A stretch of DNA of 63,557 bases, counting the filler. It is 9 parts of 9 records of this genome, joined end to end, with 100 filler letters (N's around TTAATTAATTAA, not from the genome) between each part and the next. Parts side by side here need not be neighbours in the genome. Positions count along the whole stretch, not along the records: positions 58,175 to 63,557 come from SRR31156797_63789; 8 more parts are not named here. One strand, written 5' to 3'. Positions 1 through 63,557 of this stretch are shown one piece after another. The notes under the pieces are model-generated. The model saw only the letters and a list, made by a program, of their open reading frames with translations. It was not told where the DNA came from and ran no database searches. Position 1 is the stretch's first letter; each line of letters begins with the position of its first letter. The position numbers and the translations under genes are program-made.

Positions 1-322
1 AAGAATTGCGTCTTGGATGTGATTAAGTTGTGAAATTTTAGTTTTCAGGTCCCACATGGGAGCCGGTGGATCATGGGTTAACATGTAGTTTGTGCGGGAA
101 ACAGTCCGGTTTGTGCGTCAGTGTTATGGAGGGATATTATGTGAATGCCGGTTGGGAGTTATTAGGCAGTATACCGGCGGATTCACGCGGTTATATTTGG
201 ACTGGTTCCCGCACGATTTATTATTTCTGCTTTATTGGTTACCTCCTTTGTTGATTTTGTGGCGCCCAAGGCCTTACTTTTGCTCGTTTGGACGCATTAA
301 TCGGTAATGATTTTTCATCCTT

Positions 323-3300
323 TCAAGCGGCTTTGGGAGTAATCCGGAAAAAAATGGTGTACAAGACCGGCACAATCACAAGGGTGAGCACCGTCGCCAC
401 AGCCAGGCCGAACATAATGGTCACGGCCATCGATACAAACATGACGTCCGTAAGCAGCGGGGCCATGCCCAGGATAGTGGTGGCCGAAGCCATGACTACC
501 GGCCGCAGGCGGCTGACGGAAGAATCCAGTACGGCCTGGTAAGGTTCCATGCCTTCATTGATGGAGAATTCTATCTGGTCGATTAGAACGACGGCGTTTT
601 TAATCAGCATACCAATGAGGCTGTACGCTCCCAGGAGAGCCAGAAATCCGAAAGGTTGGCCTGTGATAAGAAGCCCGGCCACCATGCCGGTCAGGGCCAG
701 GGGCACGACCAATACAATAATGATGGGCTGACGGAAGCCGTTGAAAAGGGCCACCAGGATAAAAAAAGCCAGGACGAGAGACAGGGGCAGGAATTTTTGA
801 ACGCCCGCGTTTCCCTTGGCCATGAGTTCGTATTCGCCGGCCCAGTCCAGTTCGTAACCCGCGGGCAAGGAAATGGCTTCTATTTCCGGCCGCACTTTGG
901 CCAGTAGAGTGTTGGAGGTTACACCATTTGTATCGCATTGCACTGTTATGGCCCGGCGGCGGTCATAGCGCCTGACTATGGGATCTTCCCAGGATAGTTC
1001 CGTGCTGCTGACCACTTGCCCAAGAGGCGCCGGGTTCGGCCCGGAGCCCCAGACAGGTGTTGTTTCCGGTGAGGGCGTCTTCGATCCGTCGGCGGCAGGA
1101 GAACGCACCAGTATTGGAATCAGTTCGTCGCCTTCCCTGTATACAGCTGCTTGCATACCGTCCGTGGCTCTTAAAATGGCGGCGGCCACGTCTTTTCGTT
1201 CCACGCCGACGTCCCTGGCCTTCTGTTGGGAATATATGGGCTTCCAGACCGGTGTTCTGGAGCGCCAGTCGTCCCTGACATATTTAGCGGAAGGCTCGGC
1301 CCGCATGACGGCTTTTGCTTGTTCGGCCAGTTTACGGAGCACCGCCGGGTCCGGCCCGGAAAAACGGGCTTCCACCTTGTAGTCGGCCAGCGGCCCGGAT
1401 ATAAAAGTACGCATCTTGGGGTCCGAGTCACTCAGATTTTCAGAAAACCATTTATCGAGTTTTGCCTGTAGAGCCGGAATAGCGCGGTAATCATGAACGT
1501 TGACTATGATCTGCCCAAAAGCCGAATTTTCAGGCTCAGGATTAACATTGCCGGCAAAACGCGGAGATCCCGATCCTATTACCGTGGTAATGTTTTTAAC
1601 TTCTGGAAGTTCAACCAGGTATTTTTCAGCCAGGCGTAAATCTTCGGAGGTTCTTTCAATCAATGCGCCTTCAGGCAGCCAGTAGTCGATTAAAAACTGG
1701 GCCCTGTCCGCATCCCCAAAAAACATTTTGGAGACTTTCTGCATGCCGTATCCGGCAAATACGCACAAACCAATTACAAAAAGTATGCATAATAATCTAT
1801 GATGAAGAATTGCTTGCAATACATTTTTATAAAGCCGGTACGGTGTTGAGGCGTACGGGTCTCCGGAACCGTTGTTTTTCGGCCTCTTCAGAAATTTGCT
1901 GCAAAAAACCGGTGTTTGGGTCATGGACAGGGCCCAGCTTATCAGAAGTGCGATAGATACGACCTGAAACAGGCTTCGCGTATATTCGCCCGAATTGGTC
2001 GGGGACATAAATATGGGCAAAAAGGCCAGGCAGGCAATTACAGTGGACCCGAGCAAAGGCCAGGCCGCGCGTTCGGCCGGCCGGACCATGGCATGATTCC
2101 TGTCCTGCCCGAGTTTCAAACGCACGAGCGAGCCGTCTGTGACGACAATAGCATTATCCACAATCATGCCCATGACCAATATGAGTGAAGCCAGGGATAT
2201 CCTGTGCAGGTCAATGCCCCAAACCAGCATGACGACCAATGTTCCTAGAATTGACAAAACAAGTCCGCTGGCTATTAACAACCCGCTTCGCAGCCCCATG
2301 GCGATCAGCAAAACCACAATAACAATGGCCACGGACTGTATAAGATTTGAAATGAAATTTTTTATGGCCCCTTTTACGAATTTGGACTGGTAATAAACGC
2401 CTTCGATTTCCAGGCCCACGGGTAGATCCTGGAAAAGCTCGTCCAACCGGGCCTGAACCGCATCTCCCATATCGACCACATTAGCCTTTGAATCCGCGGA
2501 AATGGCGATGCCAACAGCCTGCTTTCCATTAAAGCGCATGGCCGGCTCCATGGGTTCCACATAGCCCCGGCTGATTTCGGCGATTTCCCGCAGTGTGATT
2601 TTATTTGCCCCCTGCCCGCCTATGACAAGCCCTCCGATTTCTTCCAGGGATTGGAAATCGCCGGGGTAGTCCACCCTGATGCGGCGGCCGTTTGTTTGTA
2701 TGGCCCCGGGGGGCGGAATCATGTTCTGGTTTTGAATGGCGGAAAGAATCAGGTTGGGATGAATTCCCAGGGCCGCGGTTTTGGCCGGGGATATGTCTAT
2801 GTTAACGCATTGCTTTTGAGTTCCGAATATCTGGATGCGCGAAACATCCTTGACCAGCAGAAGCTCCCGCTGGATGAATTCAGCATATTTTTTAAGTTCC
2901 GTATTGGAATACCCGTCACCGGTCAGGGCCAGAAAAATTCCGTAAATATCCCCGAAATCATCCTGCACATTGGACGGGCCGGCCCCCTCCGGCAATTCCG
3001 CCTGGGCCGCGATAACCTTTCGGCGAAGCATGTCCCAAAGCTGCTGGACTTGTTTGGTCCGGTTATGCTCCAGAAGGTCTACATAAACCAGGGAAACTCC
3101 GGGCCTGGAAATGGAGTTGATGCTTTCCACCTGGTCGGCCGATTGGGCGGCCCGCTCAATGACGTCGGTTACCTGCTGCTCAACGTCGTAGGCGGAGGCG
3201 CCCGGGTACGGGGTGACGATTATTGCAGTTTTTATCGTAAATTCAGGGTTTTCCAGTTTTCCCATGTTGTAATAGGCCGCCAGGCCGCCGACCAGGAGCA

Positions 3301-3358
3301 GGAACATGGCCAGGTAAACAACAGCTTTATGGGTGATCGAGTATTGTGCGATTTTCAT
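323..3358 (-). CDS. RND efflux transporter permease (AcrB/AcrD/AcrF family)
   Basis: 1011 aa; two large periplasmic loops with TM clusters; motifs GMIVDNAIVV, IKNAVVL and RLRPVVM. Confidence 0.95.
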   Translation of the reverse strand: MKIAQYSITHKAVVYLAMFLLLVGGLAAYYNMGKLENPEFTIKTAIIVTPYPGASAYDVEQQVTDVIERAAQSADQVESINSISRPGVSLVYVDLLEHNRTKQVQQLWDMLRRKVIAAQAELPEGAGPSNVQDDFGDIYGIFLALTGDGYSNTELKKYAEFIQRELLLVKDVSRIQIFGTQKQCVNIDISPAKTAALGIHPNLILSAIQNQNMIPPPGAIQTNGRRIRVDYPGDFQSLEEIGGLVIGGQGANKITLREIAEISRGYVEPMEPAMRFNGKQAVGIAISADSKANVVDMGDAVQARLDELFQDLPVGLEIEGVYYQSKFVKGAIKNFISNLIQSVAIVIVVLLIAMGLRSGLLIASGLVLSILGTLVVMLVWGIDLHRISLASLILVMGMIVDNAIVVTDGSLVRLKLGQDRNHAMVRPAERAAWPLLGSTVIACLAFLPIFMSPTNSGEYTRSLFQVVSIALLISWALSMTQTPVFCSKFLKRPKNNGSGDPYASTPYRLYKNVLQAILHHRLLCILFVIGLCVFAGYGMQKVSKMFFGDADRAQFLIDYWLPEGALIERTSEDLRLAEKYLVELPEVKNITTVIGSGSPRFAGNVNPEPENSAFGQIIVNVHDYRAIPALQAKLDKWFSENLSDSDPKMRTFISGPLADYKVEARFSGPDPAVLRKLAEQAKAVMRAEPSAKYVRDDWRSRTPVWKPIYSQQKARDVGVERKDVAAAILRATDGMQAAVYREGDELIPILVRSPAADGSKTPSPETTPVWGSGPNPAPLGQVVSSTELSWEDPIVRRYDRRRAITVQCDTNGVTSNTLLAKVRPEIEAISLPAGYELDWAGEYELMAKGNAGVQKFLPLSLVLAFFILVALFNGFRQPIIIVLVVPLALTGMVAGLLITGQPFGFLALLGAYSLIGMLIKNAVVLIDQIEFSINEGMEPYQAVLDSSVSRLRPVVMASATTILGMAPLLTDVMFVSMAVTIMFGLAVATVLTLVIVPVLYTIFFRITPKAA

Positions 3359-3370
3359 ATGGAGAATCCT

Positions 3371-4519
3371 TTAAAGCATGCCGCCCACGTTGGTGTCGGA
3401 TAGTTTGGGCAGGAGCCTCACTTTCATGCCTTCCTGCAAGTTGTGCGTTCCGGCGGTGACTACCCATTGGCCGGGCGTCAGCCTGCCCGAGATTTCGACG
3501 CCTGCCGGAGTCATTTGACCGACCAGGACTGCTTGCCGGTGGACCTGGCCTTTTTCCCGGTCCAGGACCCAGACGCATGAATTGTCTCCGCCATGATTGA
3601 ACAGGGCCTGGATCGGAACTATAAAATGTTCGTGTTTTTCCCGGGAGGCGAGTTTAATTTTAACTTCCGCGGTCATGCCCGGCCTTACAACATCGCCGGC
3701 GTCTTTTTCCAGGACGATGGTCATTGGATATGTGCGGGTTGTCGGATCCGATTTTTTCCCGATTTCTTTTAAAACAGCGGAAAAAACCTTGCCGCTTACT
3801 GCGTCAAATGAAACCTGGAATGAATTAAATTCCGGGACTCTGCCGACCAGGTTTTCGGGCAGTCCGAATTCCACTTCCATGGTGGAAAGGTCGACCAGGG
3901 AAATGACGGCCTGGCCCGGAGCGACGGTTTCGTGATTTTCCACGAATTTCTGGTGCACGTATCCTGAAAACGGGGCCTCCAGTCGTGTATCCGTCAAGGC
4001 GTTTTGAGTGTCTTTAAGATTTTCTGCATCCGCCTTGACCTGGGCGCTGAGCATTCGAAAAGCAGCCTTGGCGCTGTCGTATTGGGATTTGGCCACGGCA
4101 TTCATCTTGAGCAGCTTTTTATGTCGTTTGTATTGGAGATTCGCTTCTTCAAGCTGTGCCTGTGAAGCCAGGAGCCGGGCTTTAAGGGTTTGGACGGCGA
4201 TTTTAAAATCGCGCTTATCAATAAGGGCTATAAGTTGATCTTTTTCAACTTTTTGTCCGGTTTCCACGTCCAGGCGGACAAGCGGTCCGCCGACCTGAAA
4301 TGAAACCTTAACTTCCCTGGCCGCCTTGGCGGTTGCCGGGAATTCAAAGATTTGAGAGCTTACGGCCTTGGTTAGCTGCATTGCCTTGACCGGGCGGATG
4401 ATAATGGATTGTTCCTCGGTTTCAGCTTCGACGCTTAGACAGCCGCTCAGGGCAAGCGCGACAGCCAGAACCCCAATGGCCCAACAAGCAACTTCATATG
4501 TTTTTCGTGTTTTTTTCAT
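3371..4519 (-). CDS. RND periplasmic adaptor (membrane fusion protein), probable lipoprotein
   Basis: LSGC lipobox-like signal, coiled-coil hairpin, LEAPFSG and RPGM motifs; directly upstream of the RND permease. Confidence 0.93.
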   Translation of the reverse strand: MKKTRKTYEVACWAIGVLAVALALSGCLSVEAETEEQSIIIRPVKAMQLTKAVSSQIFEFPATAKAAREVKVSFQVGGPLVRLDVETGQKVEKDQLIALIDKRDFKIAVQTLKARLLASQAQLEEANLQYKRHKKLLKMNAVAKSQYDSAKAAFRMLSAQVKADAENLKDTQNALTDTRLEAPFSGYVHQKFVENHETVAPGQAVISLVDLSTMEVEFGLPENLVGRVPEFNSFQVSFDAVSGKVFSAVLKEIGKKSDPTTRTYPMTIVLEKDAGDVVRPGMTAEVKIKLASREKHEHFIVPIQALFNHGGDNSCVWVLDREKGQVHRQAVLVGQMTPAGVEISGRLTPGQWVVTAGTHNLQEGMKVRLLPKLSDTNVGGML

Positions 4520-4827
4520 AATTGCTTTTCCCAGGTTGAATAGTTAACAATTCCTAACTCACGCATGGATGAAAATAGACTGGCGCCCAGTGCGCTTGAA
4601 TCAATCTCGTCTCTCGTTCCGGCCCAAATCAGGTGAATGGACCAGTCCGTGGGGGCATGAGCGCTTTTATAGAGTCCGGCTCTGAAAGGCTCCGGTTCGC
4701 CGCCGTCTGAGCGGTCGATCAGGCTTTGGTAGATTGCCTGGACTTTTTTAAAATCGGTTATTTGAGCCAGACGCACCTGGATAATTTCAACCCAGTAATT
4801 TTCAAATGATTTGATACTCATGTGCAA
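4516..4827 (-). CDS. Small hypothetical protein, first gene of the RND operon
   Basis: 103 aa; AAGGAG SD upstream; stop overlaps the adaptor start (ATGA). Confidence 0.75.
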   Translation of the reverse strand: MHMSIKSFENYWVEIIQVRLAQITDFKKVQAIYQSLIDRSDGGEPEPFRAGLYKSAHAPTDWSIHLIWAGTRDEIDSSALGASLFSSMRELGIVNYSTWEKQL

Positions 4828-4872
4828 AACTCCTTTTGCGCGTCCGCCGCCTTATGTGTTGTTGTTTTAATG

Positions 4873-4888
4873 GCAATAGCGGGGCCAA
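4873..4888 (-). promoter_or_regulatory. Sigma54 (-24/-12) promoter of the RND operon
   Basis: Minus strand reads TTGGCCCCGCTATTGC (GG-N10-GC); a divergent sigma54 activator is adjacent. Confidence 0.8.
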
Positions 4889-4939
4889 AATAATATTTTT
4901 ATTAAAATCAGTAATATACAGAATAGAATTGCTTTGAAC

Positions 4940-5003
4940 TGTCTAATATGATAGAAATTTCTGTCAAATAAGAAGGTGATTTATTAAGCTGTCATATTAG
5001 ACA
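4940..5003. promoter_or_regulatory. Putative enhancer (UAS) sites for the sigma54 activator
   Basis: TGTCTAATATGATA (4940-4953) and TGTCATATTAGACA (4990-5003) are inverted copies matching 13/14; partial third copy at 4962. Confidence 0.6.
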
Positions 5004-5016
5004 GAAGGGGTTGAAG

Positions 5017-6259
5017 ATGGCATTCAGCGATATGGAGTTTTTTCATGAAGCTTCAAAGAGAATCTGCGGCAGTCTCCACGCCGAAACCATGTTAAGGGAT
5101 ACGCTCGATTATCTCAGGCATTTTATGCCCGCCGAGGGATTGTATTTTAATATTTACGAACCTGGTAAAAGGAGAATACGTAATATTGCCGAAGTAAGCC
5201 CATACCCTGAGGGCTGGGTAACAAAATCGGCCGAACTGACTGCTGAAGGCGCCAGGTATATAGAATCGGAAGACCATGAGAAAGTACACATTGTCAATCA
5301 ACCTGGTGATAATCCCATCTCAAAAGTCGCTCTTTCAGAAACCGCTTATTTGAGTCTTTCCCTGATGGTGATGATCCTGGAGTTATCCGGCGAAACCCTC
5401 GGAGTAGCAGTTGTCAGCGCCAGGGGACGAAATATGTATCAGTCCGAGCATACCCGGCTGCTGGAGTTGCTCCACGACCCTTTTGCGGTGGCCATGGCCA
5501 ACACCCTGCAACACCAGGAAGTGCTCCGGTTAAAGGATATGCTGGCCGATGATTACCGGTACCTGGCCGGGGAATTGCGGCAGATGTCGGGTGAGGAAAT
5601 CGTTGGCGCGGAATATGGACTGAAATCGGTTATGGACTCAGTCCGCCAGGTTGCCCCTTTAACCAGCCATGTACTGCTTTCAGGTGAAACAGGCGTGGGC
5701 AAGGAAGTCATTGCCAACGCCATCCACTATTCTTCACCGCGACACGGTGGACCTTTTATCAAGGTTAATTGCGGCGCGCTTCCGGAAAGCCTGGTGGACA
5801 GCGAGCTCTTTGGTCATGAAAAAGGCGCGTTTACCGGGGCGGTGAGTTCCCGTCGAGGGCGTTTTGAGCGCGCCCATAACGGCACAATATTCCTGGATGA
5901 AATCGGAGACCTCCCGCTTACAGCTCAAAATCGACTTTTACGGGTAATCCAGGAAAAGCAGATAGAGCGCGTGGGCGGCGCTAAACCAATAGATCTTGAT
6001 ATTCGCATTATCGCAGCCACTCACCGGGATTTGCAACAGATGGTGCTGGAGCATTCCTTCCGTGAGGATTTATGGTTCCGGCTGAATGTTTTCCCAATTA
6101 ACATTCCGCCGCTTCGCCGGAGAAAAGCCGATATACCCGCCCTGGTTCAGCATTTTGTGCGAAAGAAATGTCATGAAATGAAAATCAGGCGCAGGCCTGG
6201 AATAGCTCCAGGGCAGATGGAAAAACTCATCAACTACGACTGGCCCGGCAATGTCAGGG
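5017..6259 (+). CDS. Sigma54-dependent enhancer-binding protein with GAF domain (3' truncated at gap)
   Basis: GETGVGKE Walker [26 protein letters not shown]. Confidence 0.95.
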
Positions 6260-6359
6260 NNNNNNNNNNNNNNNNNNNNNNNNNNNNNNNNNNNNNNNNN
6301 NNNTTAATTAATTAANNNNNNNNNNNNNNNNNNNNNNNNNNNNNNNNNNNNNNNNNNNN
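6260..6359. other. Artificial contig linker (N-run with TTAATTAATTAA); seven more at 15453, 20693, 27595, 34584, 47455, 52830, 58075
   Basis: Same six-frame stop linker in every gap; composition and gene content change across the gaps. Confidence 0.98.
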
Positions 6360-6471
6360 ATAATGATAATAGCTATAAAGTGTAACAATTAACCATATTA
6401 ACAAAAAAGCATAAATAATATAATATAACTGTGTATATTTAACACATCTTAAAGAACCTACCGGTGAAATA

Positions 6472-7299
6472 ATGGGCGCCAGGAAAAATGAGAAAAAACA
6501 TAATCAAAATAATGAAGGACAAATTGGAATTGGAACTTTAATTATATTTATTGCAATGGTACTTGTTGCCGCGGTTGCTGCTGCAGTGCTTATACAAACA
6601 TCAGGAGTCCTTCAGCAGAAAGCACAGTCCACCGGTAAGGAAGCAACAAAAGAAGTATCATCCAATATCCTGATACACAATATTGAAGGATTCAGGTCCA
6701 AGAACACAGACACAAACATGTCCCAGAGTATTGATCTTTTAAAGATTACACTTGGACTTAACGCTGCCAGCGAAGCAGTAGATCTTAAAGAAATAGTAGT
6801 CACCATATCAGACGGATACGTCACCAATAATCTGGTTTACGCAGGAAATACTAATAGCAGGGCACCCCGCAAAGATATCCAGGGAAATATGTCCGGCTTC
6901 AGCACAACTGCAACTACAAATTTGCAGAAGCTTCTCACAGAAAACTCCACTCTTGGTAATTCTGAAATAAATGTTACCTATGTTAATTCACAGGTGTACT
7001 TTACCGTGGACAAAATAAGAGATGAAGATGACTCATTTGCTCAATCCCATCCTGTTATGACAACAGGTGATTTTGTTGTTGTCTACGTACCAACGGTATC
7101 CGACACATCAGCCGGTGCAGGTTATTCAACGCTCAGATCACTTAGTGTATCGTCATCATTAAAATCATCAGGTCTTAACCTCATACCCCGCACAACTGTT
7201 AATATGGTAATGACGCCAGAAGCAGGCGCTTCAACCAATGCAGATTTTATTCTCCCAACCACATATGGAAGCTATGAGATGGTGACACTGTATCCGTGA
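6472..7299 (+). CDS. flaB: Archaellin (archaeal flagellin)
   Basis: Class III signal peptide followed by [40 protein letters not shown]. Confidence 0.93.
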
Positions 7300-7483
7300 A
7301 TAATTAATCAAGAACGCGCAGCCTGCAGCGGGTGGTAGCACTGTTCTTTGTTTTAAAAAGAATAGAATACTCTGTTGCTTTCACTCGTTTTCTACAGATC
7401 AATGATTAAAAATCAGAATGGTTTCCATTAGATCGATAGTCTACATCCATGACAGGCATACACTAAAGGCAAAAATAGTTAGG

Positions 7484-7555
7484 TGGACTGGTCGGGAATT
7501 GAACCCGAGGCCTCTACCATGCCAAGGTAGCGATCTTCCCCTGATCTACCAGCCC
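7484..7555 (-). tRNA. tRNA-Ala(GGC)
   Basis: Cloverleaf GGGCTGG...CCAGTCCA with G3:U70; anticodon arm CTACC-TTGGCAT-GGTAG; GGTTCAA T-loop. Confidence 0.95.
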
Positions 7556-7732
7556 GAATATCAAGACATACATCACATTATCTAACATAAACCTATCGCT
7601 GCAGACCCGTGGTTAAAATTATCATATCAAAAATTTAGAGTAGGAAAAGCCATTCCAAGCGAAACGTTAAAGTATCTGTATGCGTATTTGGAGTGTCGCG
7701 TGATGAAGAGCGTCATGCGAAGACACGCAATT

Positions 7733-7809
7733 GGGCCCGTAGCTTAGCTAGGTGGAGCGCACGGCTGATAACCGTGAGGCCATGAGTTCGAATCTCATCG
7801 GGCCCACCA
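7733..7809 (+). tRNA. tRNA-Ile(GAT)
   Basis: GGGCCCG...CGGGCCCACCA; anticodon arm CACGG-CTGATAA-CCGTG; GTTCGAA T-loop; encoded CCA. Confidence 0.96.
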
Positions 7810-8256
7810 TTTACTCTTATTTTGCACTTAAATCAATTAAACATACTAATTTTCCCATATTAATTATTCCTATACTAATAATTCTCATACTAATTAGTCT
7901 ATATTTTCCTTGTAACTAGTAATACTTGCTTCATGACACGTTGTACACGGTAATATTACCGTTAGTTTGATTCTCTTTTGACTTGCCAGATAGTCATTTC
8001 CAGCAAGATTAGTATTTTGTTGAATGCGCCACTCAGAAATATACAATAGAAGATAGATGTTTTTGACTTTCTATTTTATTATAAAGAATATTAATATATA
8101 ACAAACGCATATAATAGTAAGTAGTATCCCTTATAATAATCCAAGATTTGCTTGTTGGAAAAACAGAACGACAGGCACATAGTGAAATACTACTCATTGT
8201 GTTGCCTTCTAAAAAACATAAAACAAAAAGGAAACGGAGCTAATTAAAATTATCCG

Positions 8257-8640
8257 GTGATTTATATGAGAGAGAAAAAACCTAGCGGCATGAATGAAAA
8301 AGAGTTTGAAATTGTAGAGTTACTGAGAAAGTTAGACATGAACAGACCGGTAGCCCTTACCCTCGCCTGCCTCTCATGTGGGGATGAGATTACTTCACGT
8401 GAAATAGAGAAGAACTCTAGTCTTAGACAGCCTGAAGTTAGTATTGCAATGAGATATCTCAGGGACAATAACTGGGTAGAGATCAGGGAAGAAAAGAAGA
8501 CAGAAGGCAAAGGCAGACCTGTAAAGCTCTATAGGCTCATAACACCGCTTGACGAAATAGTACATAGTATTGAACAAAGGGTCCTGCTTGAAAGCAGCTA
8601 CGTGTTCAATAATATTGAGAAATTGAAGAGACTTGCATAA
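8257..8640 (+). CDS. Archaeal winged-HTH transcriptional regulator (ArsR/MarR-like)
   Basis: SREIE...LRQPEVSIAM...GKGRPVKLY motif typical of methanogen wHTH regulators. Confidence 0.85.
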   Translation: MIYMREKKPSGMNEKEFEIVELLRKLDMNRPVALTLACLSCGDEITSREIEKNSSLRQPEVSIAMRYLRDNNWVEIREEKKTEGKGRPVKLYRLITPLDEIVHSIEQRVLLESSYVFNNIEKLKRLA

Positions 8641-8811
8641 ACCTGTCCTGATTATTTGCTGCCATGTGCAGCAAAAACTAATTTTTTCAGGGATAATTTT
8701 ATTTCCCTATAATTTTTAAACTATAAACTAAATTATCCTAGTCGAAGATTTTAAGTTAAAAAGGGATATTTTAGAATCCCGATTCTCAGTTACACTAATG
8801 GAGTTAATCTT

Positions 8812-10053
8812 TTGAGTACTATAAGCGAAAAAATATTTAGCCGTGCATCAGGAAAAAAAGCGAAGGCAAACGACTTTGTCATTGCGGATGTTGACTTTGC
8901 CATGGCACACGATGGTACAAGCGTTCTTGCTGTCAAGGCTTTCAGGGAAATGGAAGAAGAGAAAGTCTGGAATCCTAAAAGAATAGTAATACCATTTGAC
9001 CACCTTACGCCTGCAAATACAGATACTACTGCTGCACTGCAGCATGAGATACGCCAATGGATCAATGAACAGGAAATCCCTAATTTCTATGATGTCGGCG
9101 AAGGTATATGCCACCAGCTACTTCCGGAAAATGGATTTGCATTGCCAGGAAAGCTCGTAGTTGGTGCAGACTCACATTCCTGCACATATGGTGCATTTGG
9201 AGCAGTTGGCACAGGAGTAGGTGCTACAGATATGGCAGAAATTTTTTCATCCGGAAAACTCTGGTTTAAAGTCCCTGAAAGTATCAAAATCACTACGGAA
9301 GGAAAACTTAACGATGGTGTCTTTGCAAAAGACCTCATTCTCAAAATAATAGGAACTCTCGGTGTTGCCGGTGCAACGTACAAAGCTGCTGAATTCTATG
9401 GAAGCACAATAGATTCTCTTTCAATGTCAGGCAGAATGACACTTAGCAACATGGCAATCGAAATGGGTGCAAAAACCGGAATAGTTCCCCCGGACAAAAC
9501 CACTTTTGATTTCCTTGACGGCATTGCTGCTGAAGAATATGAACCAGTATATGCTGATGAAGATGCAGTATATTCAAGTGAATATAACTTTGATGCAAAT
9601 GAACTTGAACCTCAGATAGCCTCTCCGCATCAGGTAGATAACGTTCAGGATATATCCGAAATTAAACCTGTTAAACTTGACCAGGCATTCGTTGGAACAT
9701 GCACTAACGGAAGACTGGAAGACCTTGAGGTTGCCGCATCCATTCTAAAAGGAGAAAAAGTTGCCATCAGAACACTTGTAGTTCCTGCATCCCGTAATGT
9801 CCTTATAGAAGCTGTCAGGAAAGGAATAGTAGAAACCCTTCTTGAAGCAGGCGTAGTTATCGGGTCCCCCGGGTGTGGACCATGTCTTGGAGGGCATATG
9901 GGAGTAATTGGAAAAGGTGAGTCCTGTATCTCAACAGCAAACAGGAACTTTAAGGGCAGAATGGGAACCGGTGGAATGATCTACCTCGCATCCCCTGCAA
10001 CTGCAGCTGCTTCAGCACTTACCGGCGAGATTACTGATCCGCGCGAAGTTTAA
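8812..10053 (+). CDS. 3-isopropylmalate dehydratase / homoaconitase family large subunit
   Basis: [23 protein letters not shown] (4Fe-4S ligands), [12 protein letters not shown]. Confidence 0.95.
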
Positions 10054-10073
10054 ATCCATAATTAAGAGTTTAT

Positions 10074-10292
10074 GTGGAGAGTATTGAAATGGAACTGGAC
10101 AAAGCAAAACTTGAACATCTTATTGGACACTGGGTAGAACACAATGACAACCATAGTACGAGCTTTTCCGAGTGGGCTGCCAAGATAGAAGCTGCAGGAT
10201 ACAGCGAGATAGCTGAAGACATAAAGATGGCAGCAGCAAAGATGGATGAATGCTCCGAATTATTGAAGAATGCTAAAACAAAGCTTGACTAA
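10074..10292 (+). CDS. Small His-containing hypothetical protein, possibly metal-binding
   Basis: KLEHLIGHWVEHNDNH motif, helical remainder; true start may be the downstream Met (MELDK). Confidence 0.7.
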   Translation: MESIEMELDKAKLEHLIGHWVEHNDNHSTSFSEWAAKIEAAGYSEIAEDIKMAAAKMDECSELLKNAKTKLD

Positions 10293-10308
10293 GTTCAGGG
10301 AGTACCCA

Positions 10309-10965
10309 ATGCGCAAACCGGCAAATAATTTGCTGGCATGCATTCTCTTTTTATTTTTGTGCATGACAGTACTGCCAGGTATGGCAACTGCCGCTACTGG
10401 TGTGAGCATAGTCCCTTCCACCCAGACAGTTGCTCCTGGCGAAGAATTCACACTTGAAGTTTATATTGAGCCACAAACCACTATTGCAGGATTACAATTT
10501 GATCTTGCATATGATACTACGCTTATAAGTATCAGGAATATAGGTGGAAAAGCCTTTTTTGGAAGCAGTGATTCTGCCATAATGTCCAATCAAGGTAGCA
10601 TAAATGAATCAACTGGAACCGTTTCCAGAGTATACAGATCAGTTATAAAAGGTAGCGGAACTGCAGAAGAAGGTGCTTTTTGTAATATTGAACTGACAGC
10701 CGGACACAACGATGGAAATTGTGAACTCAGCATAACAAACCTTGTTGTATGGGATGAGCAGGGTAACGAAGTAGCTTCAGAAGCCATTGGCTCAACTATA
10801 ATCGTAGATAGTAAAAAAACCCTTGCAAGTACAGCGGATAGTACAGATATGGATGGCATAAATGTACCCGGCTCTGCTATAAGTAAGACTTCAGGATGGG
10901 TAGCATTTATTTTTACTGTGCTTACTTTCTCTGCTGTTGCATACTTCCTTGACAGGAAAAAATAA
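10309..10965 (+). CDS. Cohesin-domain surface protein with C-terminal membrane anchor
   Basis: Signal peptide; beta-sandwich pattern GEEFTLEV...IAGLQFDLAYD; C-terminal TM helix plus RKK; start placed at MRKP after GGGAG. Confidence 0.75.
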   Translation: MRKPANNLLACILFLFLCMTVLPGMATAATGVSIVPSTQTVAPGEEFTLEVYIEPQTTIAGLQFDLAYDTTLISIRNIGGKAFFGSSDSAIMSNQGSINESTGTVSRVYRSVIKGSGTAEEGAFCNIELTAGHNDGNCELSITNLVVWDEQGNEVASEAIGSTIIVDSKKTLASTADSTDMDGINVPGSAISKTSGWVAFIFTVLTFSAVAYFLDRKK

Positions 10966-11041
10966 AAACTCTAAAATGTGGCAAAGAGAAGACTTCCCTT
11001 TGCACAAGCCATTTGTTTTATTTTATCTTTTTTTATGAAAC

Positions 11042-12286
11042 TTACCTTCCAAGTTCTGCATGAGCTCTTGCCAGGTGGCCTGCTGACTGTGCTCCGATAA
11101 GTGATATTTCACCTGCCAGTACAGCTGAGGCTATTATCTCAGCAAGTTTTCTGGCATTAGAACCCGGAGGGGTGCCGGAGCCACTGACATTTAACATCCG
11201 CAGGCAATCGCGCTGGGTTCCAAGGTTTGTGCCGCCTCCTACTGTACCAATGGCCATTGCAGGAAGAGTTACAGCACAGTAAAGATCTCCATATTGAGTC
11301 AGTTCCATTGTGGTTATCGTACTGCTACCTTCAACCACGTGAGCAGGATCCTGGCCACAGGCAATATACATTGCAGCGATTATGTTTGCAGCATGTGCAT
11401 TGTATCCGAGAGAGCCAGCTCTGGCTGACCCGAGCAGGTTCTTGCGGTAGTTAACCTCAACCATTGTTTCAGGTTTGCATTTAAGCCGCTCCTCCACCAT
11501 TTTAGCAGGTATTGTAACATCTGCCACAGTGGTTTTACCTCTTCCAAGGATATTGTTTATTGCTGCCGGTTTTTTGTCAGTGCACATGTTACCGGAAAGA
11601 GAGACAGGAATAGCACCGAATTCATCTTCTATAAGACTCAGGACCGCATCTGTTGCGATGGTAACCATGTTCATTCCCATGGCATCTTTTGTATCATATG
11701 AGAAACGCACATGCACAGTGTTACCTGTGATAAATGCCTTAGCATCAACAAGTTCTCCAAAGCGTGTTGTTTCAGATGCCTTGGACTTCATTCGGGAGAA
11801 AACATCCGGGTCCTGCAGCCAGTCTGCAAATTCCTTGGCCTTGATCACATTCTCAAGTCTAAATACCGGAGCCCTTGTCATGATGTCCTGGAAAATACGT
11901 GCATTGGCACCACCTGAACGTGTTATAACAGAACATCCCCTGTTCACGCTGGCTACAAGAGCACCTTCTGTGGTTGCAAGCGGGATCTGGAACGTATCGT
12001 CTGCAAACTCTCCATTTACTTTAAGAGGACCTGCCACGCCAAGAGGGATCTGGATAGCCCCTATCATGTTCTCTATATTCTTCTTGCTTGCACTTTCAAC
12101 ATCAATTGAAAAGTTCTGTATATGATCAAAATTAAATTCCATCCCTTCTTCAAGCGCATATCTTCTTAACATGACTGCAGTTTCTTTGTCCGTCATGCTG
12201 TCAATTTTATGAAAAGAGATTTTTCCGGAGATTAGCGATTCCAGAAGTTCTTTTTTTTCCCTGCCAAGATCATTTCTTGATGTCAT
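11042..12286 (-). CDS. hmgA: HMG-CoA reductase, class I (NADPH)
   Basis: ENMIG, PLATTEGALVAS, DAMGMNM, GTVGGGT, GHLARAH motifs. Confidence 0.97.
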   Translation of the reverse strand: MTSRNDLGREKKELLESLISGKISFHKIDSMTDKETAVMLRRYALEEGMEFNFDHIQNFSIDVESASKKNIENMIGAIQIPLGVAGPLKVNGEFADDTFQIPLATTEGALVASVNRGCSVITRSGGANARIFQDIMTRAPVFRLENVIKAKEFADWLQDPDVFSRMKSKASETTRFGELVDAKAFITGNTVHVRFSYDTKDAMGMNMVTIATDAVLSLIEDEFGAIPVSLSGNMCTDKKPAAINNILGRGKTTVADVTIPAKMVEERLKCKPETMVEVNYRKNLLGSARAGSLGYNAHAANIIAAMYIACGQDPAHVVEGSSTITTMELTQYGDLYCAVTLPAMAIGTVGGGTNLGTQRDCLRMLNVSGSGTPPGSNARKLAEIIASAVLAGEISLIGAQSAGHLARAHAELGR

Positions 12287-12582
12287 AATTATCTCTCGTT
12301 AGCAAAATAAGTAGCACTATGCATATCTTTTTAATAAGCCGAACTTGTTCACAATGATACAAATAGTTCACGCCCAATCGTTTTTTTTCAGGGACAATGT
12401 GAACTATTAGAGCGAATAAATTAAATACGTGATTTTTTATATTAGAATAACATAATAAACAGTATTCGGAAAAGTTGCAATGATAATTATCTTATACTTT
12501 TCAATCAAATTAGATACTGATCGCTGTATGAACAAGAAGTTTGGGAATACAATTTATTTAAAACATTAACAGGTGGTTTAAT

Positions 12583-13311
12583 ATGACAGATGCTGACCCA
12601 TCAGAGAGAGTTGAATCAGGGATACCCGGTCTTGACGAGATGTTGCGCGGAGGATTCTTTAAAGGAACTGCAAATGTCGTATCGGGAAAGTCCGGTACAG
12701 GTAAAACGATATTTGGAACACAGTTCATAGCAGAGGGAGCCAAAAATGGCGAAAAAGTAATGTGTATTATTACCTCAGAAGAATCAAAATCCATTGTCAG
12801 AGAAATGAAAACATCTTTTGACTTGAATCTTGAGGAATATGTGGAACAGGGTCTGCTAACCTTTGTCGATATTACCGATCCAAGTCTTCGCCTCCAGAAA
12901 AGTGTGGAGATCGCACCTTCAGAACTTATCAAAAGCTTTAAGAAACTGGTGGAAAGCAAGATTGAAGACATACAGCCAACCCGCATATTCATTGATTCCG
13001 TTGAAGCTCTTTTCCTTGCAATTGAATCAAACTACAAGCTAAGAACACTTATAGATGATGTTTTCAGCGTGTTCCGCAAGCATGACGTAACCTCTGTGAT
13101 AACAGTAGGAGCAATGTTCGGACTTGATGAAATGGTAGAATATGGAGCTGATTCTGTAATTAAGCTTGACCGTATTATTGCCGGAAATAACCTTCAGCGT
13201 TCAATTTACATTATGAAAATGAGAGGTTCAGGAACAATAAATGAAGTTCGTGTGCTTAATATTTCAGACAACGGAATGGGTGTACTCGCACAGTCTCCAT
13301 ATCTTGATTAA
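12583..13311 (+). CDS. KaiC/RAD55-like single-domain RecA-fold ATPase
   Basis: SGIPGLDEML, GKSGTGKT, SEE, IFIDS, KMRG. Confidence 0.9.
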   Translation: MTDADPSERVESGIPGLDEMLRGGFFKGTANVVSGKSGTGKTIFGTQFIAEGAKNGEKVMCIITSEESKSIVREMKTSFDLNLEEYVEQGLLTFVDITDPSLRLQKSVEIAPSELIKSFKKLVESKIEDIQPTRIFIDSVEALFLAIESNYKLRTLIDDVFSVFRKHDVTSVITVGAMFGLDEMVEYGADSVIKLDRIIAGNNLQRSIYIMKMRGSGTINEVRVLNISDNGMGVLAQSPYLD

Positions 13312-13352
13312 ACAGTGGCATCAAAAACCACTGCCTTCTTTTTTTGATTTCC

Positions 13353-14042
13353 TTAAACCAGATACCAGTCATTATCGTTGATATCATCCTGGTTAATTTT
13401 GTCATCCTTAACTGAATTTAAAGGAGCAATACCTGCAGTTTCCGAGATAGCATCTGAAAAATCCTGAAGATAGCTTTTCTGGTTAAGACTTCCGTATATG
13501 AATTTCTTTCCAGGCTGAACATGAGAAGCGATGGTTTTCTCTTTTGGCACTATTTTTACATCAACTCCTGACATCTCAACTGCCAGCTCCATGGCTTTTC
13601 TGAAGTCACCAATACAATAAGCAATACGACGTTTGTAATTGTCACGGGTCTTTTTAAGATACTCTGAAAGCCTCTGACTCTCAATTTTTATGAAATCACG
13701 TTTCACCTTTGCTACATTGCATTTTCCAAGCATGAACTGATAATCCATAAAGGGGTACTCCGTATCCAGTTCCCTGGGAGTTATGCCACATGTTCCAAAA
13801 ACAACTACATGTACCTGCCCGGGGTCAAGTATGTCAAAGATCACACTGTCAAATATCTTATGAGAAGGACTTTCATGATATGGTTTTTTCTTTGCACAGG
13901 GAACAAATATGCAGACATCACGTACAGGAGGCTTATATTCTGAAAGTATCCACTCGTTTGCCCGCATCATATCAGGATGATAAATTACTTCATCAGTATC
14001 CAGTGGAAGACTGGAACGCTCATCTTCAGGTATTATTGTCAA
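13353..14042 (-). CDS. DUF5591-like protein (related to an archaeosine synthase ArcS domain)
   Basis: FVPCAKKKPYHESPSH and GITPRELDTEYP motifs. Confidence 0.7.
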   Translation of the reverse strand: MTIIPEDERSSLPLDTDEVIYHPDMMRANEWILSEYKPPVRDVCIFVPCAKKKPYHESPSHKIFDSVIFDILDPGQVHVVVFGTCGITPRELDTEYPFMDYQFMLGKCNVAKVKRDFIKIESQRLSEYLKKTRDNYKRRIAYCIGDFRKAMELAVEMSGVDVKIVPKEKTIASHVQPGKKFIYGSLNQKSYLQDFSDAISETAGIAPLNSVKDDKINQDDINDNDWYLV

Positions 14043-14155
14043 GGAAGGGAGAATTCTGGCAAACTATATATATAATTGACGCAATCTTTAATCGGTTTTG
14101 TGTAAATCGCACAACAAAGGTATTTTAAATATTCAATGATTGCGAGGGAAAAAAC

Positions 14156-14527
14156 ATGGCAAGTTCTATACCTGAAATGCTAAGAGCCGAATGTAAATGT
14201 GAAGACATGGCAAAGTGTGTACTCGGTCTGAAGGAGCTTGACATTAATACCTATAAAACCCTGCTGGAACATGGTGCCCTTACAGCAGAAAATCTGGGTG
14301 AAATCCTTGGACGTGAGCGTAGTACAGCATATCGTTCGTTGCAAAATCTTATTTCTGCCGGTCTTGTATACAGAGAAACTAAATCAATATCAATTGGCGG
14401 ATATTACTACGAATACGTAGCCATTGAGCCGGTTGTGGTCAAAGAAATGATCAGGAAAACAATTGATCAGTGGTACCAGAAAATGAATGATCTTATTGAG
14501 AACTTTGATAAAGAACTTCTTACATAA
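14156..14527 (+). CDS. TrmB-like HTH transcriptional regulator
   Basis: RERSTAYRSLQNL...GGYYYEY motif. Confidence 0.85.
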   Translation: MASSIPEMLRAECKCEDMAKCVLGLKELDINTYKTLLEHGALTAENLGEILGRERSTAYRSLQNLISAGLVYRETKSISIGGYYYEYVAIEPVVVKEMIRKTIDQWYQKMNDLIENFDKELLT

Positions 14528-14663
14528 AATTATATCTTTTGATTTTCTTTTGAATTATGCATTCTTAAAGGTATAAGTGGGAGCAACCTGCTTAAAATCA
14601 CTTTAAAGCAAAAGTTTTAGATAGTGATTCCAGATAACAACACGCTCCCGAATACATAAATGC

Positions 14664-15452
14664 TCAGTGTGTCACTACATCAAATGGGATATTAAAGGTG
14701 AATTTGCTACCTTTTCCAGGCTGGCTTTCAACCACAATCTCGCCTCCGTGCATTTCCACAAACTTTTTGACAAGGGAGAGCCCAAGACCCGTACCATCAT
14801 ATTTGCGGGACATAGTTGAATCTACTTGTTTGAAAGGAAGGAATAATGAATCAATGTTCTCCGACTGTATGCCTATTCCAGTATCAACAACTGAGAAAGT
14901 AGCCATCTCCTCATTTTCATGTGCCTCCAGCAAAACATGTCCTCCTTCTGGAGTGAATTTCACAGCATTATTTGCAAGATTGAACAGAATTTGTTTTAAA
15001 CGTATTTTGTCTGCATTTATCAGCATGTTCTCAGAATCAATAGAAGTCTCAATTCTGATGTTCTTCTTTCTTGCCAGTGGGGAAACGATATTCATAACAT
15101 TGCCTAAAATATCCTTTACGCGGAACTCTTCATAATGCAATTCCATCTTTCCGGATTCCACTTTTGATATATCCAGAATGTCATTTATTAGTTTTAAAAG
15201 ATGTTTGCCGCTGCTTGAAACATGATTTAAGCATTTATTTTGATCTTCAGAAAGTTCTCCAAAGGTGCCTTCAAGTAAAAAATCAGAGTAGCCTATGATG
15301 GCATTCAAAGGAGTACGAAGTTCATGGCTCATGGTTGCAAGGAACTCACTTTTAGTCCTGTTTGCCTCTTCAGCAGTAACCTTTGAATTAATGACAGCCT
15401 CTTCAGCCTCTTTTCTTTCAGATATATCCTGGAAGTTCTCCAGGATGAACTG
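14664..15452 (-). CDS. PAS-type sensor histidine kinase (5' truncated at gap)
   Basis: EFLATMSHELRTPL H-box, NAVKFT, DTGIG, GTGLGL. Confidence 0.92.
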   Translation of the reverse strand, partial: QFILENFQDISERKEAEEAVINSKVTAEEANRTKSEFLATMSHELRTPLNAIIGYSDFLLEGTFGELSEDQNKCLNHVSSSGKHLLKLINDILDISKVESGKMELHYEEFRVKDILGNVMNIVSPLARKKNIRIETSIDSENMLINADKIRLKQILFNLANNAVKFTPEGGHVLLEAHENEEMATFSVVDTGIGIQSENIDSLFLPFKQVDSTMSRKYDGTGLGLSLVKKFVEMHGGEIVVESQPGKGSKFTFNIPFDVVTH

Positions 15453-15551
15453 NNNNNNNNNNNNNNNNNNNNNNNNNNNNNNNNNNNNNNNNNNNNTTAA
15501 TTAATTAANNNNNNNNNNNNNNNNNNNNNNNNNNNNNNNNNNNNNNNNNNN

Positions 15552-16083
15552 NCCCCCAGGCCGAACCTTCGGCAGCAACAAAAACGATATCCGAATTTCG
15601 CGGATCGATTACAATTCCACCAATCTGACGACTTTCTTTTAAGCCCATATTTTTAAATGACTTCCCGCCATCGAGCGATTTATACACACCATCGCCATAA
15701 CCAAGGGCTCGCTGGTGGTTGTTCTCACCAGTACCTACCCACACCACATTCGGGTTATTCGGATCTAATTCTACATCAGCAATGGAATACGAACCGTACT
15801 TATCAAAAACCGGTTTCCAGGTTGTTCCGTTGTTAGTGGTTTTCCATAAGTTACCCGAGGCAACAGCCACATAATATTCCTTATGGTTTCCTGGATTAAC
15901 GGCAAAATCTGCAATACGACCGCTCGCCCACGCCGGGCCAATACTACGCCACTTTAAACCACTTACCAAACCAGAATTGATAAAAGGTTTTGATTCCTCT
16001 TTCTTTTCTTCTTCCTTCTTGTTTGCAACAACTACTGTGGAAGCAAGAAACACAGCAGCCAGAAATAGCACGAGTTTTTTCAT
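15552..16083 (-). CDS. VPS10/BNR-repeat glycosyl-hydrolase-like protein, N-terminus (truncated)
   Basis: Signal peptide, WRSIGP...GRI, Asp-box repeats KTTNNGTTW and KSLDGGKSF. Confidence 0.88.
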
Positions 16084-16279
16084 AATTACCTTTTAAAAAC
16101 AAAATTCCTATGGCACATATTTATGCACATAGCAATCCTGACTATATTATTTTTTTGTTGAAGTTCAAGTTTGAATCAGCTTTGAAATAAGCCGCTTAAA
16201 ATAATAATTATTGAGTTTGGGAAAGAGGATATATGTCAGTTTAAAAAAGCAAATAATATTTGTAAAAGAAGAGCTCCAT

Positions 16280-17887
16280 TCAAACGGCGTTGTCTGCCAT
16301 TTCGTTAACAGTTTTATCCATTCTTTTTGCCAACTCCAGTGCCTCCTGAATAATTTTGCCGGGATAGTTATTTATTTCCAGAATCCTAATGGCATTGCGG
16401 TTTTCCAGTTTTCCCTTTTTTAGTTTATAGTCAAAATCAACTGATCGATTTTCTACGTTTTCACTAAAGTGATATAAATCATAGCTTTCTGATAATAGCT
16501 CAGCCAATTCAATATCATGAGTTGAAACAACAACAATATTTTTATTCTCATTCAAAAATGAGAGGACAGCTTTACCCGCAGAAATTCGTTCAACCGTATT
16601 GGTTCCTTTAAATATTTCGTCGAGCAAAAACAGGTTAGGACAATCTTCCTGCCCGCTGTCTAACATTGATTTTATTGTCGTCACTTCTTCAAAATAATAA
16701 CTTCTGTTATTGAGTAAATCATCGCTGATCCGAATAGCTGAAAACAACCTCATTTTTGGCATTACGAACTTTTCTGCAAAGCAGGTATTCAATGTTAATC
16801 CAGTTAGTACATTTACACCAATTGCTCTAATAAAAGAAGTTTTACCAGACATGTTTGATCCGGTAAGAAGAATTGATTTATTGCGGATACTAATATCATT
16901 TTCGACACAATCGTGTATTAAAGGATGATAGATTTCAGATGCTGAAATCGTTTGTTCCTTACAGATTATTGGTATACAGAAATGCGGATTTCCTGATCGA
17001 AGAGAAGCGGTTGAAACAAGCGCATCTATTTTGCCTACAAAACAAAATAATTCGTCTATTTCCTTTCTTTTTGCATCCAGCTTTTTTAAGGTTCCAAACA
17101 ACAAAAGTGGTTCAACAAGAAATAGAATTTTCAATAACTCAATAATTCCCCATGCCAATGCTGCCATATCGCCTGCTGTTTTAGCCTCCATATTAAAAAA
17201 TATTAACCTGGTTTTAATATTCTTTAATTCTTTCAGCGCTTGAGGTACAGTCGATTCAATTCTCCCCAGATGCTTATCATTAGCCAGTTCCTCAGCAACA
17301 TTTATTAATCTCAATAATTGAGGAATAGAAACCAGGTATTGATAAAGGTTGTTCTTATTCCAGAAATGGATAAGCATATTAAGGATAAAAACACCTAGTA
17401 AAACAAGAAATATCTGTTGATTGACAAAAAGTAATAGAATTGATAAAATAGCAGTAAATGACAATACCCTAATAATAAAAAACCACTTTGGAGCTTTCAG
17501 TTGTGTTTCCTGAAAAAGAGATGTAATGTAATAAGCTTCAAAGCTATTAAGTTTTAATAATTTTTTCTGAACAGAAAGCCTTAGTTCCTTGCTATTAATA
17601 AAAGATTGAATTATACTCTCTTCATCTTTCAAAGAGGAATGGGGTATTGTCCGTAACTTGTAATATAAATACTGTTGTCCAACCTTTGAATTTGTTCGAT
17701 CTAAATACTTAAACAATTCATGCAAATCCAGATCATTACAAGTTTTTTCTGAAATAACCTGAAAAGCATTGCTATTATCTTTACCACGAAAATATTTACT
17801 TATCAGGTCAAAATCAAAATCCTCATTTTTTTGTTTCCCAAACGAGCGAACGAGCTCCTGTGTTATTTTCTTTTGATTGCTGAACAT
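16280..17887 (-). CDS. MutS domain V ATPase protein (MutS-related, with hydrophobic segments)
   Basis: LTGSNMSGKTS, LLDEIFKGTN, STHD; no mismatch-binding domain. Confidence 0.88.
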   Translation of the reverse strand: MFSNQKKITQELVRSFGKQKNEDFDFDLISKYFRGKDNSNAFQVISEKTCNDLDLHELFKYLDRTNSKVGQQYLYYKLRTIPHSSLKDEESIIQSFINSKELRLSVQKKLLKLNSFEAYYITSLFQETQLKAPKWFFIIRVLSFTAILSILLLFVNQQIFLVLLGVFILNMLIHFWNKNNLYQYLVSIPQLLRLINVAEELANDKHLGRIESTVPQALKELKNIKTRLIFFNMEAKTAGDMAALAWGIIELLKILFLVEPLLLFGTLKKLDAKRKEIDELFCFVGKIDALVSTASLRSGNPHFCIPIICKEQTISASEIYHPLIHDCVENDISIRNKSILLTGSNMSGKTSFIRAIGVNVLTGLTLNTCFAEKFVMPKMRLFSAIRISDDLLNNRSYYFEEVTTIKSMLDSGQEDCPNLFLLDEIFKGTNTVERISAGKAVLSFLNENKNIVVVSTHDIELAELLSESYDLYHFSENVENRSVDFDYKLKKGKLENRNAIRILEINNYPGKIIQEALELAKRMDKTVNEMADNAV

Positions 17888-17959
17888 AAAATTTTTCTGC
17901 TTTACTTAAACTAACCGGTAAACCAGATTCTAAGTTGGGAATTAAACTGATAATTGATT

Positions 17960-18709
17960 CTAAAAATGAAGCACTCCTTTCAGGTTCTTATAGCCTGTTT
18001 TACTCACTTTCAGCTTTGTTTTATCGTGAAGGATTACAATGTAAGATTCCTTTTCATATTGTTGAATCTCGGCAATCTCGTCAACTTTTACAATGTAACT
18101 GCGATGTATACGAACAAAGTTCTTAGGGTCGAGTGCACTTTCGAAGTATTTCATTGTCTTTTGTTTCATCCAGCGACCCTCGGTGGTATAAATCATCACA
18201 TAGTCGTCCATCGATTCAATATAACGAACAGCATCAACCGGGGCAATGTGTATTTTATGGCGATCTTTAACCACTACCCTGTCGAGGTATTCCTCTTTTG
18301 GGAAATCACTTACACGTTCCGCAACATCCGATTCTTTTCCATCTTTTTGGATACGCTCAACTACTTTATCAATCGCCTCAACCAGTCTGTCTTTCGAATA
18401 AGGCTTAAGAAGGTAATCGGCGGCATTATAATCGAAAGCTTTTAATGCGTATTGATCGTAAGCCGTTGCAAAAATAATTTGAGGTTTATGGTCCAGGAGC
18501 TCAAGCATTTCGAATCCGGTAATTTTAGGCATTTGAATATCCAGAAATACAAGCTCCGGTTTAAGTTCGTTGATTTGTTTTACTCCTTCAAAGCCATTTT
18601 CACATTCGGCAATTAACTCAACCGACTCATTATCTGCCAGAAAAGATTTCATTAGATTGCGAGCCAGTTCTTCATCTTCAACTATAATCGTGCGTAATTT
18701 TTCAGACAT
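17960..18709 (-). CDS. LytTR family response regulator
   Basis: Receiver FLDIQMP, DYLLKP; LytTR FVRIHRSYIV. Confidence 0.96.
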   Translation of the reverse strand: MSEKLRTIIVEDEELARNLMKSFLADNESVELIAECENGFEGVKQINELKPELVFLDIQMPKITGFEMLELLDHKPQIIFATAYDQYALKAFDYNAADYLLKPYSKDRLVEAIDKVVERIQKDGKESDVAERVSDFPKEEYLDRVVVKDRHKIHIAPVDAVRYIESMDDYVMIYTTEGRWMKQKTMKYFESALDPKNFVRIHRSYIVKVDEIAEIQQYEKESYIVILHDKTKLKVSKTGYKNLKGVLHF

Positions 18710-19760
18710 CTTTATTCAAATTTTGAGGAATGGTTAAAGTTACTGTAAATTCGTTTTTCTTGTCTTCTATTTTTAATAAATGTGGATTCCCATAAATCAC
18801 CTGAAGGCGGTCGCGTATATTTCGCAACCCAATTCCCTCACCTTTTTTACTTACCACATTTTTATCGTAAGTATTGCTTATGGTTACCTCTAAAAGTCCG
18901 TTAACACTTCGGCAATGAGTTATAACATCAATAGGTTCTGTTGCTTCGTAAACGCCATATTTTATCGCATTTTCGTACAAAGGCTGTAATATCATGTTCG
19001 GAATCTCAGCATTTAAACATTCTTCTTCAATGGCAAATACCGGATGAAGTTTTTTACCGAAACGGACCTTTTCAATGCTCAGGTAAAGTTTGTTATTGTC
19101 TATTTCCTGTTTAACCTTCACCTTTTCATCCTGATCGTGTTTTAGCGAGTAACGCATAAGTTGCGAAAGGTTTATAACCATTTCCTGTGCTTTGCCCGGA
19201 TCGGTCATGGTGAGTGATGAGATGCTATTTAAACTGTTAAAAAGAAAATGCGGATTGATCTGTGATTTCAAGGCATGTAATTCAGCTTCCTTCACCAACT
19301 CTTTTAGTTTTGCTTCATTCTGTGTTTTTTCTTTAAAGGCCAGATAATAATTTACGGCATAAAAAAAGGCAACGTTAAAGATATAAAGCAAATAACCATT
19401 ATAAAGCCCGGTTAGCAATTTGTACTCCTCTTCCAATTGACCAGGATTTACCAACTTTACAATTACTATTCCCACATACAACCAAATAAACACGATTATG
19501 GTTGCAGCAATAACATGTGCCAAAACAATACGCCCGGTGCTGTTATCTTCAAGCGTACTAAACTTAATTACATACCAGATTGCAGCACCTATAACTCCAA
19601 ATAAAAAGGTAAATGCAAAACGCTGCGACATTGCATCGGCAAAAGAGCTTTCACCAAGTGTTACCCCCAGCACAACCAATGCCAGTGCCAATACAAGCCA
19701 AAAAGCTGCATAAGCTATACCTAACCTTGGATTGGTAAAAAAAGGATGCCGGTAATCCAT
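18702..19760 (-). CDS. LytS-like sensor histidine kinase
   Basis: N-terminal TM helices; LKSQINPHFLFNSLN, LQPLYENAIKYG, GIGLRN. Confidence 0.95.
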   Translation of the reverse strand: MDYRHPFFTNPRLGIAYAAFWLVLALALVVLGVTLGESSFADAMSQRFAFTFLFGVIGAAIWYVIKFSTLEDNSTGRIVLAHVIAATIIVFIWLYVGIVIVKLVNPGQLEEEYKLLTGLYNGYLLYIFNVAFFYAVNYYLAFKEKTQNEAKLKELVKEAELHALKSQINPHFLFNSLNSISSLTMTDPGKAQEMVINLSQLMRYSLKHDQDEKVKVKQEIDNNKLYLSIEKVRFGKKLHPVFAIEEECLNAEIPNMILQPLYENAIKYGVYEATEPIDVITHCRSVNGLLEVTISNTYDKNVVSKKGEGIGLRNIRDRLQVIYGNPHLLKIEDKKNEFTVTLTIPQNLNKDV

Positions 19761-19761
19761 T

Positions 19762-20487
19762 TTACATGTATTTTACTTCTACACCACCAAAGGCAGCAAA
19801 TCCTTTTATGATAAGAGTTTTTGAAGGATCAGAAACAATTTGATTTAAGGAGCCCCCTCGTTTGTCAGTAAAAGCACCAAAAATAGCAGTTACCTCATTT
19901 TTAACGGTCCAGTCGGGAGGCACTTTAAAACCGCAACCACCAAACATTGCTAAGGAGTCTATAACAGCTCCGTTTGGCGATAGTTTAGCCTGACGAAGGT
20001 CATATTCTGTTCCACCAAAAACAGAAGTACATTTTCCACCGTAAAAATTCTGAGAATCGATATAAACCTCTCGTCCACCGAAAATTACAAAGTCATCAAA
20101 ATAGTCCATTCCCTGTTGTTGCGACTGGCTCTGTTCAAAATGTATCGGTTCTTTTTTGTGCCGACCGGTTTGTGTTACCAATATGGCCACACCAACCCCA
20201 ATAATTAAAATTGGCCAACCAACTCTTCTTAGTTCGTATGGAATATGAGCAACTTCCGGAACAAGGAAAAAACCGCCGATGACAATAAGAATTGTACCTG
20301 TTGTTTTGTTTCCTCCAATAATTGAGAATATTCCAATTCCGATAAGCAACATTTGCCACGAAATAAGAATATCGTTCCAGAATGATGGAATCAGATCCAA
20401 TCGTTCAAAGATCCATAAGGCACCTACAACGATTAGGAATAAGCCTAAAAAAGCTCTTCTGTTCGTATTCTCCGGTTTATTATGCAT
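19762..20487 (-). CDS. LiaF-related cell-envelope stress membrane protein
   Basis: Four N-terminal TM helices plus repeated FGG motifs; coupled to the kinase gene. Confidence 0.85.
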   Translation of the reverse strand: MHNKPENTNRRAFLGLFLIVVGALWIFERLDLIPSFWNDILISWQMLLIGIGIFSIIGGNKTTGTILIVIGGFFLVPEVAHIPYELRRVGWPILIIGVGVAILVTQTGRHKKEPIHFEQSQSQQQGMDYFDDFVIFGGREVYIDSQNFYGGKCTSVFGGTEYDLRQAKLSPNGAVIDSLAMFGGCGFKVPPDWTVKNEVTAIFGAFTDKRGGSLNQIVSDPSKTLIIKGFAAFGGVEVKYM

Positions 20488-20588
20488 AGTTAAAATTTTT
20501 ACTGTCCTAAATATATTATTGTCCCTGATAAATACATTCTGTTTTATACTTAATTTTCCAACACTTTTATGTTAGCGTTTGGTAAAAC

Positions 20589-20692
20589 TCACAAAAGCCT
20601 TGAGACCAATGCAATTCCAATTGCGATTAAAATCAATGGAAAAAGAAAAAGGAATGTGGCTCCTGTAAGAAAAAACAACTTTGGCAATAAAA
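20589..20692 (-). CDS. C-terminal fragment of a membrane protein (LiaF-TM-like)
   Basis: Reads ...LLPKLFFLTGATFLFLFPLILIAIGIALVSRLL*. Confidence 0.55.
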
Positions 20693-20792
20693 NNNNNNNN
20701 NNNNNNNNNNNNNNNNNNNNNNNNNNNNNNNNNNNNTTAATTAATTAANNNNNNNNNNNNNNNNNNNNNNNNNNNNNNNNNNNNNNNNNNNN

Positions 20793-20930
20793 AACGATCT
20801 TGTGGACGAGCATGTGGTTCTGTCGGCCGGCAAGAGCTGCTCTCCCGATCCAGAGAATGTGGAAGCCTATGAGAAGGTGTATGCCGAGTATACCCGCTAT
20901 GTAGAGGCCCTCAGCGCTTTGTTCAGTTAG
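20793..20930 (+). CDS. C-terminal fragment of an FGGY-family sugar kinase (xylulokinase-like)
   Basis: Reads ...PDPENVEAYEKVYAEYTRYVEALSALFS*. Confidence 0.6.
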   Translation, partial: NDLVDEHVVLSAGKSCSPDPENVEAYEKVYAEYTRYVEALSALFS

Positions 20931-21016
20931 TTTCGAAAGCGGACGATTCCTCAGGTCGTCCGCTTCTTTGTAGCCGTAACTTCCGATCGCAGGATGTTCC
21001 ATGATTTCTCCGGAAA

Positions 21017-22522
21017 TCAGCCTGCCTTCAGTCCGAGCCGAACCAGCTGTTCCTCAGGACAGTCATACTCCTTCAGGGCCTTGATCATCAGGCTTTTCAT
21101 CCGGGATTCCAGTTCTTCATCATGGAGCTCGACATTCTGCTCATAGTCTTTTGCCAGGTCATAGAGATGATCCTTTTCATGATAGCAGGACCTTTTGTCG
21201 AATAACTGGGATTCGTTGGTGAAGTCAAAGATCTCAGCGGGGATGGAATATACGGGGAAGTCGGTCCAGCTCAGAAAGCGGCCCATCCCGATCCGTTTGT
21301 AATCGGATATCTTCTCGCCTCCCATATACTGGTTCAGGGTCACCGGCATAGAGGTGTACAGATTCAGGGGCTTGTTTTCGCTGCTTCCCGGGCATTTGAA
21401 ATAGCAGTACCTTCCGTCTGTAATATTCATACTCTGGCCGTAAAGACCGTAGAGGATATACTCTCTCAGGGATGATTCTTTATCTTCTATCAAGGGGAAG
21501 AGATTTTTGCCATGGATGGGATTTGATATATCGCGATCGCTTATGCCGTGATGGGCCGCAATGGTTGGAAAGATATCGATGTTCTGTGTCAGAGCGCTGA
21601 TTCTCTTCTCTTCTTTCTGCCCCGGCACATGTATCAAAAGGGGAATGTGATAGACCTCGTTGTAGGCGGGCATGTAGTTTTTAGCAATTAGCCCGTGCTC
21701 TCCCAGCATGTAGCCATGGTCTGTGGTAAAAATGATCAGAGTGTCGTCCCATCGTTTCTGCCTATCGCAGACTTCCAGAAGCTTCCCCATCCATTTGTCA
21801 GTCATGGACAGGGTCGCCGCATAGCGGTTTCTGATGTGCTTCAGTTCTTTTTCACTGCCGCTGAATGGCTTGTATTCCGGCCAATAGAATTCTTCTTCAT
21901 CGTAATCGTCAGCATAAAGGTCCAGGAACTCCCTGGGGGTTTCGAAGGGCTCATGGGGGTCGAAGCCTTCAACCCATAGCAGGTAATCGTCTTCGTCTCC
22001 ATGGCGTTCCAGCCATTTTACGGCAGACTGGAAGGTTTTCGGTGTCGTGTACTCTTCTTCCGTTGAAAAAGATTTCCTGTTTTCATGGTAAAACTCGTCA
22101 TAATGCCCTTTGTGCCCGGGGGGCGAGTAGTTGTCGTCCGACCATTCCCGGCAGTCATGTTCCTGGCCCCGTAAGCAGTTCCAGGTATCAAAGGTCTGGC
22201 AGTAGCCCTCGCCTCCCAGTTCGAGGTAGTGATAGTGGTCCGTGACCATATGGGAGCGGACGGAATTCTTCCTTAAGAGTTCGGGGAGTGTCTGGTCGAA
22301 GGGTTCGACGGGGCCCCAATTTCGCTCAAGAAAGTTCAATCGTCCCGTCAGCATGTCCCGTCTGGCCGGCATGCAGGGTGCCGAACCGGTCCAGTGGTTG
22401 TCGAAAACGCAGGACTTTTTCTGTAGTCTTTCCAGATTGGGCGTCAGGGCAACGGTTTCTTTGTTATATGTCTTTAGGAAGCGTCTGTTTACGCTGTCGT
22501 TCAGGATTACTATGGTTTTCAT
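21017..22522 (-). CDS. Cys-type formylglycine-dependent sulfatase, no signal peptide
   Basis: CMPARRDMLTG (CxPxR), DPHEP, TTDHG. Confidence 0.94.
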   Translation of the reverse strand: MKTIVILNDSVNRRFLKTYNKETVALTPNLERLQKKSCVFDNHWTGSAPCMPARRDMLTGRLNFLERNWGPVEPFDQTLPELLRKNSVRSHMVTDHYHYLELGGEGYCQTFDTWNCLRGQEHDCREWSDDNYSPPGHKGHYDEFYHENRKSFSTEEEYTTPKTFQSAVKWLERHGDEDDYLLWVEGFDPHEPFETPREFLDLYADDYDEEEFYWPEYKPFSGSEKELKHIRNRYAATLSMTDKWMGKLLEVCDRQKRWDDTLIIFTTDHGYMLGEHGLIAKNYMPAYNEVYHIPLLIHVPGQKEEKRISALTQNIDIFPTIAAHHGISDRDISNPIHGKNLFPLIEDKESSLREYILYGLYGQSMNITDGRYCYFKCPGSSENKPLNLYTSMPVTLNQYMGGEKISDYKRIGMGRFLSWTDFPVYSIPAEIFDFTNESQLFDKRSCYHEKDHLYDLAKDYEQNVELHDEELESRMKSLMIKALKEYDCPEEQLVRLGLKAG

Positions 22523-22605
22523 CTTTACGGTCTCCTACTGTCGTGTTGTTTTGGCTGAGTTGTATTTCATGGTTCTATTCGTATTTTCTTAATCGGGAAA
22601 TCCTG

Positions 22606-23817
22606 TCAGACGGTAAATCCCATGTACTTGTTGAATATGAGAGCGGCTCCTCCCTGAATCATCTTTTCCCCGTCCAGGTTGATCCAGGAGGTGTTCAGGT
22701 CCAGCTCCGGGTAATACCCTGAGAGCTGATCGATTTCGTTGATGATTTCTTCAAACATCTCTCTGAATTCCAAAGACATCCTGCCGCAGAATATAATCTC
22801 ATCCGGCCTCAGCAGGTAAATGAAGTTCCCCAACGCCGCCTTATAGGCCTCTTTCATTTCATTCATGACGAAGTCAATCTGCTGCTTGTTATGTCCCGAG
22901 TCTATCGCCTCGGTGATCATTTCCAGTTCGGGGGAGAAATGCCATGGATCTTCTTTGAATCTGGCTTCGCTTGCCTCTCTTTTTTTTCCGTCCTCCCACA
23001 TAAACGGACTGAGATTTCGGGTCAGTGACGGAATATTTCCAAAGGTATGAAGGCATCCCCGTCTTCCGCAGACACAGGGCGTTCCCTTGAAATCTATGAC
23101 CTGATGGGCGAGCAGGGCGCTCTGGTCTCTGTGGTGAAGGCTTGATTTTCCCCGGTTGTAAGGAGAAGAGCCTATGCCCTTGTCAATCCAGAGTAAACCG
23201 ATGTCCTTATTCAGATCATGCTCCTGGAAGAGCAATTCCCCCATCAGAGCCGTTTCGGCGAAATAATCCAGGGTCACTGGGATGTTCAGTTTCTCCTCGA
23301 GCATGTCGACTATGGGGATATTGTGCCAGCCCGGCAGCTGCTCGGGCATCAGAACCGATCTGCACTCGTTGTCCAGGGGGCCGACGATCCCTATGCCCAC
23401 TCCCAAGAGCTTGGCCGGGTCAATGCCGGAGCTCAACTTCCTGCAGGCATCCGCGAAGAAGAGAACGGCCTTTTCCGGGGTGCTATAATCCTCGTACAGC
23501 CCCTCGATTGAGTCCAGGATCCTGCCGCCGATGTCACAGAGGCCCATGCCGATGACATCCGCATTCATATAGGCGCCCAGGGAATAAACGGCATCGGGGG
23601 TGATTGTGAATTCACCGGCCTTTCTTCCGCTCCCCTTGCTGCCGACTATGAGGCCTTCTTTTTCCAGTTCCCCGATAAAGCGGTTGATGTTTGTGAGGGA
23701 GCCGCCGAGCTCTTCAACAATCTTGCTCTTTGAGATCGGTCCTCTCTGGTGGATGAGGAGATAGACCGCCTTTTCAGTTATCCTGAATTCGTTTATTTCA
23801 CTGAATTTTCTAAACAT
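22606..23817 (-). CDS. ROK family transcriptional regulator
   Basis: N-terminal HTH, GVGIGIVGP, GIG, H...CVCGRRGC zinc motif. Confidence 0.92.
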   Translation of the reverse strand: MFRKFSEINEFRITEKAVYLLIHQRGPISKSKIVEELGGSLTNINRFIGELEKEGLIVGSKGSGRKAGEFTITPDAVYSLGAYMNADVIGMGLCDIGGRILDSIEGLYEDYSTPEKAVLFFADACRKLSSGIDPAKLLGVGIGIVGPLDNECRSVLMPEQLPGWHNIPIVDMLEEKLNIPVTLDYFAETALMGELLFQEHDLNKDIGLLWIDKGIGSSPYNRGKSSLHHRDQSALLAHQVIDFKGTPCVCGRRGCLHTFGNIPSLTRNLSPFMWEDGKKREASEARFKEDPWHFSPELEMITEAIDSGHNKQQIDFVMNEMKEAYKAALGNFIYLLRPDEIIFCGRMSLEFREMFEEIINEIDQLSGYYPELDLNTSWINLDGEKMIQGGAALIFNKYMGFTV

Positions 23818-23852
23818 ATGCTACGTACCCTATGATGATTCTATACCTCTCT

Positions 23853-25385
23853 CTAGCATTCATCCAGTTCCATGCCTGAAGTTCTTTCGTTCTCCCCGGA
23901 TTCAGTATCTTTATGCTTTAAGGCGAACCACAGCGAGCCGGCGATCATGATCGCATTGGCAATCAGGAGTACCAGGGCTACCGGTCTCTGGAGGAAGATA
24001 AGGATTCCGTCGTCTGTCAGAAGGAGCGACTTCCTGTAATTGTTCTCCAGGAGGGGCCCCAGTATGCCTCCGATTACAATAGGAGCGAGGGGGTACTGGG
24101 CCAGTCTGAACAAAATTCCCACCAGGCCGAAGGCCAGCATAACCCAGAGGTCGAATACCGAGGCCTGGAGGGCGAAGGTTCCTATGGCGCAGAGCAGCAG
24201 GACCGTAGGGATCAGGTAGGACTTTCTGATCCTCAGAACATAGATGAACAGGGGGGTCGCGAAGATTCCGGCCAGAAGGAGGAAAATATTGGAAGAAAGG
24301 TACACCAGGAAGATCCCTCCGACCACGTCGGGATTATGCTCGAACATGGCGGGACCGGGGAAGAATCCCAGGATCAAAAGGGCTCCCAGTAGTACGGCGG
24401 AGGAGGCGTCTCCGGGAATGCCCAGAGCCAGTGTCGGTATCAGGGTTCCTCCGACGGTCGCATTGTTTGCGCTTTCCGTGGTGACGACGCCCCCTTCTTC
24501 CCCTTCTCCATACTTTTCATGGGGCTTGGCCATGGCCTTGGAGACTGCATAGGCGGTAAATGAGCTGATAACGCCTCCTGCGCCGGGGAGGGAGCCGAAG
24601 AAGGCTCCGATGACCGATGATCGGATCAGATTTCCCCCATGTTTCAGAACGGTGACAACGGATCTGAAGCTGGCTCTGAAGATTTCGATATCGGCCTTTT
24701 CGGTCAGGTCCTTTCCCATAATCTGGAAAACCATCTCCGATATGGCAAAGAGGCCGACCACCACGGCTACGATATGGAATCCGTTCAGAAGGTTGTAGGA
24801 GCCGAAGGTAAAGCGGTAGCCCGTAGAGAACTCATCGGTTCCGATGGTGGCCAGCAGCAGCCCGAAGCATCCGGAGAGAAGTCCCTTCAGCAGAGATCCC
24901 TTGGATATGACGGAGATGGCTATCAATCCCGTAATGGCCAGGGCCGTGTATTCGGGAGGGGCGAAACGGCTTGCGAATTTTGCCAGAACGGGGGCGAACA
25001 GGATCAGGATGATACCGCCCAGAAGTCCGCCCATGGAGGATGCTGATATGGCGATGCCCACCGCATCGGATGCCCGTCCTTTCTGAGCCATGGGGTAGCC
25101 GTCCAACAGGGTGGCCGCTGCCAGAGGGGTTCCGGGAATCCTGAGGAGGATGGCCGAGACCGATCCGCCGCAGGACCCCCCTACGAAAATAGCGATTAAA
25201 AATCCCATTGCGGACACTGGAGGCTGTGTTACCGCAACGGGAAGCATCAGTATAATTCCCATCAGGGGACCGAGTCCCGGCAGGGCTCCCACGAGGAGGC
25301 CGAAGATAACACCCAGAAATGTAAGAGTTAGGGATAAGGGTGTAGCGAAGAGAGCCAATCCTGCTCCCAGTGATTCCAATAACAT
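23853..25385 (-). CDS. tctA: Tripartite tricarboxylate transporter large permease
   Basis: GALPGLG, LRIPGTP, DGYPMA, ESANNA, LGIPG. Confidence 0.95.
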   Translation of the reverse strand: MLLESLGAGLALFATPLSLTLTFLGVIFGLLVGALPGLGPLMGIILMLPVAVTQPPVSAMGFLIAIFVGGSCGGSVSAILLRIPGTPLAAATLLDGYPMAQKGRASDAVGIAISASSMGGLLGGIILILFAPVLAKFASRFAPPEYTALAITGLIAISVISKGSLLKGLLSGCFGLLLATIGTDEFSTGYRFTFGSYNLLNGFHIVAVVVGLFAISEMVFQIMGKDLTEKADIEIFRASFRSVVTVLKHGGNLIRSSVIGAFFGSLPGAGGVISSFTAYAVSKAMAKPHEKYGEGEEGGVVTTESANNATVGGTLIPTLALGIPGDASSAVLLGALLILGFFPGPAMFEHNPDVVGGIFLVYLSSNIFLLLAGIFATPLFIYVLRIRKSYLIPTVLLLCAIGTFALQASVFDLWVMLAFGLVGILFRLAQYPLAPIVIGGILGPLLENNYRKSLLLTDDGILIFLQRPVALVLLIANAIMIAGSLWFALKHKDTESGENERTSGMELDEC

Positions 25386-25397
25386 ATCTAACTCTCC

Positions 25398-25910
25398 TTA
25401 CCAGGGGATATTCAGTCTGAAGACACCGCCGGGAAGAACGATCTTCAGAAAAAACTCGAAAACGAATGAAAGAAGAAATGTAATGATGAAGCTGGTCAGG
25501 ATCACCTGAACCGGCTTTTTCATTCCCGTCAGAAAGACGATTCCCATCATCATCAGGGGCGTGGCGATGTAATATCCCAACACTCCCAGGGCCCAAAGGT
25601 ATACAGCAAAGATCACGAGCAGAAGAACCGCTCTATTCAGGGCTGCCCTGTCCGGTCCGGCAGCGGAAGTTTCGTTTTTCTGCTTACCGGATTCAGTTCT
25701 GCCTGATACAGACTGCAGGACCAGCAGAATGATTGATAGTATGCCGATGATGATAGCAACAGCTCTCGGATAGGCTGCCGCATTGTCGTAGGGACCGCCG
25801 GAAGCGATTCCGCTCGCTGTCATGTCAGTTAATATCTGTTGAAATACGATAGCCACTAACACTGCGAAGAAGAGGAAAACCAGCCATTCTGCCCGCCTGC
25901 GATTTGTCAT
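25398..25910 (-). CDS. tctB: Tripartite tricarboxylate transporter small subunit
   Basis: Four TM helices, YP...LGY...LP motifs; lies between tctC and tctA. Confidence 0.88.
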   Translation of the reverse strand: MTNRRRAEWLVFLFFAVLVAIVFQQILTDMTASGIASGGPYDNAAAYPRAVAIIIGILSIILLVLQSVSGRTESGKQKNETSAAGPDRAALNRAVLLLVIFAVYLWALGVLGYYIATPLMMMGIVFLTGMKKPVQVILTSFIITFLLSFVFEFFLKIVLPGGVFRLNIPW

Positions 25911-25925
25911 TTCGTTCTCCTGTGA

Positions 25926-26939
25926 TTATTTCAGCTGCTTCAGTTCCGTCTGTTCCCATTCGAGGGCATTGCCCATGCTCATAAGCTGTTCATGAACGGA
26001 GCCGACGATTTCTTCGTACTGATCATAGTCCCATTCCAGAGCAACGAAACCAAGGTTGGCGATCTTGCTTCTGACCTCTTCATCGGCCATGACCTTTTTC
26101 ATAGCGGCTCTCAGAACCTCGGTTACATCGTCGGGGGTCTCTTTTCTGACCAGCCACCAGGTCCAGCCCATGGGGCCCAGGTTGGAGAGACCCAGATCGA
26201 TATCCAGGTCGGCAAAGCTGGGGGCTCCGTTAAAAGACGCCTTGGCTCCGGGCAGTTCGGACAGGACAACCAGCACTCTGAGGCTTTCGGGATCTTTGAG
26301 GTAGTTTCCGACGTTGAGGAATGCGAAGTCGAGTACGCCGGACTTCAGGTCTTTGTCGGAATTCCCGTCTGCAGAGTAGGGGATCTGCTGGGCGACGACG
26401 CCGTAGGACTGAAGAACCTTGGCGATAACCATGTGGGGCAGGTTGTTTCTGGAACCGGTGGAGTACCGGAGCTCTCCGGGATGGGCTTTGCCGTATGCCA
26501 TCAGCTCTTCAAAGGTATTCCATCTGGTTTCATCCTTTCTGCAGGCGATGGAGAAGGCATTGGAGGCCACGGAATGGAGGGGCTTGAAGTCGTTGTAGTC
26601 CCAGTCGGCGTTTCCGAGGATGGGTTGCAGTACGAGGGGGGCGACATAACCGTCGAAAACGGAGTAGCCATCTGAAGGTTTGTTCAGTACGGTCTGAAAT
26701 CCTTTGGTTCCAGCTGCTCCGGGAGTGGAAATCACAGTCATGGAGACACCCAGTTCTTCTCCAAGTGCGGAGGCTACGATCTGGCTGACCGACATAGCCG
26801 TTCCGGGGCCCCAGGGGTGGATCAATTCAATGGTTCTTGCAGGGAATCCTGCACTGCCGGTTTCTCCCTGGCCGGCAGCGGACAGCGATGCTGACAAAGA
26901 CATCAGTACGCTGATCAGTATAATCGTTCCTTTTTTCAT
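25926..26939 (-). CDS. tctC: Tripartite tricarboxylate transporter substrate-binding protein (Bug/TctC)
   Basis: Signal peptide MKKG...AAGQGE; FPARTIELIHPWGPG, PGAAG, DGY; start placed after AAGGAG. Confidence 0.9.
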   Translation of the reverse strand: MKKGTIILISVLMSLSASLSAAGQGETGSAGFPARTIELIHPWGPGTAMSVSQIVASALGEELGVSMTVISTPGAAGTKGFQTVLNKPSDGYSVFDGYVAPLVLQPILGNADWDYNDFKPLHSVASNAFSIACRKDETRWNTFEELMAYGKAHPGELRYSTGSRNNLPHMVIAKVLQSYGVVAQQIPYSADGNSDKDLKSGVLDFAFLNVGNYLKDPESLRVLVVLSELPGAKASFNGAPSFADLDIDLGLSNLGPMGWTWWLVRKETPDDVTEVLRAAMKKVMADEEVRSKIANLGFVALEWDYDQYEEIVGSVHEQLMSMGNALEWEQTELKQLK

Positions 26940-27036
26940 ATTAGACTCCTTTTGATAAATCATTTCGTCATCTAAGCAAGCAATCTGAAGGTTCCTCTTG
27001 ATGATTTGATGTATTTTGCAAGATTTGATGATCTAT

Positions 27037-27095
27037 TTAGATAACTAATATAGTTATCTAATGAGCATGTTAAGGCCGTTTGTTTGAACTGTCAA
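27037..27095 (-). promoter_or_regulatory. Sigma70 promoter of the tct operon with a palindromic operator at +1
   Basis: TTGACA (27095-27090)-17 nt-TAACAT (27072-27067); perfect TTAGATAACTA-ATA-TAGTTATCTAA at 27037-27061. Confidence 0.75.
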
Positions 27096-27384
27096 GGAGA
27101 ATATTTGAATTTAGACGACCATAATGGATGTCTCTGTTCTTTTGTTCCCGGGGAGTTGTTAAGGGGAACTGAATGACACCCCTGCTCTACCGGGGAAGGG
27201 AATTTACATAAATGGAAATCTGAAGCTGCATCAGAGACGTTCCGGTAACATCTTTCTTCTTTTGTTTTGATAAAATCAGGGATTAAGAACTTAGAAAAGA
27301 GAATTATCGCGGATTATCCTGTTTTTTCAGCAACAATTTATTATTGGTATGCTCTTTGCAGCTAACCTCAGCAAGGAGTCTGTT

Positions 27385-27594
27385 ATGAATCTGCTTGTTA
27401 AAAATCCCTGCTGCTTGCTACTCTTTATTCTTCTCTTGTTTTCTGGGTGCTTAAGCAAGGCAGATGATACTTCGGTCACTGTCTTCGCTGCCGCCAGCAC
27501 TATCGATCTGATGAACGATCTTGCCCTTGCTTTCGAGCGGAAGGAGGGTGTTCCTGTAAAGATCAATCCCGCTTCCAGCGGAACCCTGGCCAGA
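27385..27594 (+). CDS. modA: Molybdate ABC transporter substrate-binding protein (truncated)
   Basis: Lipobox FSGC, VFAAAS, ASSGTLAR. Confidence 0.85.
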
Positions 27595-28051
27595 NNNNNN
27601 NNNNNNNNNNNNNNNNNNNNNNNNNNNNNNNNNNNNNNTTAATTAATTAANNNNNNNNNNNNNNNNNNNNNNNNNNNNNNNNNNNNNNNNNNNNAGTGTG
27701 ACCTCCATTTGATTAAATGAATATCCCGGGGAGGCTTCCTTCCCCTGTAATTAATTCATTCATTGAATTTATTAATTGCACGAGAATGGAGAATTGTCAA
27801 TTGATGGTCTGACAAGAATGCAAAAAAGCATAAGCACCCGCCTTGCTGGAGCCAAAACAGATAGGGAAACTGAAAATTCGGAGGAGGACCGACATGACTA
27901 CTGACGATCGATCTACCAGAGCAGGATTGTTTCGGTCTGAAGAATGAAACAATTCCTTTGTATTCCTATATATCCTTGATCTTTACATATCTCTGTCTTA
28001 TTGTACCGGAGCAAAAGATTTTGAATGCAATACAATCAGAAATAGAAATGA

Positions 28052-28858
28052 TTACTCCTTCACAGCTCCCATGGTCATACCTTTGACAAGATTATTCTGA
28101 ACAAGCATAGTAAATATGATGATCGGCAGAATAGCCATCACACCGACTGCAGCCATTTCTCCCCAAAGGACTCCGAGTACAGAGATAAAACTCGTCACGA
28201 TTGTCGGAACAGTTCTGGAACTGAAACTTGTCAGAAAGAACGCAAAGGCGAACTCATTCCAACTGTTGATAAAGCAGAAAATCGATGTTGCAGTGATCCC
28301 CGGAAAAATGGAAGGGAATACAATTCTGACAAATCCTGAGAAACGGGAACAGCCGTCAATCCAGGCGGCCTCCTCCATGGCCAAAGGGATGTCTTCAATA
28401 AATCCCCGCATCATCCAGATGGTAAAGGGGATATTGAATCCGAGATAGGCGATTATTAGAAATAGCCTTGTATCAAGAAGGCCCAGATACTTCCCCATAA
28501 TAAAGTATGGAATGACAACAGCCATGGGAGGAAGCATTCTCATGGAAAGAAACCAGAAGGCCAGATCCTCTCTTTTCCTGAAGCGGAAACGAGCCAGTCC
28601 GTATGCGGCCAGAGTCCCGACGAAAATGGAAATGGCAGTCGTGACACAGACGACAATGGTACTGTTGATCATAAATCGCATGAAATCGTACTTCTCAAAA
28701 ACAGTGAAATAGTTTTGAAAAGTGGGCTTGAAGAAGAAGGAGAAATTAATAATGTCCACACGCTGTTTTATGGAAATTAAAAACATCCAGAGAATCGGCG
28801 CAAGGGCAATGAAGATGACAATCCAGGTAAGGACGGGAATCAGAATCTTTCTTTTCAC
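28052..28858 (-). CDS. Carbohydrate ABC transporter permease (MalG-like)
   Basis: EEAAWIDG EAA loop, WNEF. Confidence 0.95.
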   Translation of the reverse strand: MKRKILIPVLTWIVIFIALAPILWMFLISIKQRVDIINFSFFFKPTFQNYFTVFEKYDFMRFMINSTIVVCVTTAISIFVGTLAAYGLARFRFRKREDLAFWFLSMRMLPPMAVVIPYFIMGKYLGLLDTRLFLIIAYLGFNIPFTIWMMRGFIEDIPLAMEEAAWIDGCSRFSGFVRIVFPSIFPGITATSIFCFINSWNEFAFAFFLTSFSSRTVPTIVTSFISVLGVLWGEMAAVGVMAILPIIIFTMLVQNNLVKGMTMGAVKE

Positions 28859-29739
28859 GATTCAGCCTCCCTCGAATATCTGATCCTCTTTGAGAGGAAC
28901 GTTATCACTGGTATGATTAAGAACAAAAGGATGACGGCATTGGCGCTTGCCCGGCCAATCCAATGAGTCTGTTTAAATCCAAGACGGAATATATGAAGAG
29001 CCATCAACTCGGTCACGTTGCCTGGACCTCCCTGGGTAAGGCCATACACAATATCAAAGCTCTTCAAGCTCTCTATTGTCTTCAGTAAAAGGGCAATAGA
29101 AATAAGGGGGCTCAGATGGGGAAGGACGATATACCTCACCCGCTGCAGCCATGAAGCTCCGTCGATGGAAGCGACCTCAATCTGTTCTATGGGGACCGTC
29201 TGAAGCCCGGCATATGTTATTAATAGGATATAGGGCGTCCACTGCCATATATCGATGAGGATCAGTGCCGGAAAAGCAAAATCTATGCTAAGCCAATTGT
29301 ATCCGGACAGACCAGCACCCCTCAGAACAGTGTTCAGGATTCCATATTCGGAGTTCAAAATCAGTTTCCAGATCAAGGCGATAATGGCCGGGGTTGTGAT
29401 CATCGGTATAATGATGAGTGATATCTTCAACTTCCTGAATCGTTCGTTGCTATCGAAAAGAAAAGCCAGTACGACTCCCAGCACCATCTCTATAGTTACA
29501 GTTGACACGGTAAATGAAATGGTCAGAAGAACCGACTTCCAGAAGTCCTTGTCCACTGAAAAAAGGTACCAGAAATTTTTTAATCCTACAAAAGACAGAT
29601 TTCCGGACTTCTGGGACAGATCGTAATTTGTAAGACTGACGATATAAAGAAAAATCGTCGGAAACACAGAGATGAGCAGAAGAATGATCACTGAAGGAGC
29701 CAGAAAAACCATATGCTCATTTCTTTTTAATATATCCAA
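28855..29739 (-). CDS. Carbohydrate ABC transporter permease (MalF-like)
   Basis: WQWTP, EVASIDGA, TQGGPG. Confidence 0.95.
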   Translation of the reverse strand: MDILKRNEHMVFLAPSVIILLLISVFPTIFLYIVSLTNYDLSQKSGNLSFVGLKNFWYLFSVDKDFWKSVLLTISFTVSTVTIEMVLGVVLAFLFDSNERFRKLKISLIIIPMITTPAIIALIWKLILNSEYGILNTVLRGAGLSGYNWLSIDFAFPALILIDIWQWTPYILLITYAGLQTVPIEQIEVASIDGASWLQRVRYIVLPHLSPLISIALLLKTIESLKSFDIVYGLTQGGPGNVTELMALHIFRLGFKQTHWIGRASANAVILLFLIIPVITFLSKRIRYSREAES

Positions 29740-29812
29740 AGCACTCTCCTAAATCAGAAATACAGAAGAAGACGGCAGCCTCCTTCTGTATAAGCCTACG
29801 GGCAACCGCTAT

Positions 29813-31183
29813 TTATTCATTCATTATCATTTCTACTTCTATGTCAGCCTTCCTCATGGCATCGGAAGCAGTTGTAATTCCGCTAAGAACGTCATTCCCG
29901 TAATTACCTACTATTTCGAGAACTTTGATAGCCTTGGCGTGAGGAGGAATCCAAATGATTCCGTCATCGACTAGATTCGCAGCCTCTTCAAGGGTTTCGA
30001 ACTGAGCGGGAAGAGAGATATCCTTTGCCACCATATCAGGATTCTTTAAAACAGACTCTCTGACAATAACTCCACCGTTCTCAACATATTCGAGGCTGTT
30101 CTTTTTGCTTGTCATCCAGTTGATGAAAGCCCAGGCCGCATCTTTCTGCTTCTGTGAAACATCGCTGGAAATACCGACGCTCCATCCGGCAAGGGGAGCA
30201 TAGGCTCCCGCGGGTCCTGCGGGAAGGGGGACAAAACCGACCTTGTCTGTCACAATGGACTTGGTGGGATCCAGGATCCAGGACGCGATAGCTGTGGCAT
30301 CGATCCACATGGCTGTTTTACCGGCCATAAACGCGCTGATGGCCTCTTCATGAGTGTATACAGAGATGTCCGGAGGCCCCTGTTTCAATAGCTCTACAAA
30401 ATACTCAAGGGAAGCGATTGTTTCAGGCTCGTCAACAAGGACTTCCCATGTTTTCTGATCAAGATACTGTCCGCCCAGGGAGTAGATAAGAGTCATCCAA
30501 CCGCTGGCGAAGTGAATCCCTTTCTGAGCTCTCATGGCGATACCATATACATCGTCAACGCTTTCATTAAAGAATTTCGCCAGTTCCAGAAGCTCATCAA
30601 GTGTCTTGGGAGGCTCCTTTCCGTACTCGTCAAAAAGGTCTTTTCTATAGGCAAGAAAGCGGCTCTCACCGGCCACGGGAATCCCGTAGATAGTTCCGTT
30701 ATAGCTGCCCACACCGTTTCTGTACGCGGACATCACATCTATATAATCAAACCAGTCGGGTGTCTTCGAAGGATCACCGATGTAACCTGACAGATCTTCC
30801 ATCAACTCGACTTCCTCATACTGGGGAAGGTTGAAAGCATCAAGAAAAAGAACATCATATGTACCGGTTCCGGACTGATGATCCATAAGGATTTTTTCTC
30901 GCAGCAGCCCCTCTTCCAGAATGTCCCAACGTACTTTGATTCCTGTAAGAGCTGTGAATTCCTTTGTCATAGTCCTCATGGCATCGCTTGAGGGATGAGA
31001 CATACTTGCTACAGTGATGGTTGAACCGTTGAACTCATCTTGAATATAAGACAGATACGGATCATCTGTTGCCGTGACAGCTTCATCACTCTGCCCCCCG
31101 GCAAATAGTGCACTTGTCAAAGCAAATGCCATGGAAAGCGCGAAAAGCCCCCTCACCCATTTCCTACACACATTCAATTTCAT
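29813..31183 (-). CDS. Carbohydrate ABC transporter substrate-binding protein
   Basis: Spirochaete-type signal LFAGGQ; YGIP, YRKDLF, PKTLDEL. Confidence 0.93.
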   Translation of the reverse strand: MKLNVCRKWVRGLFALSMAFALTSALFAGGQSDEAVTATDDPYLSYIQDEFNGSTITVASMSHPSSDAMRTMTKEFTALTGIKVRWDILEEGLLREKILMDHQSGTGTYDVLFLDAFNLPQYEEVELMEDLSGYIGDPSKTPDWFDYIDVMSAYRNGVGSYNGTIYGIPVAGESRFLAYRKDLFDEYGKEPPKTLDELLELAKFFNESVDDVYGIAMRAQKGIHFASGWMTLIYSLGGQYLDQKTWEVLVDEPETIASLEYFVELLKQGPPDISVYTHEEAISAFMAGKTAMWIDATAIASWILDPTKSIVTDKVGFVPLPAGPAGAYAPLAGWSVGISSDVSQKQKDAAWAFINWMTSKKNSLEYVENGGVIVRESVLKNPDMVAKDISLPAQFETLEEAANLVDDGIIWIPPHAKAIKVLEIVGNYGNDVLSGITTASDAMRKADIEVEMIMNE

Positions 31184-31217
31184 CTCCCTTCTCCTTTTGG
31201 TTTGAAGTTATTGAAAA

Positions 31218-32246
31218 TCAATAAGGAACCTTCACAACCTGCTTCAGATTGCTGGAATCCATTATTGCCAAGATAACCTTACTTACCTTGTAAGCATCAT
31301 CGAAATCGACAAGAAACGGCTCTTCAGAATGGAGTTTCTCAATAAAGTCGACAATGCTGGCATATGAGAATCCTGTGGGTTTTCCATGAATGATCGGTTT
31401 GATGAGCACATCCGGATGATCGCTTCTGTCCTCCAGATAGCGTTCTATAGTTTGATTGTTGGTCAGGTCCATGTTGAACATGCCGGTGGTCCCGGTAACG
31501 TTTACCTTTATATCGTTCCAATGGGGATGGCTGTCGGGAGTGATCCATCCGTTCTCGATTGTCGCGATAGTGCCATCCTTGAACTCCAGCATTGTCTGAT
31601 AGATATCCGGAACATTGACGCCCTTGCTCTTGAGCACTCCAGACCGGGACAGGCTGTAGACAGTGTCCACTTCGCTGTCCGAGAAGAAACGGAGGGTATC
31701 GACGGCGTGAGAGCCCAGGAACCAGAGAATCGAAGACTTCTCGGACCATTTCAACATCTCCATGGGAACGTAAAGCGTATCATTAAGGCGGTAGTACATG
31801 GAGACGATATCTCCGATTTTCCCTTCCCGGATATCCTGATAGGCCAAGGCGACAGGAGGATTCCAGCGGTTGTGAAAATCCACCATACAGCGGATGCCGG
31901 ACTTCTTCCACGCTTTTTTCATAGCCTCCAGATCTTCGTGAGTGGTAGCCAGGGGCTTCTCCAGCAATACGTGCAGACCGGCTTCGCAGCAGCTGATAAA
32001 AGGTTCCGCATGAGCGAAATCCGGTGTTACGATACTGACAGCGTCCAAGTTTTCCTTGTCAATCATCTCCCTGTATTCGCTGTACGCCTTTGCATCGTAG
32101 GGCAGAGCCAATCCCTCGGCACGGCTCAGATCCAGATCCGCTATTGCAACCAAATCAGAAAGGTGATGATTAAAGATCAAATCAGCATGGGTTTTCCCCC
32201 AGACGCCGGCTCCAATAATTCCCCATCGCAACTTTTTCTCACCCAT
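31218..32246 (-). CDS. Gfo/Idh/MocA family oxidoreductase
   Basis: GIIGAG, TPDFAH, EKPL. Confidence 0.95.
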   Translation of the reverse strand: MGEKKLRWGIIGAGVWGKTHADLIFNHHLSDLVAIADLDLSRAEGLALPYDAKAYSEYREMIDKENLDAVSIVTPDFAHAEPFISCCEAGLHVLLEKPLATTHEDLEAMKKAWKKSGIRCMVDFHNRWNPPVALAYQDIREGKIGDIVSMYYRLNDTLYVPMEMLKWSEKSSILWFLGSHAVDTLRFFSDSEVDTVYSLSRSGVLKSKGVNVPDIYQTMLEFKDGTIATIENGWITPDSHPHWNDIKVNVTGTTGMFNMDLTNNQTIERYLEDRSDHPDVLIKPIIHGKPTGFSYASIVDFIEKLHSEEPFLVDFDDAYKVSKVILAIMDSSNLKQVVKVPY

Positions 32247-32324
32247 ACTTAACTACCCTCGTATTAGCAATTCATCATTTACTTTGAGTGTATGGGATTA
32301 AAAAATGACAGACAATAGGACTAT

Positions 32325-32354
32325 AGTACTCAAAAAGTACTCACCATGTACTGA
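32325..32354. promoter_or_regulatory. Three phased GTACT repeats, putative response-regulator boxes
   Basis: AGTACTCA (32325), AGTACTCA (32336), TGTACTGA (32347) at an exact 11-bp period. Confidence 0.55.
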
Positions 32355-32568
32355 AGGCGTAAAAAGAAGAACACAGACATCCGACCAGTTCATTAATGAA
32401 GCGGTCAATTAATCGGTAACAAAATAAAACCGTACATGTGAAATATAGGTTAATATACTTACAGCTAGGCAGTCAGGCTATTACCGGATACCAATACCTG
32501 AAACAGGTTTTTCCCATTGTTTGTACAGAAATTGAATCGGGAAGCTGTATTGGAGTAGAGATTTCAGG

Positions 32569-33813
32569 ATGTTAAGCAGATCACAGTCATTAAAGCGAAA
32601 GGAACTGATCTTCATCGGATCTTACTCAATGATTGCCCATGTACTCTCATTTCTGCGGTACAATGAGATAAAAAGTGAAGATATTATATTTTATCTGTTC
32701 CAATGGGACTTTCTATTCCTGCTCTCTCTTTCCCTCATTCTGTCACAGGTCCTGATATGGGGAGGCCGGTTGGTCAGTTCAAAAACAAGCTGTCTGCTTA
32801 TCATCCAATGGATACTTATCCTGATGCTGGGCTTACCACTGGGAAAAGAACTCTATATCGAAGCAATACTCATCAGCGACCTGATACTTCAATCAATTTT
32901 TTTCATACATAGAAGGATCTATACTCTGATCCTTGTTTCACTTGAACTCGGTTCATTCATACTGATACAGCAGAAGGTGAAATATGACGGATATACAGTG
33001 CCCCCACCCTCAATTGATTCCACCCTTATTCAGACATTCTTTATTCTGGTAATGGCCTTTCTGTTTCTGTGGATTAAGAAATTCCAAATTGAAATTCTCT
33101 CCCTTTATCAGGAAATCAGAAGATTGAAGCAGGCCTCCGGAAAGCTGATTAAAGCAAACAGGAACTTTCAAGAGAAGGCGTATGAAATTGAATCCGTGAC
33201 AATTAAAAATGAAAGGATGACAATGTCGAGAGAGATCCATGACATCGTCGGATACGCTATGGTCAATATCAATATGATGATGGAAGACGCAATGGACCAA
33301 ATTGATGACAGCAGCCATCCGGTTTTTTCTCTTGTCCTCAATTCAAGAGATCTGGCCAGAAGTTCCCATCTGGAAATCAGGAGAATCCTTCAGGCATTCC
33401 GTGATCGCCCAGATACGGGAGCGACCCTGATCAATGAAATCAGTAACCTCATCACCGTATTCTCCCGGGCTTCGGGAATCCAAATAACACTGAAGACTCC
33501 CCAGACTCTTCCAAAGCTGACAAATGAGCACCGTTACCAAATCACCAAAATAATAAAGGAATCTCTGACGAATGCGCTGTTTCACGGCCAGGCTCAGACG
33601 ATGCAGATCTTCATATTACGCCACTGCCGGGGAATCACCATTTTAATAGAAGACGACGGTATCGGAGCAACAATGATTACCGAGGGGATCGGAATCAGTG
33701 GAATCAGGGAACGGCTGAAGGATATGTCCGGAAGGCTTGATCTCGATTTCGGAGCAGGTTTTTTCAAACTGATAATAAATATACCCATAGCAAGCCAGGG
33801 AGAGGCCGTATGA
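32569..33813 (+). CDS. Membrane sensor histidine kinase (HisKA_3 type)
   Basis: ER...SREIHDIVG, ESLTNA, DDGIG, GISGIRER. Confidence 0.93.
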   Translation: MLSRSQSLKRKELIFIGSYSMIAHVLSFLRYNEIKSEDIIFYLFQWDFLFLLSLSLILSQVLIWGGRLVSSKTSCLLIIQWILILMLGLPLGKELYIEAILISDLILQSIFFIHRRIYTLILVSLELGSFILIQQKVKYDGYTVPPPSIDSTLIQTFFILVMAFLFLWIKKFQIEILSLYQEIRRLKQASGKLIKANRNFQEKAYEIESVTIKNERMTMSREIHDIVGYAMVNINMMMEDAMDQIDDSSHPVFSLVLNSRDLARSSHLEIRRILQAFRDRPDTGATLINEISNLITVFSRASGIQITLKTPQTLPKLTNEHRYQITKIIKESLTNALFHGQAQTMQIFILRHCRGITILIEDDGIGATMITEGIGISGIRERLKDMSGRLDLDFGAGFFKLIINIPIASQGEAV

Positions 33814-34475
33814 GTGCAATTCGTCTATTGATTGCAGATGATCAGATCCACTACTGCAACAGTTTGGCAAATGTGATAAAGAAACGCGGAAAAGGTATAC
33901 AGGTCGTGGGAACGGCTCATAACGGCCTCGATGTTTTGAAACAGATTGACGATTGCAAGCCTTCCATCATTCTAATGGATGTCAGAATGCCGAAAATGGA
34001 CGGGGTAGAATGCACGCAAATTATCTGCCGTAACTATCCGGATATTAAAATTGTTATGTTCTCAACCTTCGATGATGACGAATGTATCTTCAAAGCCATC
34101 GATAACGGAGCCATCGGCTACCTGCTGAAATCCATTCCTCCCAATGAACTGATTACCTCCATATACGCGGTCAACGGCGGTGTCTTTCAGATGTCACCCT
34201 CAATCGCCCAGAAACTGGTACAGAAACAGAGCCGGGAACAGGCCGCATCAGTTTCAAGAAACCAGAAAAAACCATCCTGGTTCATCTCGCTGAAGAGAAG
34301 AGAAAGGGAAATCCTTTACTTTCTAAGTCAGGGTTATACAAACAAGGAGATAGGTGAAAGACTCTTCCTGTCTGAGCAAACCGTAAAAAACTATACAAGT
34401 CATATCTACGAGATCATGGGTGTGGAAAACAGGTCCTCTGCCCAGAAACTGATTTTCAGTGCTGAGCTTTTTTAA
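33810..34475 (+). CDS. NarL/LuxR family response regulator
   Basis: IADD, MDVRMP, GYLLK, LuxR HTH NKEIGERLFLSEQTVKNY. Confidence 0.95.
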   Translation: MSAIRLLIADDQIHYCNSLANVIKKRGKGIQVVGTAHNGLDVLKQIDDCKPSIILMDVRMPKMDGVECTQIICRNYPDIKIVMFSTFDDDECIFKAIDNGAIGYLLKSIPPNELITSIYAVNGGVFQMSPSIAQKLVQKQSREQAASVSRNQKKPSWFISLKRREREILYFLSQGYTNKEIGERLFLSEQTVKNYTSHIYEIMGVENRSSAQKLIFSAELF

Positions 34476-34683
34476 TATCTGGCGTATTCAGGAATCCACT
34501 AAAAGCGGGATATTGCCGTCCCGATTTCAAGTATTTTATTAATACGATAATCGTATAGTAAACCACCACCCCCAGAGGAGGTGNNNNNNNNNNNNNNNNN
34601 NNNNNNNNNNNNNNNNNNNNNNNNNNNTTAATTAATTAANNNNNNNNNNNNNNNNNNNNNNNNNNNNNNNNNNNNNNNNNNNN

Positions 34684-35555
34684 CCAAAAACAACCAGATT
34701 CATGGAAAAAAGCCGCCCATTTTTCTCCGGACCGGCATAGGTACTGACCGCCGCCAGGCCCCGCCGGTAAAGCCCGGTCATTTCCCTGGCCATCTCCTCC
34801 AGGGAGATGCTGCCCAGGGGAAGTCTGCCCTTTTCAAAAAGGATCTGTTTTTTCCGATCGGCCAGTTCCCGGCCGTATTTCAGAGAAAGGGCCTGATACT
34901 CTTTCTGAACGGCAACCATCTCCGCCTGGGCCTTCCGGTGGGCTTCCAGAAGTTGAGCCAAGGCCTGTTTCCTATTGTCGTTGATACGCTCCAGGGCCTT
35001 GAAATTTTTCCTGAGCCGGGCGAAATCCGGATGGGAAGACTCCACCGCTGTGAGGACTTCCCTGGAATAGGCCTTGTTCAGATTACTTTCCTCCTCCACA
35101 CGACCGAGCTCTTCCGTAAGGAGTTCAACCCGCTTTTGCATCTGCCGAAGCGGCTCCTCCATCCCCTCGCCCTTAGGCTTGATGGAGTTCCAGTCCGATT
35201 CCAGCTTTTTCAGATCCTTTGTTCCGTTGATCAGGGACTTGGCATGGGCGGAGAGATCGATCCTGTCTTTTTTTATCTCCTGTTCACGTTTTGCGAAATC
35301 CTCCCGAAAAACCGCCCACAGCCTGTTCTCCGACTCCAGGGTTTCCTTCCCCCGCTGCAGCTCCTGGGAAAGGGTTTCATTTATGGCCCGATAATCCAGC
35401 GCGGCATTTCCTTCCGCACCGGCAGAAATATCCACCGCCTTCTCCTCCGCCCATGCCGGCCCCGGGAAAGGACCCCAGGCAAGAAAAAGCAACATCAGAA
35501 GGATCAGGCTCCTTCCAGGCCGTTCCGGACAAGTGCGACAAACAGGCATGAACAT
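34684..35555 (-). CDS. Long coiled-coil periplasmic N-terminus, probably of an MscK-like mechanosensitive channel (truncated)
   Basis: Signal peptide and long heptad region leading into a first TM helix at the gap; channel domain not visible. Confidence 0.55.
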
Positions 35556-35594
35556 CTCCTTTTGAGTATTTGATTTAGCCGAGTCAAAGAGTTT

Positions 35595-36605
35595 ATGATA
35601 AACTCACCACCAGATCAAGCACCCCCAATAATAAAGCCGGGAGAGACTATCATGAACATCTATCGAATGGATCGTAAAGGCAACGGCACCCCCATTTCCC
35701 CCGAGGACCTTGACCCGGAAAAAGAGAAGGACACCATGACCTGGGTTCACATGGATTACGAAACTCCCGAAGACCGTGCCTGGCTCAAGCAGCAGACAGG
35801 ACTGGAGCCCATTGCCAGGGAAGCCCTTGTTTCCGAAGAGACGCGGCCCAGAGCCCAGGTGATGGAAGAGGGCCTCATGCTATCCCTGAGAGGCATCAAC
35901 TATGAAAACCCGGATACGCCGGAAGACATGATCGCCCTGCGTATGTGGGTGGAAAAAAACCGGGTATTCAGTTCCTGTGCGAGGGATCTCAGATCCGTCG
36001 CCCATTTGGAAAAGTTGCTAACCCAGGGGCGGGGCCCTAAAAGCATGTCCGAATTCCTGGTCCTCCTTGTCAGGGGACTTGTGGAGCGCATTGAGGACGC
36101 CCTGGCCATCTGCCGAAACGAAATCGACGGGCTGGAGGATGCCACCCTGGACCGGATGGGCCAGGAACTGCAATCCAGCCTCATGCAATTCAGGCATCGC
36201 ATCATTACCATGCGCCGTTACCTCTCCCCCCAGCGGGACGCCCTTACCAGGCTGTCGGGGGAAACCCTGCCCTGGCTCACAAAGACCGGCCGGCTCCGGC
36301 TCAGGGAGGCCGCCCAGACCCTGATCCGCTGCATTGAAGACCTGGATGCCATGAGAGACCAGGCCGCAGTCATCCAGGAAGAATGGATCCGCCAGAACGC
36401 CCAGCAGCTCAACTCCCGAATGTATGTGCTGTCGATCATAACCATCATCTTCCTGCCCCTGAGCTTCCTTACTGGCCTTCTGGGCATCAATATGGGCGGC
36501 ATCCCCGGAGCGGAAAACCCACATGCGTTTCTCATCATTACGATCCTGATGATATCCGTTGTGGTGCTTCAACTCATGGTGCTGAAAAAAAAACGCTGGC
36601 TTTAG
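35595..36605 (+). CDS. zntB: CorA-family transporter, ZntB type
   Basis: ETRPR, LRGIN, two C-terminal TM helices with GINMGGIPG; start may be the Met of MNIY. Confidence 0.9.
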   Translation: MINSPPDQAPPIIKPGETIMNIYRMDRKGNGTPISPEDLDPEKEKDTMTWVHMDYETPEDRAWLKQQTGLEPIAREALVSEETRPRAQVMEEGLMLSLRGINYENPDTPEDMIALRMWVEKNRVFSSCARDLRSVAHLEKLLTQGRGPKSMSEFLVLLVRGLVERIEDALAICRNEIDGLEDATLDRMGQELQSSLMQFRHRIITMRRYLSPQRDALTRLSGETLPWLTKTGRLRLREAAQTLIRCIEDLDAMRDQAAVIQEEWIRQNAQQLNSRMYVLSIITIIFLPLSFLTGLLGINMGGIPGAENPHAFLIITILMISVVVLQLMVLKKKRWL

Positions 36606-36653
36606 CGGCTGGTCCACCCGCCCCTTCCCGTCTCCGGGGGCAGGAAGTTCTTT

Positions 36654-37376
36654 TCATGTCCGGGCGGTTCCTTCTCCGGAACCGATACACCGGAAGAAGA
36701 GACGCAGTGCCTTGAGCACCCGCTCCCCCTTTTCAGCATCCGTGGCAAAGGGCGCCCTGGAAAGCTCCAGCTGGATCCAGGGCATGAACTGCTGCTGGTG
36801 TTGAGTGATCCACCCGCCGGCAAAGGGCCGGTTGATCCGGACCGCCTCTGTAAAATACCGGTCCAGACACGCCGCCAGCAGCCGGGTCCAGGATACCGGG
36901 CAGCTGGTGCCGTGGACATCCCCCAGGCAGACCTGAGGCCGTTTCTTCCCGGAATTCGGCGCCAGGGGCGGCCCCGTATCCGCCATGGTATGGCAATCGA
37001 TTCCCAGGATCACCCCCTGCCCGGCCAGGGCTTCAAGGCGACGGTGGTAGGGCCGGTGATATTTCCGGATAAGGGTACGCACCTGTTCCGTGGAAAGAGG
37101 CGAGCTGTAAATGGGCTCCCCCCAGCAGGTGTGAGTCTTGACCACACCGTCATTTCTGATATCTTCCTCCCTCCGGTTCAGGTCCACATAGGCCCGGGCG
37201 ATCCGTGATGTAACAAAATGCCGGACATGATCCATGAGCGGGGAATAAATCGAATCGGCCCCCTCATCGCCGTCAGCCTCAATCTGGCCGGGGGTGAGGC
37301 GATTCAACAGTTCAACCTCCGGTGGCACCCCCGTGCCGGCATGGGGAACGGAAATCAGGAAAGGCATAGGGTCCAT
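36654..37376 (-). CDS. N-formylglutamate amidohydrolase family protein
   Basis: SVPHAG, RAYVDLNR, YHRPYH, IDCHTM, PFAGG, IQLEL; start re-set to MDPM, 1 nt after the GGT stop. Confidence 0.9.
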   Translation of the reverse strand: MDPMPFLISVPHAGTGVPPEVELLNRLTPGQIEADGDEGADSIYSPLMDHVRHFVTSRIARAYVDLNRREEDIRNDGVVKTHTCWGEPIYSSPLSTEQVRTLIRKYHRPYHRRLEALAGQGVILGIDCHTMADTGPPLAPNSGKKRPQVCLGDVHGTSCPVSWTRLLAACLDRYFTEAVRINRPFAGGWITQHQQQFMPWIQLELSRAPFATDAEKGERVLKALRLFFRCIGSGEGTART

Positions 37377-37377
37377 G

Positions 37378-39000
37378 TCAGGGACCTCCCGCGGAACCGT
37401 CCCGCCTGGGGTCGGCCACGCCGAGGAACCGGCCGCCCTCATTGAGCACCAGCTGGACACAGCCCAGGTAAAAGGAGTATGGGTCCCGGATGTTGACGGT
37501 AAACCCATGGCGCCGGAGAAGCCCCGGCACATCATCCCGCATCCGGGTGCCTTCGAGGGAAACCTTTCCCTTAATGGAACAATGCATACGGGGCGCTTCC
37601 ACCGCATCAAAGGGATCGGCTCCCTGCTCCAGACGGAGGAGAACCATGAGAATGGCCGAAACGATCCGCTCCGATCCCGGGGACCCGATGCCCATCCAGG
37701 GATAGGAGCCCTTGAACACAATGGTGGGGGCCACCGAGGCCCAGGGAACCGCCCCCGGCCTCAGGTAATAGGGATGGGTGATATCCTGGTACTCAAAGGC
37801 GCTCATGTAATTGTTGTAAAGGAACCCCAGCTCCGGACAAACGGCAAAGGAGCCGTACACCCGCTCGATGGACTGGGTCAGGGAGACCACGTTTCCCTCC
37901 TTGTCCATCACCGACAGGTGGGTGGTGTCCCCGCTGGAATTGATCCGGGCCTTGATCCGTTTGGCCACCCGCTTGGCGTAATCCACATGGGTGATATCCT
38001 CCCCCAGTTCCATCTCCTGGGCAAATAGGGTGGGATCGTCCGGCCGATCCGACCGGTCCAGGTTCGCCTTCCGGATCACATGGGCCAGCAGGAGAATTCC
38101 CTGGGGATGGTTGGGATCCCGCCGGGTGGCCGGGAATTGCTCCAGCAGGTTCAAGGCCTCAATGAGGGTCCTGCCCGCCCCGGGGGGACCGAAAGTGAAC
38201 ACCCGCTTGTTTCCGAAATGGGTAGCCAGGGGACGCCGTTCTACGGGCCAGGGAATCTGGGCAAGATCATCGTCCCGGATCAGCCCGTCGTTTTCCACCA
38301 TGTCCTTGTGAATCGTGGCGGCGATCTGCCCCTGGTAGAAATCCTCCACCCCTGACCGCCCCAAATGTTCCAGGGTGTCTGCCAGCACGGGTTGCTTCAG
38401 CACCGAACCGATGGGGTACGGGTTCTTGCCTTTCTTCAAAAAGAATTGCCCGGCTGAATGGGCCCTGAGGTGCTTGAGTTCCCGCTTGGTGAGGAAATGC
38501 TGCAGGGGAGAAACCCGGTATCCCTGCCGGGCCAGTGATACGGCCGGCACCAGGACCTCGGCCAGATGTTTGGTGCCGTAATGTTTGAGGGCGTGTCCCA
38601 GGACGGCTGGGGTGCTTGGAACCGTGGTGGCCCGATGGCCCCGCAGTTGCTCCCGCCGGTCCAGCTCCCCCGGCGGGGTCCGGTGGGGGGCCCGGGTTCC
38701 CCCGTCCAGGCAAAATTTCCTGCCGGAATCGGACAGGTGAAGCAACATCATGGTCTGCCCCCCCAGCCCGGAGGCGGCGGGCTCCACCACCCCCAGGGCA
38801 AAGGCTGCGGCCACGGCGGCATCCACGGCGTTGCCCCCGGTCCGTAGCATCTCGACGCCTGCTTCCGTGGCCAGATAGTGCTGGGTGGAAACCATACCGC
38901 CGGTGGAGACCCCCACCCGCTGGGGGTAGATCACCCGGTGATCTCCGGGATCCAGGAGATCCGTGTCCAGGGGTTTTCTTGTGTGTCGCCGGTCTGTCAT
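37378..39000 (-). CDS. ggt: Gamma-glutamyltransferase family (Ntn hydrolase), no signal peptide
   Basis: GGNAVDAAVA, EPAASGLGG, autocleavage D-TTHLSV, GSPG, ADPRRDG. Confidence 0.93.
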   Translation of the reverse strand: MTDRRHTRKPLDTDLLDPGDHRVIYPQRVGVSTGGMVSTQHYLATEAGVEMLRTGGNAVDAAVAAAFALGVVEPAASGLGGQTMMLLHLSDSGRKFCLDGGTRAPHRTPPGELDRREQLRGHRATTVPSTPAVLGHALKHYGTKHLAEVLVPAVSLARQGYRVSPLQHFLTKRELKHLRAHSAGQFFLKKGKNPYPIGSVLKQPVLADTLEHLGRSGVEDFYQGQIAATIHKDMVENDGLIRDDDLAQIPWPVERRPLATHFGNKRVFTFGPPGAGRTLIEALNLLEQFPATRRDPNHPQGILLLAHVIRKANLDRSDRPDDPTLFAQEMELGEDITHVDYAKRVAKRIKARINSSGDTTHLSVMDKEGNVVSLTQSIERVYGSFAVCPELGFLYNNYMSAFEYQDITHPYYLRPGAVPWASVAPTIVFKGSYPWMGIGSPGSERIVSAILMVLLRLEQGADPFDAVEAPRMHCSIKGKVSLEGTRMRDDVPGLLRRHGFTVNIRDPYSFYLGCVQLVLNEGGRFLGVADPRRDGSAGGP

Positions 39001-41153
39001 TTTTTCTCCGCAAGGATAAGCAGGTACTGGGCCATGAGCAAGGTGCGCTGCACCAGGCTCATTCGCGACACCGCCTCACGGGCCGTATAAAGGTCCCGGG
39101 CCACCGGTCCCAGGCCGCATAGAACCGGCACAGGCGGGGGGACCAAACCTGCCGCTGAAGGCCAAAGGGAGGTTTCCGTGTCAAGGGGAATATCCCATTC
39201 GGCAGCCAGGGCCATGAGTTCATCGGTCATGATGCCGTTCCCCTTTTGCTGCACCATGGGAGGCCGGTCCGATGCCAGGGCAAGGTCCCACCGGAGCCCC
39301 TCACCCTTCAGGATCTGTTTCATGGCCTTCTCCAGCTGCCGCATTTTTTCCAGGGTGGGATAGGAAACCTGGAGGGTGACCCTCGCCCTGTGGGGAATTC
39401 GCTGGGGAAAGGCCTCGGTGCGAATATCCACGGCCGCCACCCCCAGCCGGTGTTTACGGTTACTCAGTTCGCTGACCTGGTCCAGCTTTTTATAAAGAAC
39501 CCGCATCACCTCCCGTACCCGGCCCCCCTGACCCAACTTCAGGGATTTTCCCTCCACGGTAAGCCGGTAAGTTCGCTGGCCCCGGCGGGAAATAACGATC
39601 CGGTCACCCAGGTTGCCGGAATTGAGCACCAGGACCCGGTCCGCCTTTTCCGCGGCCCGGGTGATGAACTCAGCCGACTCCTCGCAGTCCCGCCCTTCGT
39701 CGGCATAACACAAAACCCCCAGCCGGGAATTCCTGAATTTCCTGACATGCTTGAGGGCCCGGAGAACGTATTCCAGCTGAACCAGGGGCGCCCGGGACGA
39801 GCCGCCCCCCTCCCCGAACAGCCACTCCGGATCGCACCGGAACTGCTCGAGCCGCAAATACGGACTCTCCGGCACATCCATATGGCAGATGAGCAAGGTG
39901 CCCTGACTCAGCCCCAGGGGGCTTTCCCAGGTCCAGACATCCCGGCGGTCGCTGAGATCCGGAACCGGTTTCATGCCGATATCGGCCATGATTTTACCAA
40001 GCTTGCTGGCGGCCATGCGCAATCCCACGGGATCGTCTGACCGGGAGTTGATGTTGGTCCACTCCTCCACCCTTTTTTCCAGCTGATCCCGCCGCTCCGT
40101 GAGAAAGGCGAACACCCCATGGCGGGGATCCCTGATCTTTTTGGAAATCTCAGGAGGATTGGGGGTTCCGAAATAACGGGCCGAGGCCACCTCCACCATC
40201 CGGTTAACAAGGGCGGCAAAATCCATCCCCATGGCCCCTGCGGAGGCCACATAGGACCCGTGCTCACCCAGACTGGGCAAAGAATTGATCTCCAGCACAA
40301 AAAGGTTCCCCTCGGCATCCATTCGCAGATCCACCCGGGCACAGTCGTAGCACCCCAAGGCCTCAAAGGCCTTCCGGGCGATCTGCTGGGCTTTTTCCGA
40401 CACGGCCGCATCGATCCCGGCCGGGCAGTCAACCCCGATCTCCCGGCCGGATTTACGCCTTTTGTCCTCCAGGGTATAAATCTTCGGGCCTGTTTCCCCG
40501 AAGATCAGTTCCGCCGGCAGGAAGGTTTCCAGGTTGCACCCATTGCCCAGGAGTCCCACATTGATCTCCCGCCCCTCGATATACCGTTCCACCAGCACTG
40601 CCTGGTCAAACTCCTTGAAAATGACTGCCGCAGCTTCCTTGAGCTCATCCTCGTTATTGACCACCCTGAGACCAAAGGAAACCGCCTCGTTCTTGGGCTT
40701 CACGATAAGGGGATAGTCCATCTCCGGCATCGGGGCATCCGGGTTATTCAGTACAGCGAATTCCGGGGTGGGAATCCCATTCTGCACAAACAGCATCTTG
40801 GCCACCACCTTGTCCAGGGCAAGGGAATGGGCCAGGGGACCGGACCCCACATAGGGCACCCCCACCATCTCCAGAATGCCGGGGACATGGGTATATCTGG
40901 CCTGCCCCTGGATGCCGTAGGAGAGGTTAAAGGCCATGCCCGGCCGTTCCCCTTTCAAGGCCCGGGGCATAAACGCTTCCAGCTTGTCGATGAGGTCCTT
41001 GTCCCCCTCCATGGCCGTGGCATGGTGCCCCCCCTTCTTCAGGGCTGTCACAATGCGCTTGATGGCTGCCAGGCCGTACTTTTCACGATTGGGCAATCCA
41101 AACAGGTTGATCACCTTTTTGGATTCGCGGTTGTAGATCACTGCTATTTTCAT
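38997..41153 (-). CDS. Fusion of a Ddl-like ATP-grasp ligase and a degenerate M20 peptidase domain
   Basis: N-half: PYVGS, LALDK, LIVKP, VERYIEGREI, RVDLR, LEINSLP. C-half: M20 fold cues CHMDV, ADEG, SRRG, CGLGP. Confidence 0.88.
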   Translation of the reverse strand: MKIAVIYNRESKKVINLFGLPNREKYGLAAIKRIVTALKKGGHHATAMEGDKDLIDKLEAFMPRALKGERPGMAFNLSYGIQGQARYTHVPGILEMVGVPYVGSGPLAHSLALDKVVAKMLFVQNGIPTPEFAVLNNPDAPMPEMDYPLIVKPKNEAVSFGLRVVNNEDELKEAAAVIFKEFDQAVLVERYIEGREINVGLLGNGCNLETFLPAELIFGETGPKIYTLEDKRRKSGREIGVDCPAGIDAAVSEKAQQIARKAFEALGCYDCARVDLRMDAEGNLFVLEINSLPSLGEHGSYVASAGAMGMDFAALVNRMVEVASARYFGTPNPPEISKKIRDPRHGVFAFLTERRDQLEKRVEEWTNINSRSDDPVGLRMAASKLGKIMADIGMKPVPDLSDRRDVWTWESPLGLSQGTLLICHMDVPESPYLRLEQFRCDPEWLFGEGGGSSRAPLVQLEYVLRALKHVRKFRNSRLGVLCYADEGRDCEESAEFITRAAEKADRVLVLNSGNLGDRIVISRRGQRTYRLTVEGKSLKLGQGGRVREVMRVLYKKLDQVSELSNRKHRLGVAAVDIRTEAFPQRIPHRARVTLQVSYPTLEKMRQLEKAMKQILKGEGLRWDLALASDRPPMVQQKGNGIMTDELMALAAEWDIPLDTETSLWPSAAGLVPPPVPVLCGLGPVARDLYTAREAVSRMSLVQRTLLMAQYLLILAEKK

Positions 41154-41502
41154 CTGTTAAATGTCCTTGTATGGAACGTTGAAATAAAAATAACGCTTGA
41201 ATCTGGGAGAAACTCGTGGAGATCAGAATACTGATGAAAACCATTATACCATGATAAACCGCCCTTTCAAGGAATTACAGAACACTAACGCCACAAGTTC
41301 CGAGGGTTAAAACCGGCACTCAGGGGGAATCAAAATCCTGTATGGTGAAGTCGACTTTCCAATATGATAGATCAACCGGATAATAACAGCTTGACTTTTA
41401 ATGATTTCAAGGTTAGTGGCATTCAATGAATGCATCCCCTTTGGCCGGGATCTGTCTTACCATCAGCAACGGGCCGGGAGGTACGGTCCGGGAGGAGAAG
41501 AT

Positions 41503-44340
41503 TTGGACAAACCACAGACCATCCATTTCATCGGGTGCGGAGTTCTGGCACCGGACATCAACCATATTGCCGACAAACTGGGTTTGTCCCTCAAGAAGAC
41601 CTTTCTGCCCGGCGGTCTCCACAACCGTCCGGACGAGCTTCGCAAACGCCTCCAGCAAGCTATCGACAGGGCCAGCCGAGAGGACGCATGCCGGCGGATC
41701 GTGGTGGGATACGGCCTCTGCGGCCGGGGCACCATCGGTATCAAAGCCCGGGGGATTCCCCTGGTCTTTCCCAGGGTCCATGACTGCATCGCCCTGTTCA
41801 TGGGCAGCGACCTTGCCTACAGGCGAGAGTTTGAAAAATACCCCGGCACGTTTTACATCTCTGCCGGGTGGTACAAGGAAAAAACCGAGGCACAAAAAGG
41901 GAACGCAACCATCTCCATTGGTTCCGAAACCCTTGGCTGTCAGGAATTAAAAGAAAAGTACGGCGATAAAGGGGGAAACGCCATCATCGATTTCTTCTCC
42001 AGCTGGCACGGCAACTACCAGCGGGCCGCCTTTATCGATACCGGCACCGGCAAAACGGAAACAAGTGCCGCCCATGCCCGGAAAATGGCGGAAGAACACG
42101 GATGGGCATACCAGAGAATCCAGGGAGACCTTGGACTTCTGACCCGGCTGCTCACCCGGGAGAACCCTGACGACGAGATCCTGGTGGTGCCCCCCTCCTT
42201 TGTCACCACCTACAGCGCCGTTAAAAACGGGCTCGATTGCGCTCCCCGGACGGACCGGGGCTACCCGGAACAGTCCGGCACACGAACCCTTGTCCTAGGC
42301 GATGGAAAGGCAAAGGGCCTCTCCATCCGCTACGGTCTCGGCATCGATGCCGGCGGCACCTATACGGACGCGGTGATCTATGATTTCAGCACCCAAACCA
42401 TCCTGGACAAGCACAAGGCCCTGACCACCAAGTGGGATTTCTCCATCGGCATCGCCAGGGTGCTTGCGGGGCTTGACGCCGCCCTCCTTGAAAAGACGGA
42501 GCTGGTGTCCGTATCCACCACCCTTGCCACCAATGCCATTGTCGAGGGCGAGGGCCAGAAGACAGGCCTGATCTTCATGACCGGCAGCGGCAATGTGCCG
42601 GACAACCTCATCTCCCACACCCCCCGGTGCAATGTGAAAGGCTATATCAGCATCACCGGCAGGGAGATGGAACCGGTCGACGAAGACGAGATCCGCCGGG
42701 CGGCAAGACAAATGACGGAAAAGGACGGGGTTACGGCCTTTGCCGTGTCCGGCTTCGGGGGTGCCGTCAATCCCGTCCATGAACTTACGGTCAAGCGGAT
42801 CATCCAGGAAGAGACCGGCCTTTCCGTCTGCTGCGGCCACGAGCTCTCGGACCTTCTCAACGTTGTTGTCCGGGCCCAGACCGCGGTGCTCAATGCCCGC
42901 ATCATTCCCAGGATGGTTAAATTCTTCAGGGAACTCAACCAGGTCCTGGAGAACCGGTCCATCACCGCGCCGGTGATGGTGGTCAAGGGAGACGGCACCC
43001 TGATGTCGGCGGCCATGGCGGAGGAACGCCCGGTGGAGACCACCCTGTCCGGCCCGGCCGCAAGCGTGGCAGGAGCCAAACGCCTCACCGGCCTCACCGA
43101 TGCCATGGTGGTGGACATGGGCGGCACCACCACGGACACGGCAGCCATCTGTGACGACATGGTGGCGGTATGTGAAAGCGGCGCCAATGTGGGGGGCTTT
43201 GTCACCCATGTGAAGGCCCTTGACATGCGCACCGTGGGCCTTGGGGGCGACAGCCTCATTCGCCTGACCAAAGACGATTGCACCCTGGGGCCGAGAAGGG
43301 TGGCCCCCCTGGTGTGGGCAGACAGCGAAACCGGCCGGGGCATTGGCCCGGCACTGGATTTCCTTGCAACACGCCCCCTGGCCAACAGCGCCCAGACCGT
43401 GCTGGTTGCCATGGAGGGAGAGATGCCCTTTGAACCGACGGAAACCGAGGAGAAGATCTACGCCCTGCTCAGGAAGCGCCCCCATGCGCCCGAGGAGCTG
43501 GCCAGGGCCCTGGATCTCCTCTCGCCCCTGTTTCTTCCCCTGGAACGGCTGGAGGGCAGCGGCCTTGTCCAGCAGTGCGGCCTTACCCCCACAGACCTAT
43601 TGCACGTGAACAGGGAGTTATCCCTCTGGGACCCACAGCCTGCAAAGCGCATGGCCGCAATGATGGCGAATGAAAAAAAGCTTGACCGGACCGAGCTTGT
43701 CGTCCTGCTGCTGAAAAAAATGGAAAAACAGCTGGCCCTGGAGCTGATGAAAAAAGAGATGTTCAACCTCGTTGACGAGGAGGAGATAAACGGGTCTGCC
43801 AACGGGTCTGCCGTTGCCAGACAGTTGATCGACGCCATACTTGGAAAGAACAACGGCCGCTACGCTGTCAATGCCCGGTTGAATCATCCGGTCATCGGCA
43901 TTGGCGCCCCGGTGGGCCACTTCCTGCCCCAGGCGGGAAAACGTCTCAACGCAAGGGTGATCATCCCCCAGGACGCAGATGTGGCCAACGCCCTGGGCGC
44001 CATCACAAGCCATGTCATGATACGGCAGAAGCTGGTCATCCGTCCGGACAGCATGGGCAGATTTGTGGTGGAAGGGGTGACCGGCGATCAGGTATTCAAA
44101 AAGCTCGAAGATGCGGAGGATTGCGCGATAAAGCATCTGCCGGCAAGGGTGAGGGCCATGGCAAGGACGGCGGGCACCGGCAGCGACACCGTAACCATGG
44201 AGATCAAGGACCGGGTGGTGGACACCGGCGGCGGCATCACCCTGTTCCTGGACCGCACCGTCACGGCCACCCTCAAGGGCAGCCCGGACCTGGTCCTGAA
44301 ATCCTCCCGGCAGGGGGAAACGGAAGAGGTTCCTGCCTGA
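41503..44340 (+). CDS. DUF1638 domain fused to a hydantoinase/oxoprolinase A-like protein
   Basis: N-terminal LH..P..L, GYGLCG, DCI; then GIDAGGTYTD, STTLATNA, SGPAAS, DMGGTTTD; TTG start after GGAGGAG. Confidence 0.87.
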   Translation: MDKPQTIHFIGCGVLAPDINHIADKLGLSLKKTFLPGGLHNRPDELRKRLQQAIDRASREDACRRIVVGYGLCGRGTIGIKARGIPLVFPRVHDCIALFMGSDLAYRREFEKYPGTFYISAGWYKEKTEAQKGNATISIGSETLGCQELKEKYGDKGGNAIIDFFSSWHGNYQRAAFIDTGTGKTETSAAHARKMAEEHGWAYQRIQGDLGLLTRLLTRENPDDEILVVPPSFVTTYSAVKNGLDCAPRTDRGYPEQSGTRTLVLGDGKAKGLSIRYGLGIDAGGTYTDAVIYDFSTQTILDKHKALTTKWDFSIGIARVLAGLDAALLEKTELVSVSTTLATNAIVEGEGQKTGLIFMTGSGNVPDNLISHTPRCNVKGYISITGREMEPVDEDEIRRAARQMTEKDGVTAFAVSGFGGAVNPVHELTVKRIIQEETGLSVCCGHELSDLLNVVVRAQTAVLNARIIPRMVKFFRELNQVLENRSITAPVMVVKGDGTLMSAAMAEERPVETTLSGPAASVAGAKRLTGLTDAMVVDMGGTTTDTAAICDDMVAVCESGANVGGFVTHVKALDMRTVGLGGDSLIRLTKDDCTLGPRRVAPLVWADSETGRGIGPALDFLATRPLANSAQTVLVAMEGEMPFEPTETEEKIYALLRKRPHAPEELARALDLLSPLFLPLERLEGSGLVQQCGLTPTDLLHVNRELSLWDPQPAKRMAAMMANEKKLDRTELVVLLLKKMEKQLALELMKKEMFNLVDEEEINGSANGSAVARQLIDAILGKNNGRYAVNARLNHPVIGIGAPVGHFLPQAGKRLNARVIIPQDADVANALGAITSHVMIRQKLVIRPDSMGRFVVEGVTGDQVFKKLEDAEDCAIKHLPARVRAMARTAGTGSDTVTMEIKDRVVDTGGGITLFLDRTVTATLKGSPDLVLKSSRQGETEEVPA

Positions 44341-44508
44341 CAAAGGGGCACAATGAATAATCAAGAGTCTGCTGGATTTTTTCCATGGATTGGAGTATCC
44401 TTTTCGGAATAAATCGAATCGATTATCCGATCAAGCTTGGCTGAGATAGCCACGCACCCCCCATTTACGATATTAACGACAACTCTTTTTCTGGCAGGGA
44501 CCATATTA

Positions 44509-46167
44509 ATGAAACCAAGCTATGAAGAATTAGAAAAAAAAGTTCATGAACTGGAAGAGAAACTGGTTGAGGAAAAGAGGGCCCGGAGAGAGTTGGAGAT
44601 CACCAGGGGAAAGCAGGCAGATGAGGCCCTTCGGGACAGTGAAAAGCGATTTCGAGAACTGATAGATGAGGTGTCGGAAATCTCCATCCAGGGGTATGAT
44701 GAAGGGCGCCGGGTGACCTTCTGGAACCATGCCAGTGAAAAGATATATGGCTATACCGAACAGGAGGCCCTGGGCAGGAGGCTCGAGGAGCTCATTGTCC
44801 CGGATGCCATGCGCGACGATGTTATAATGCTCCATCGCCGGTGGGTGACAGCCGGGGAGAGGATTCCGGCGGGCACCCTCTGTCTCAGGAACAAAGCGGG
44901 AAGGGATGTGCACGTTTTCTCATCCCATGTGATGCATGAAACCCGGCATGGCAAGGAGATGTTCTGCATCGATGTGGACCTCACCCCCATCCGCGAGATG
45001 GAAAAAGAAAAAGAGGAACTCCAGGCCCAGCTCCAGCAGACCCAGAGAATGGAGTCCATGGGTACCCTTGCCGGCGGTATCGCCCACGATTTCAACAATA
45101 TCCTTTTTCCCATCCTGGGATACACGGAAATCCTGCTGGAGGATGTGCCCGGGGACAGTCCCCTTCGCAAGAGCCTACTTGAAATCCAGGCCGGGGCCCT
45201 TCGGGCAAGCGACCTGGTGAAACAGATCCTGACCTTTTCCCGCCAGGAGAACCACACATCCAAACCCATGAAGGCCCAGCCCGTGATCAAGGAGGCCCTG
45301 CAGCTGATTCGCTCCACCATCCCCGCGACCATTGCCATCAAACAGGATATCAGGACCGATTGCGGCATTATCCATGGGGATCCCACCCGGATTCACCAGA
45401 TCGTCATGAACCTCACCACCAACGCATACCATGCCATGGATGACGGAGTGATAACGGTGAGTTACAAGGAAGTGGCGCTTGACAAACCGGATACGGTGCC
45501 CATGGAAGTGAAACCCGGGGTATATGCCTGCCTGACGGTGGCGGATACGGGAACCGGCATGCCCCGGGAAGTGAAGGAAAAAATCTTCTTCCCCTTTTTC
45601 ACAACCAAAAAAAAGGGGAAAGGAACCGGAATGGGGCTTTCCGTGGTTCACGGCATTGTCAAAAGCATGCATGGCGGAATTCGTGTGGACAGCGAGGTTG
45701 GCAGGGGAACCGAGATCCATATCTACCTCCCCGTGGTGAACAGGCATACCGAAAAACAACCGGCCACGCCCAGTCGTTCCGTCAAGATGGGCTCAGAACA
45801 CATTCTGCTTGTGGATGATGAAGAGGCCATCATCTCCATGGAGAAAACCATGTTATCCCGACTGGGATATCAGGTCACCGCCCGCACCAGCAGCGTCGAA
45901 GCCCTGGAGGCCTTTCGCTCCGCCCCCCACCGGTTTGACCTGGTGATCACGGATATGGCCATGCCCAATATGTCCGGAGAGAAGCTGTCGGCGGCCCTCA
46001 TCGCTGTACGCCCGAATATTCCGGTGCTGCTTTGCACCGGGTTCAGCGAAGAACTGTCCGATGAAAAAACACAAAAACCGGGCATCAGGGGGATTCTCCT
46101 GAAACCCATCGTGATGAAGGATCTCTCCTGGAAGATCCGTGAAATACTGGACAACCGCATGGAATAG
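44509..46167 (+). CDS. PAS-domain hybrid sensor histidine kinase / receiver
   Basis: [25 protein letters not shown], receiver LVDDE/DMAMP. Confidence 0.93.
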
Positions 46168-46253
46168 AATGCTCTCCCTTTTGAGTATAAGCCAAAGGAG
46201 GCCGTAGAAACGCCCCCCTGGTTGGCAACGCTGGAATTAGCGCCCAAAGAGAT

Positions 46254-46922
46254 TTAGAGCTCCCAGGGTCTCTTTCCCCGTCTCAGGGCCAGGGGAGGTT
46301 CAAGGATCTCCGACCAGACAACGGCATTGCGGATCTTCCGCCTTGACCGGGCCTGGTCCCGTAAACACCGGGAACGGTGCCGGGCACCGGGATGTTTATC
46401 CGGGGGCACATGGTCGAAGGGCTGCACAACCAGGCCCGGTTCCGGTTCGGGGACAGGCTCTCCCGGTGGCGTTTCCATGGGCACTTCATGGTACTCAAAG
46501 AACGGCGCCCCATCCATGGAGGGTTCCTCCAGGCCCTGGGTCCTTGCCCTTTCAAGCTCCTCCCGGAACTGCTGTTCCATCTCGGCAAAAAACCGCCTCA
46601 CCCTCTCCCCAATCACGGAAAGGAGCTTTGGTGCGGGACGATCAAATTTGACTACCGGTTTGGGTGCGGCCCGGTCGATGCCGGCGGCGGGCTTGGCAGC
46701 CGGCTTTGGAGGGGCCTGTTCGGGGCGGACGACGGGCTTTGGGGCGGCCTGCTCAGGGCTGACAGCAGGCTTTTGAAGCGCCGTTTCCCGGGATTCACCC
46801 TTGGGCGCCCCCTTGGAAGCGGCCTTTTTCCGGTAATCGGACTTGATTTTCCGATGCTTTACAAACACCAGTGCCACATAGATGAGCAGAACAAGAATGG
46901 GAAGAATATCCTCATACTTCAC
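46254..46922 (-). CDS. Single-TM Pro/Ala-rich protein downstream of floA (YqfB-like)
   Basis: N-terminal TM helix, APKP repeats, C-terminal AVVWSEILEPP motif. Confidence 0.7.
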   Translation of the reverse strand: MKYEDILPILVLLIYVALVFVKHRKIKSDYRKKAASKGAPKGESRETALQKPAVSPEQAAPKPVVRPEQAPPKPAAKPAAGIDRAAPKPVVKFDRPAPKLLSVIGERVRRFFAEMEQQFREELERARTQGLEEPSMDGAPFFEYHEVPMETPPGEPVPEPEPGLVVQPFDHVPPDKHPGARHRSRCLRDQARSRRKIRNAVVWSEILEPPLALRRGKRPWEL

Positions 46923-46946
46923 GGCAGTCTCCTGGTTCGTTACAGG

Positions 46947-47454
46947 TTATGTTCTGGGCTGATCGGAGTCATCCACACCGGGGGTGGCGATGGCATCCCT
47001 CATATCAGTATCGGCAACGATGTTTCGCATGCGGTAATAATCCATGATGCCCATGTTGCCCTCCCGGAACGCCTCGGCCATGGCCAGGGGAACCTGGGCC
47101 TCGGCCTCCACCACCTTGGCCTTCATCTCCTGGACCCTGGCCTTCATCTCCTGCTCCCTGGCAAAGGCCATGGCACGGCGCTCCTCGGCCTTTGCCTGGG
47201 CGATCTTCTTGTCCGCCTCCGCCCGGTCCGTCTCAAGCTCGGCACCGATATTCTTTCCCACATCCACGTCGGCGATATCGATGGAAAGGATCTCATAGGC
47301 GGTTCCAGAATCAAGGCCCTTGGAGAGAACGGTCTTGGAAATGAGGTCGGGGTTCTCCAGAACCATCTTGTGGGAATTGGCCGACCCGATGGTGGTGACA
47401 ATGCCCTCCCCCACCCTGGCCAGAATGGTCTCTTCCCCGGCCCCGCCCACCAGG
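46947..47454 (-). CDS. floA: Flotillin-like protein FloA (YqfA), 5' truncated
   Basis: [42 protein letters not shown]...ADTDMR. Confidence 0.93.
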
Positions 47455-47609
47455 NNNNNNNNNNNNNNNNNNNNNNNNNNNNNNNNNNNNNNNNNNNNTT
47501 AATTAATTAANNNNNNNNNNNNNNNNNNNNNNNNNNNNNNNNNNNNNNNNNNNNCCGAAACACAAAATTTTCAGGCAGTCCCTTGATGTCTTATAATATG
47601 ATTAGTGTT

Positions 47610-48050
47610 TTAATAGTATTTAGATGATGTAGTTCTGCTTGTGCTTTCTGTGTCATCATCGTCATAGGCATAGTAATAAGTAACAAGTTTGTAGTAGTAA
47701 CCACTTGCCACATAGTAGAGTTTGTTGAGAGAACAGGTATAACTACTGCTGTCATTTGCCCAGTGTTTAACAGTAACCCAGCTACCATTCTCTAATCTCT
47801 TTAAGTATGTAGATATTCTGCAACCGTCTACGCTAGGTACACATAGTAAGCTATTTTTAACTGTTACGCCCCCCATAGAGCTAATAGAGATTGAAGAACT
47901 AGCTGAAGTTATGTAAGTGAATTTCGCACCATTATTAGAAACAAACTCAATCGGTGCTTTTTCTGTCGAACTAGTATCTACAGCATATACCGGAGTACAA
48001 AATGCTATCAAAGTAATTAGTGTTAAGGCTAGAATTGAAATCTTTTTCAT
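47610..48050 (-). CDS. Small secreted protein
   Basis: Signal peptide MKKISIL...VYA, beta-rich mature part, AAAGGGG SD. Confidence 0.8.
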   Translation of the reverse strand: MKKISILALTLITLIAFCTPVYAVDTSSTEKAPIEFVSNNGAKFTYITSASSSISISSMGGVTVKNSLLCVPSVDGCRISTYLKRLENGSWVTVKHWANDSSSYTCSLNKLYYVASGYYYKLVTYYYAYDDDDTESTSRTTSSKYY

Positions 48051-48098
48051 CTAAGATTCCCCTTTCGTTTATCTTTTGTGGTAGTCCCCACATAAGAA

Positions 48099-48125
48099 TA
48101 ACGAAGGAATCATAAAAACGTTGCA
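48099..48125 (-). promoter_or_regulatory. ECF sigma promoter, copy 1
   Basis: TGCAAC-16 nt-CGTTA (tgcaacgtttttatgattccttcgttatt). Confidence 0.7.
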
Positions 48126-48126
48126 G

Positions 48127-48873
48127 TTATTTCATATTTTCTATGATTTTTTCTAGTTCTTCTTTATGATAATTTGATGAAAGCATGTAACCATGAGTAT
48201 CATCATATATTATGTAAGTATATCTGTCATCTTTGAACGCTATAAAACAATGATAGTTACCTACTTGCTTTTCACTAGTTTCAGCATATTCTGTATCGAT
48301 TGTAATATCAACAATTTCGAAACCTTCAATATAAATATAGTATTCATCATATTCAAGCAATAATAGGTTTTGAGTGTTTTCATCATTGTTCTCTGCAATC
48401 CTAAAACCATCGGGAACATATCCAAGCATATGATAAATATTATTCTCAGGAAGTCCTGTGTTTTCCATAAATGAAAAGTCAGTTTTAATATCAAATACAT
48501 CGACATAAACATTAAGAAATCTGATACGTGCTGCTTCCGAAGTAGTTACTGTAACTATAGATAGTATTAATAGAAATACTATAAAAGCACTTACTTTCAT
48601 TGCAAATGATTTAACTTGGGCGAACACTTTCTTTCTATCGTCTTTAGTATCCTTTTTATCTAAATCGTTAAAGAATCTTTTCATGTTTAGACGATGTTCA
48701 TCAGAAAAAGTTATAGCAGCTTTCTCTTCATCTGTTATTGTTGTGTTCATGTTCTTTACATACTCATGACAGCCGGCAAATATGATTGCATCAAGAAGTC
48801 TGTCTTCAACTTCTTCGTCAGTATACAATATTTCCGAATATTCATCATTTTTCATCATTAAATCCCTTTTCAC
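48127..48873 (-). CDS. Putative anti-sigma factor (DUF4367-like)
   Basis: FSDEH...M motif, single TM helix, EAAR..F, YVPDGF, DTE; overlaps the sigma stop; start may be MMKND. Confidence 0.8.
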   Translation of the reverse strand: MKRDLMMKNDEYSEILYTDEEVEDRLLDAIIFAGCHEYVKNMNTTITDEEKAAITFSDEHRLNMKRFFNDLDKKDTKDDRKKVFAQVKSFAMKVSAFIVFLLILSIVTVTTSEAARIRFLNVYVDVFDIKTDFSFMENTGLPENNIYHMLGYVPDGFRIAENNDENTQNLLLLEYDEYYIYIEGFEIVDITIDTEYAETSEKQVGNYHCFIAFKDDRYTYIIYDDTHGYMLSSNYHKEELEKIIENMK

Positions 48874-49414
48874 TGCGTATTTTCGCTAATTTTTTTCTTA
48901 ATCTAAAAATAGTCGACCTTGCAGTATTCTCATTTTCTATCCCATACTTTCTACATATCTCTTTATAACTTTTATTATAGTAGTACTTGTCAACAAACAT
49001 TTTAATCTCGTTAGGCTCAAGACACTGTATTACATCAGAAGCAGATTGTAGCATCTCTTGTCTATCAAGTAATTCATCTGCAGACAAGTCATTTGCCCTA
49101 ATTTGATATCCTGCATCATCCATTGAAATGTTCTTGTTTAGTTCAATACTGTTTTTTCTACAATAGTCTATAGAAAGGTTTTTCACTATAGTAACGAGAT
49201 AAGCACGCCTTTCGTTGCATGAAAATTTAATTATTTTTGTTAAATTATTTCTAACACGAAAAAAACTATCTTGAATAATGTCCTCTGCGGTGCTTACATC
49301 ATGAACATATTTCATTGCTATGGCTTTCATTAAATGCATATTTTCTAAGTAAATATTCTCTATCTGAGCTTTTCGCTCATCATCTAAGCCAATGGTGAGT
49401 AAAAATAAAAACAT
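48845..49414 (-). CDS. ECF family RNA polymerase sigma factor
   Basis: AEDIIQDSF, YLVTIVKNLSIDY, SYKEI...TARSTIFRLRKKL. Confidence 0.92.
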   Translation of the reverse strand: MFLFLLTIGLDDERKAQIENIYLENMHLMKAIAMKYVHDVSTAEDIIQDSFFRVRNNLTKIIKFSCNERRAYLVTIVKNLSIDYCRKNSIELNKNISMDDAGYQIRANDLSADELLDRQEMLQSASDVIQCLEPNEIKMFVDKYYYNKSYKEICRKYGIENENTARSTIFRLRKKLAKIRSEKGFNDEK

Positions 49415-49610
49415 CTATATCATCCTTTTCTATCCTATATCCCTGTTTTCTCTTATTTATATATATATTTAGTGTATATATTTATCGCAAATAGTTTTCT
49501 GTCCAACACATATATTAACATTAATTAAATATATTTACTACAAATATTTGTAAATTAATAGATATTGGTTACATAATTACATTGTAAAATATAAAATAAG
49601 GAAGTACTAT

Positions 49611-49847
49611 ATGAATTTTATATTTAAAATAGTGGGATGGCTTGTGTCCGTAATAATATACATATTAATCAGATTAGGGCTAATAATCCCTGTATTATAT
49701 ATGTTGCTTATGTCAACAGTTTGGAATGATTGTATAAATACATCGCAGATGAACAATACACTAGCGTTTATTTGATTAGGTATCATTTGTTTAGGGTGTA
49801 TCATTAATTGGGCTTTTAGAATCAAGAATTACTTACAAAGTGCTTAA
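49611..49847 (+). pseudogene. Small membrane protein gene with an in-frame TGA
   Basis: AAGGAAG SD; 78 hydrophobic codons interrupted by TGA at 49773-49775. Confidence 0.5.
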
Positions 49848-50095
49848 AGAAACAAGGGCTATCTTTCAAGATTGGAAGATAATTCTTTTTTATTACATCA
49901 TTATAATCCTTGTCTTTTTGTGGAGGTCTACTACTGACTTTATAACCCATATGCGATAATAGGCGACCAATGTGTTTACTTGCTCCACGACCAATTTCGT
50001 CATTATCAAGGCATAATATTATTTACTAAAATGTATTTTTAACCTAATGGATGAATGACGAATGAAACAAATAGTAATTATTTACAAATTTTTTT

Positions 50096-50122
50096 TGCAA
50101 CATTTAGATTAATTCTTCGTTA
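50096..50122 (+). promoter_or_regulatory. ECF sigma promoter, copy 2
   Basis: TGCAAC-16 nt-CGTTA (tgcaacatttagattaattcttcgttata). Confidence 0.7.
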
Positions 50123-50300
50123 TATAAGTGAAAAGAAAAATAATGAAAGAGGTGATGTTTAATGATTGTATAAAAAAATCCTTGTAAAAACCAAATGTGT
50201 GAATCCTACAGCTATTGCTGTAGCAGGTATTACAAGGACTAAATATAGTTTATCACAGATTTAATAATTTAATAAAACTACAAATGAAAAGAGGTAAAAA

Positions 50301-51149
50301 ATGAAAAACAACAAGATTTCTAAAAGAATACTGTCATTGGTATTAATAGTGATATTTAGCTTAACCTTTACTACAGTAGCTTCTGCAGATGATTTTAATA
50401 AGGATGATGAATCTCATATCGTTATTATGGATTCAAAAGAAAATGATGCAAAAATGGAAGAAAAGCAGCAAGCTGTAGAAGAATTCTTGAAAAACACAGA
50501 CTTAGAAAAATACACTGATTCTGAGATAGAAGAGTTTATGAAATCAGAAGACGTAAAAGCAGTAGATGTCACAGCATTTTTCTCTAGCGGAAGCAAATCA
50601 TCATATGACTACTATTATGCATACGTACCTTATCATTCACAGTCATACGACTACTATTGTGGTCCAGCAACATGTCAGCAGACAGTTGATAGTTGGAAAT
50701 ATTATGGACATACATCACAAACGCTCCCTACACAATCATTTCTTGCAAGCATGATGGATACAACTACAAGTGGTACTGTATCCTATAAGTACAAATATGT
50801 TTTAAACTATCATTGTAGTAATTATTATGCTTCAGCAGCCATTAATGAAACTTCTGATAAATCAACAATAAAATATGCTGCAATTCTTGGTGGTGTGAAT
50901 AATAAAGCTGTATCATATTTAGTAGTTAAAAACGAATTAGATTATTATGCAGGTACATCGGCAAGTGGTCACTACATATCAGGTAGTGCTATAAAGGACT
51001 ATGACGATTATAGTCAAGATATAGTGTGTCTTAAAGATTGTAATAGTAACTCTTCATATAGTGGTTGGCGCTCTGTAGATTTTAATGATTTATATGGTGC
51101 ACTAGTCGAATACTATGATACAAGAACTCAACATAACATATTCTACTAA
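50301..51149 (+). CDS. Secreted C39-like (papain-fold) cysteine peptidase
   Basis: Signal peptide, acidic pro-region, Q...YCGPA, SGHYI, downstream Asp (LKD). Confidence 0.78.
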   Translation: MKNNKISKRILSLVLIVIFSLTFTTVASADDFNKDDESHIVIMDSKENDAKMEEKQQAVEEFLKNTDLEKYTDSEIEEFMKSEDVKAVDVTAFFSSGSKSSYDYYYAYVPYHSQSYDYYCGPATCQQTVDSWKYYGHTSQTLPTQSFLASMMDTTTSGTVSYKYKYVLNYHCSNYYASAAINETSDKSTIKYAAILGGVNNKAVSYLVVKNELDYYAGTSASGHYISGSAIKDYDDYSQDIVCLKDCNSNSSYSGWRSVDFNDLYGALVEYYDTRTQHNIFY

Positions 51150-51199
51150 AGAATAAAACTGTAAAGGGGATTTATCCCCTTTATGAAAACCAACGAAAC

Positions 51200-52363
51200 T
51201 TGATTAAGGAGAACTCTATGTATAAAATATGGCGTATTTATCTACCTGTGCTGATAATTATTTTGCTTGGCGTTTATTTAAGTGCATGTGCTACTAATTC
51301 CGAAATTAATGAAAGTGACGAAGTAACAATAAAAAGCATTGAGTCTAAAGAAATAAACGGATTAAATATTGATGTTATAGATGTAAATGCTAGCCTGAAC
51401 ATAACATGGCCAGACATTTACGAAAATTATGTAGTATATTCAAATTATAATTATGTTACAGGTGAAAAGAGAAATGTGCATCTTCTGAATATTCAAACCT
51501 TAGAAGATGAAATTATATATTCATCTAATGATACGGAGTATGACTATGTGATTGATGATGTTCGCATTGGTGATGGGTGGATATTTTGGATAGAGGGACA
51601 TTGGACAACATCAGCAACTAAAGACTGGATAATAAAAGCATACAATATTGAGAGTAAAGAAATAATAGAAGTGAGAAAGTCCACTGATTTATTGGGATTC
51701 CCTTCGTTAACACCTAGAATTGATAATGAAGAGAATACTATAGTATGGCTTGAGGGATACACTGATATAAATAAGAACTTAAAACATACAGTATATTCAT
51801 ACAATGTAGATAGAGACAGTTTAACGCTTATCTCTGACGAAGTATATGTAGAAAACCCATTTGAAATTTACAAACCAAGGAATAATACAATATGTTTTAC
51901 GGATAATATTGATAATACATGGGTAGTCAGGATTATCGACTTAGACACGCAAGAGGAAATGACTTTTGAGACTGAATATCATGAGAATAACTGCTGTGAT
52001 GGAGAAATATTAGTATGGAAGCAAGATGGTGCAGATACTATTAATAATCTATATTATATGGACTTAGAAGAGCAGGAAGAAGTCTTTATAAGAAAAAGTG
52101 TATTCTCTTACGATATATATAATGGAAATATATATTACTCAGTCAGTGGCGAAAAGCATCATATATACCAATACAATGTAGCTAATGGGACTACAATTTG
52201 CTTAACAAAAACAACAGAACCATATTATGATAATATTTGGTTTGAGTTTTACAATTTTTATAACGAAAAGATGGTGTGTATTCTAGATAGAGATATATAT
52301 AATTCTAGAAATAAACTTATTGATAATAGTTATGTAGTTGTTATAGTAGATGGTATTGAGTAG
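51200..52363 (+). CDS. Lipoprotein with beta-propeller-like repeats
   Basis: LSAC lipobox; repeated xVW/xYY...YNV blades; start may be MYKIW. Confidence 0.7.
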   Translation: MIKENSMYKIWRIYLPVLIIILLGVYLSACATNSEINESDEVTIKSIESKEINGLNIDVIDVNASLNITWPDIYENYVVYSNYNYVTGEKRNVHLLNIQTLEDEIIYSSNDTEYDYVIDDVRIGDGWIFWIEGHWTTSATKDWIIKAYNIESKEIIEVRKSTDLLGFPSLTPRIDNEENTIVWLEGYTDINKNLKHTVYSYNVDRDSLTLISDEVYVENPFEIYKPRNNTICFTDNIDNTWVVRIIDLDTQEEMTFETEYHENNCCDGEILVWKQDGADTINNLYYMDLEEQEEVFIRKSVFSYDIYNGNIYYSVSGEKHHIYQYNVANGTTICLTKTTEPYYDNIWFEFYNFYNEKMVCILDRDIYNSRNKLIDNSYVVVIVDGIE

Positions 52364-52399
52364 CAATTTCCTTTAATGTATTTTCTTTAATATATATAA

Positions 52400-52683
52400 A
52401 CAATAATGATCCCCCGGCGAAGCCGGGGGATCATTATTGTAAAATAAACCACCATCTGTGCTGGTGGAAACAAAAAGCTTTAACGATGAGGGGGTAAAAA
52501 AGCCTCCTTTTGTTATACTTAATGTGACATGCCAGTCGAAAAAAGAGACAAAAGGAGGAACTGTCGATGACTGATACCAAAAGTTTAGCACACACACAAT
52601 GGAACTGCAAATATCATATAGTATTTGCGCCAAAGTACAGAAGAAAGGAATTTTATGAAGAGAAGAAGGAAAAGATAGGATAG
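52400..52683 (+). mobile_element. tnpA: IS200/IS605 relic: end hairpin plus truncated tnpA
   Basis: Perfect 19-bp hairpin 52400-52440; AAGGAGG SD then MTDTKSLAHTQWNCKYHIVFAPKYRRK...* (52567-52683), stopping before the HUH motif. Confidence 0.88.
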
Positions 52684-52969
52684 GGGAGTTATGTCCATAT
52701 TCAGGAATATCAATAAATTTTGCAACATCGAAAGCAAAAATATGTTAAAATACTGATTAGAGTTGAGAAAAAGCGAAATTGCTCTAAACATTAGCTGACA
52801 AGCAAAACAAAATAATTTTTGGTGGTCGANNNNNNNNNNNNNNNNNNNNNNNNNNNNNNNNNNNNNNNNNNNNTTAATTAATTAANNNNNNNNNNNNNNN
52901 NNNNNNNNNNNNNNNNNNNNNNNNNNNNNCGGAGATTGGGCCATATAGCTTTTTTGAGAGGGCTTGTAA

Positions 52970-55900
52970 CTACATGTTCCGCCTGTACTGCCCTCCAACA
53001 TCATATAGAGCCTGCGTGATCTGGCCAAGGGAACAATAGCGCACAGTGCTCATCAATTCGGCAAAAATGTTGCCTCCCTCCAATACCGTCTTGGTCAAGC
53101 TTTCAAGCGCGGCCGGCGCTTCTTCCGCATTGCGCGCCTGAAATTTCCCGAGCCTGGTCAATTGGGATCTCTTCTCTTCTTCCGTGGCTCTTGACAATTC
53201 AAGCTCCATCATGTCTTCGTCGCCTTGTCCCATGGGATTCAAGAACGTGTTGACCCCGATTATAGGCAGGCTGCCGTCCGTCTTTTTCACTTCGTAATGC
53301 AATGATTCATCCTGTATCTTCGACCTCTGATAACCTGTTTCCATGGCCCCAAGAACGCCGCCTCTTTCGGAAATGCGGTCAAATTCGACTAAAATGGCCT
53401 CCTCGACCAACCGGGTTAATTCTTCAATTATAAACGATCCCTGGGTGACATTTTCGTTTTTGTATAATCCATATTCCTTGTTAATGATCAATTGAATGGC
53501 CAGGGCCCGTCGTACCGATTCCTGGGTCGGTGTTGTAATGGCTTCGTCATAAGAATTTGTATGCAGGGAGTTGCAATTGTCGTACAGGGCGGTCAAAGCC
53601 TGCAAGGTCGTCCGGATATCGTTGAACTGTATTTCCTGTACGTGCAGCGACCGGCCGCTGGTCTGTATGTGGGCCTTCAACTTCTGGGACCGCTCGTCAG
53701 CCCCGTACTTGTTTTGCAGCGACACCGCCCAGATTCTCCTGGCCACGCGGTTAATCACCGAATACTCTGGATCCATGCCGTTGGAAAAGAAAAATGAAAG
53801 ATTGGGTGCAAAGTCGTTAATATCCATTCCACGCGACAGATAGTATTCCACGTAAGTGAATCCATTGGCCAGGGTGAGGGCCGTTTGTGTGATCGGGTTT
53901 GCTCCCGCCTCGGCAATGTGGTACCCGGATATGGATACGGAATAAAAATTGCGAACGTTCTTTTCTATGAAATACTCCTGTATGTCCCCCATCATTTTCA
54001 GGGCGAAGTCTATTGAAAAAATACAGGTGTTCTGGCCCTGGTCTTCTTTCAATATATCCGCCTGCACAGTCCCCCGGACATTTTTCAATACGTCATTCCG
54101 GATTTTGTCCATTTCGTTTTCATCCGGCTTGCGTCCATGCTCCCTGGCAAATACTTCCACCTGCTGGTCAATGGCTGTATTGAAAAACATGGCCAACATA
54201 ATTGGAGACGGACCATTGATCGTCATGGATACGCTGGTATTGGGCGCGCACAAATCAAATCCGTCATAAAGGACTTTCATGTCGTCCAGGGTGCAGATGG
54301 AAACCCCTGAGTTCCCTACCTTACCGTAAATGTCGGGCCTTTCATCCGGGTCCCTGCCGTACAGGGTTACTGAATCAAATGCAGTTGAAAGTCTTTTGGC
54401 TTCATAGTTACGGGACAAAAATTTGAATCGTCGGTTGGTTCTGGCCGGGTCGCCTTCGCCGGCAAACATTCGCGTTGGATCTTCATCCGTCCTTTTAAAT
54501 GGAAATACGCCCGCGGTGTAAGGAAAGTAACCCGGCAGGCTCTCCCTTAGCAGCCACTTAAGAAGGTCCCCCGGATTATCGTAATCAGGCAGGCACACCC
54601 TGGGAATTCTCGTTCCGGCCAGGCTTTCCCTGTATAAAGGCGTCCGTATTTCCCGGCCGCGAACCTTGTACACAAATTCATCCCCGGCATATTGCTCCTT
54701 TAGCGTATCATACGATTCCAGCAGGGCCGCGCATTTAGGATCCAGGTCGTTGGCGGCCTCATCCCGGATTCCAGCCAGTTCCTTGATTGAATCCGCGCTG
54801 TCTCCTTTTCTTTCCAGTTCCGCAATTGCGCCGTCTATCTTCCAAAGCCTGGAGGTTGCGTCCGCCTGTTGATCGGCCCAACGATGATATCCCCTGACCG
54901 TGTCTGATATCTCGGACAGATATCTAGTTCTTTCCGGGGGGATTATTATGGTCTTGGACGATGAATGCTTGCCGGATGGGCGAGGCAGTGAAGACTCCCA
55001 CTTCAATCCCGATTTTTCATTTAATTTGTCTATCAGGGCGCGGTATAAGGATGTAACCCCGTCGTCATTGAACCTGGCCGCTATTGTCCCGTAGACCGGC
55101 ATCTCGCCGGGATCCTTGTCAAAAATCCTGTTATTACGCTGATATTGCTTGCGCACGTCGCGAAGAGCATCTTCGCTGCCCTTGCGATCAAACTTGTTTA
55201 TGGCGACCAGGTCGGCGTAATCCAGCATGTCGATCTTTTCAAGCTGACTCGGCGCCCCGAACTCGGACGTCATCACGTACAAAGATGCATCGACATGGGG
55301 AACTATGGCCGCATCCCCCTGGCCGATGCCGGCCGTTTCAATAATTATCAAGTCAAATCCAGCCGCCTTTAAAAGCGTGATGCCGTCATCCAGGGCCGCT
55401 GAAATCTCACTCTGTGCATCGCGGGTCGCCAGGGATCTTAAATAAACCCTGTCCCGCCCAAGGGAATTAAGACGGATACGGTCGCCCAACAAGGCGCCGC
55501 CTGTTTTACGGCGGGAAGGATCGACGGATAAAATTGCCGCGGTTTTATCCTTGAAGTCGTTTAAAAACCTGGTTATCAGCTCATCCACCAATGAAGATTT
55601 TCCAGCGCCGCCCGTGCCGGTAATTCCCAAAACAGGGCCGCCCGAGGATAGACGGTCCTCATGTTCATTTTGCACCTTTTCAAGCAGAGGGCCAAAATCG
55701 CCGTTAAGTCCGGCTTTGGAAAGTTCGGCCATGGTAATCAAGCGGGCCACCGTTCTGAAGTCCTTTGAATCAAGGGCGGCCGTCCGATCCGGCAGGTCGC
55801 TGTAATCCCTTGATTGGTCCAGGCATTCCAAAAGGTGATTTATCATACCCTGAAGGCCCATCACCCGGCCGTCTTCAGGCGAGTAGATTCTTGTGACCCC

Positions 55901-56251
55901 ATACGAATGCAACTCCCTGATTTCCTCAGGTACGATCACACCGCCTCCGCCGCCGAATACCTGTATATCGGACGAACCGTTTTCCTTCAGAAGATCGACG
56001 ATAAACTTGAAGAATTCCATGTGGCCGCCCTGGTAACAGCTGACCGCAATTCCCTGAACGTCTTCCTGTACGGCTGCGTCCACAATTTCACTGACCGACC
56101 GGTTGTGGCCCAAATGTATTACTTCCGCACCGGAATCCTGTAGTATTCTGCGCATTATATTGATTGATGCATCGTGGCCGTCAAATAAGGATGTCGCCGT
56201 TACTAAACGAAGGTGGTGCTTCGGCTTATAAGGCTCAACAACTTGGTTCAT
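52970..56251 (-). CDS. icmF: Fused isobutyryl-CoA mutase / G-protein chaperone
   Basis: B12-binding DGHD...HLG, MeaB GTGGAGKS, mutase [23 protein letters not shown]; 1093 aa. Confidence 0.96.
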
Positions 56252-56273
56252 TGTGTGTATCCTCCCTATCGCA

Positions 56274-56912
56274 TTAAGCGGATAGTTCGCTTAATATCAG
56301 CGATGTCTGTAGCTGTGTAAATTCTTCAAGTGAATAATGTCTTTCTAAAAACCAGCGGCGGAACGTCCACATATGGCCCAAAACCGTAATATTGTGCGCC
56401 ATCAGCTCAACAGATTTACCGTCGCCGATTTTCAACGTGCCGTCAGCCAAACCGCGTCTCAATACTTCCGCGAATATGTCCGTCACCCGCTCTTCATTGG
56501 CCAACACGAATTTCAACGAATCCGGGTTCAGGGAACTTGATTCCTGGTAAATAAGCAAAATGTGGTCCTGCATGTTGTTACAGACCTGGAAATAGTTGGC
56601 CAGGGCTCCGATCAGGGCCTTGCGGCCTGTCGTGCCCTCGACAATAGCCTGCCTCACCCTGGTTTCCACTTCTGAATGAATGGCGTCGCACACCAGGTAA
56701 AGTACGTCTTCCTTGGACTCAATGTATTCGTATAAGGTTCCTATGGAAAAACCGGCTGCCCGGGCGATTTCCCTGGTGGTGGTCATATGGTACCCTTTGC
56801 GGATAAACAACTCCACCGCCGCATCAATGATCTGGCGCCTTCTCTTTTCCACCAGCCCGGCGTTTTTAACCAAAGTCGGAATGTCTTTTCTGTTGGGGCT
56901 TGCTTTTTGCAT
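56274..56912 (-). CDS. TetR/AcrR family regulator
   Basis: [24 protein letters not shown]. Confidence 0.95.
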
Positions 56913-56979
56913 TTTCGCCGTCTCTTGCGGTATTTTTTAAATTATATACGTTTAACCCTGTCGGGTTTTTATCAATATA

Positions 56980-56997
56980 TGACTGAGCGCTCGATCA
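56980..56997. promoter_or_regulatory. Putative TetR operator
   Basis: TGACTGAGCGCTCGATCA imperfect palindrome (14/18) about 70 nt upstream of tetR. Confidence 0.6.
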
Positions 56998-57289
56998 GAT
57001 TATGGGCCATTGCGGCCCTCATGTCAAGAGTATCCCGAGAAGGTTGCATTATCCGGCTCGAATAGATACAAAATTACTCACAGACTTCCCCGTTTCCTAA
57101 TGTCAAAACCAGCTTTGGAATAGGCGCTTGTGAGCATTTAAACTAAATGTTAATATCTTCGCCCATGTCGGATTGGAATCCATGTAAATACCACAATGCC
57201 GCAAACATTAACCGGCCATTGATCCGACTGGATGAAACACTAATAACTAACTGTATGAATTACGGTTTTCATAAATATCGAGGGGGAAT

Positions 57290-58074
57290 ATGACAAGCGA
57301 CAATGCCGGCATCCACAATCGACCGGAAGAACTCCTTCAGAAACTTATAAGGTTTGATACAACAAACCCTCCGGGCGGAGAAATCGAATGCATCAATTTC
57401 ATCAAGGAACTGCTGGAAACCGAAGGCTTTGAAACAACTATTGTCGCCCGCGATCCTGAGCGTCCTAATCTGCTGGCCCGCTTGAAAGGGCAGGGGACGG
57501 CGGCGCCTTTTCTCATGTACGGCCATGCCGATGTCGTTACCACAAAGGGACAGGATTGGACTGTTCCGCCGTTCGAAGGAACAATCAAGGATGGATTTGT
57601 CTGGGGCAGGGGCGCCTTGGACATGAAAGGCGGTCTGGCCATGATGATATCAGCTTTTTTAAAATCAAAGGCTGAAGGTTTCACGCCCGCGGGCGACGTG
57701 ATTCTCTGCGTTGTCAGCGATGAAGAAGGCGGAGGCGATTTCGGGGCCAGGTTTCTTGCGGATGATCATCCAGATCTATTCGAAGGAGCCAGGTATGCAA
57801 TCGGAGAATTCGGCGGATTTTCCATGAAAGTGGGCAAGCAAAAATTCTTTCCCATCATGATTTCAGAAAAACAGATTTGCTGGATCAAAGTCACGGTGCG
57901 GGGCCCGGCCGGGCATGGTTCCCAAATAATGCGCGGCGGCGCCATGGCCAAGGTTGGTCGTATGCTGACATTGCTGGATGAAAAACGGCTTCCCATACAT
58001 ATCACGCCGGTAGCGGAAATGATGATCAAGGGCATGGCCGAAGCCTTGCCGCAACCGAAAAAAATGCTGTTGCG
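57290..58074 (+). CDS. M20/M25/M40 metallopeptidase (ArgE/DapE-like), truncated
   Basis: Intact HADVV, GRGALDMKG, SDEEG, IGE. Confidence 0.93.
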
Positions 58075-58174
58075 NNNNNNNNNNNNNNNNNNNNNNNNNN
58101 NNNNNNNNNNNNNNNNNNTTAATTAATTAANNNNNNNNNNNNNNNNNNNNNNNNNNNNNNNNNNNNNNNNNNNN

Positions 58175-58225
58175 ACCACCAGAGTGCTTGTTCATCGCGC
58201 TCTTAGAAGACATTCCGTAGAACTT
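58175..58225 (-). other. guaC: Start-less internal fragment of guaC marking the prophage att junction
   Basis: Minus strand reads KFYGMSSKSAMNKHSGG (GMP reductase FYGMSS motif) and begins abruptly from AT-rich non-coding DNA. Confidence 0.75.
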
Positions 58226-58274
58226 AAAACAAAAATAACAAAACAAATAAAAACAAATACTTACAAATATTTAA

Positions 58275-58290
58275 CTGTATATAAAAACAG
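58275..58290. promoter_or_regulatory. LexA (SOS) box
   Basis: CTGTATATAAAAACAG matches CTGT-N8-ACAG. Confidence 0.85.
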
Positions 58291-58294
58291 TAAA

Positions 58295-58356
58295 AATGGC
58301 GATATTTTACGTTATTTGTCGCCATAAACTGGCGGCTGTCGCCATTTTTGTCGCCA
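58295..58356. repeat. Integrase arm-type sites (HP1/186-like)
   Basis: TGTCGCCA at 58317, 58337 and 58349; opposite-orientation AATGGCGATA (58295) and ACTGGCGGCT (58328). Confidence 0.7.
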
Positions 58357-58361
58357 CTTTT

Positions 58362-58925
58362 TTAAGGCGCGCTTATAGTGAGTTTTTCATCAAAATCGTG
58401 GTTAAGAAGTTGGTGAACATCGTGCCCTGCTCCACTTACCCAAGTCATTATCGCATCATCTGGAATTAACAATGGCATACGGTGATGGTATTCACTGCAT
58501 TGTTCGTTGGGTTTGGTGGTCAAAGTGACTGACTTCGAGCCTCCTTCTAAGGCAATGCCTGCCATATACAAAACCTTTTTATCACCTTGGCTAAAAAGGT
58601 ACTTCACTTTCTTACCTTGTTCTTCTCGCCATTCATACCAGCCTGAGCATGGGACGATCACTCGATTAAATTCAAAGGCCTGTGCGAAAGTCGGTTTTAC
58701 TGAGACAGTTTCCGCTTGTGCATTAATGATGAGTTTTTTTGCCCAGTCGGGTTTTATTCCCCACGGCAAATCAAATTGCTTGAGTTCGCCGTGCTCGATA
58801 CCAACGGTAGAGACAATCTGAGTGGGGCGAAGGTCGGTATTCGTTGTGGTTTTAAAATTGATGCCGAGCATATCGCGAATAACCCCGCAAAGAGGATCAT
58901 CAATTACATTTAACCTGCCACACAT
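58362..58925 (-). CDS. SOS response-associated peptidase (SRAP/HMCES family)
   Basis: N-terminal MCGR, WG, INA..ET, GWYEW, HHRMP. Confidence 0.95.
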   Translation of the reverse strand: MCGRLNVIDDPLCGVIRDMLGINFKTTTNTDLRPTQIVSTVGIEHGELKQFDLPWGIKPDWAKKLIINAQAETVSVKPTFAQAFEFNRVIVPCSGWYEWREEQGKKVKYLFSQGDKKVLYMAGIALEGGSKSVTLTTKPNEQCSEYHHRMPLLIPDDAIMTWVSGAGHDVHQLLNHDFDEKLTISAP

Positions 58926-59062
58926 CTCGTAAACTCCCTCTGTTTTTGTACTTAATAGTTTAGGAGACTTTGTAAAATTCGTAGACTTGTTCTGACCCTT
59001 ACAACAATAAAACCTTGCGTAGATTGGTTAGGCGGGCTCCTACCTTCAGAGCCCGCTATTTT

Positions 59063-59734
59063 TTAGCATGGACTTACAGCTCTGTATTTCTTCAGTACTT
59101 TTCGGATGTTTTCCCACAGTTCTTCTAAATCTCGATACTCGAAGTAAAAGCCGCTATCAACAAACTCTGCGCCACTGGATGAGAACCACGGTTCACCCTC
59201 TCCTTTTCCACCAATACCCAATTCAAACTTAGCCGTGAACTTGCCACCTTTTGGACGTACTTGAAATTTGATGTGATATGTCCAGTGACTTGCAGCTGAG
59301 CAACGTTCGTAATGTGCAGGCAACCAGCCTGAATCGTAGAAGTTAGGTAAACAGTTTGAAGGAAGTTGATATTGAGAAGGTGGAAGTGTTGGCAGTGAAC
59401 TACGAAGTTTGTTTGCCATTTGGTTGAAGGCATCGATGTAGGCTTCTTTTATCTGTGCCGCTTTCTTTCCAGTAAAACCCATGACTAAGAACATAAATCC
59501 GTCTTTGGTCATTTCAAAAGCATTACGTAACTCACCTTTTTTATCTCTATATTCAACGTGCGCAAAATTGCGCGCGTTAAATTCATCAGAACATTCAAGG
59601 GTTCTAAGCTTACGAACTACATCACGATGCTGCTTGTTAAATGCTTCTGCGACTTTTAATGAATTGGTACGAATTTCTTCGCCTTGATTAAAGACGAGAT
59701 CAGATACAGTCAGGGTAAGGGAAGTTGTCGGCAT
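59063..59734 (-). CDS. Rha family phage regulatory protein (putative antirepressor)
   Basis: TNSLKVAEAFNKQHRDV, MTKDGFMFLVMGFTGKKAAQIKEAYIDAFNQM. Confidence 0.93.
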   Translation of the reverse strand: MPTTSLTLTVSDLVFNQGEEIRTNSLKVAEAFNKQHRDVVRKLRTLECSDEFNARNFAHVEYRDKKGELRNAFEMTKDGFMFLVMGFTGKKAAQIKEAYIDAFNQMANKLRSSLPTLPPSQYQLPSNCLPNFYDSGWLPAHYERCSAASHWTYHIKFQVRPKGGKFTAKFELGIGGKGEGEPWFSSSGAEFVDSGFYFEYRDLEELWENIRKVLKKYRAVSPC

Positions 59735-59788
59735 GATGGCCTCCTTGAGTATGATTTTTAAATCACCACTCGGAGGTTCCTAATCTTC

Positions 59789-59869
59789 GGGTGGTGAACT
59801 GGACAAGGTTAGGAACTACCGCACTCAAGGAAACGGCGCGCCGAAGCGCCCTCGCCCAGCCCACCATAA
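59789..59869 (-). ncRNA. C4-type antisense RNA
   Basis: UAUGGUGGGCUGGGCGAGGGCGCUUCGGCGCGCCG...CCUUGAGU...GUUCCUAACCUUGUCCAGUUCACCACC cloverleaf; its loops are complementary to flanking a/b targets. Confidence 0.85.
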
Positions 59870-59960
59870 TTCAGATAGTACGTTTTCTACACGAAACGCC
59901 TATGTTTGGGTGTGCCGAAGCCGCACATAAAAAAACCAGCAAAACGCTGGCACTTATGTG

Positions 59961-60047
59961 CCTTGAGTAACTAATCAGGGTTCCTAATCCTGACACTGGA
60001 TTTTGCCAGTGCCGTTAAATGGTATATATGTCAAAGATCGGTGTCAA
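59961..60047 (-). promoter_or_regulatory. Promoter and a1/b1 target leader of the c4-rha transcript
   Basis: TTGACA (60047-60042)-17 nt-TACCAT (60024-60019); GGCACTGGCAAAATCCAGTGTC hairpin; a1 TTAGGAAC (59987-59980); b1 ACTCAAGG (59968-59961). Confidence 0.8.
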
Positions 60048-60111
60048 ACGTTTAAATTCGATAATATTTGTGTACACTCAACTTATTGATAGTTAAGAAG
60101 CTTGGCATAAC

Positions 60112-61143
60112 ATGGATAAAGAAGCTTTAAGATTGGACTACGAAACTAAGAAGCACAAAGCAACTCGTTTTATCTCATCAGTAAAAGAACAATTGAATGT
60201 TCTTATTACATCAAATGATATTACTTTAGGCACACCTCTCGAAAGTCGAATCAAGTCTATTCAATCGATAGAAGAGAAGCTCGTACGAAAGAACAAAACT
60301 ATTGGTTCTGTAGTCGAGTTAGATGATTTTATCGGACTAAGAATTATCGTCCTATTTAAATCAGATTTAGATAAAATCCATCAACTCATCAAGAAAAATT
60401 TTGATGTTGGAGAAGAAGAGAACGTAGCTGGACGCCTTAGAGATGACCAATTCGGCTATCAATCTACTCACTTTGCGATCAGCTTGCCTAAACAATGGCT
60501 TACTGTTCCAGCTATGACTGATTTAGGCGGCTTAAAAGCTGAACTACAAGTGCGCACGTTATCTCAGCACATCTGGGCTGTAGCATCTCATAAGCTTCAA
60601 TATAAGCAAGAAAATAATGTTCCAACGACGCTGAGACGTTCCATCAATAGAGTGTCGGCGCTACTAGAAACTGTTGATTTGGAGTTTGAACGAGTTCTTC
60701 AGGAACGCACTGAGTATAGAGAAGAATTACAACATACCACCTATGAATCTGAATTTAACGTAGATGTTTTAGAAGCCCTCTGTGATGAGTACTTACCTAA
60801 AGCCAATAAAGATGAAGGTAACGAAGAGTTCTCAACAATATTCAAACAGCTTGTTGAAAACAACATTAATTCTAAAGAGAGGTTTATTGCGCTAATTAAA
60901 GACAACATGGAATTTGTTCTAAAGGAGGAGGCTAAAAACATAGATAGAATATTAAGAGATAGGGAAGACCTAGATGCTAACTTTGACAATAATGAAGATA
61001 GCTATAAAAATGAAATACTCAATGAAGTATCTCGTGCTAATCGTGGCGTCTTTTACTCACACGTTGGATTGGTTAGACGATGTTTGTATTGGAAGTTCCC
61101 CAATTTAAGTCGTATTACACATTCAAGAAAACATACAAAGTAA
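60112..61143 (+). CDS. RelA/SpoT synthetase-domain protein (small alarmone synthetase-like) with C-terminal extension
   Basis: SRIKS...EK, DFIGLRI, GYQSTH, ELQVRT, W...SHKLQYK; no HD hydrolase domain. Confidence 0.92.
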   Translation: MDKEALRLDYETKKHKATRFISSVKEQLNVLITSNDITLGTPLESRIKSIQSIEEKLVRKNKTIGSVVELDDFIGLRIIVLFKSDLDKIHQLIKKNFDVGEEENVAGRLRDDQFGYQSTHFAISLPKQWLTVPAMTDLGGLKAELQVRTLSQHIWAVASHKLQYKQENNVPTTLRRSINRVSALLETVDLEFERVLQERTEYREELQHTTYESEFNVDVLEALCDEYLPKANKDEGNEEFSTIFKQLVENNINSKERFIALIKDNMEFVLKEEAKNIDRILRDREDLDANFDNNEDSYKNEILNEVSRANRGVFYSHVGLVRRCLYWKFPNLSRITHSRKHTK

Positions 61144-61225
61144 GCATCTATAGTACGTTCATATCACTTGAATTTTGAAAAGCTCAAGAAATATATGATT
61201 CAAAACATCGCTGATTGGGGAAATT

Positions 61226-62053
61226 TTGACAGAAGAAGAATTCGATAAGCTACATCCATGGCCTGATGCAAATGGCGTTAGCTCTCTGTTTAGGTTTATG
61301 TCCATTAACAAGGAAAGACCCGAAATTTTAAACACTCTGTTTCTTGAAAAGAAGTTATACCATTCACTAGCTACAGACTTTAATGACCCTTTTGAATGCA
61401 GACCACACTTTACCCTAGACGGAGTGATTAATAATATAGATGACATTAGAAACCACTTAGTAAAGGTTGCCATGAATAATAGATTTACGATGGAAGACGC
61501 AACAAACCTCATCGTTAATGCAATGAAGCAACCAGGATACCTTGAAAAATGTATAAAAGATTCGAACGCCACTATGCTTAACAACGTTAGAATCTGCTGC
61601 TATACAACAGACAAAGAAAACCTTTTATTTTGGGCTCATTACGCGAACTCACACAAAGGCTTTTGTGTCGAACTAGATGCAACATCACTCCCTGTTTCAT
61701 ACGCTTATAAAGTTCAATATAGTAATGAATACCCCAAAGCAGTATATCCGGTACCGGAAGATAGAAGAGCATTCAGATATGCATTAGTCAAATCAACAGA
61801 GTGGGAATATGAAAATGAATATAGGACCATTTTTCTCCCATCAGCGCCTAAACACCCAGAATTCCCCCATGATGGAACATCATTGATGATGAAATCTAGC
61901 ACTATAAAAAATGTTTATCTTGGTGCTCAAATTAGCGAACAAGACAAAGAAACCTTATTAAGCATCATCGATAAAAGTGAATTTAATCCTGTAATCTGGC
62001 AAGCATCACTATCTGAGAGTTCTTATAGTTTGAATTTTGAGAAGGTTCGATGA
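61226..62053 (+). CDS. DUF2971 domain protein
   Basis: FNDPFE, LLFWAHYANSHKGFCVE, KSTEWEYENEYR, VYLG. Confidence 0.88.
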   Translation: MTEEEFDKLHPWPDANGVSSLFRFMSINKERPEILNTLFLEKKLYHSLATDFNDPFECRPHFTLDGVINNIDDIRNHLVKVAMNNRFTMEDATNLIVNAMKQPGYLEKCIKDSNATMLNNVRICCYTTDKENLLFWAHYANSHKGFCVELDATSLPVSYAYKVQYSNEYPKAVYPVPEDRRAFRYALVKSTEWEYENEYRTIFLPSAPKHPEFPHDGTSLMMKSSTIKNVYLGAQISEQDKETLLSIIDKSEFNPVIWQASLSESSYSLNFEKVR

Positions 62054-62071
62054 TAGTTCGATTACGCTGAT

Positions 62072-62106
62072 AAAGATGAGCAACGAACGATGCTCATCTT
62101 TTCTTC
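62072..62106. terminator. Hairpin terminator between DUF2971 and the convergent small ORF
   Basis: AAAGATGAGCA-8 nt-TGCTCATCTTT followed by TCTTC. Confidence 0.7.
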
Positions 62107-62226
62107 TTAATTTAACTTGAAGTACCAGTGTTCCCTTCCAATATCCCTCGCAAAATCCAAGCCCCAACCTCCCCACCAAGCAAATAGTAAGGCCAACACT
62201 GTGAACATGATTAAACAAGCTTTCAT
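62107..62226 (-). CDS. 39-aa hydrophobic small protein (not in the ORF track)
   Basis: AAAGGAGA SD; MKACLIMFTVLALLFAWWGGWGLDFARDIGREHWYFKLN*; ends at the hairpin. Confidence 0.6.
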   Translation of the reverse strand: MKACLIMFTVLALLFAWWGGWGLDFARDIGREHWYFKLN

Positions 62227-62329
62227 ATAAATCTCCTTTGTTTGTAGAAGCTCATATGTATAAGCGCTAGTTTTTTATAAGTGTGCGGAGACTTTTGCCC
62301 AAAATGCGGATTAGTAAAAAGACAGGGGT

Positions 62330-62554
62330 TAGTCTGTTGAACAGACTACTGGGTTACGGGGTACTATGTACGCAATACGTTTTATAACGTGACATACCGT
62401 AAGCATACGAGTATTATATGTATAATGCTTTTGATCTTACTACTAGATACCCTTTAGCAACAGGGCGAGACTTCGCCCTGTTGCTAAAGGGTATCATGGA
62501 AAAACGTTTTAAAATCAGTCAGTTAGCGTATCATCCAGTCTGTTCGACAGACTG
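62330..62554. repeat. Palindrome triad: two 19-bp palindromes around a perfect 23-bp inverted repeat
   Basis: TAGTCTGTT-G-AACAGACTA (62330-62348); GATACCCTTTAGCAACAGGGCGA-GACT-reverse complement (62446-62495); CAGTCTGT-TCG-ACAGACTG (62536-62554). Confidence 0.9.
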
Positions 62555-62644
62555 CGAGTAGCATACAAACTAATACAATTGATAGTACTATGAGCTATAG
62601 TAGTACGAGATACGACGTTAGAGCACGGTACAGTACTACTATAA

Positions 62645-62673
62645 TTGACATGTAGGTCAGAGATAGGCATGAT
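62645..62673 (+). promoter_or_regulatory. Sigma70 promoter of the peptide-DUF4760 unit
   Basis: TTGACA-17 nt-CATGAT. Confidence 0.7.
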
Positions 62674-62735
62674 GTATGTACACAGTAACTACTAGTTACT
62701 ATGCCGAAAGGCACTAAAACAAGGGGAGATACAAT

Positions 62736-62768
62736 ATGAAACTATACCGCGAAGAAGACTGGTTCTAA
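62736..62768 (+). CDS. 10-aa peptide MKLYREEDWF
   Basis: AAGGGGAG SD 7 nt before ATG; lies between a promoter and an intrinsic terminator. Confidence 0.65.
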   Translation: MKLYREEDWF

Positions 62769-62800
62769 GAAGATAACCAGCTAATAATTGAATTTAGAAG

Positions 62801-62827
62801 AAGAGCACTAAAAACGTGCTCTTTTTT
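62801..62827 (+). terminator. Intrinsic terminator between the peptide ORF and DUF4760
   Basis: AAGAGCAC-TAAAAAC-GTGCTCTT-TTTT. Confidence 0.8.
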
Positions 62828-62844
62828 GTGCAGTCAGGAATAGT

Positions 62845-63417
62845 ATGGAAACACTACTAAAATCTTTCCTAGAAGATCATCCAACAGTATACTCGACCTT
62901 AATTGCTGCTCTACTTGCAGCCATATTCGCTTTCTTTACATTGCGACATAACATCAAGTCTACTCGTATCAAAAACGCTTTAGATTTTGAGTCTACATAC
63001 AAACATAACGATAAAGTTGTTGCTTCAACTATCGAAATCAAAAAAATTCTAAGTAATACCCATGAGATACCAGTAATGGAATGGGGACTAGAACAGAATC
63101 AACTAGAAAATGAAGCCCTCCACTTAAGTACCGTCATGAATGAATGGGAGCGTTGTGCCAACGCTGTTTTTCACAAGGTATACGACGAAGATTTTCTGTA
63201 CGGTACATACGGCAGTACAGTCATATTTCTGATTACACATCTGCATCCGTACATAATTAAACGGCAAGAACATAATCCCCGCGTGTACGCAAAATTTTGC
63301 TGGTTAGCTCTAAGATGGCAAATAAGAAGATCTAATGAAGATGGGGATAAAATAAACAGTGCACTAAAAGAATCAAGGGACAAACTGCACTTATATCTTA
63401 ACACTTTAAAAAAATAG
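62845..63417 (+). CDS. DUF4760-like protein with N-terminal TM helix
   Basis: TM STLIAALLAAIFAFFTL; MNEWERCANAV...YDEDF...Y..F..L...W pattern. Confidence 0.75.
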   Translation: METLLKSFLEDHPTVYSTLIAALLAAIFAFFTLRHNIKSTRIKNALDFESTYKHNDKVVASTIEIKKILSNTHEIPVMEWGLEQNQLENEALHLSTVMNEWERCANAVFHKVYDEDFLYGTYGSTVIFLITHLHPYIIKRQEHNPRVYAKFCWLALRWQIRRSNEDGDKINSALKESRDKLHLYLNTLKK

Positions 63418-63494
63418 TCAGGTTGCTATAGTTACCGGACTACTGCCCTCCTTCTGGCGAGATTAGATTCGATACTCGATGCGAGGACTGATTC

Positions 63495-63519
63495 AAAGCC
63501 ACCTACAAGGTGGCTTTTT
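63495..63519 (+). terminator. Intrinsic terminator after DUF4760
   Basis: AAAGCCACC-TACAA-GGTGGCTTT-TT. Confidence 0.8.
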
Positions 63520-63557
63520 CACATCAGTAACTAAACCCCAAATCCCCCACATCCAGA

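Follow-up and report, generated by a model that had tools for sequence, protein, structure and literature searches.

In the defence hotspots of prophages, few unexplained cargo genes are as common as those for DUF4760 proteins. One of them lies in a Vibrio-type prophage in the window analysed here (the whole stretch of 63,557 nucleotides, composed of nine parts joined end to end with filler letters, along which all positions are counted), where it is preceded by a ten-codon open reading frame and an intrinsic terminator. This arrangement raises the question of whether an ORF that is conserved ahead of a gene and separated from it by a terminator is always a switch acting in cis, or whether it can also supply a ten-residue partner that acts in trans.

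The unit is encoded on the + strand. A putative sigma-70-like promoter, TTGACA-17-CATGAT (62645–62673), matches the consensus at 10 of 12 positions, with its hexamers at 62645–62650 and 62668–62673 separated by a 17-nt spacer, and a perfect TATAAT overlapping the TTGACA site (62640–62645) provides an alternative −10 element. Since promoter-like sites are not more numerous in the region than in shuffled sequences (5 versus 4.8), the promoter is regarded as plausible; the related loci described below have promoter-like sites of another build, 45–105 nt ahead of their short ORF (sORF). The 5′ UTR contains two hairpins (62684–62713), one formed by the 8-1-8 palindrome AGTAACTA-C-TAGTTACT (62684–62700) and the other by TGCC-GAAA-GGCA (62702–62713). 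These sequences are not kept in the related loci L004 and L005, where other hairpins are found, and they may act as an mRNA stabiliser or an operator. The Shine-Dalgarno (SD) sequence GGGGAG (62723–62728) is located 7 nt ahead of the ATG of the sORF (62736–62768), which encodes the peptide MKLYREEDWF and ends in TAA. It is followed by the intrinsic terminator (62798–62828), built of two arms (62798–62808 and 62816–62826), a 7-nt loop and a T-run, with a predicted folding energy of about −13 kcal/mol. A consensus terminator scanner missed this element, probably because its stem runs into the T-run. The putative 151-nt transcript is more structured than its shuffles (z = −4.4). The DUF4760 gene (62845–63417, 190 aa) starts at the ATG at 62845, 17 nt past the terminator, with an SD-like AGGA (62836–62839) 5 nt ahead of it, and a hairpin (63495–63517) followed by a T-run closes the cassette (63495–63521). 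All of these elements, from the promoter-like site and the two 5′ hairpins through the SD and the ORF to the terminators and the DUF4760 gene, are found where the original prediction had placed them.

Inspection by eye of the 17 nt between the terminator and the DUF4760 ATG in the window revealed no sigma-70-like promoter, so that read-through is apparently required for DUF4760 expression. In the classes with an EENW core, the base of the terminator carries a TAGAAT-like hexamer; it was considered as a promoter and discarded, its sequence being explained by pairing with the U-tract. In many relatives no SD is recognisable ahead of DUF4760 (seen by eye, uncounted). One metatranscriptome contig, 98% identical, spans 62614–62861 across the terminator. 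It comes from a single run, whose share of the stretch is 0.12 and whose contigs cover 62614–62973 only and give no transcript ends, strand or level, and it is weak evidence because DNA carry-over is possible.

The protein matches the Pfam family DUF4760 (PF15956) over residues 20–158, equivalent to profile positions 2–141 of 141 (E = 7.9e-27; score 94.6 bits, gathering cut-off 25), and the same family is found in all 31 homologues. It comprises an N-terminal hydrophobic helix and an all-helical domain with an invariant NEWERCAN block, and is predicted to be membrane-anchored with the helical domain in the cytoplasm. The AlphaFold2 model (mean pLDDT 91.5) contains eight helices. Its best structural matches are the EP domains of the plant immunity proteins EDS1, PAD4 and SAG101 (Z 10.0, 9.8 and 8.1; next match 6.4), aligned over 119–137 residues with an rmsd of 3.1–3.7 and 7–13% sequence identity; Z values below about 13 are common for helical folds, and this likeness is a structural lead only, from which neither relationship nor function follows. 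Foldseek searches of the PDB and BFVD with the model returned nothing at E ≤ 0.001, a sequence-profile search of the PDB nothing below E 0.09, and the ESM Atlas only nameless clusters, below 0.9. No model of PADLOC-DB v2.0.0 matches DUF4760, and the literature yielded no paper testing its function.

The layout is conserved throughout the close relatives. Related loci were collected wherever 150 nt or more of DNA ahead of them was available, giving a set of 52 (the window, 3 genome loci, 25 viral and 19 metagenomic loci, E. coli EcPF40, L064, Vibrio phage E8498 and a Pantoea plasmid) with 37 distinct leaders. The three genome loci came from an alignment-based query of genome contigs; a single-protein query had given no confirmed locus. 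All 52 loci have an SD and an sORF ahead of DUF4760, and 51 have a terminator, the sole exception according to the script being L025, where the hairpin is present and the U-run is interrupted. The order sORF, terminator, gene is the same in every case, the sORF has 9–21 codons with a shared E-E-(D/N)-W core, and the terminator stem starts 14–35 nt past its stop codon. These loci come from prophages (Vibrio, enterobacterial and halomonad), from a plasmid and from a K139-like phage. No close DNA relative of 62230–63557 was found in the phage or plasmid collections. More distant DUF4760 relatives, namely that of a T4-like Yersinia phage and most of 22 loci in a wider Pfam sample, do not have this sORF. 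It is this conservation, and not any single consensus match, that marks the unit as more than chance. Because the trio was met again in each of the related phages and plasmids that were compared, the comparison indicates that the mini-gene is real and that it works with the DUF4760 protein, as its partner or its switch.

The peptides are conserved at the amino-acid level. The family core is a hydrophobic residue, any residue and E-E-(D/N)-W, and among 24 distinct cores all changes within E-E-(D/N)-W are synonymous except D/N and E/D exchanges. The sORFs of L014 and L027, whose DUF4760 proteins are 73% identical, differ by six synonymous and no non-synonymous changes in 16 codons, and those of L018 and L027 by seven synonymous and two non-synonymous codons. 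The residues past the Trp are also kept at the amino-acid level. As the differences between copies are mostly synonymous, the peptide is under selection, tail included. The distance from the Trp to the stop codon varies from 1 to 10 codons, and the C-termini across homologues include F, GF, DV, GV, LV, GLS, GVFSSK, WFT and DIKS, the window copy being one of the shorter peptides and ending in WF. Upstream of DUF4760 homologues, the SD, the short ORF and the terminator that had been anticipated are thus conserved with mostly synonymous variation; of the acidic-aromatic ending proposed for the ORF, the acidic-Trp core holds across the family and the C-terminus does not. A resemblance of the peptide to the ssrA tag recognised by SspB (NDENY, compared with NEENW) was also considered, and was rejected on the ground that the residue corresponding to N3 varies (R, S, D, G, Q, L).

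Several loci contain more than one copy of the motif. In L004 two sORF copies are identical at 27 of 30 nt, compared with 59 of 88 nt in the regions ahead of them, and L109, from another DUF4760 subfamily, encodes MREVVGGF twice, one synonymous change apart. The extra copies in both loci are intact even though they have no terminator of their own, and in three halomonad-type loci an internal duplication of the motif is kept (DEDWGVS twice, and similar). Scans of IMG/VR with the back-translated motif gave 48 matches, 13 of them in a context of SD, ATG, sORF and terminator, and all 13 precede DUF4760; the other 35 are within long ORFs or have no start codon or terminator. Peptide classes track DUF4760 clades in the tree, where the D/N switch occurred independently about two to three times, too few to look for residue covariation between peptide and DUF4760. 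On these comparisons the sORF is a real and conserved gene whose translation is predicted, and the unit it heads is, as judged by the motif scans, specific to DUF4760.

The original prediction held that gene callers would miss the ORF, and in E. coli EcPF40 RefSeq indeed leaves it without a CDS; there DUF4760, with the sORF MTVRRIYSEENWDV ahead of it, is flanked by the portal gene Q on one side and by the region of parM and the replication gene A on the other. The window copy had also been described as prophage cargo near defence-like genes, which agrees with a nearby Rha/C4/isrK immunity module and with two candidate systems identified by PADLOC among the neighbouring genes, PDC-S31 (1.4e-43) and PDC-S33 (7.9e-15). 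The catalogue of P2 tin/old hotspot cargo by Rousset et al. 2022 (PMC9122126) contains the same protein family as the window gene, the term DUF4760 appearing 1199 times in the cargo lists of its supplementary file 5; in the main text neither DUF4760 nor “leader” appears, and the parts of the article consulted contain no test of DUF4760 function and no mention of the mini-gene. A full-text match for DUF4760 in PMC9964261 belongs, from the part consulted, to an unrelated subject. Full-text searches of the literature, exclusive of bioRxiv supplements and of supplements after August 2026, found no description of the sORF-terminator-DUF4760 unit. The peptide strings gave eight matches, all by chance, K139 and E8498 together gave none, and among the papers listed on P2-like elements, hotspots and defense none mentions a leader peptide.

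We tentatively favour, with a confidence just short of even, a two-product cassette in which an abundant micropeptide, a fixed terminator and a scarce DUF4760 protein are combined and the peptide acts on DUF4760. This reading is preferred on account of the universal linkage, the specificity, the selection on the whole peptide, the failure to find an antiterminator (see below), the retained extra copies and duplications, the apparent need for read-through and, weakly, the metatranscriptome contig that crosses the terminator. The cassette would be a self-contained piece of prophage cargo with one promoter giving two products: a strongly translated ten-codon gene would produce MKLYREEDWF, the intrinsic terminator, 30 nt past the sORF, would end most transcripts, and the gene for the membrane-anchored DUF4760 protein would be reached by read-through transcripts only. 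The terminator would act as a fixed valve and not as a switch, so that the peptide would be plentiful and DUF4760 sparse, and the peptide would be a functional partner of the protein, whose cytoplasmic helical domain it would serve as ligand or antidote. A short-lived, continuously made peptide would couple the activity of DUF4760 to continued gene expression in the host, with host shut-off by a phage as a plausible trigger leading to exclusion or abortive infection. On this reading the terminator would be leaky and free of regulation, the peptide would bind DUF4760, and DUF4760 would have a toxic or defensive effect. The argument from layout that accompanied the first description of the locus, an abundant short product, a terminator and a scarce effector, remains part of this reading. 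Against it, we know of no bacterial precedent for a hydrophilic peptide of 9–21 residues as a stoichiometric partner or antidote, peptides of this kind are expected to degrade quickly, and the constant order in 52 of 52 loci is required by a cis mechanism and merely permitted by a trans one. The distant DUF4760 relatives that do not have this sORF, and the fact that neither a PADLOC model nor a functional paper was found for DUF4760, also count against it. Moreover, conserved short ORFs followed by terminators are classically cis-acting attenuators, so that the prior favours a leader peptide.

Such a leader peptide would work by stalling: the nascent E-E-(D/N)-W would arrest the ribosome on a signal, the position of the ribosome would set the terminator, DUF4760 would be expressed conditionally and the free peptide would have no function. 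We regard this as the main rival, though somewhat doubtful. The signal could be a ribosome-directed insult, a small molecule or a shortage of Glu-, Asp/Asn- or Trp-tRNA, the core codons being two Glu, one Asp or Asn and one Trp. The layout, constant in all 52 loci, is that of a classical attenuator (SD-led short ORF, gap of 14–35 nt, intrinsic terminator, gene), and the conserved residues form a short block behind variable N-termini, as in arrest peptides. There are also traces of pairing: in L109 the sORF codons can form 10 bp with the sequence abutting the terminator, in L012 the core pairs significantly with the sequence after the stop codon (0 of 1000 shuffles reach it), and the complementarity between core codons and the terminator 3′ arm, summed over 16 loci, is −155.8 kcal/mol compared with −121.2 ± 9.4 for shuffled cores, a weak signal because the 16 loci are related. 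In the window alone this complementarity is not significant (p = 0.31), and a core-to-post-stop hairpin exceeds shuffles in only 1 of the 16 loci.

The antiterminator that such a switch needs was not found in the 16 leaders by constrained, truncated or 5′-UTR folds, a verdict drawn from thermodynamic predictions only, and the leader-peptide attenuator that had been offered as an alternative is, as a trp-type switch, left unsupported. Constrained folds give the terminator as the minimum-free-energy structure whether or not a ribosome is placed on the Trp or the stop codon. Its 5′ arm has no strong or consistent alternative partner in any of the 16 leaders, and in the window and L004 such pairing is absent: folding the truncated leader yields at best −1.3 kcal/mol for an alternative structure in the window and 0.0 kcal/mol in L004, and adding 100 nt of 5′ UTR leaves the arm without a partner in either locus, as judged against shuffled-arm controls. 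The stop codon, 14–35 nt from the stem, is too far away for a terminating ribosome to mask it. The residues past the Trp are conserved, the varying distance from there to the stop codon (1 to 10 codons) fits arrest neither at the Trp nor at the stop codon, and the extra sORF copies without a terminator stay intact.

A functional peptide could also have a target other than DUF4760, for instance by mimicking an acidic-aromatic tail and so competing for a docking site of the SSB C-terminal type on a host or phage protein, with DUF4760 as a second cargo protein that acts separately. Some peptide classes end in three acidic residues, a hydrophobic residue, Gly and a free Phe or close to it (EEDWGF, EENWGF), resembling the SSB tail DDDIPF, and the selection on the whole peptide is equally in keeping with this. 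The SSB-tail analogy put forward earlier fails as a general rule, since only the acidic-Trp core is conserved and the terminal Phe is lost in the peptides ending in DV, GV, LV, GLS, GVFSSK or WFT; the motif in sORF context is never found away from DUF4760 (13 of 13), and the peptide classes follow the DUF4760 clades. We regard such a target as very unlikely. Finally, the proposal of a ToxIN/AbiQ-like type III toxin-antitoxin pair, with the short terminated transcript as an RNA antitoxin to DUF4760 and the ORF incidental, draws on a ToxIN-like succession of short transcript, terminator and downstream effector and on the structured transcript (z = −4.4), and is highly improbable given that 62200–62845 contains no tandem repeats and only short direct repeats at chance level, that 5′ UTRs and spacers are poorly conserved (38–60% between classes) whereas the sORF is kept through synonymous changes, so that conservation is at the amino-acid and not the nucleotide level, that 62230–63557 matches no Rfam family, and that DUF4760 has no ToxN or AbiQ match by Pfam or PADLOC or among the structural matches listed.

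Within the two-product cassette, a bolder version can be formulated, which we consider unlikely: the E-E-(D/N)-W peptide, with its 9–21 residues, would be a labile micro-antidote, made in large excess from the short terminated transcript, that holds the membrane-anchored DUF4760 protein inactive, and shut-off of host transcription or translation by an infecting phage would let it decay in minutes, whereupon DUF4760 would act on the membrane and abort the infection or exclude the phage. If true, this would define a new two-part class of modules for prophage defence or addiction with a wide distribution among P2-like, lambdoid and P1-like prophages, and the peptide would be, to our knowledge, the smallest proteinaceous antitoxin. 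Whether the outcome is cis or trans, it would be new biology for a widespread phage module, and a conserved family of bacterial micro-ORFs is added to annotation. Results obtained with DUF4760 cloned alone would probably be misleading, because the close family members examined all travel with the mini-gene and the terminator.

Two groups of known systems resemble the unit. With attenuators of the trpL, hisL and pheL type and the terminator-based leaders of some resistance genes it shares a promoter, an SD-led short ORF, a terminator tens of nucleotides further on and a promoterless gene; it differs in that no mutually exclusive antiterminator was found, in having no runs of regulatory codons, in the amino-acid selection on the whole peptide and in its extra copies without a terminator. 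In ToxIN and AbiQ, which are carried by mobile elements, a terminator separates an abundant antitoxin from a scarce toxin. The unit is likewise found on mobile elements and its terminator would likewise stand between an abundant upstream product and a scarce effector, but its upstream product is a predicted translated peptide instead of a repeated RNA, and its downstream product is a predicted membrane-anchored helical protein, with no RNase of the ToxN fold among the structural matches listed.

It is firmly established that genes of this DUF4760 subfamily have an obligatory front end, made up of a promoter-proximal, Shine-Dalgarno (SD)-led micro-ORF selected as a peptide and an intrinsic terminator after it. 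Reading of positions 62000-63557 found every element listed in the original prediction, all on the plus strand. The candidate promoter, TTGACA-17 nt-CATGAT (62645-62650 and 62668-62673; scanner score 10/12), is overlapped by a perfect TATAAT (62640-62645); it is graded only as plausible because the region holds five promoter-like sites against 4.8 in shuffled sequence. It is followed by the palindrome AGTAACTA-C-TAGTTACT (62684-62700), the hairpin TGCC-GAAA-GGCA (62702-62713) and a GGGGAG SD, 7 nt 5' of the ATG of the 10-codon ORF (MKLYREEDWF-TAA, 62736-62768). The first terminator (inverted-repeat pair I19, arms 62798-62808 and 62816-62826, about -13 kcal/mol) ends in a T-run, and the 190-codon DUF4760 gene (62845-63417; Pfam DUF4760, E 7.9e-27) starts 17 nt past it, with no promoter-like site seen in the interval; a second terminator (pair I22) lies at 63495-63517. 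The putative 151-nt transcript is predicted to fold into exactly the listed hairpins (z = -4.4).

The closest DUF4760 proteins are found in Vibrio and Aliivibrio (86-67% identity). A total of 57 loci was gathered from species-representative genomes (3), IMG/VR (28), metagenomes (21), E. coli EcPF40, Vibrio phage E8498, a Pantoea plasmid, the window and a locus from a motif scan (L064), of which five with less than 150 nt of upstream DNA were left out, and the 52 scored represent 37 distinct leaders. The SD, short ORF and terminator that the original prediction had sought upstream of homologues recur there: DUF4760 is preceded in 52/52 by an SD-led ORF 9-21 codons long whose core is [DE]-[EQ]-[DN]-W, and a script located a terminator in 51, its stem beginning 14-35 nt past the ORF stop. 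At the lone miss, L025, the hairpin is there and its U-run is interrupted. The peptides fall into the classes YREEDWF (the window and loci L004 and L005), YREEDWGLS, YREEDWGVF-x-SK, EENWDV, NEENWGF, GEEDWG(V/F), SEEDWLV, YQEEDWGFDIKS (phage E8498), LEQDWG... (Rheinheimera) and DEDWGV(S/Y), the last present twice inside one ORF in three halomonad-type loci. In E. coli EcPF40 the cassette is part of a P2-like prophage, with portal gene Q on one side and the parM/replication-A region on the other, and RefSeq has no CDS for its mini-gene, in keeping with the claim that gene callers miss it.

The converse scan searched IMG/VR for YREEDW followed by a codon beginning with G or T, using two back-translated patterns, and gave 48 matches. 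Thirteen stand in a setting of SD, ATG, short ORF and terminator, and all 13 precede DUF4760 (10 by hmmsearch, three on contigs already known via the protein). The other 35 are chance matches, located inside ORFs of at least 85 codons (16), in short open frames lacking a start codon (17) or in a 24-codon frame lacking a terminator (2). Among 24 distinct core sequences the only changes inside E-E-(D/N)-W are GAA/GAG, GAC/GAT and D/N, plus E-to-D in two loci, and synonymous variation, likewise anticipated, is also seen in the Y, R, G and V codons on either side. In the GVF-x-SK class, six synonymous and no non-synonymous changes in 16 codons separate L014 from L027, whose DUF4760 proteins are only 73% identical, and L018 differs from L027 at seven synonymous and two non-synonymous codons; the entire peptide, including the residues after the Trp, is therefore under purifying selection no weaker than that acting on DUF4760. 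The peptide classes track the clades of the DUF4760 tree, so leader and gene are co-inherited.

Duplicated leaders were found in two different DUF4760 subfamilies, each copy with its own SD. L004 carries two promoter and ORF units in tandem, encoding MLRHEEDWF (638-667 of that locus) and MLRREEDWF (795-824), with a terminator after the second only; the ORF copies match at 27/30 nt, the three differences being one synonymous, one non-synonymous and one in the stop codon, and the 85 nt upstream of each match at 59/88. The second case, L109, comes from a broader sample, taken at the Pfam level, of 401 gammaproteobacterial genomes, 18 of them with a DUF4760 match, from which 22 loci were inspected and two from unpublished genomes left out. 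It encodes MREVVGGF twice (1124-1150 and 1221-1247), with one synonymous difference and a single terminator after the second copy. In the same sample, a 23-codon ORF of L125 ends in GGGGF and is accompanied by a terminator, the SD-led ORF of L108 has no clear terminator, and the remaining 19 of 22 loci showed no such unit in a crude scan with guessed gene starts. The DUF4760 copy of a T4-like Yersinia phage has no mini-gene. On a 3.6-kb ColE1-type Klebsiella plasmid (L082), a distant 309-aa DUF4760 protein (CDS at 1046) follows a 22-codon ORF ending in REIDLGIF, similar in pattern to REEDWGVF with the Trp missing, and a hairpin without U-tract stands directly before the start codon. The E-E-(D/N)-W leader is thus a property of the subfamily that includes the window's protein; in other subfamilies the mini-genes are different or absent.

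Cargo of prophage type, including an SRAP peptidase gene, makes up the final 5 kb of the window. A Rha-family regulator gene (59063-59734, minus strand) is preceded by a C4 antisense RNA and an isrK-like RNA (59787-60025, minus strand; Rfam 67 and 55.7 bits, both above gathering scores), accompanied by an a1/b1 target-like site; together these form an immI-like immunity module of the P1/P7 type, which identifies the region as prophage. RelA_SpoT-domain (60112-61143, plus strand; PADLOC candidate PDC-S33, 7.9e-15) and DUF2971 (61226-62053, plus strand; candidate PDC-S31, 1.4e-43) genes lie directly upstream of the cassette, so that candidate defence cargo is stacked here, and the predicted setting of prophage cargo beside defence-like genes holds. 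A hydrophobic 39-codon ORF (MKACLIMFTVLALLFAWWGGWG..., 62107-62226, minus strand), with an AAGGAG SD 7 nt upstream and no family match, may encode a small membrane protein; it ends at the hairpin (62072-62101) of a terminator that lies behind the DUF2971 gene as well. A perfect inverted repeat (62446-62495; 23-bp arms, 4-nt loop, no U-tract), and two near-identical 17-nt palindromes of the AGTCTGTT-N-AACAGACT type, 206 nt apart (62331-62347 and 62537-62553), are each unique in the window and could be operators, a recombination site or a remnant. Near the left edge of the cargo, the translations of ORFs 57290-58126 (plus strand, 278 codons, extending into the run) and 58127-58246 (minus strand) contain a run of X at ~58080-58170, an unreadable stretch that is probably masked (N). 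At the window's very end, 3' of the cassette's terminator, CCCCAAATC occurs in tandem (63536-63554, 2.1 copies), which may be near the prophage-host junction, at the window's limit.

The DUF4760 protein matches no PADLOC model and belongs to a PHROG family without assigned function. The AlphaFold2 model (mean pLDDT 91.5) comprises a long N-terminal helix holding a hydrophobic stretch, followed by a helical domain; the residues past that stretch are basic, which suggests that the domain is cytoplasmic. NEWERCAN and several K/R and W positions are invariant in the homologue alignment. Foldseek gave no match in PDB or BFVD at E <= 0.001. The top ranks of an exhaustive structural aligner were the EP domains of the plant immune proteins EDS1, PAD4 and SAG101 (Z 10.0, 9.8 and 8.1; next 6.4), a resemblance taken as a lead only, its Z being below the level that the tool deems safe for helical folds. 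By its location, the protein may be a toxic or defensive effector.

In one metatranscriptome run, 12% of sampled words were present and contigs cover 62614-62973. One contig, 98% identical, spans 62614 to 62861 across the terminator, and a second has the same ORF behind a different 5' UTR. These contigs lend weak support to read-through, being silent on transcript ends and strand and open to DNA carry-over; the two variants of the ORF-terminator-DUF4760 start reflect either two alleles or two copies in that community.

The reading we tentatively prefer, at somewhat less than an even chance, is a cassette with two products, where the terminator would be a fixed valve and the peptide would act with DUF4760. 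A cis-acting leader-peptide switch of unknown kind, for which the prior is strong, is possible though doubtful. No switch structure was found: with a ribosome footprint imposed (Trp in the A site, Trp in the P site or stop in the A site) the terminator was still the minimum-free-energy structure, and in leaders ended before the 3' arm the partners of the 5' arm were weak and inconsistent (-1 to -9 kcal/mol; best alternative -1.3 kcal/mol for the window, 0.0 for L004). When 100 nt of 5' UTR was added, stabilisation by 5'-arm pairing resembled that of shuffled arms in most of 16 loci. Four were near or below the shuffled range (L002, L007, L014 and, more weakly, L001); the partners sit in different places, and neither the window nor L004 has the arm paired. 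By eye, a hairpin joining the core codons to the post-stop tract recurs; it exceeds shuffles in only one of 16 loci (L012). The likeness of the core codons to the purine-rich 5' arm makes pairing with the 3' arm possible; summed over related loci this pairing is significant (-155.8 against -121.2 +/- 9.4), only in the sum, and in the window alone it is not (p = 0.31). The ORF stop is too distant from the stem for masking by a terminating ribosome. The classical ribosome-position switch is thus not supported by these thermodynamic predictions, and the leader-peptide attenuator offered originally as an alternative finds no support in its classical form, with no consistent antiterminator in the predicted folds of 16 leaders. 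Selection on the entire peptide also argues against a cis switch, as does the retention of extra ORF copies: intact copies without their own terminator are hard to explain by such a switch and easy by peptide dosage.

A peptide with a target other than DUF4760 is improbable, and a small share of the probability was given to no particular reading. Least credible of all is a ToxI-like RNA antitoxin, the type III toxin-antitoxin (ToxIN) analogy of the original prediction, since no tandem repeats were found upstream of DUF4760 in the window and the conservation is in the peptide, not the RNA, the 5' UTRs being 38-60% identical between classes and their promoter-like sites differently built.

Literature searches found no description of the ORF-terminator-DUF4760 unit. 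The supplement of Rousset et al. 2022 lists DUF4760 as frequent cargo of P2 hotspots, and neither the family nor a leader is mentioned in the parts of the main text consulted. Independent tests in the present analysis indicate that the unit is real and give a negative result on antiterminators.
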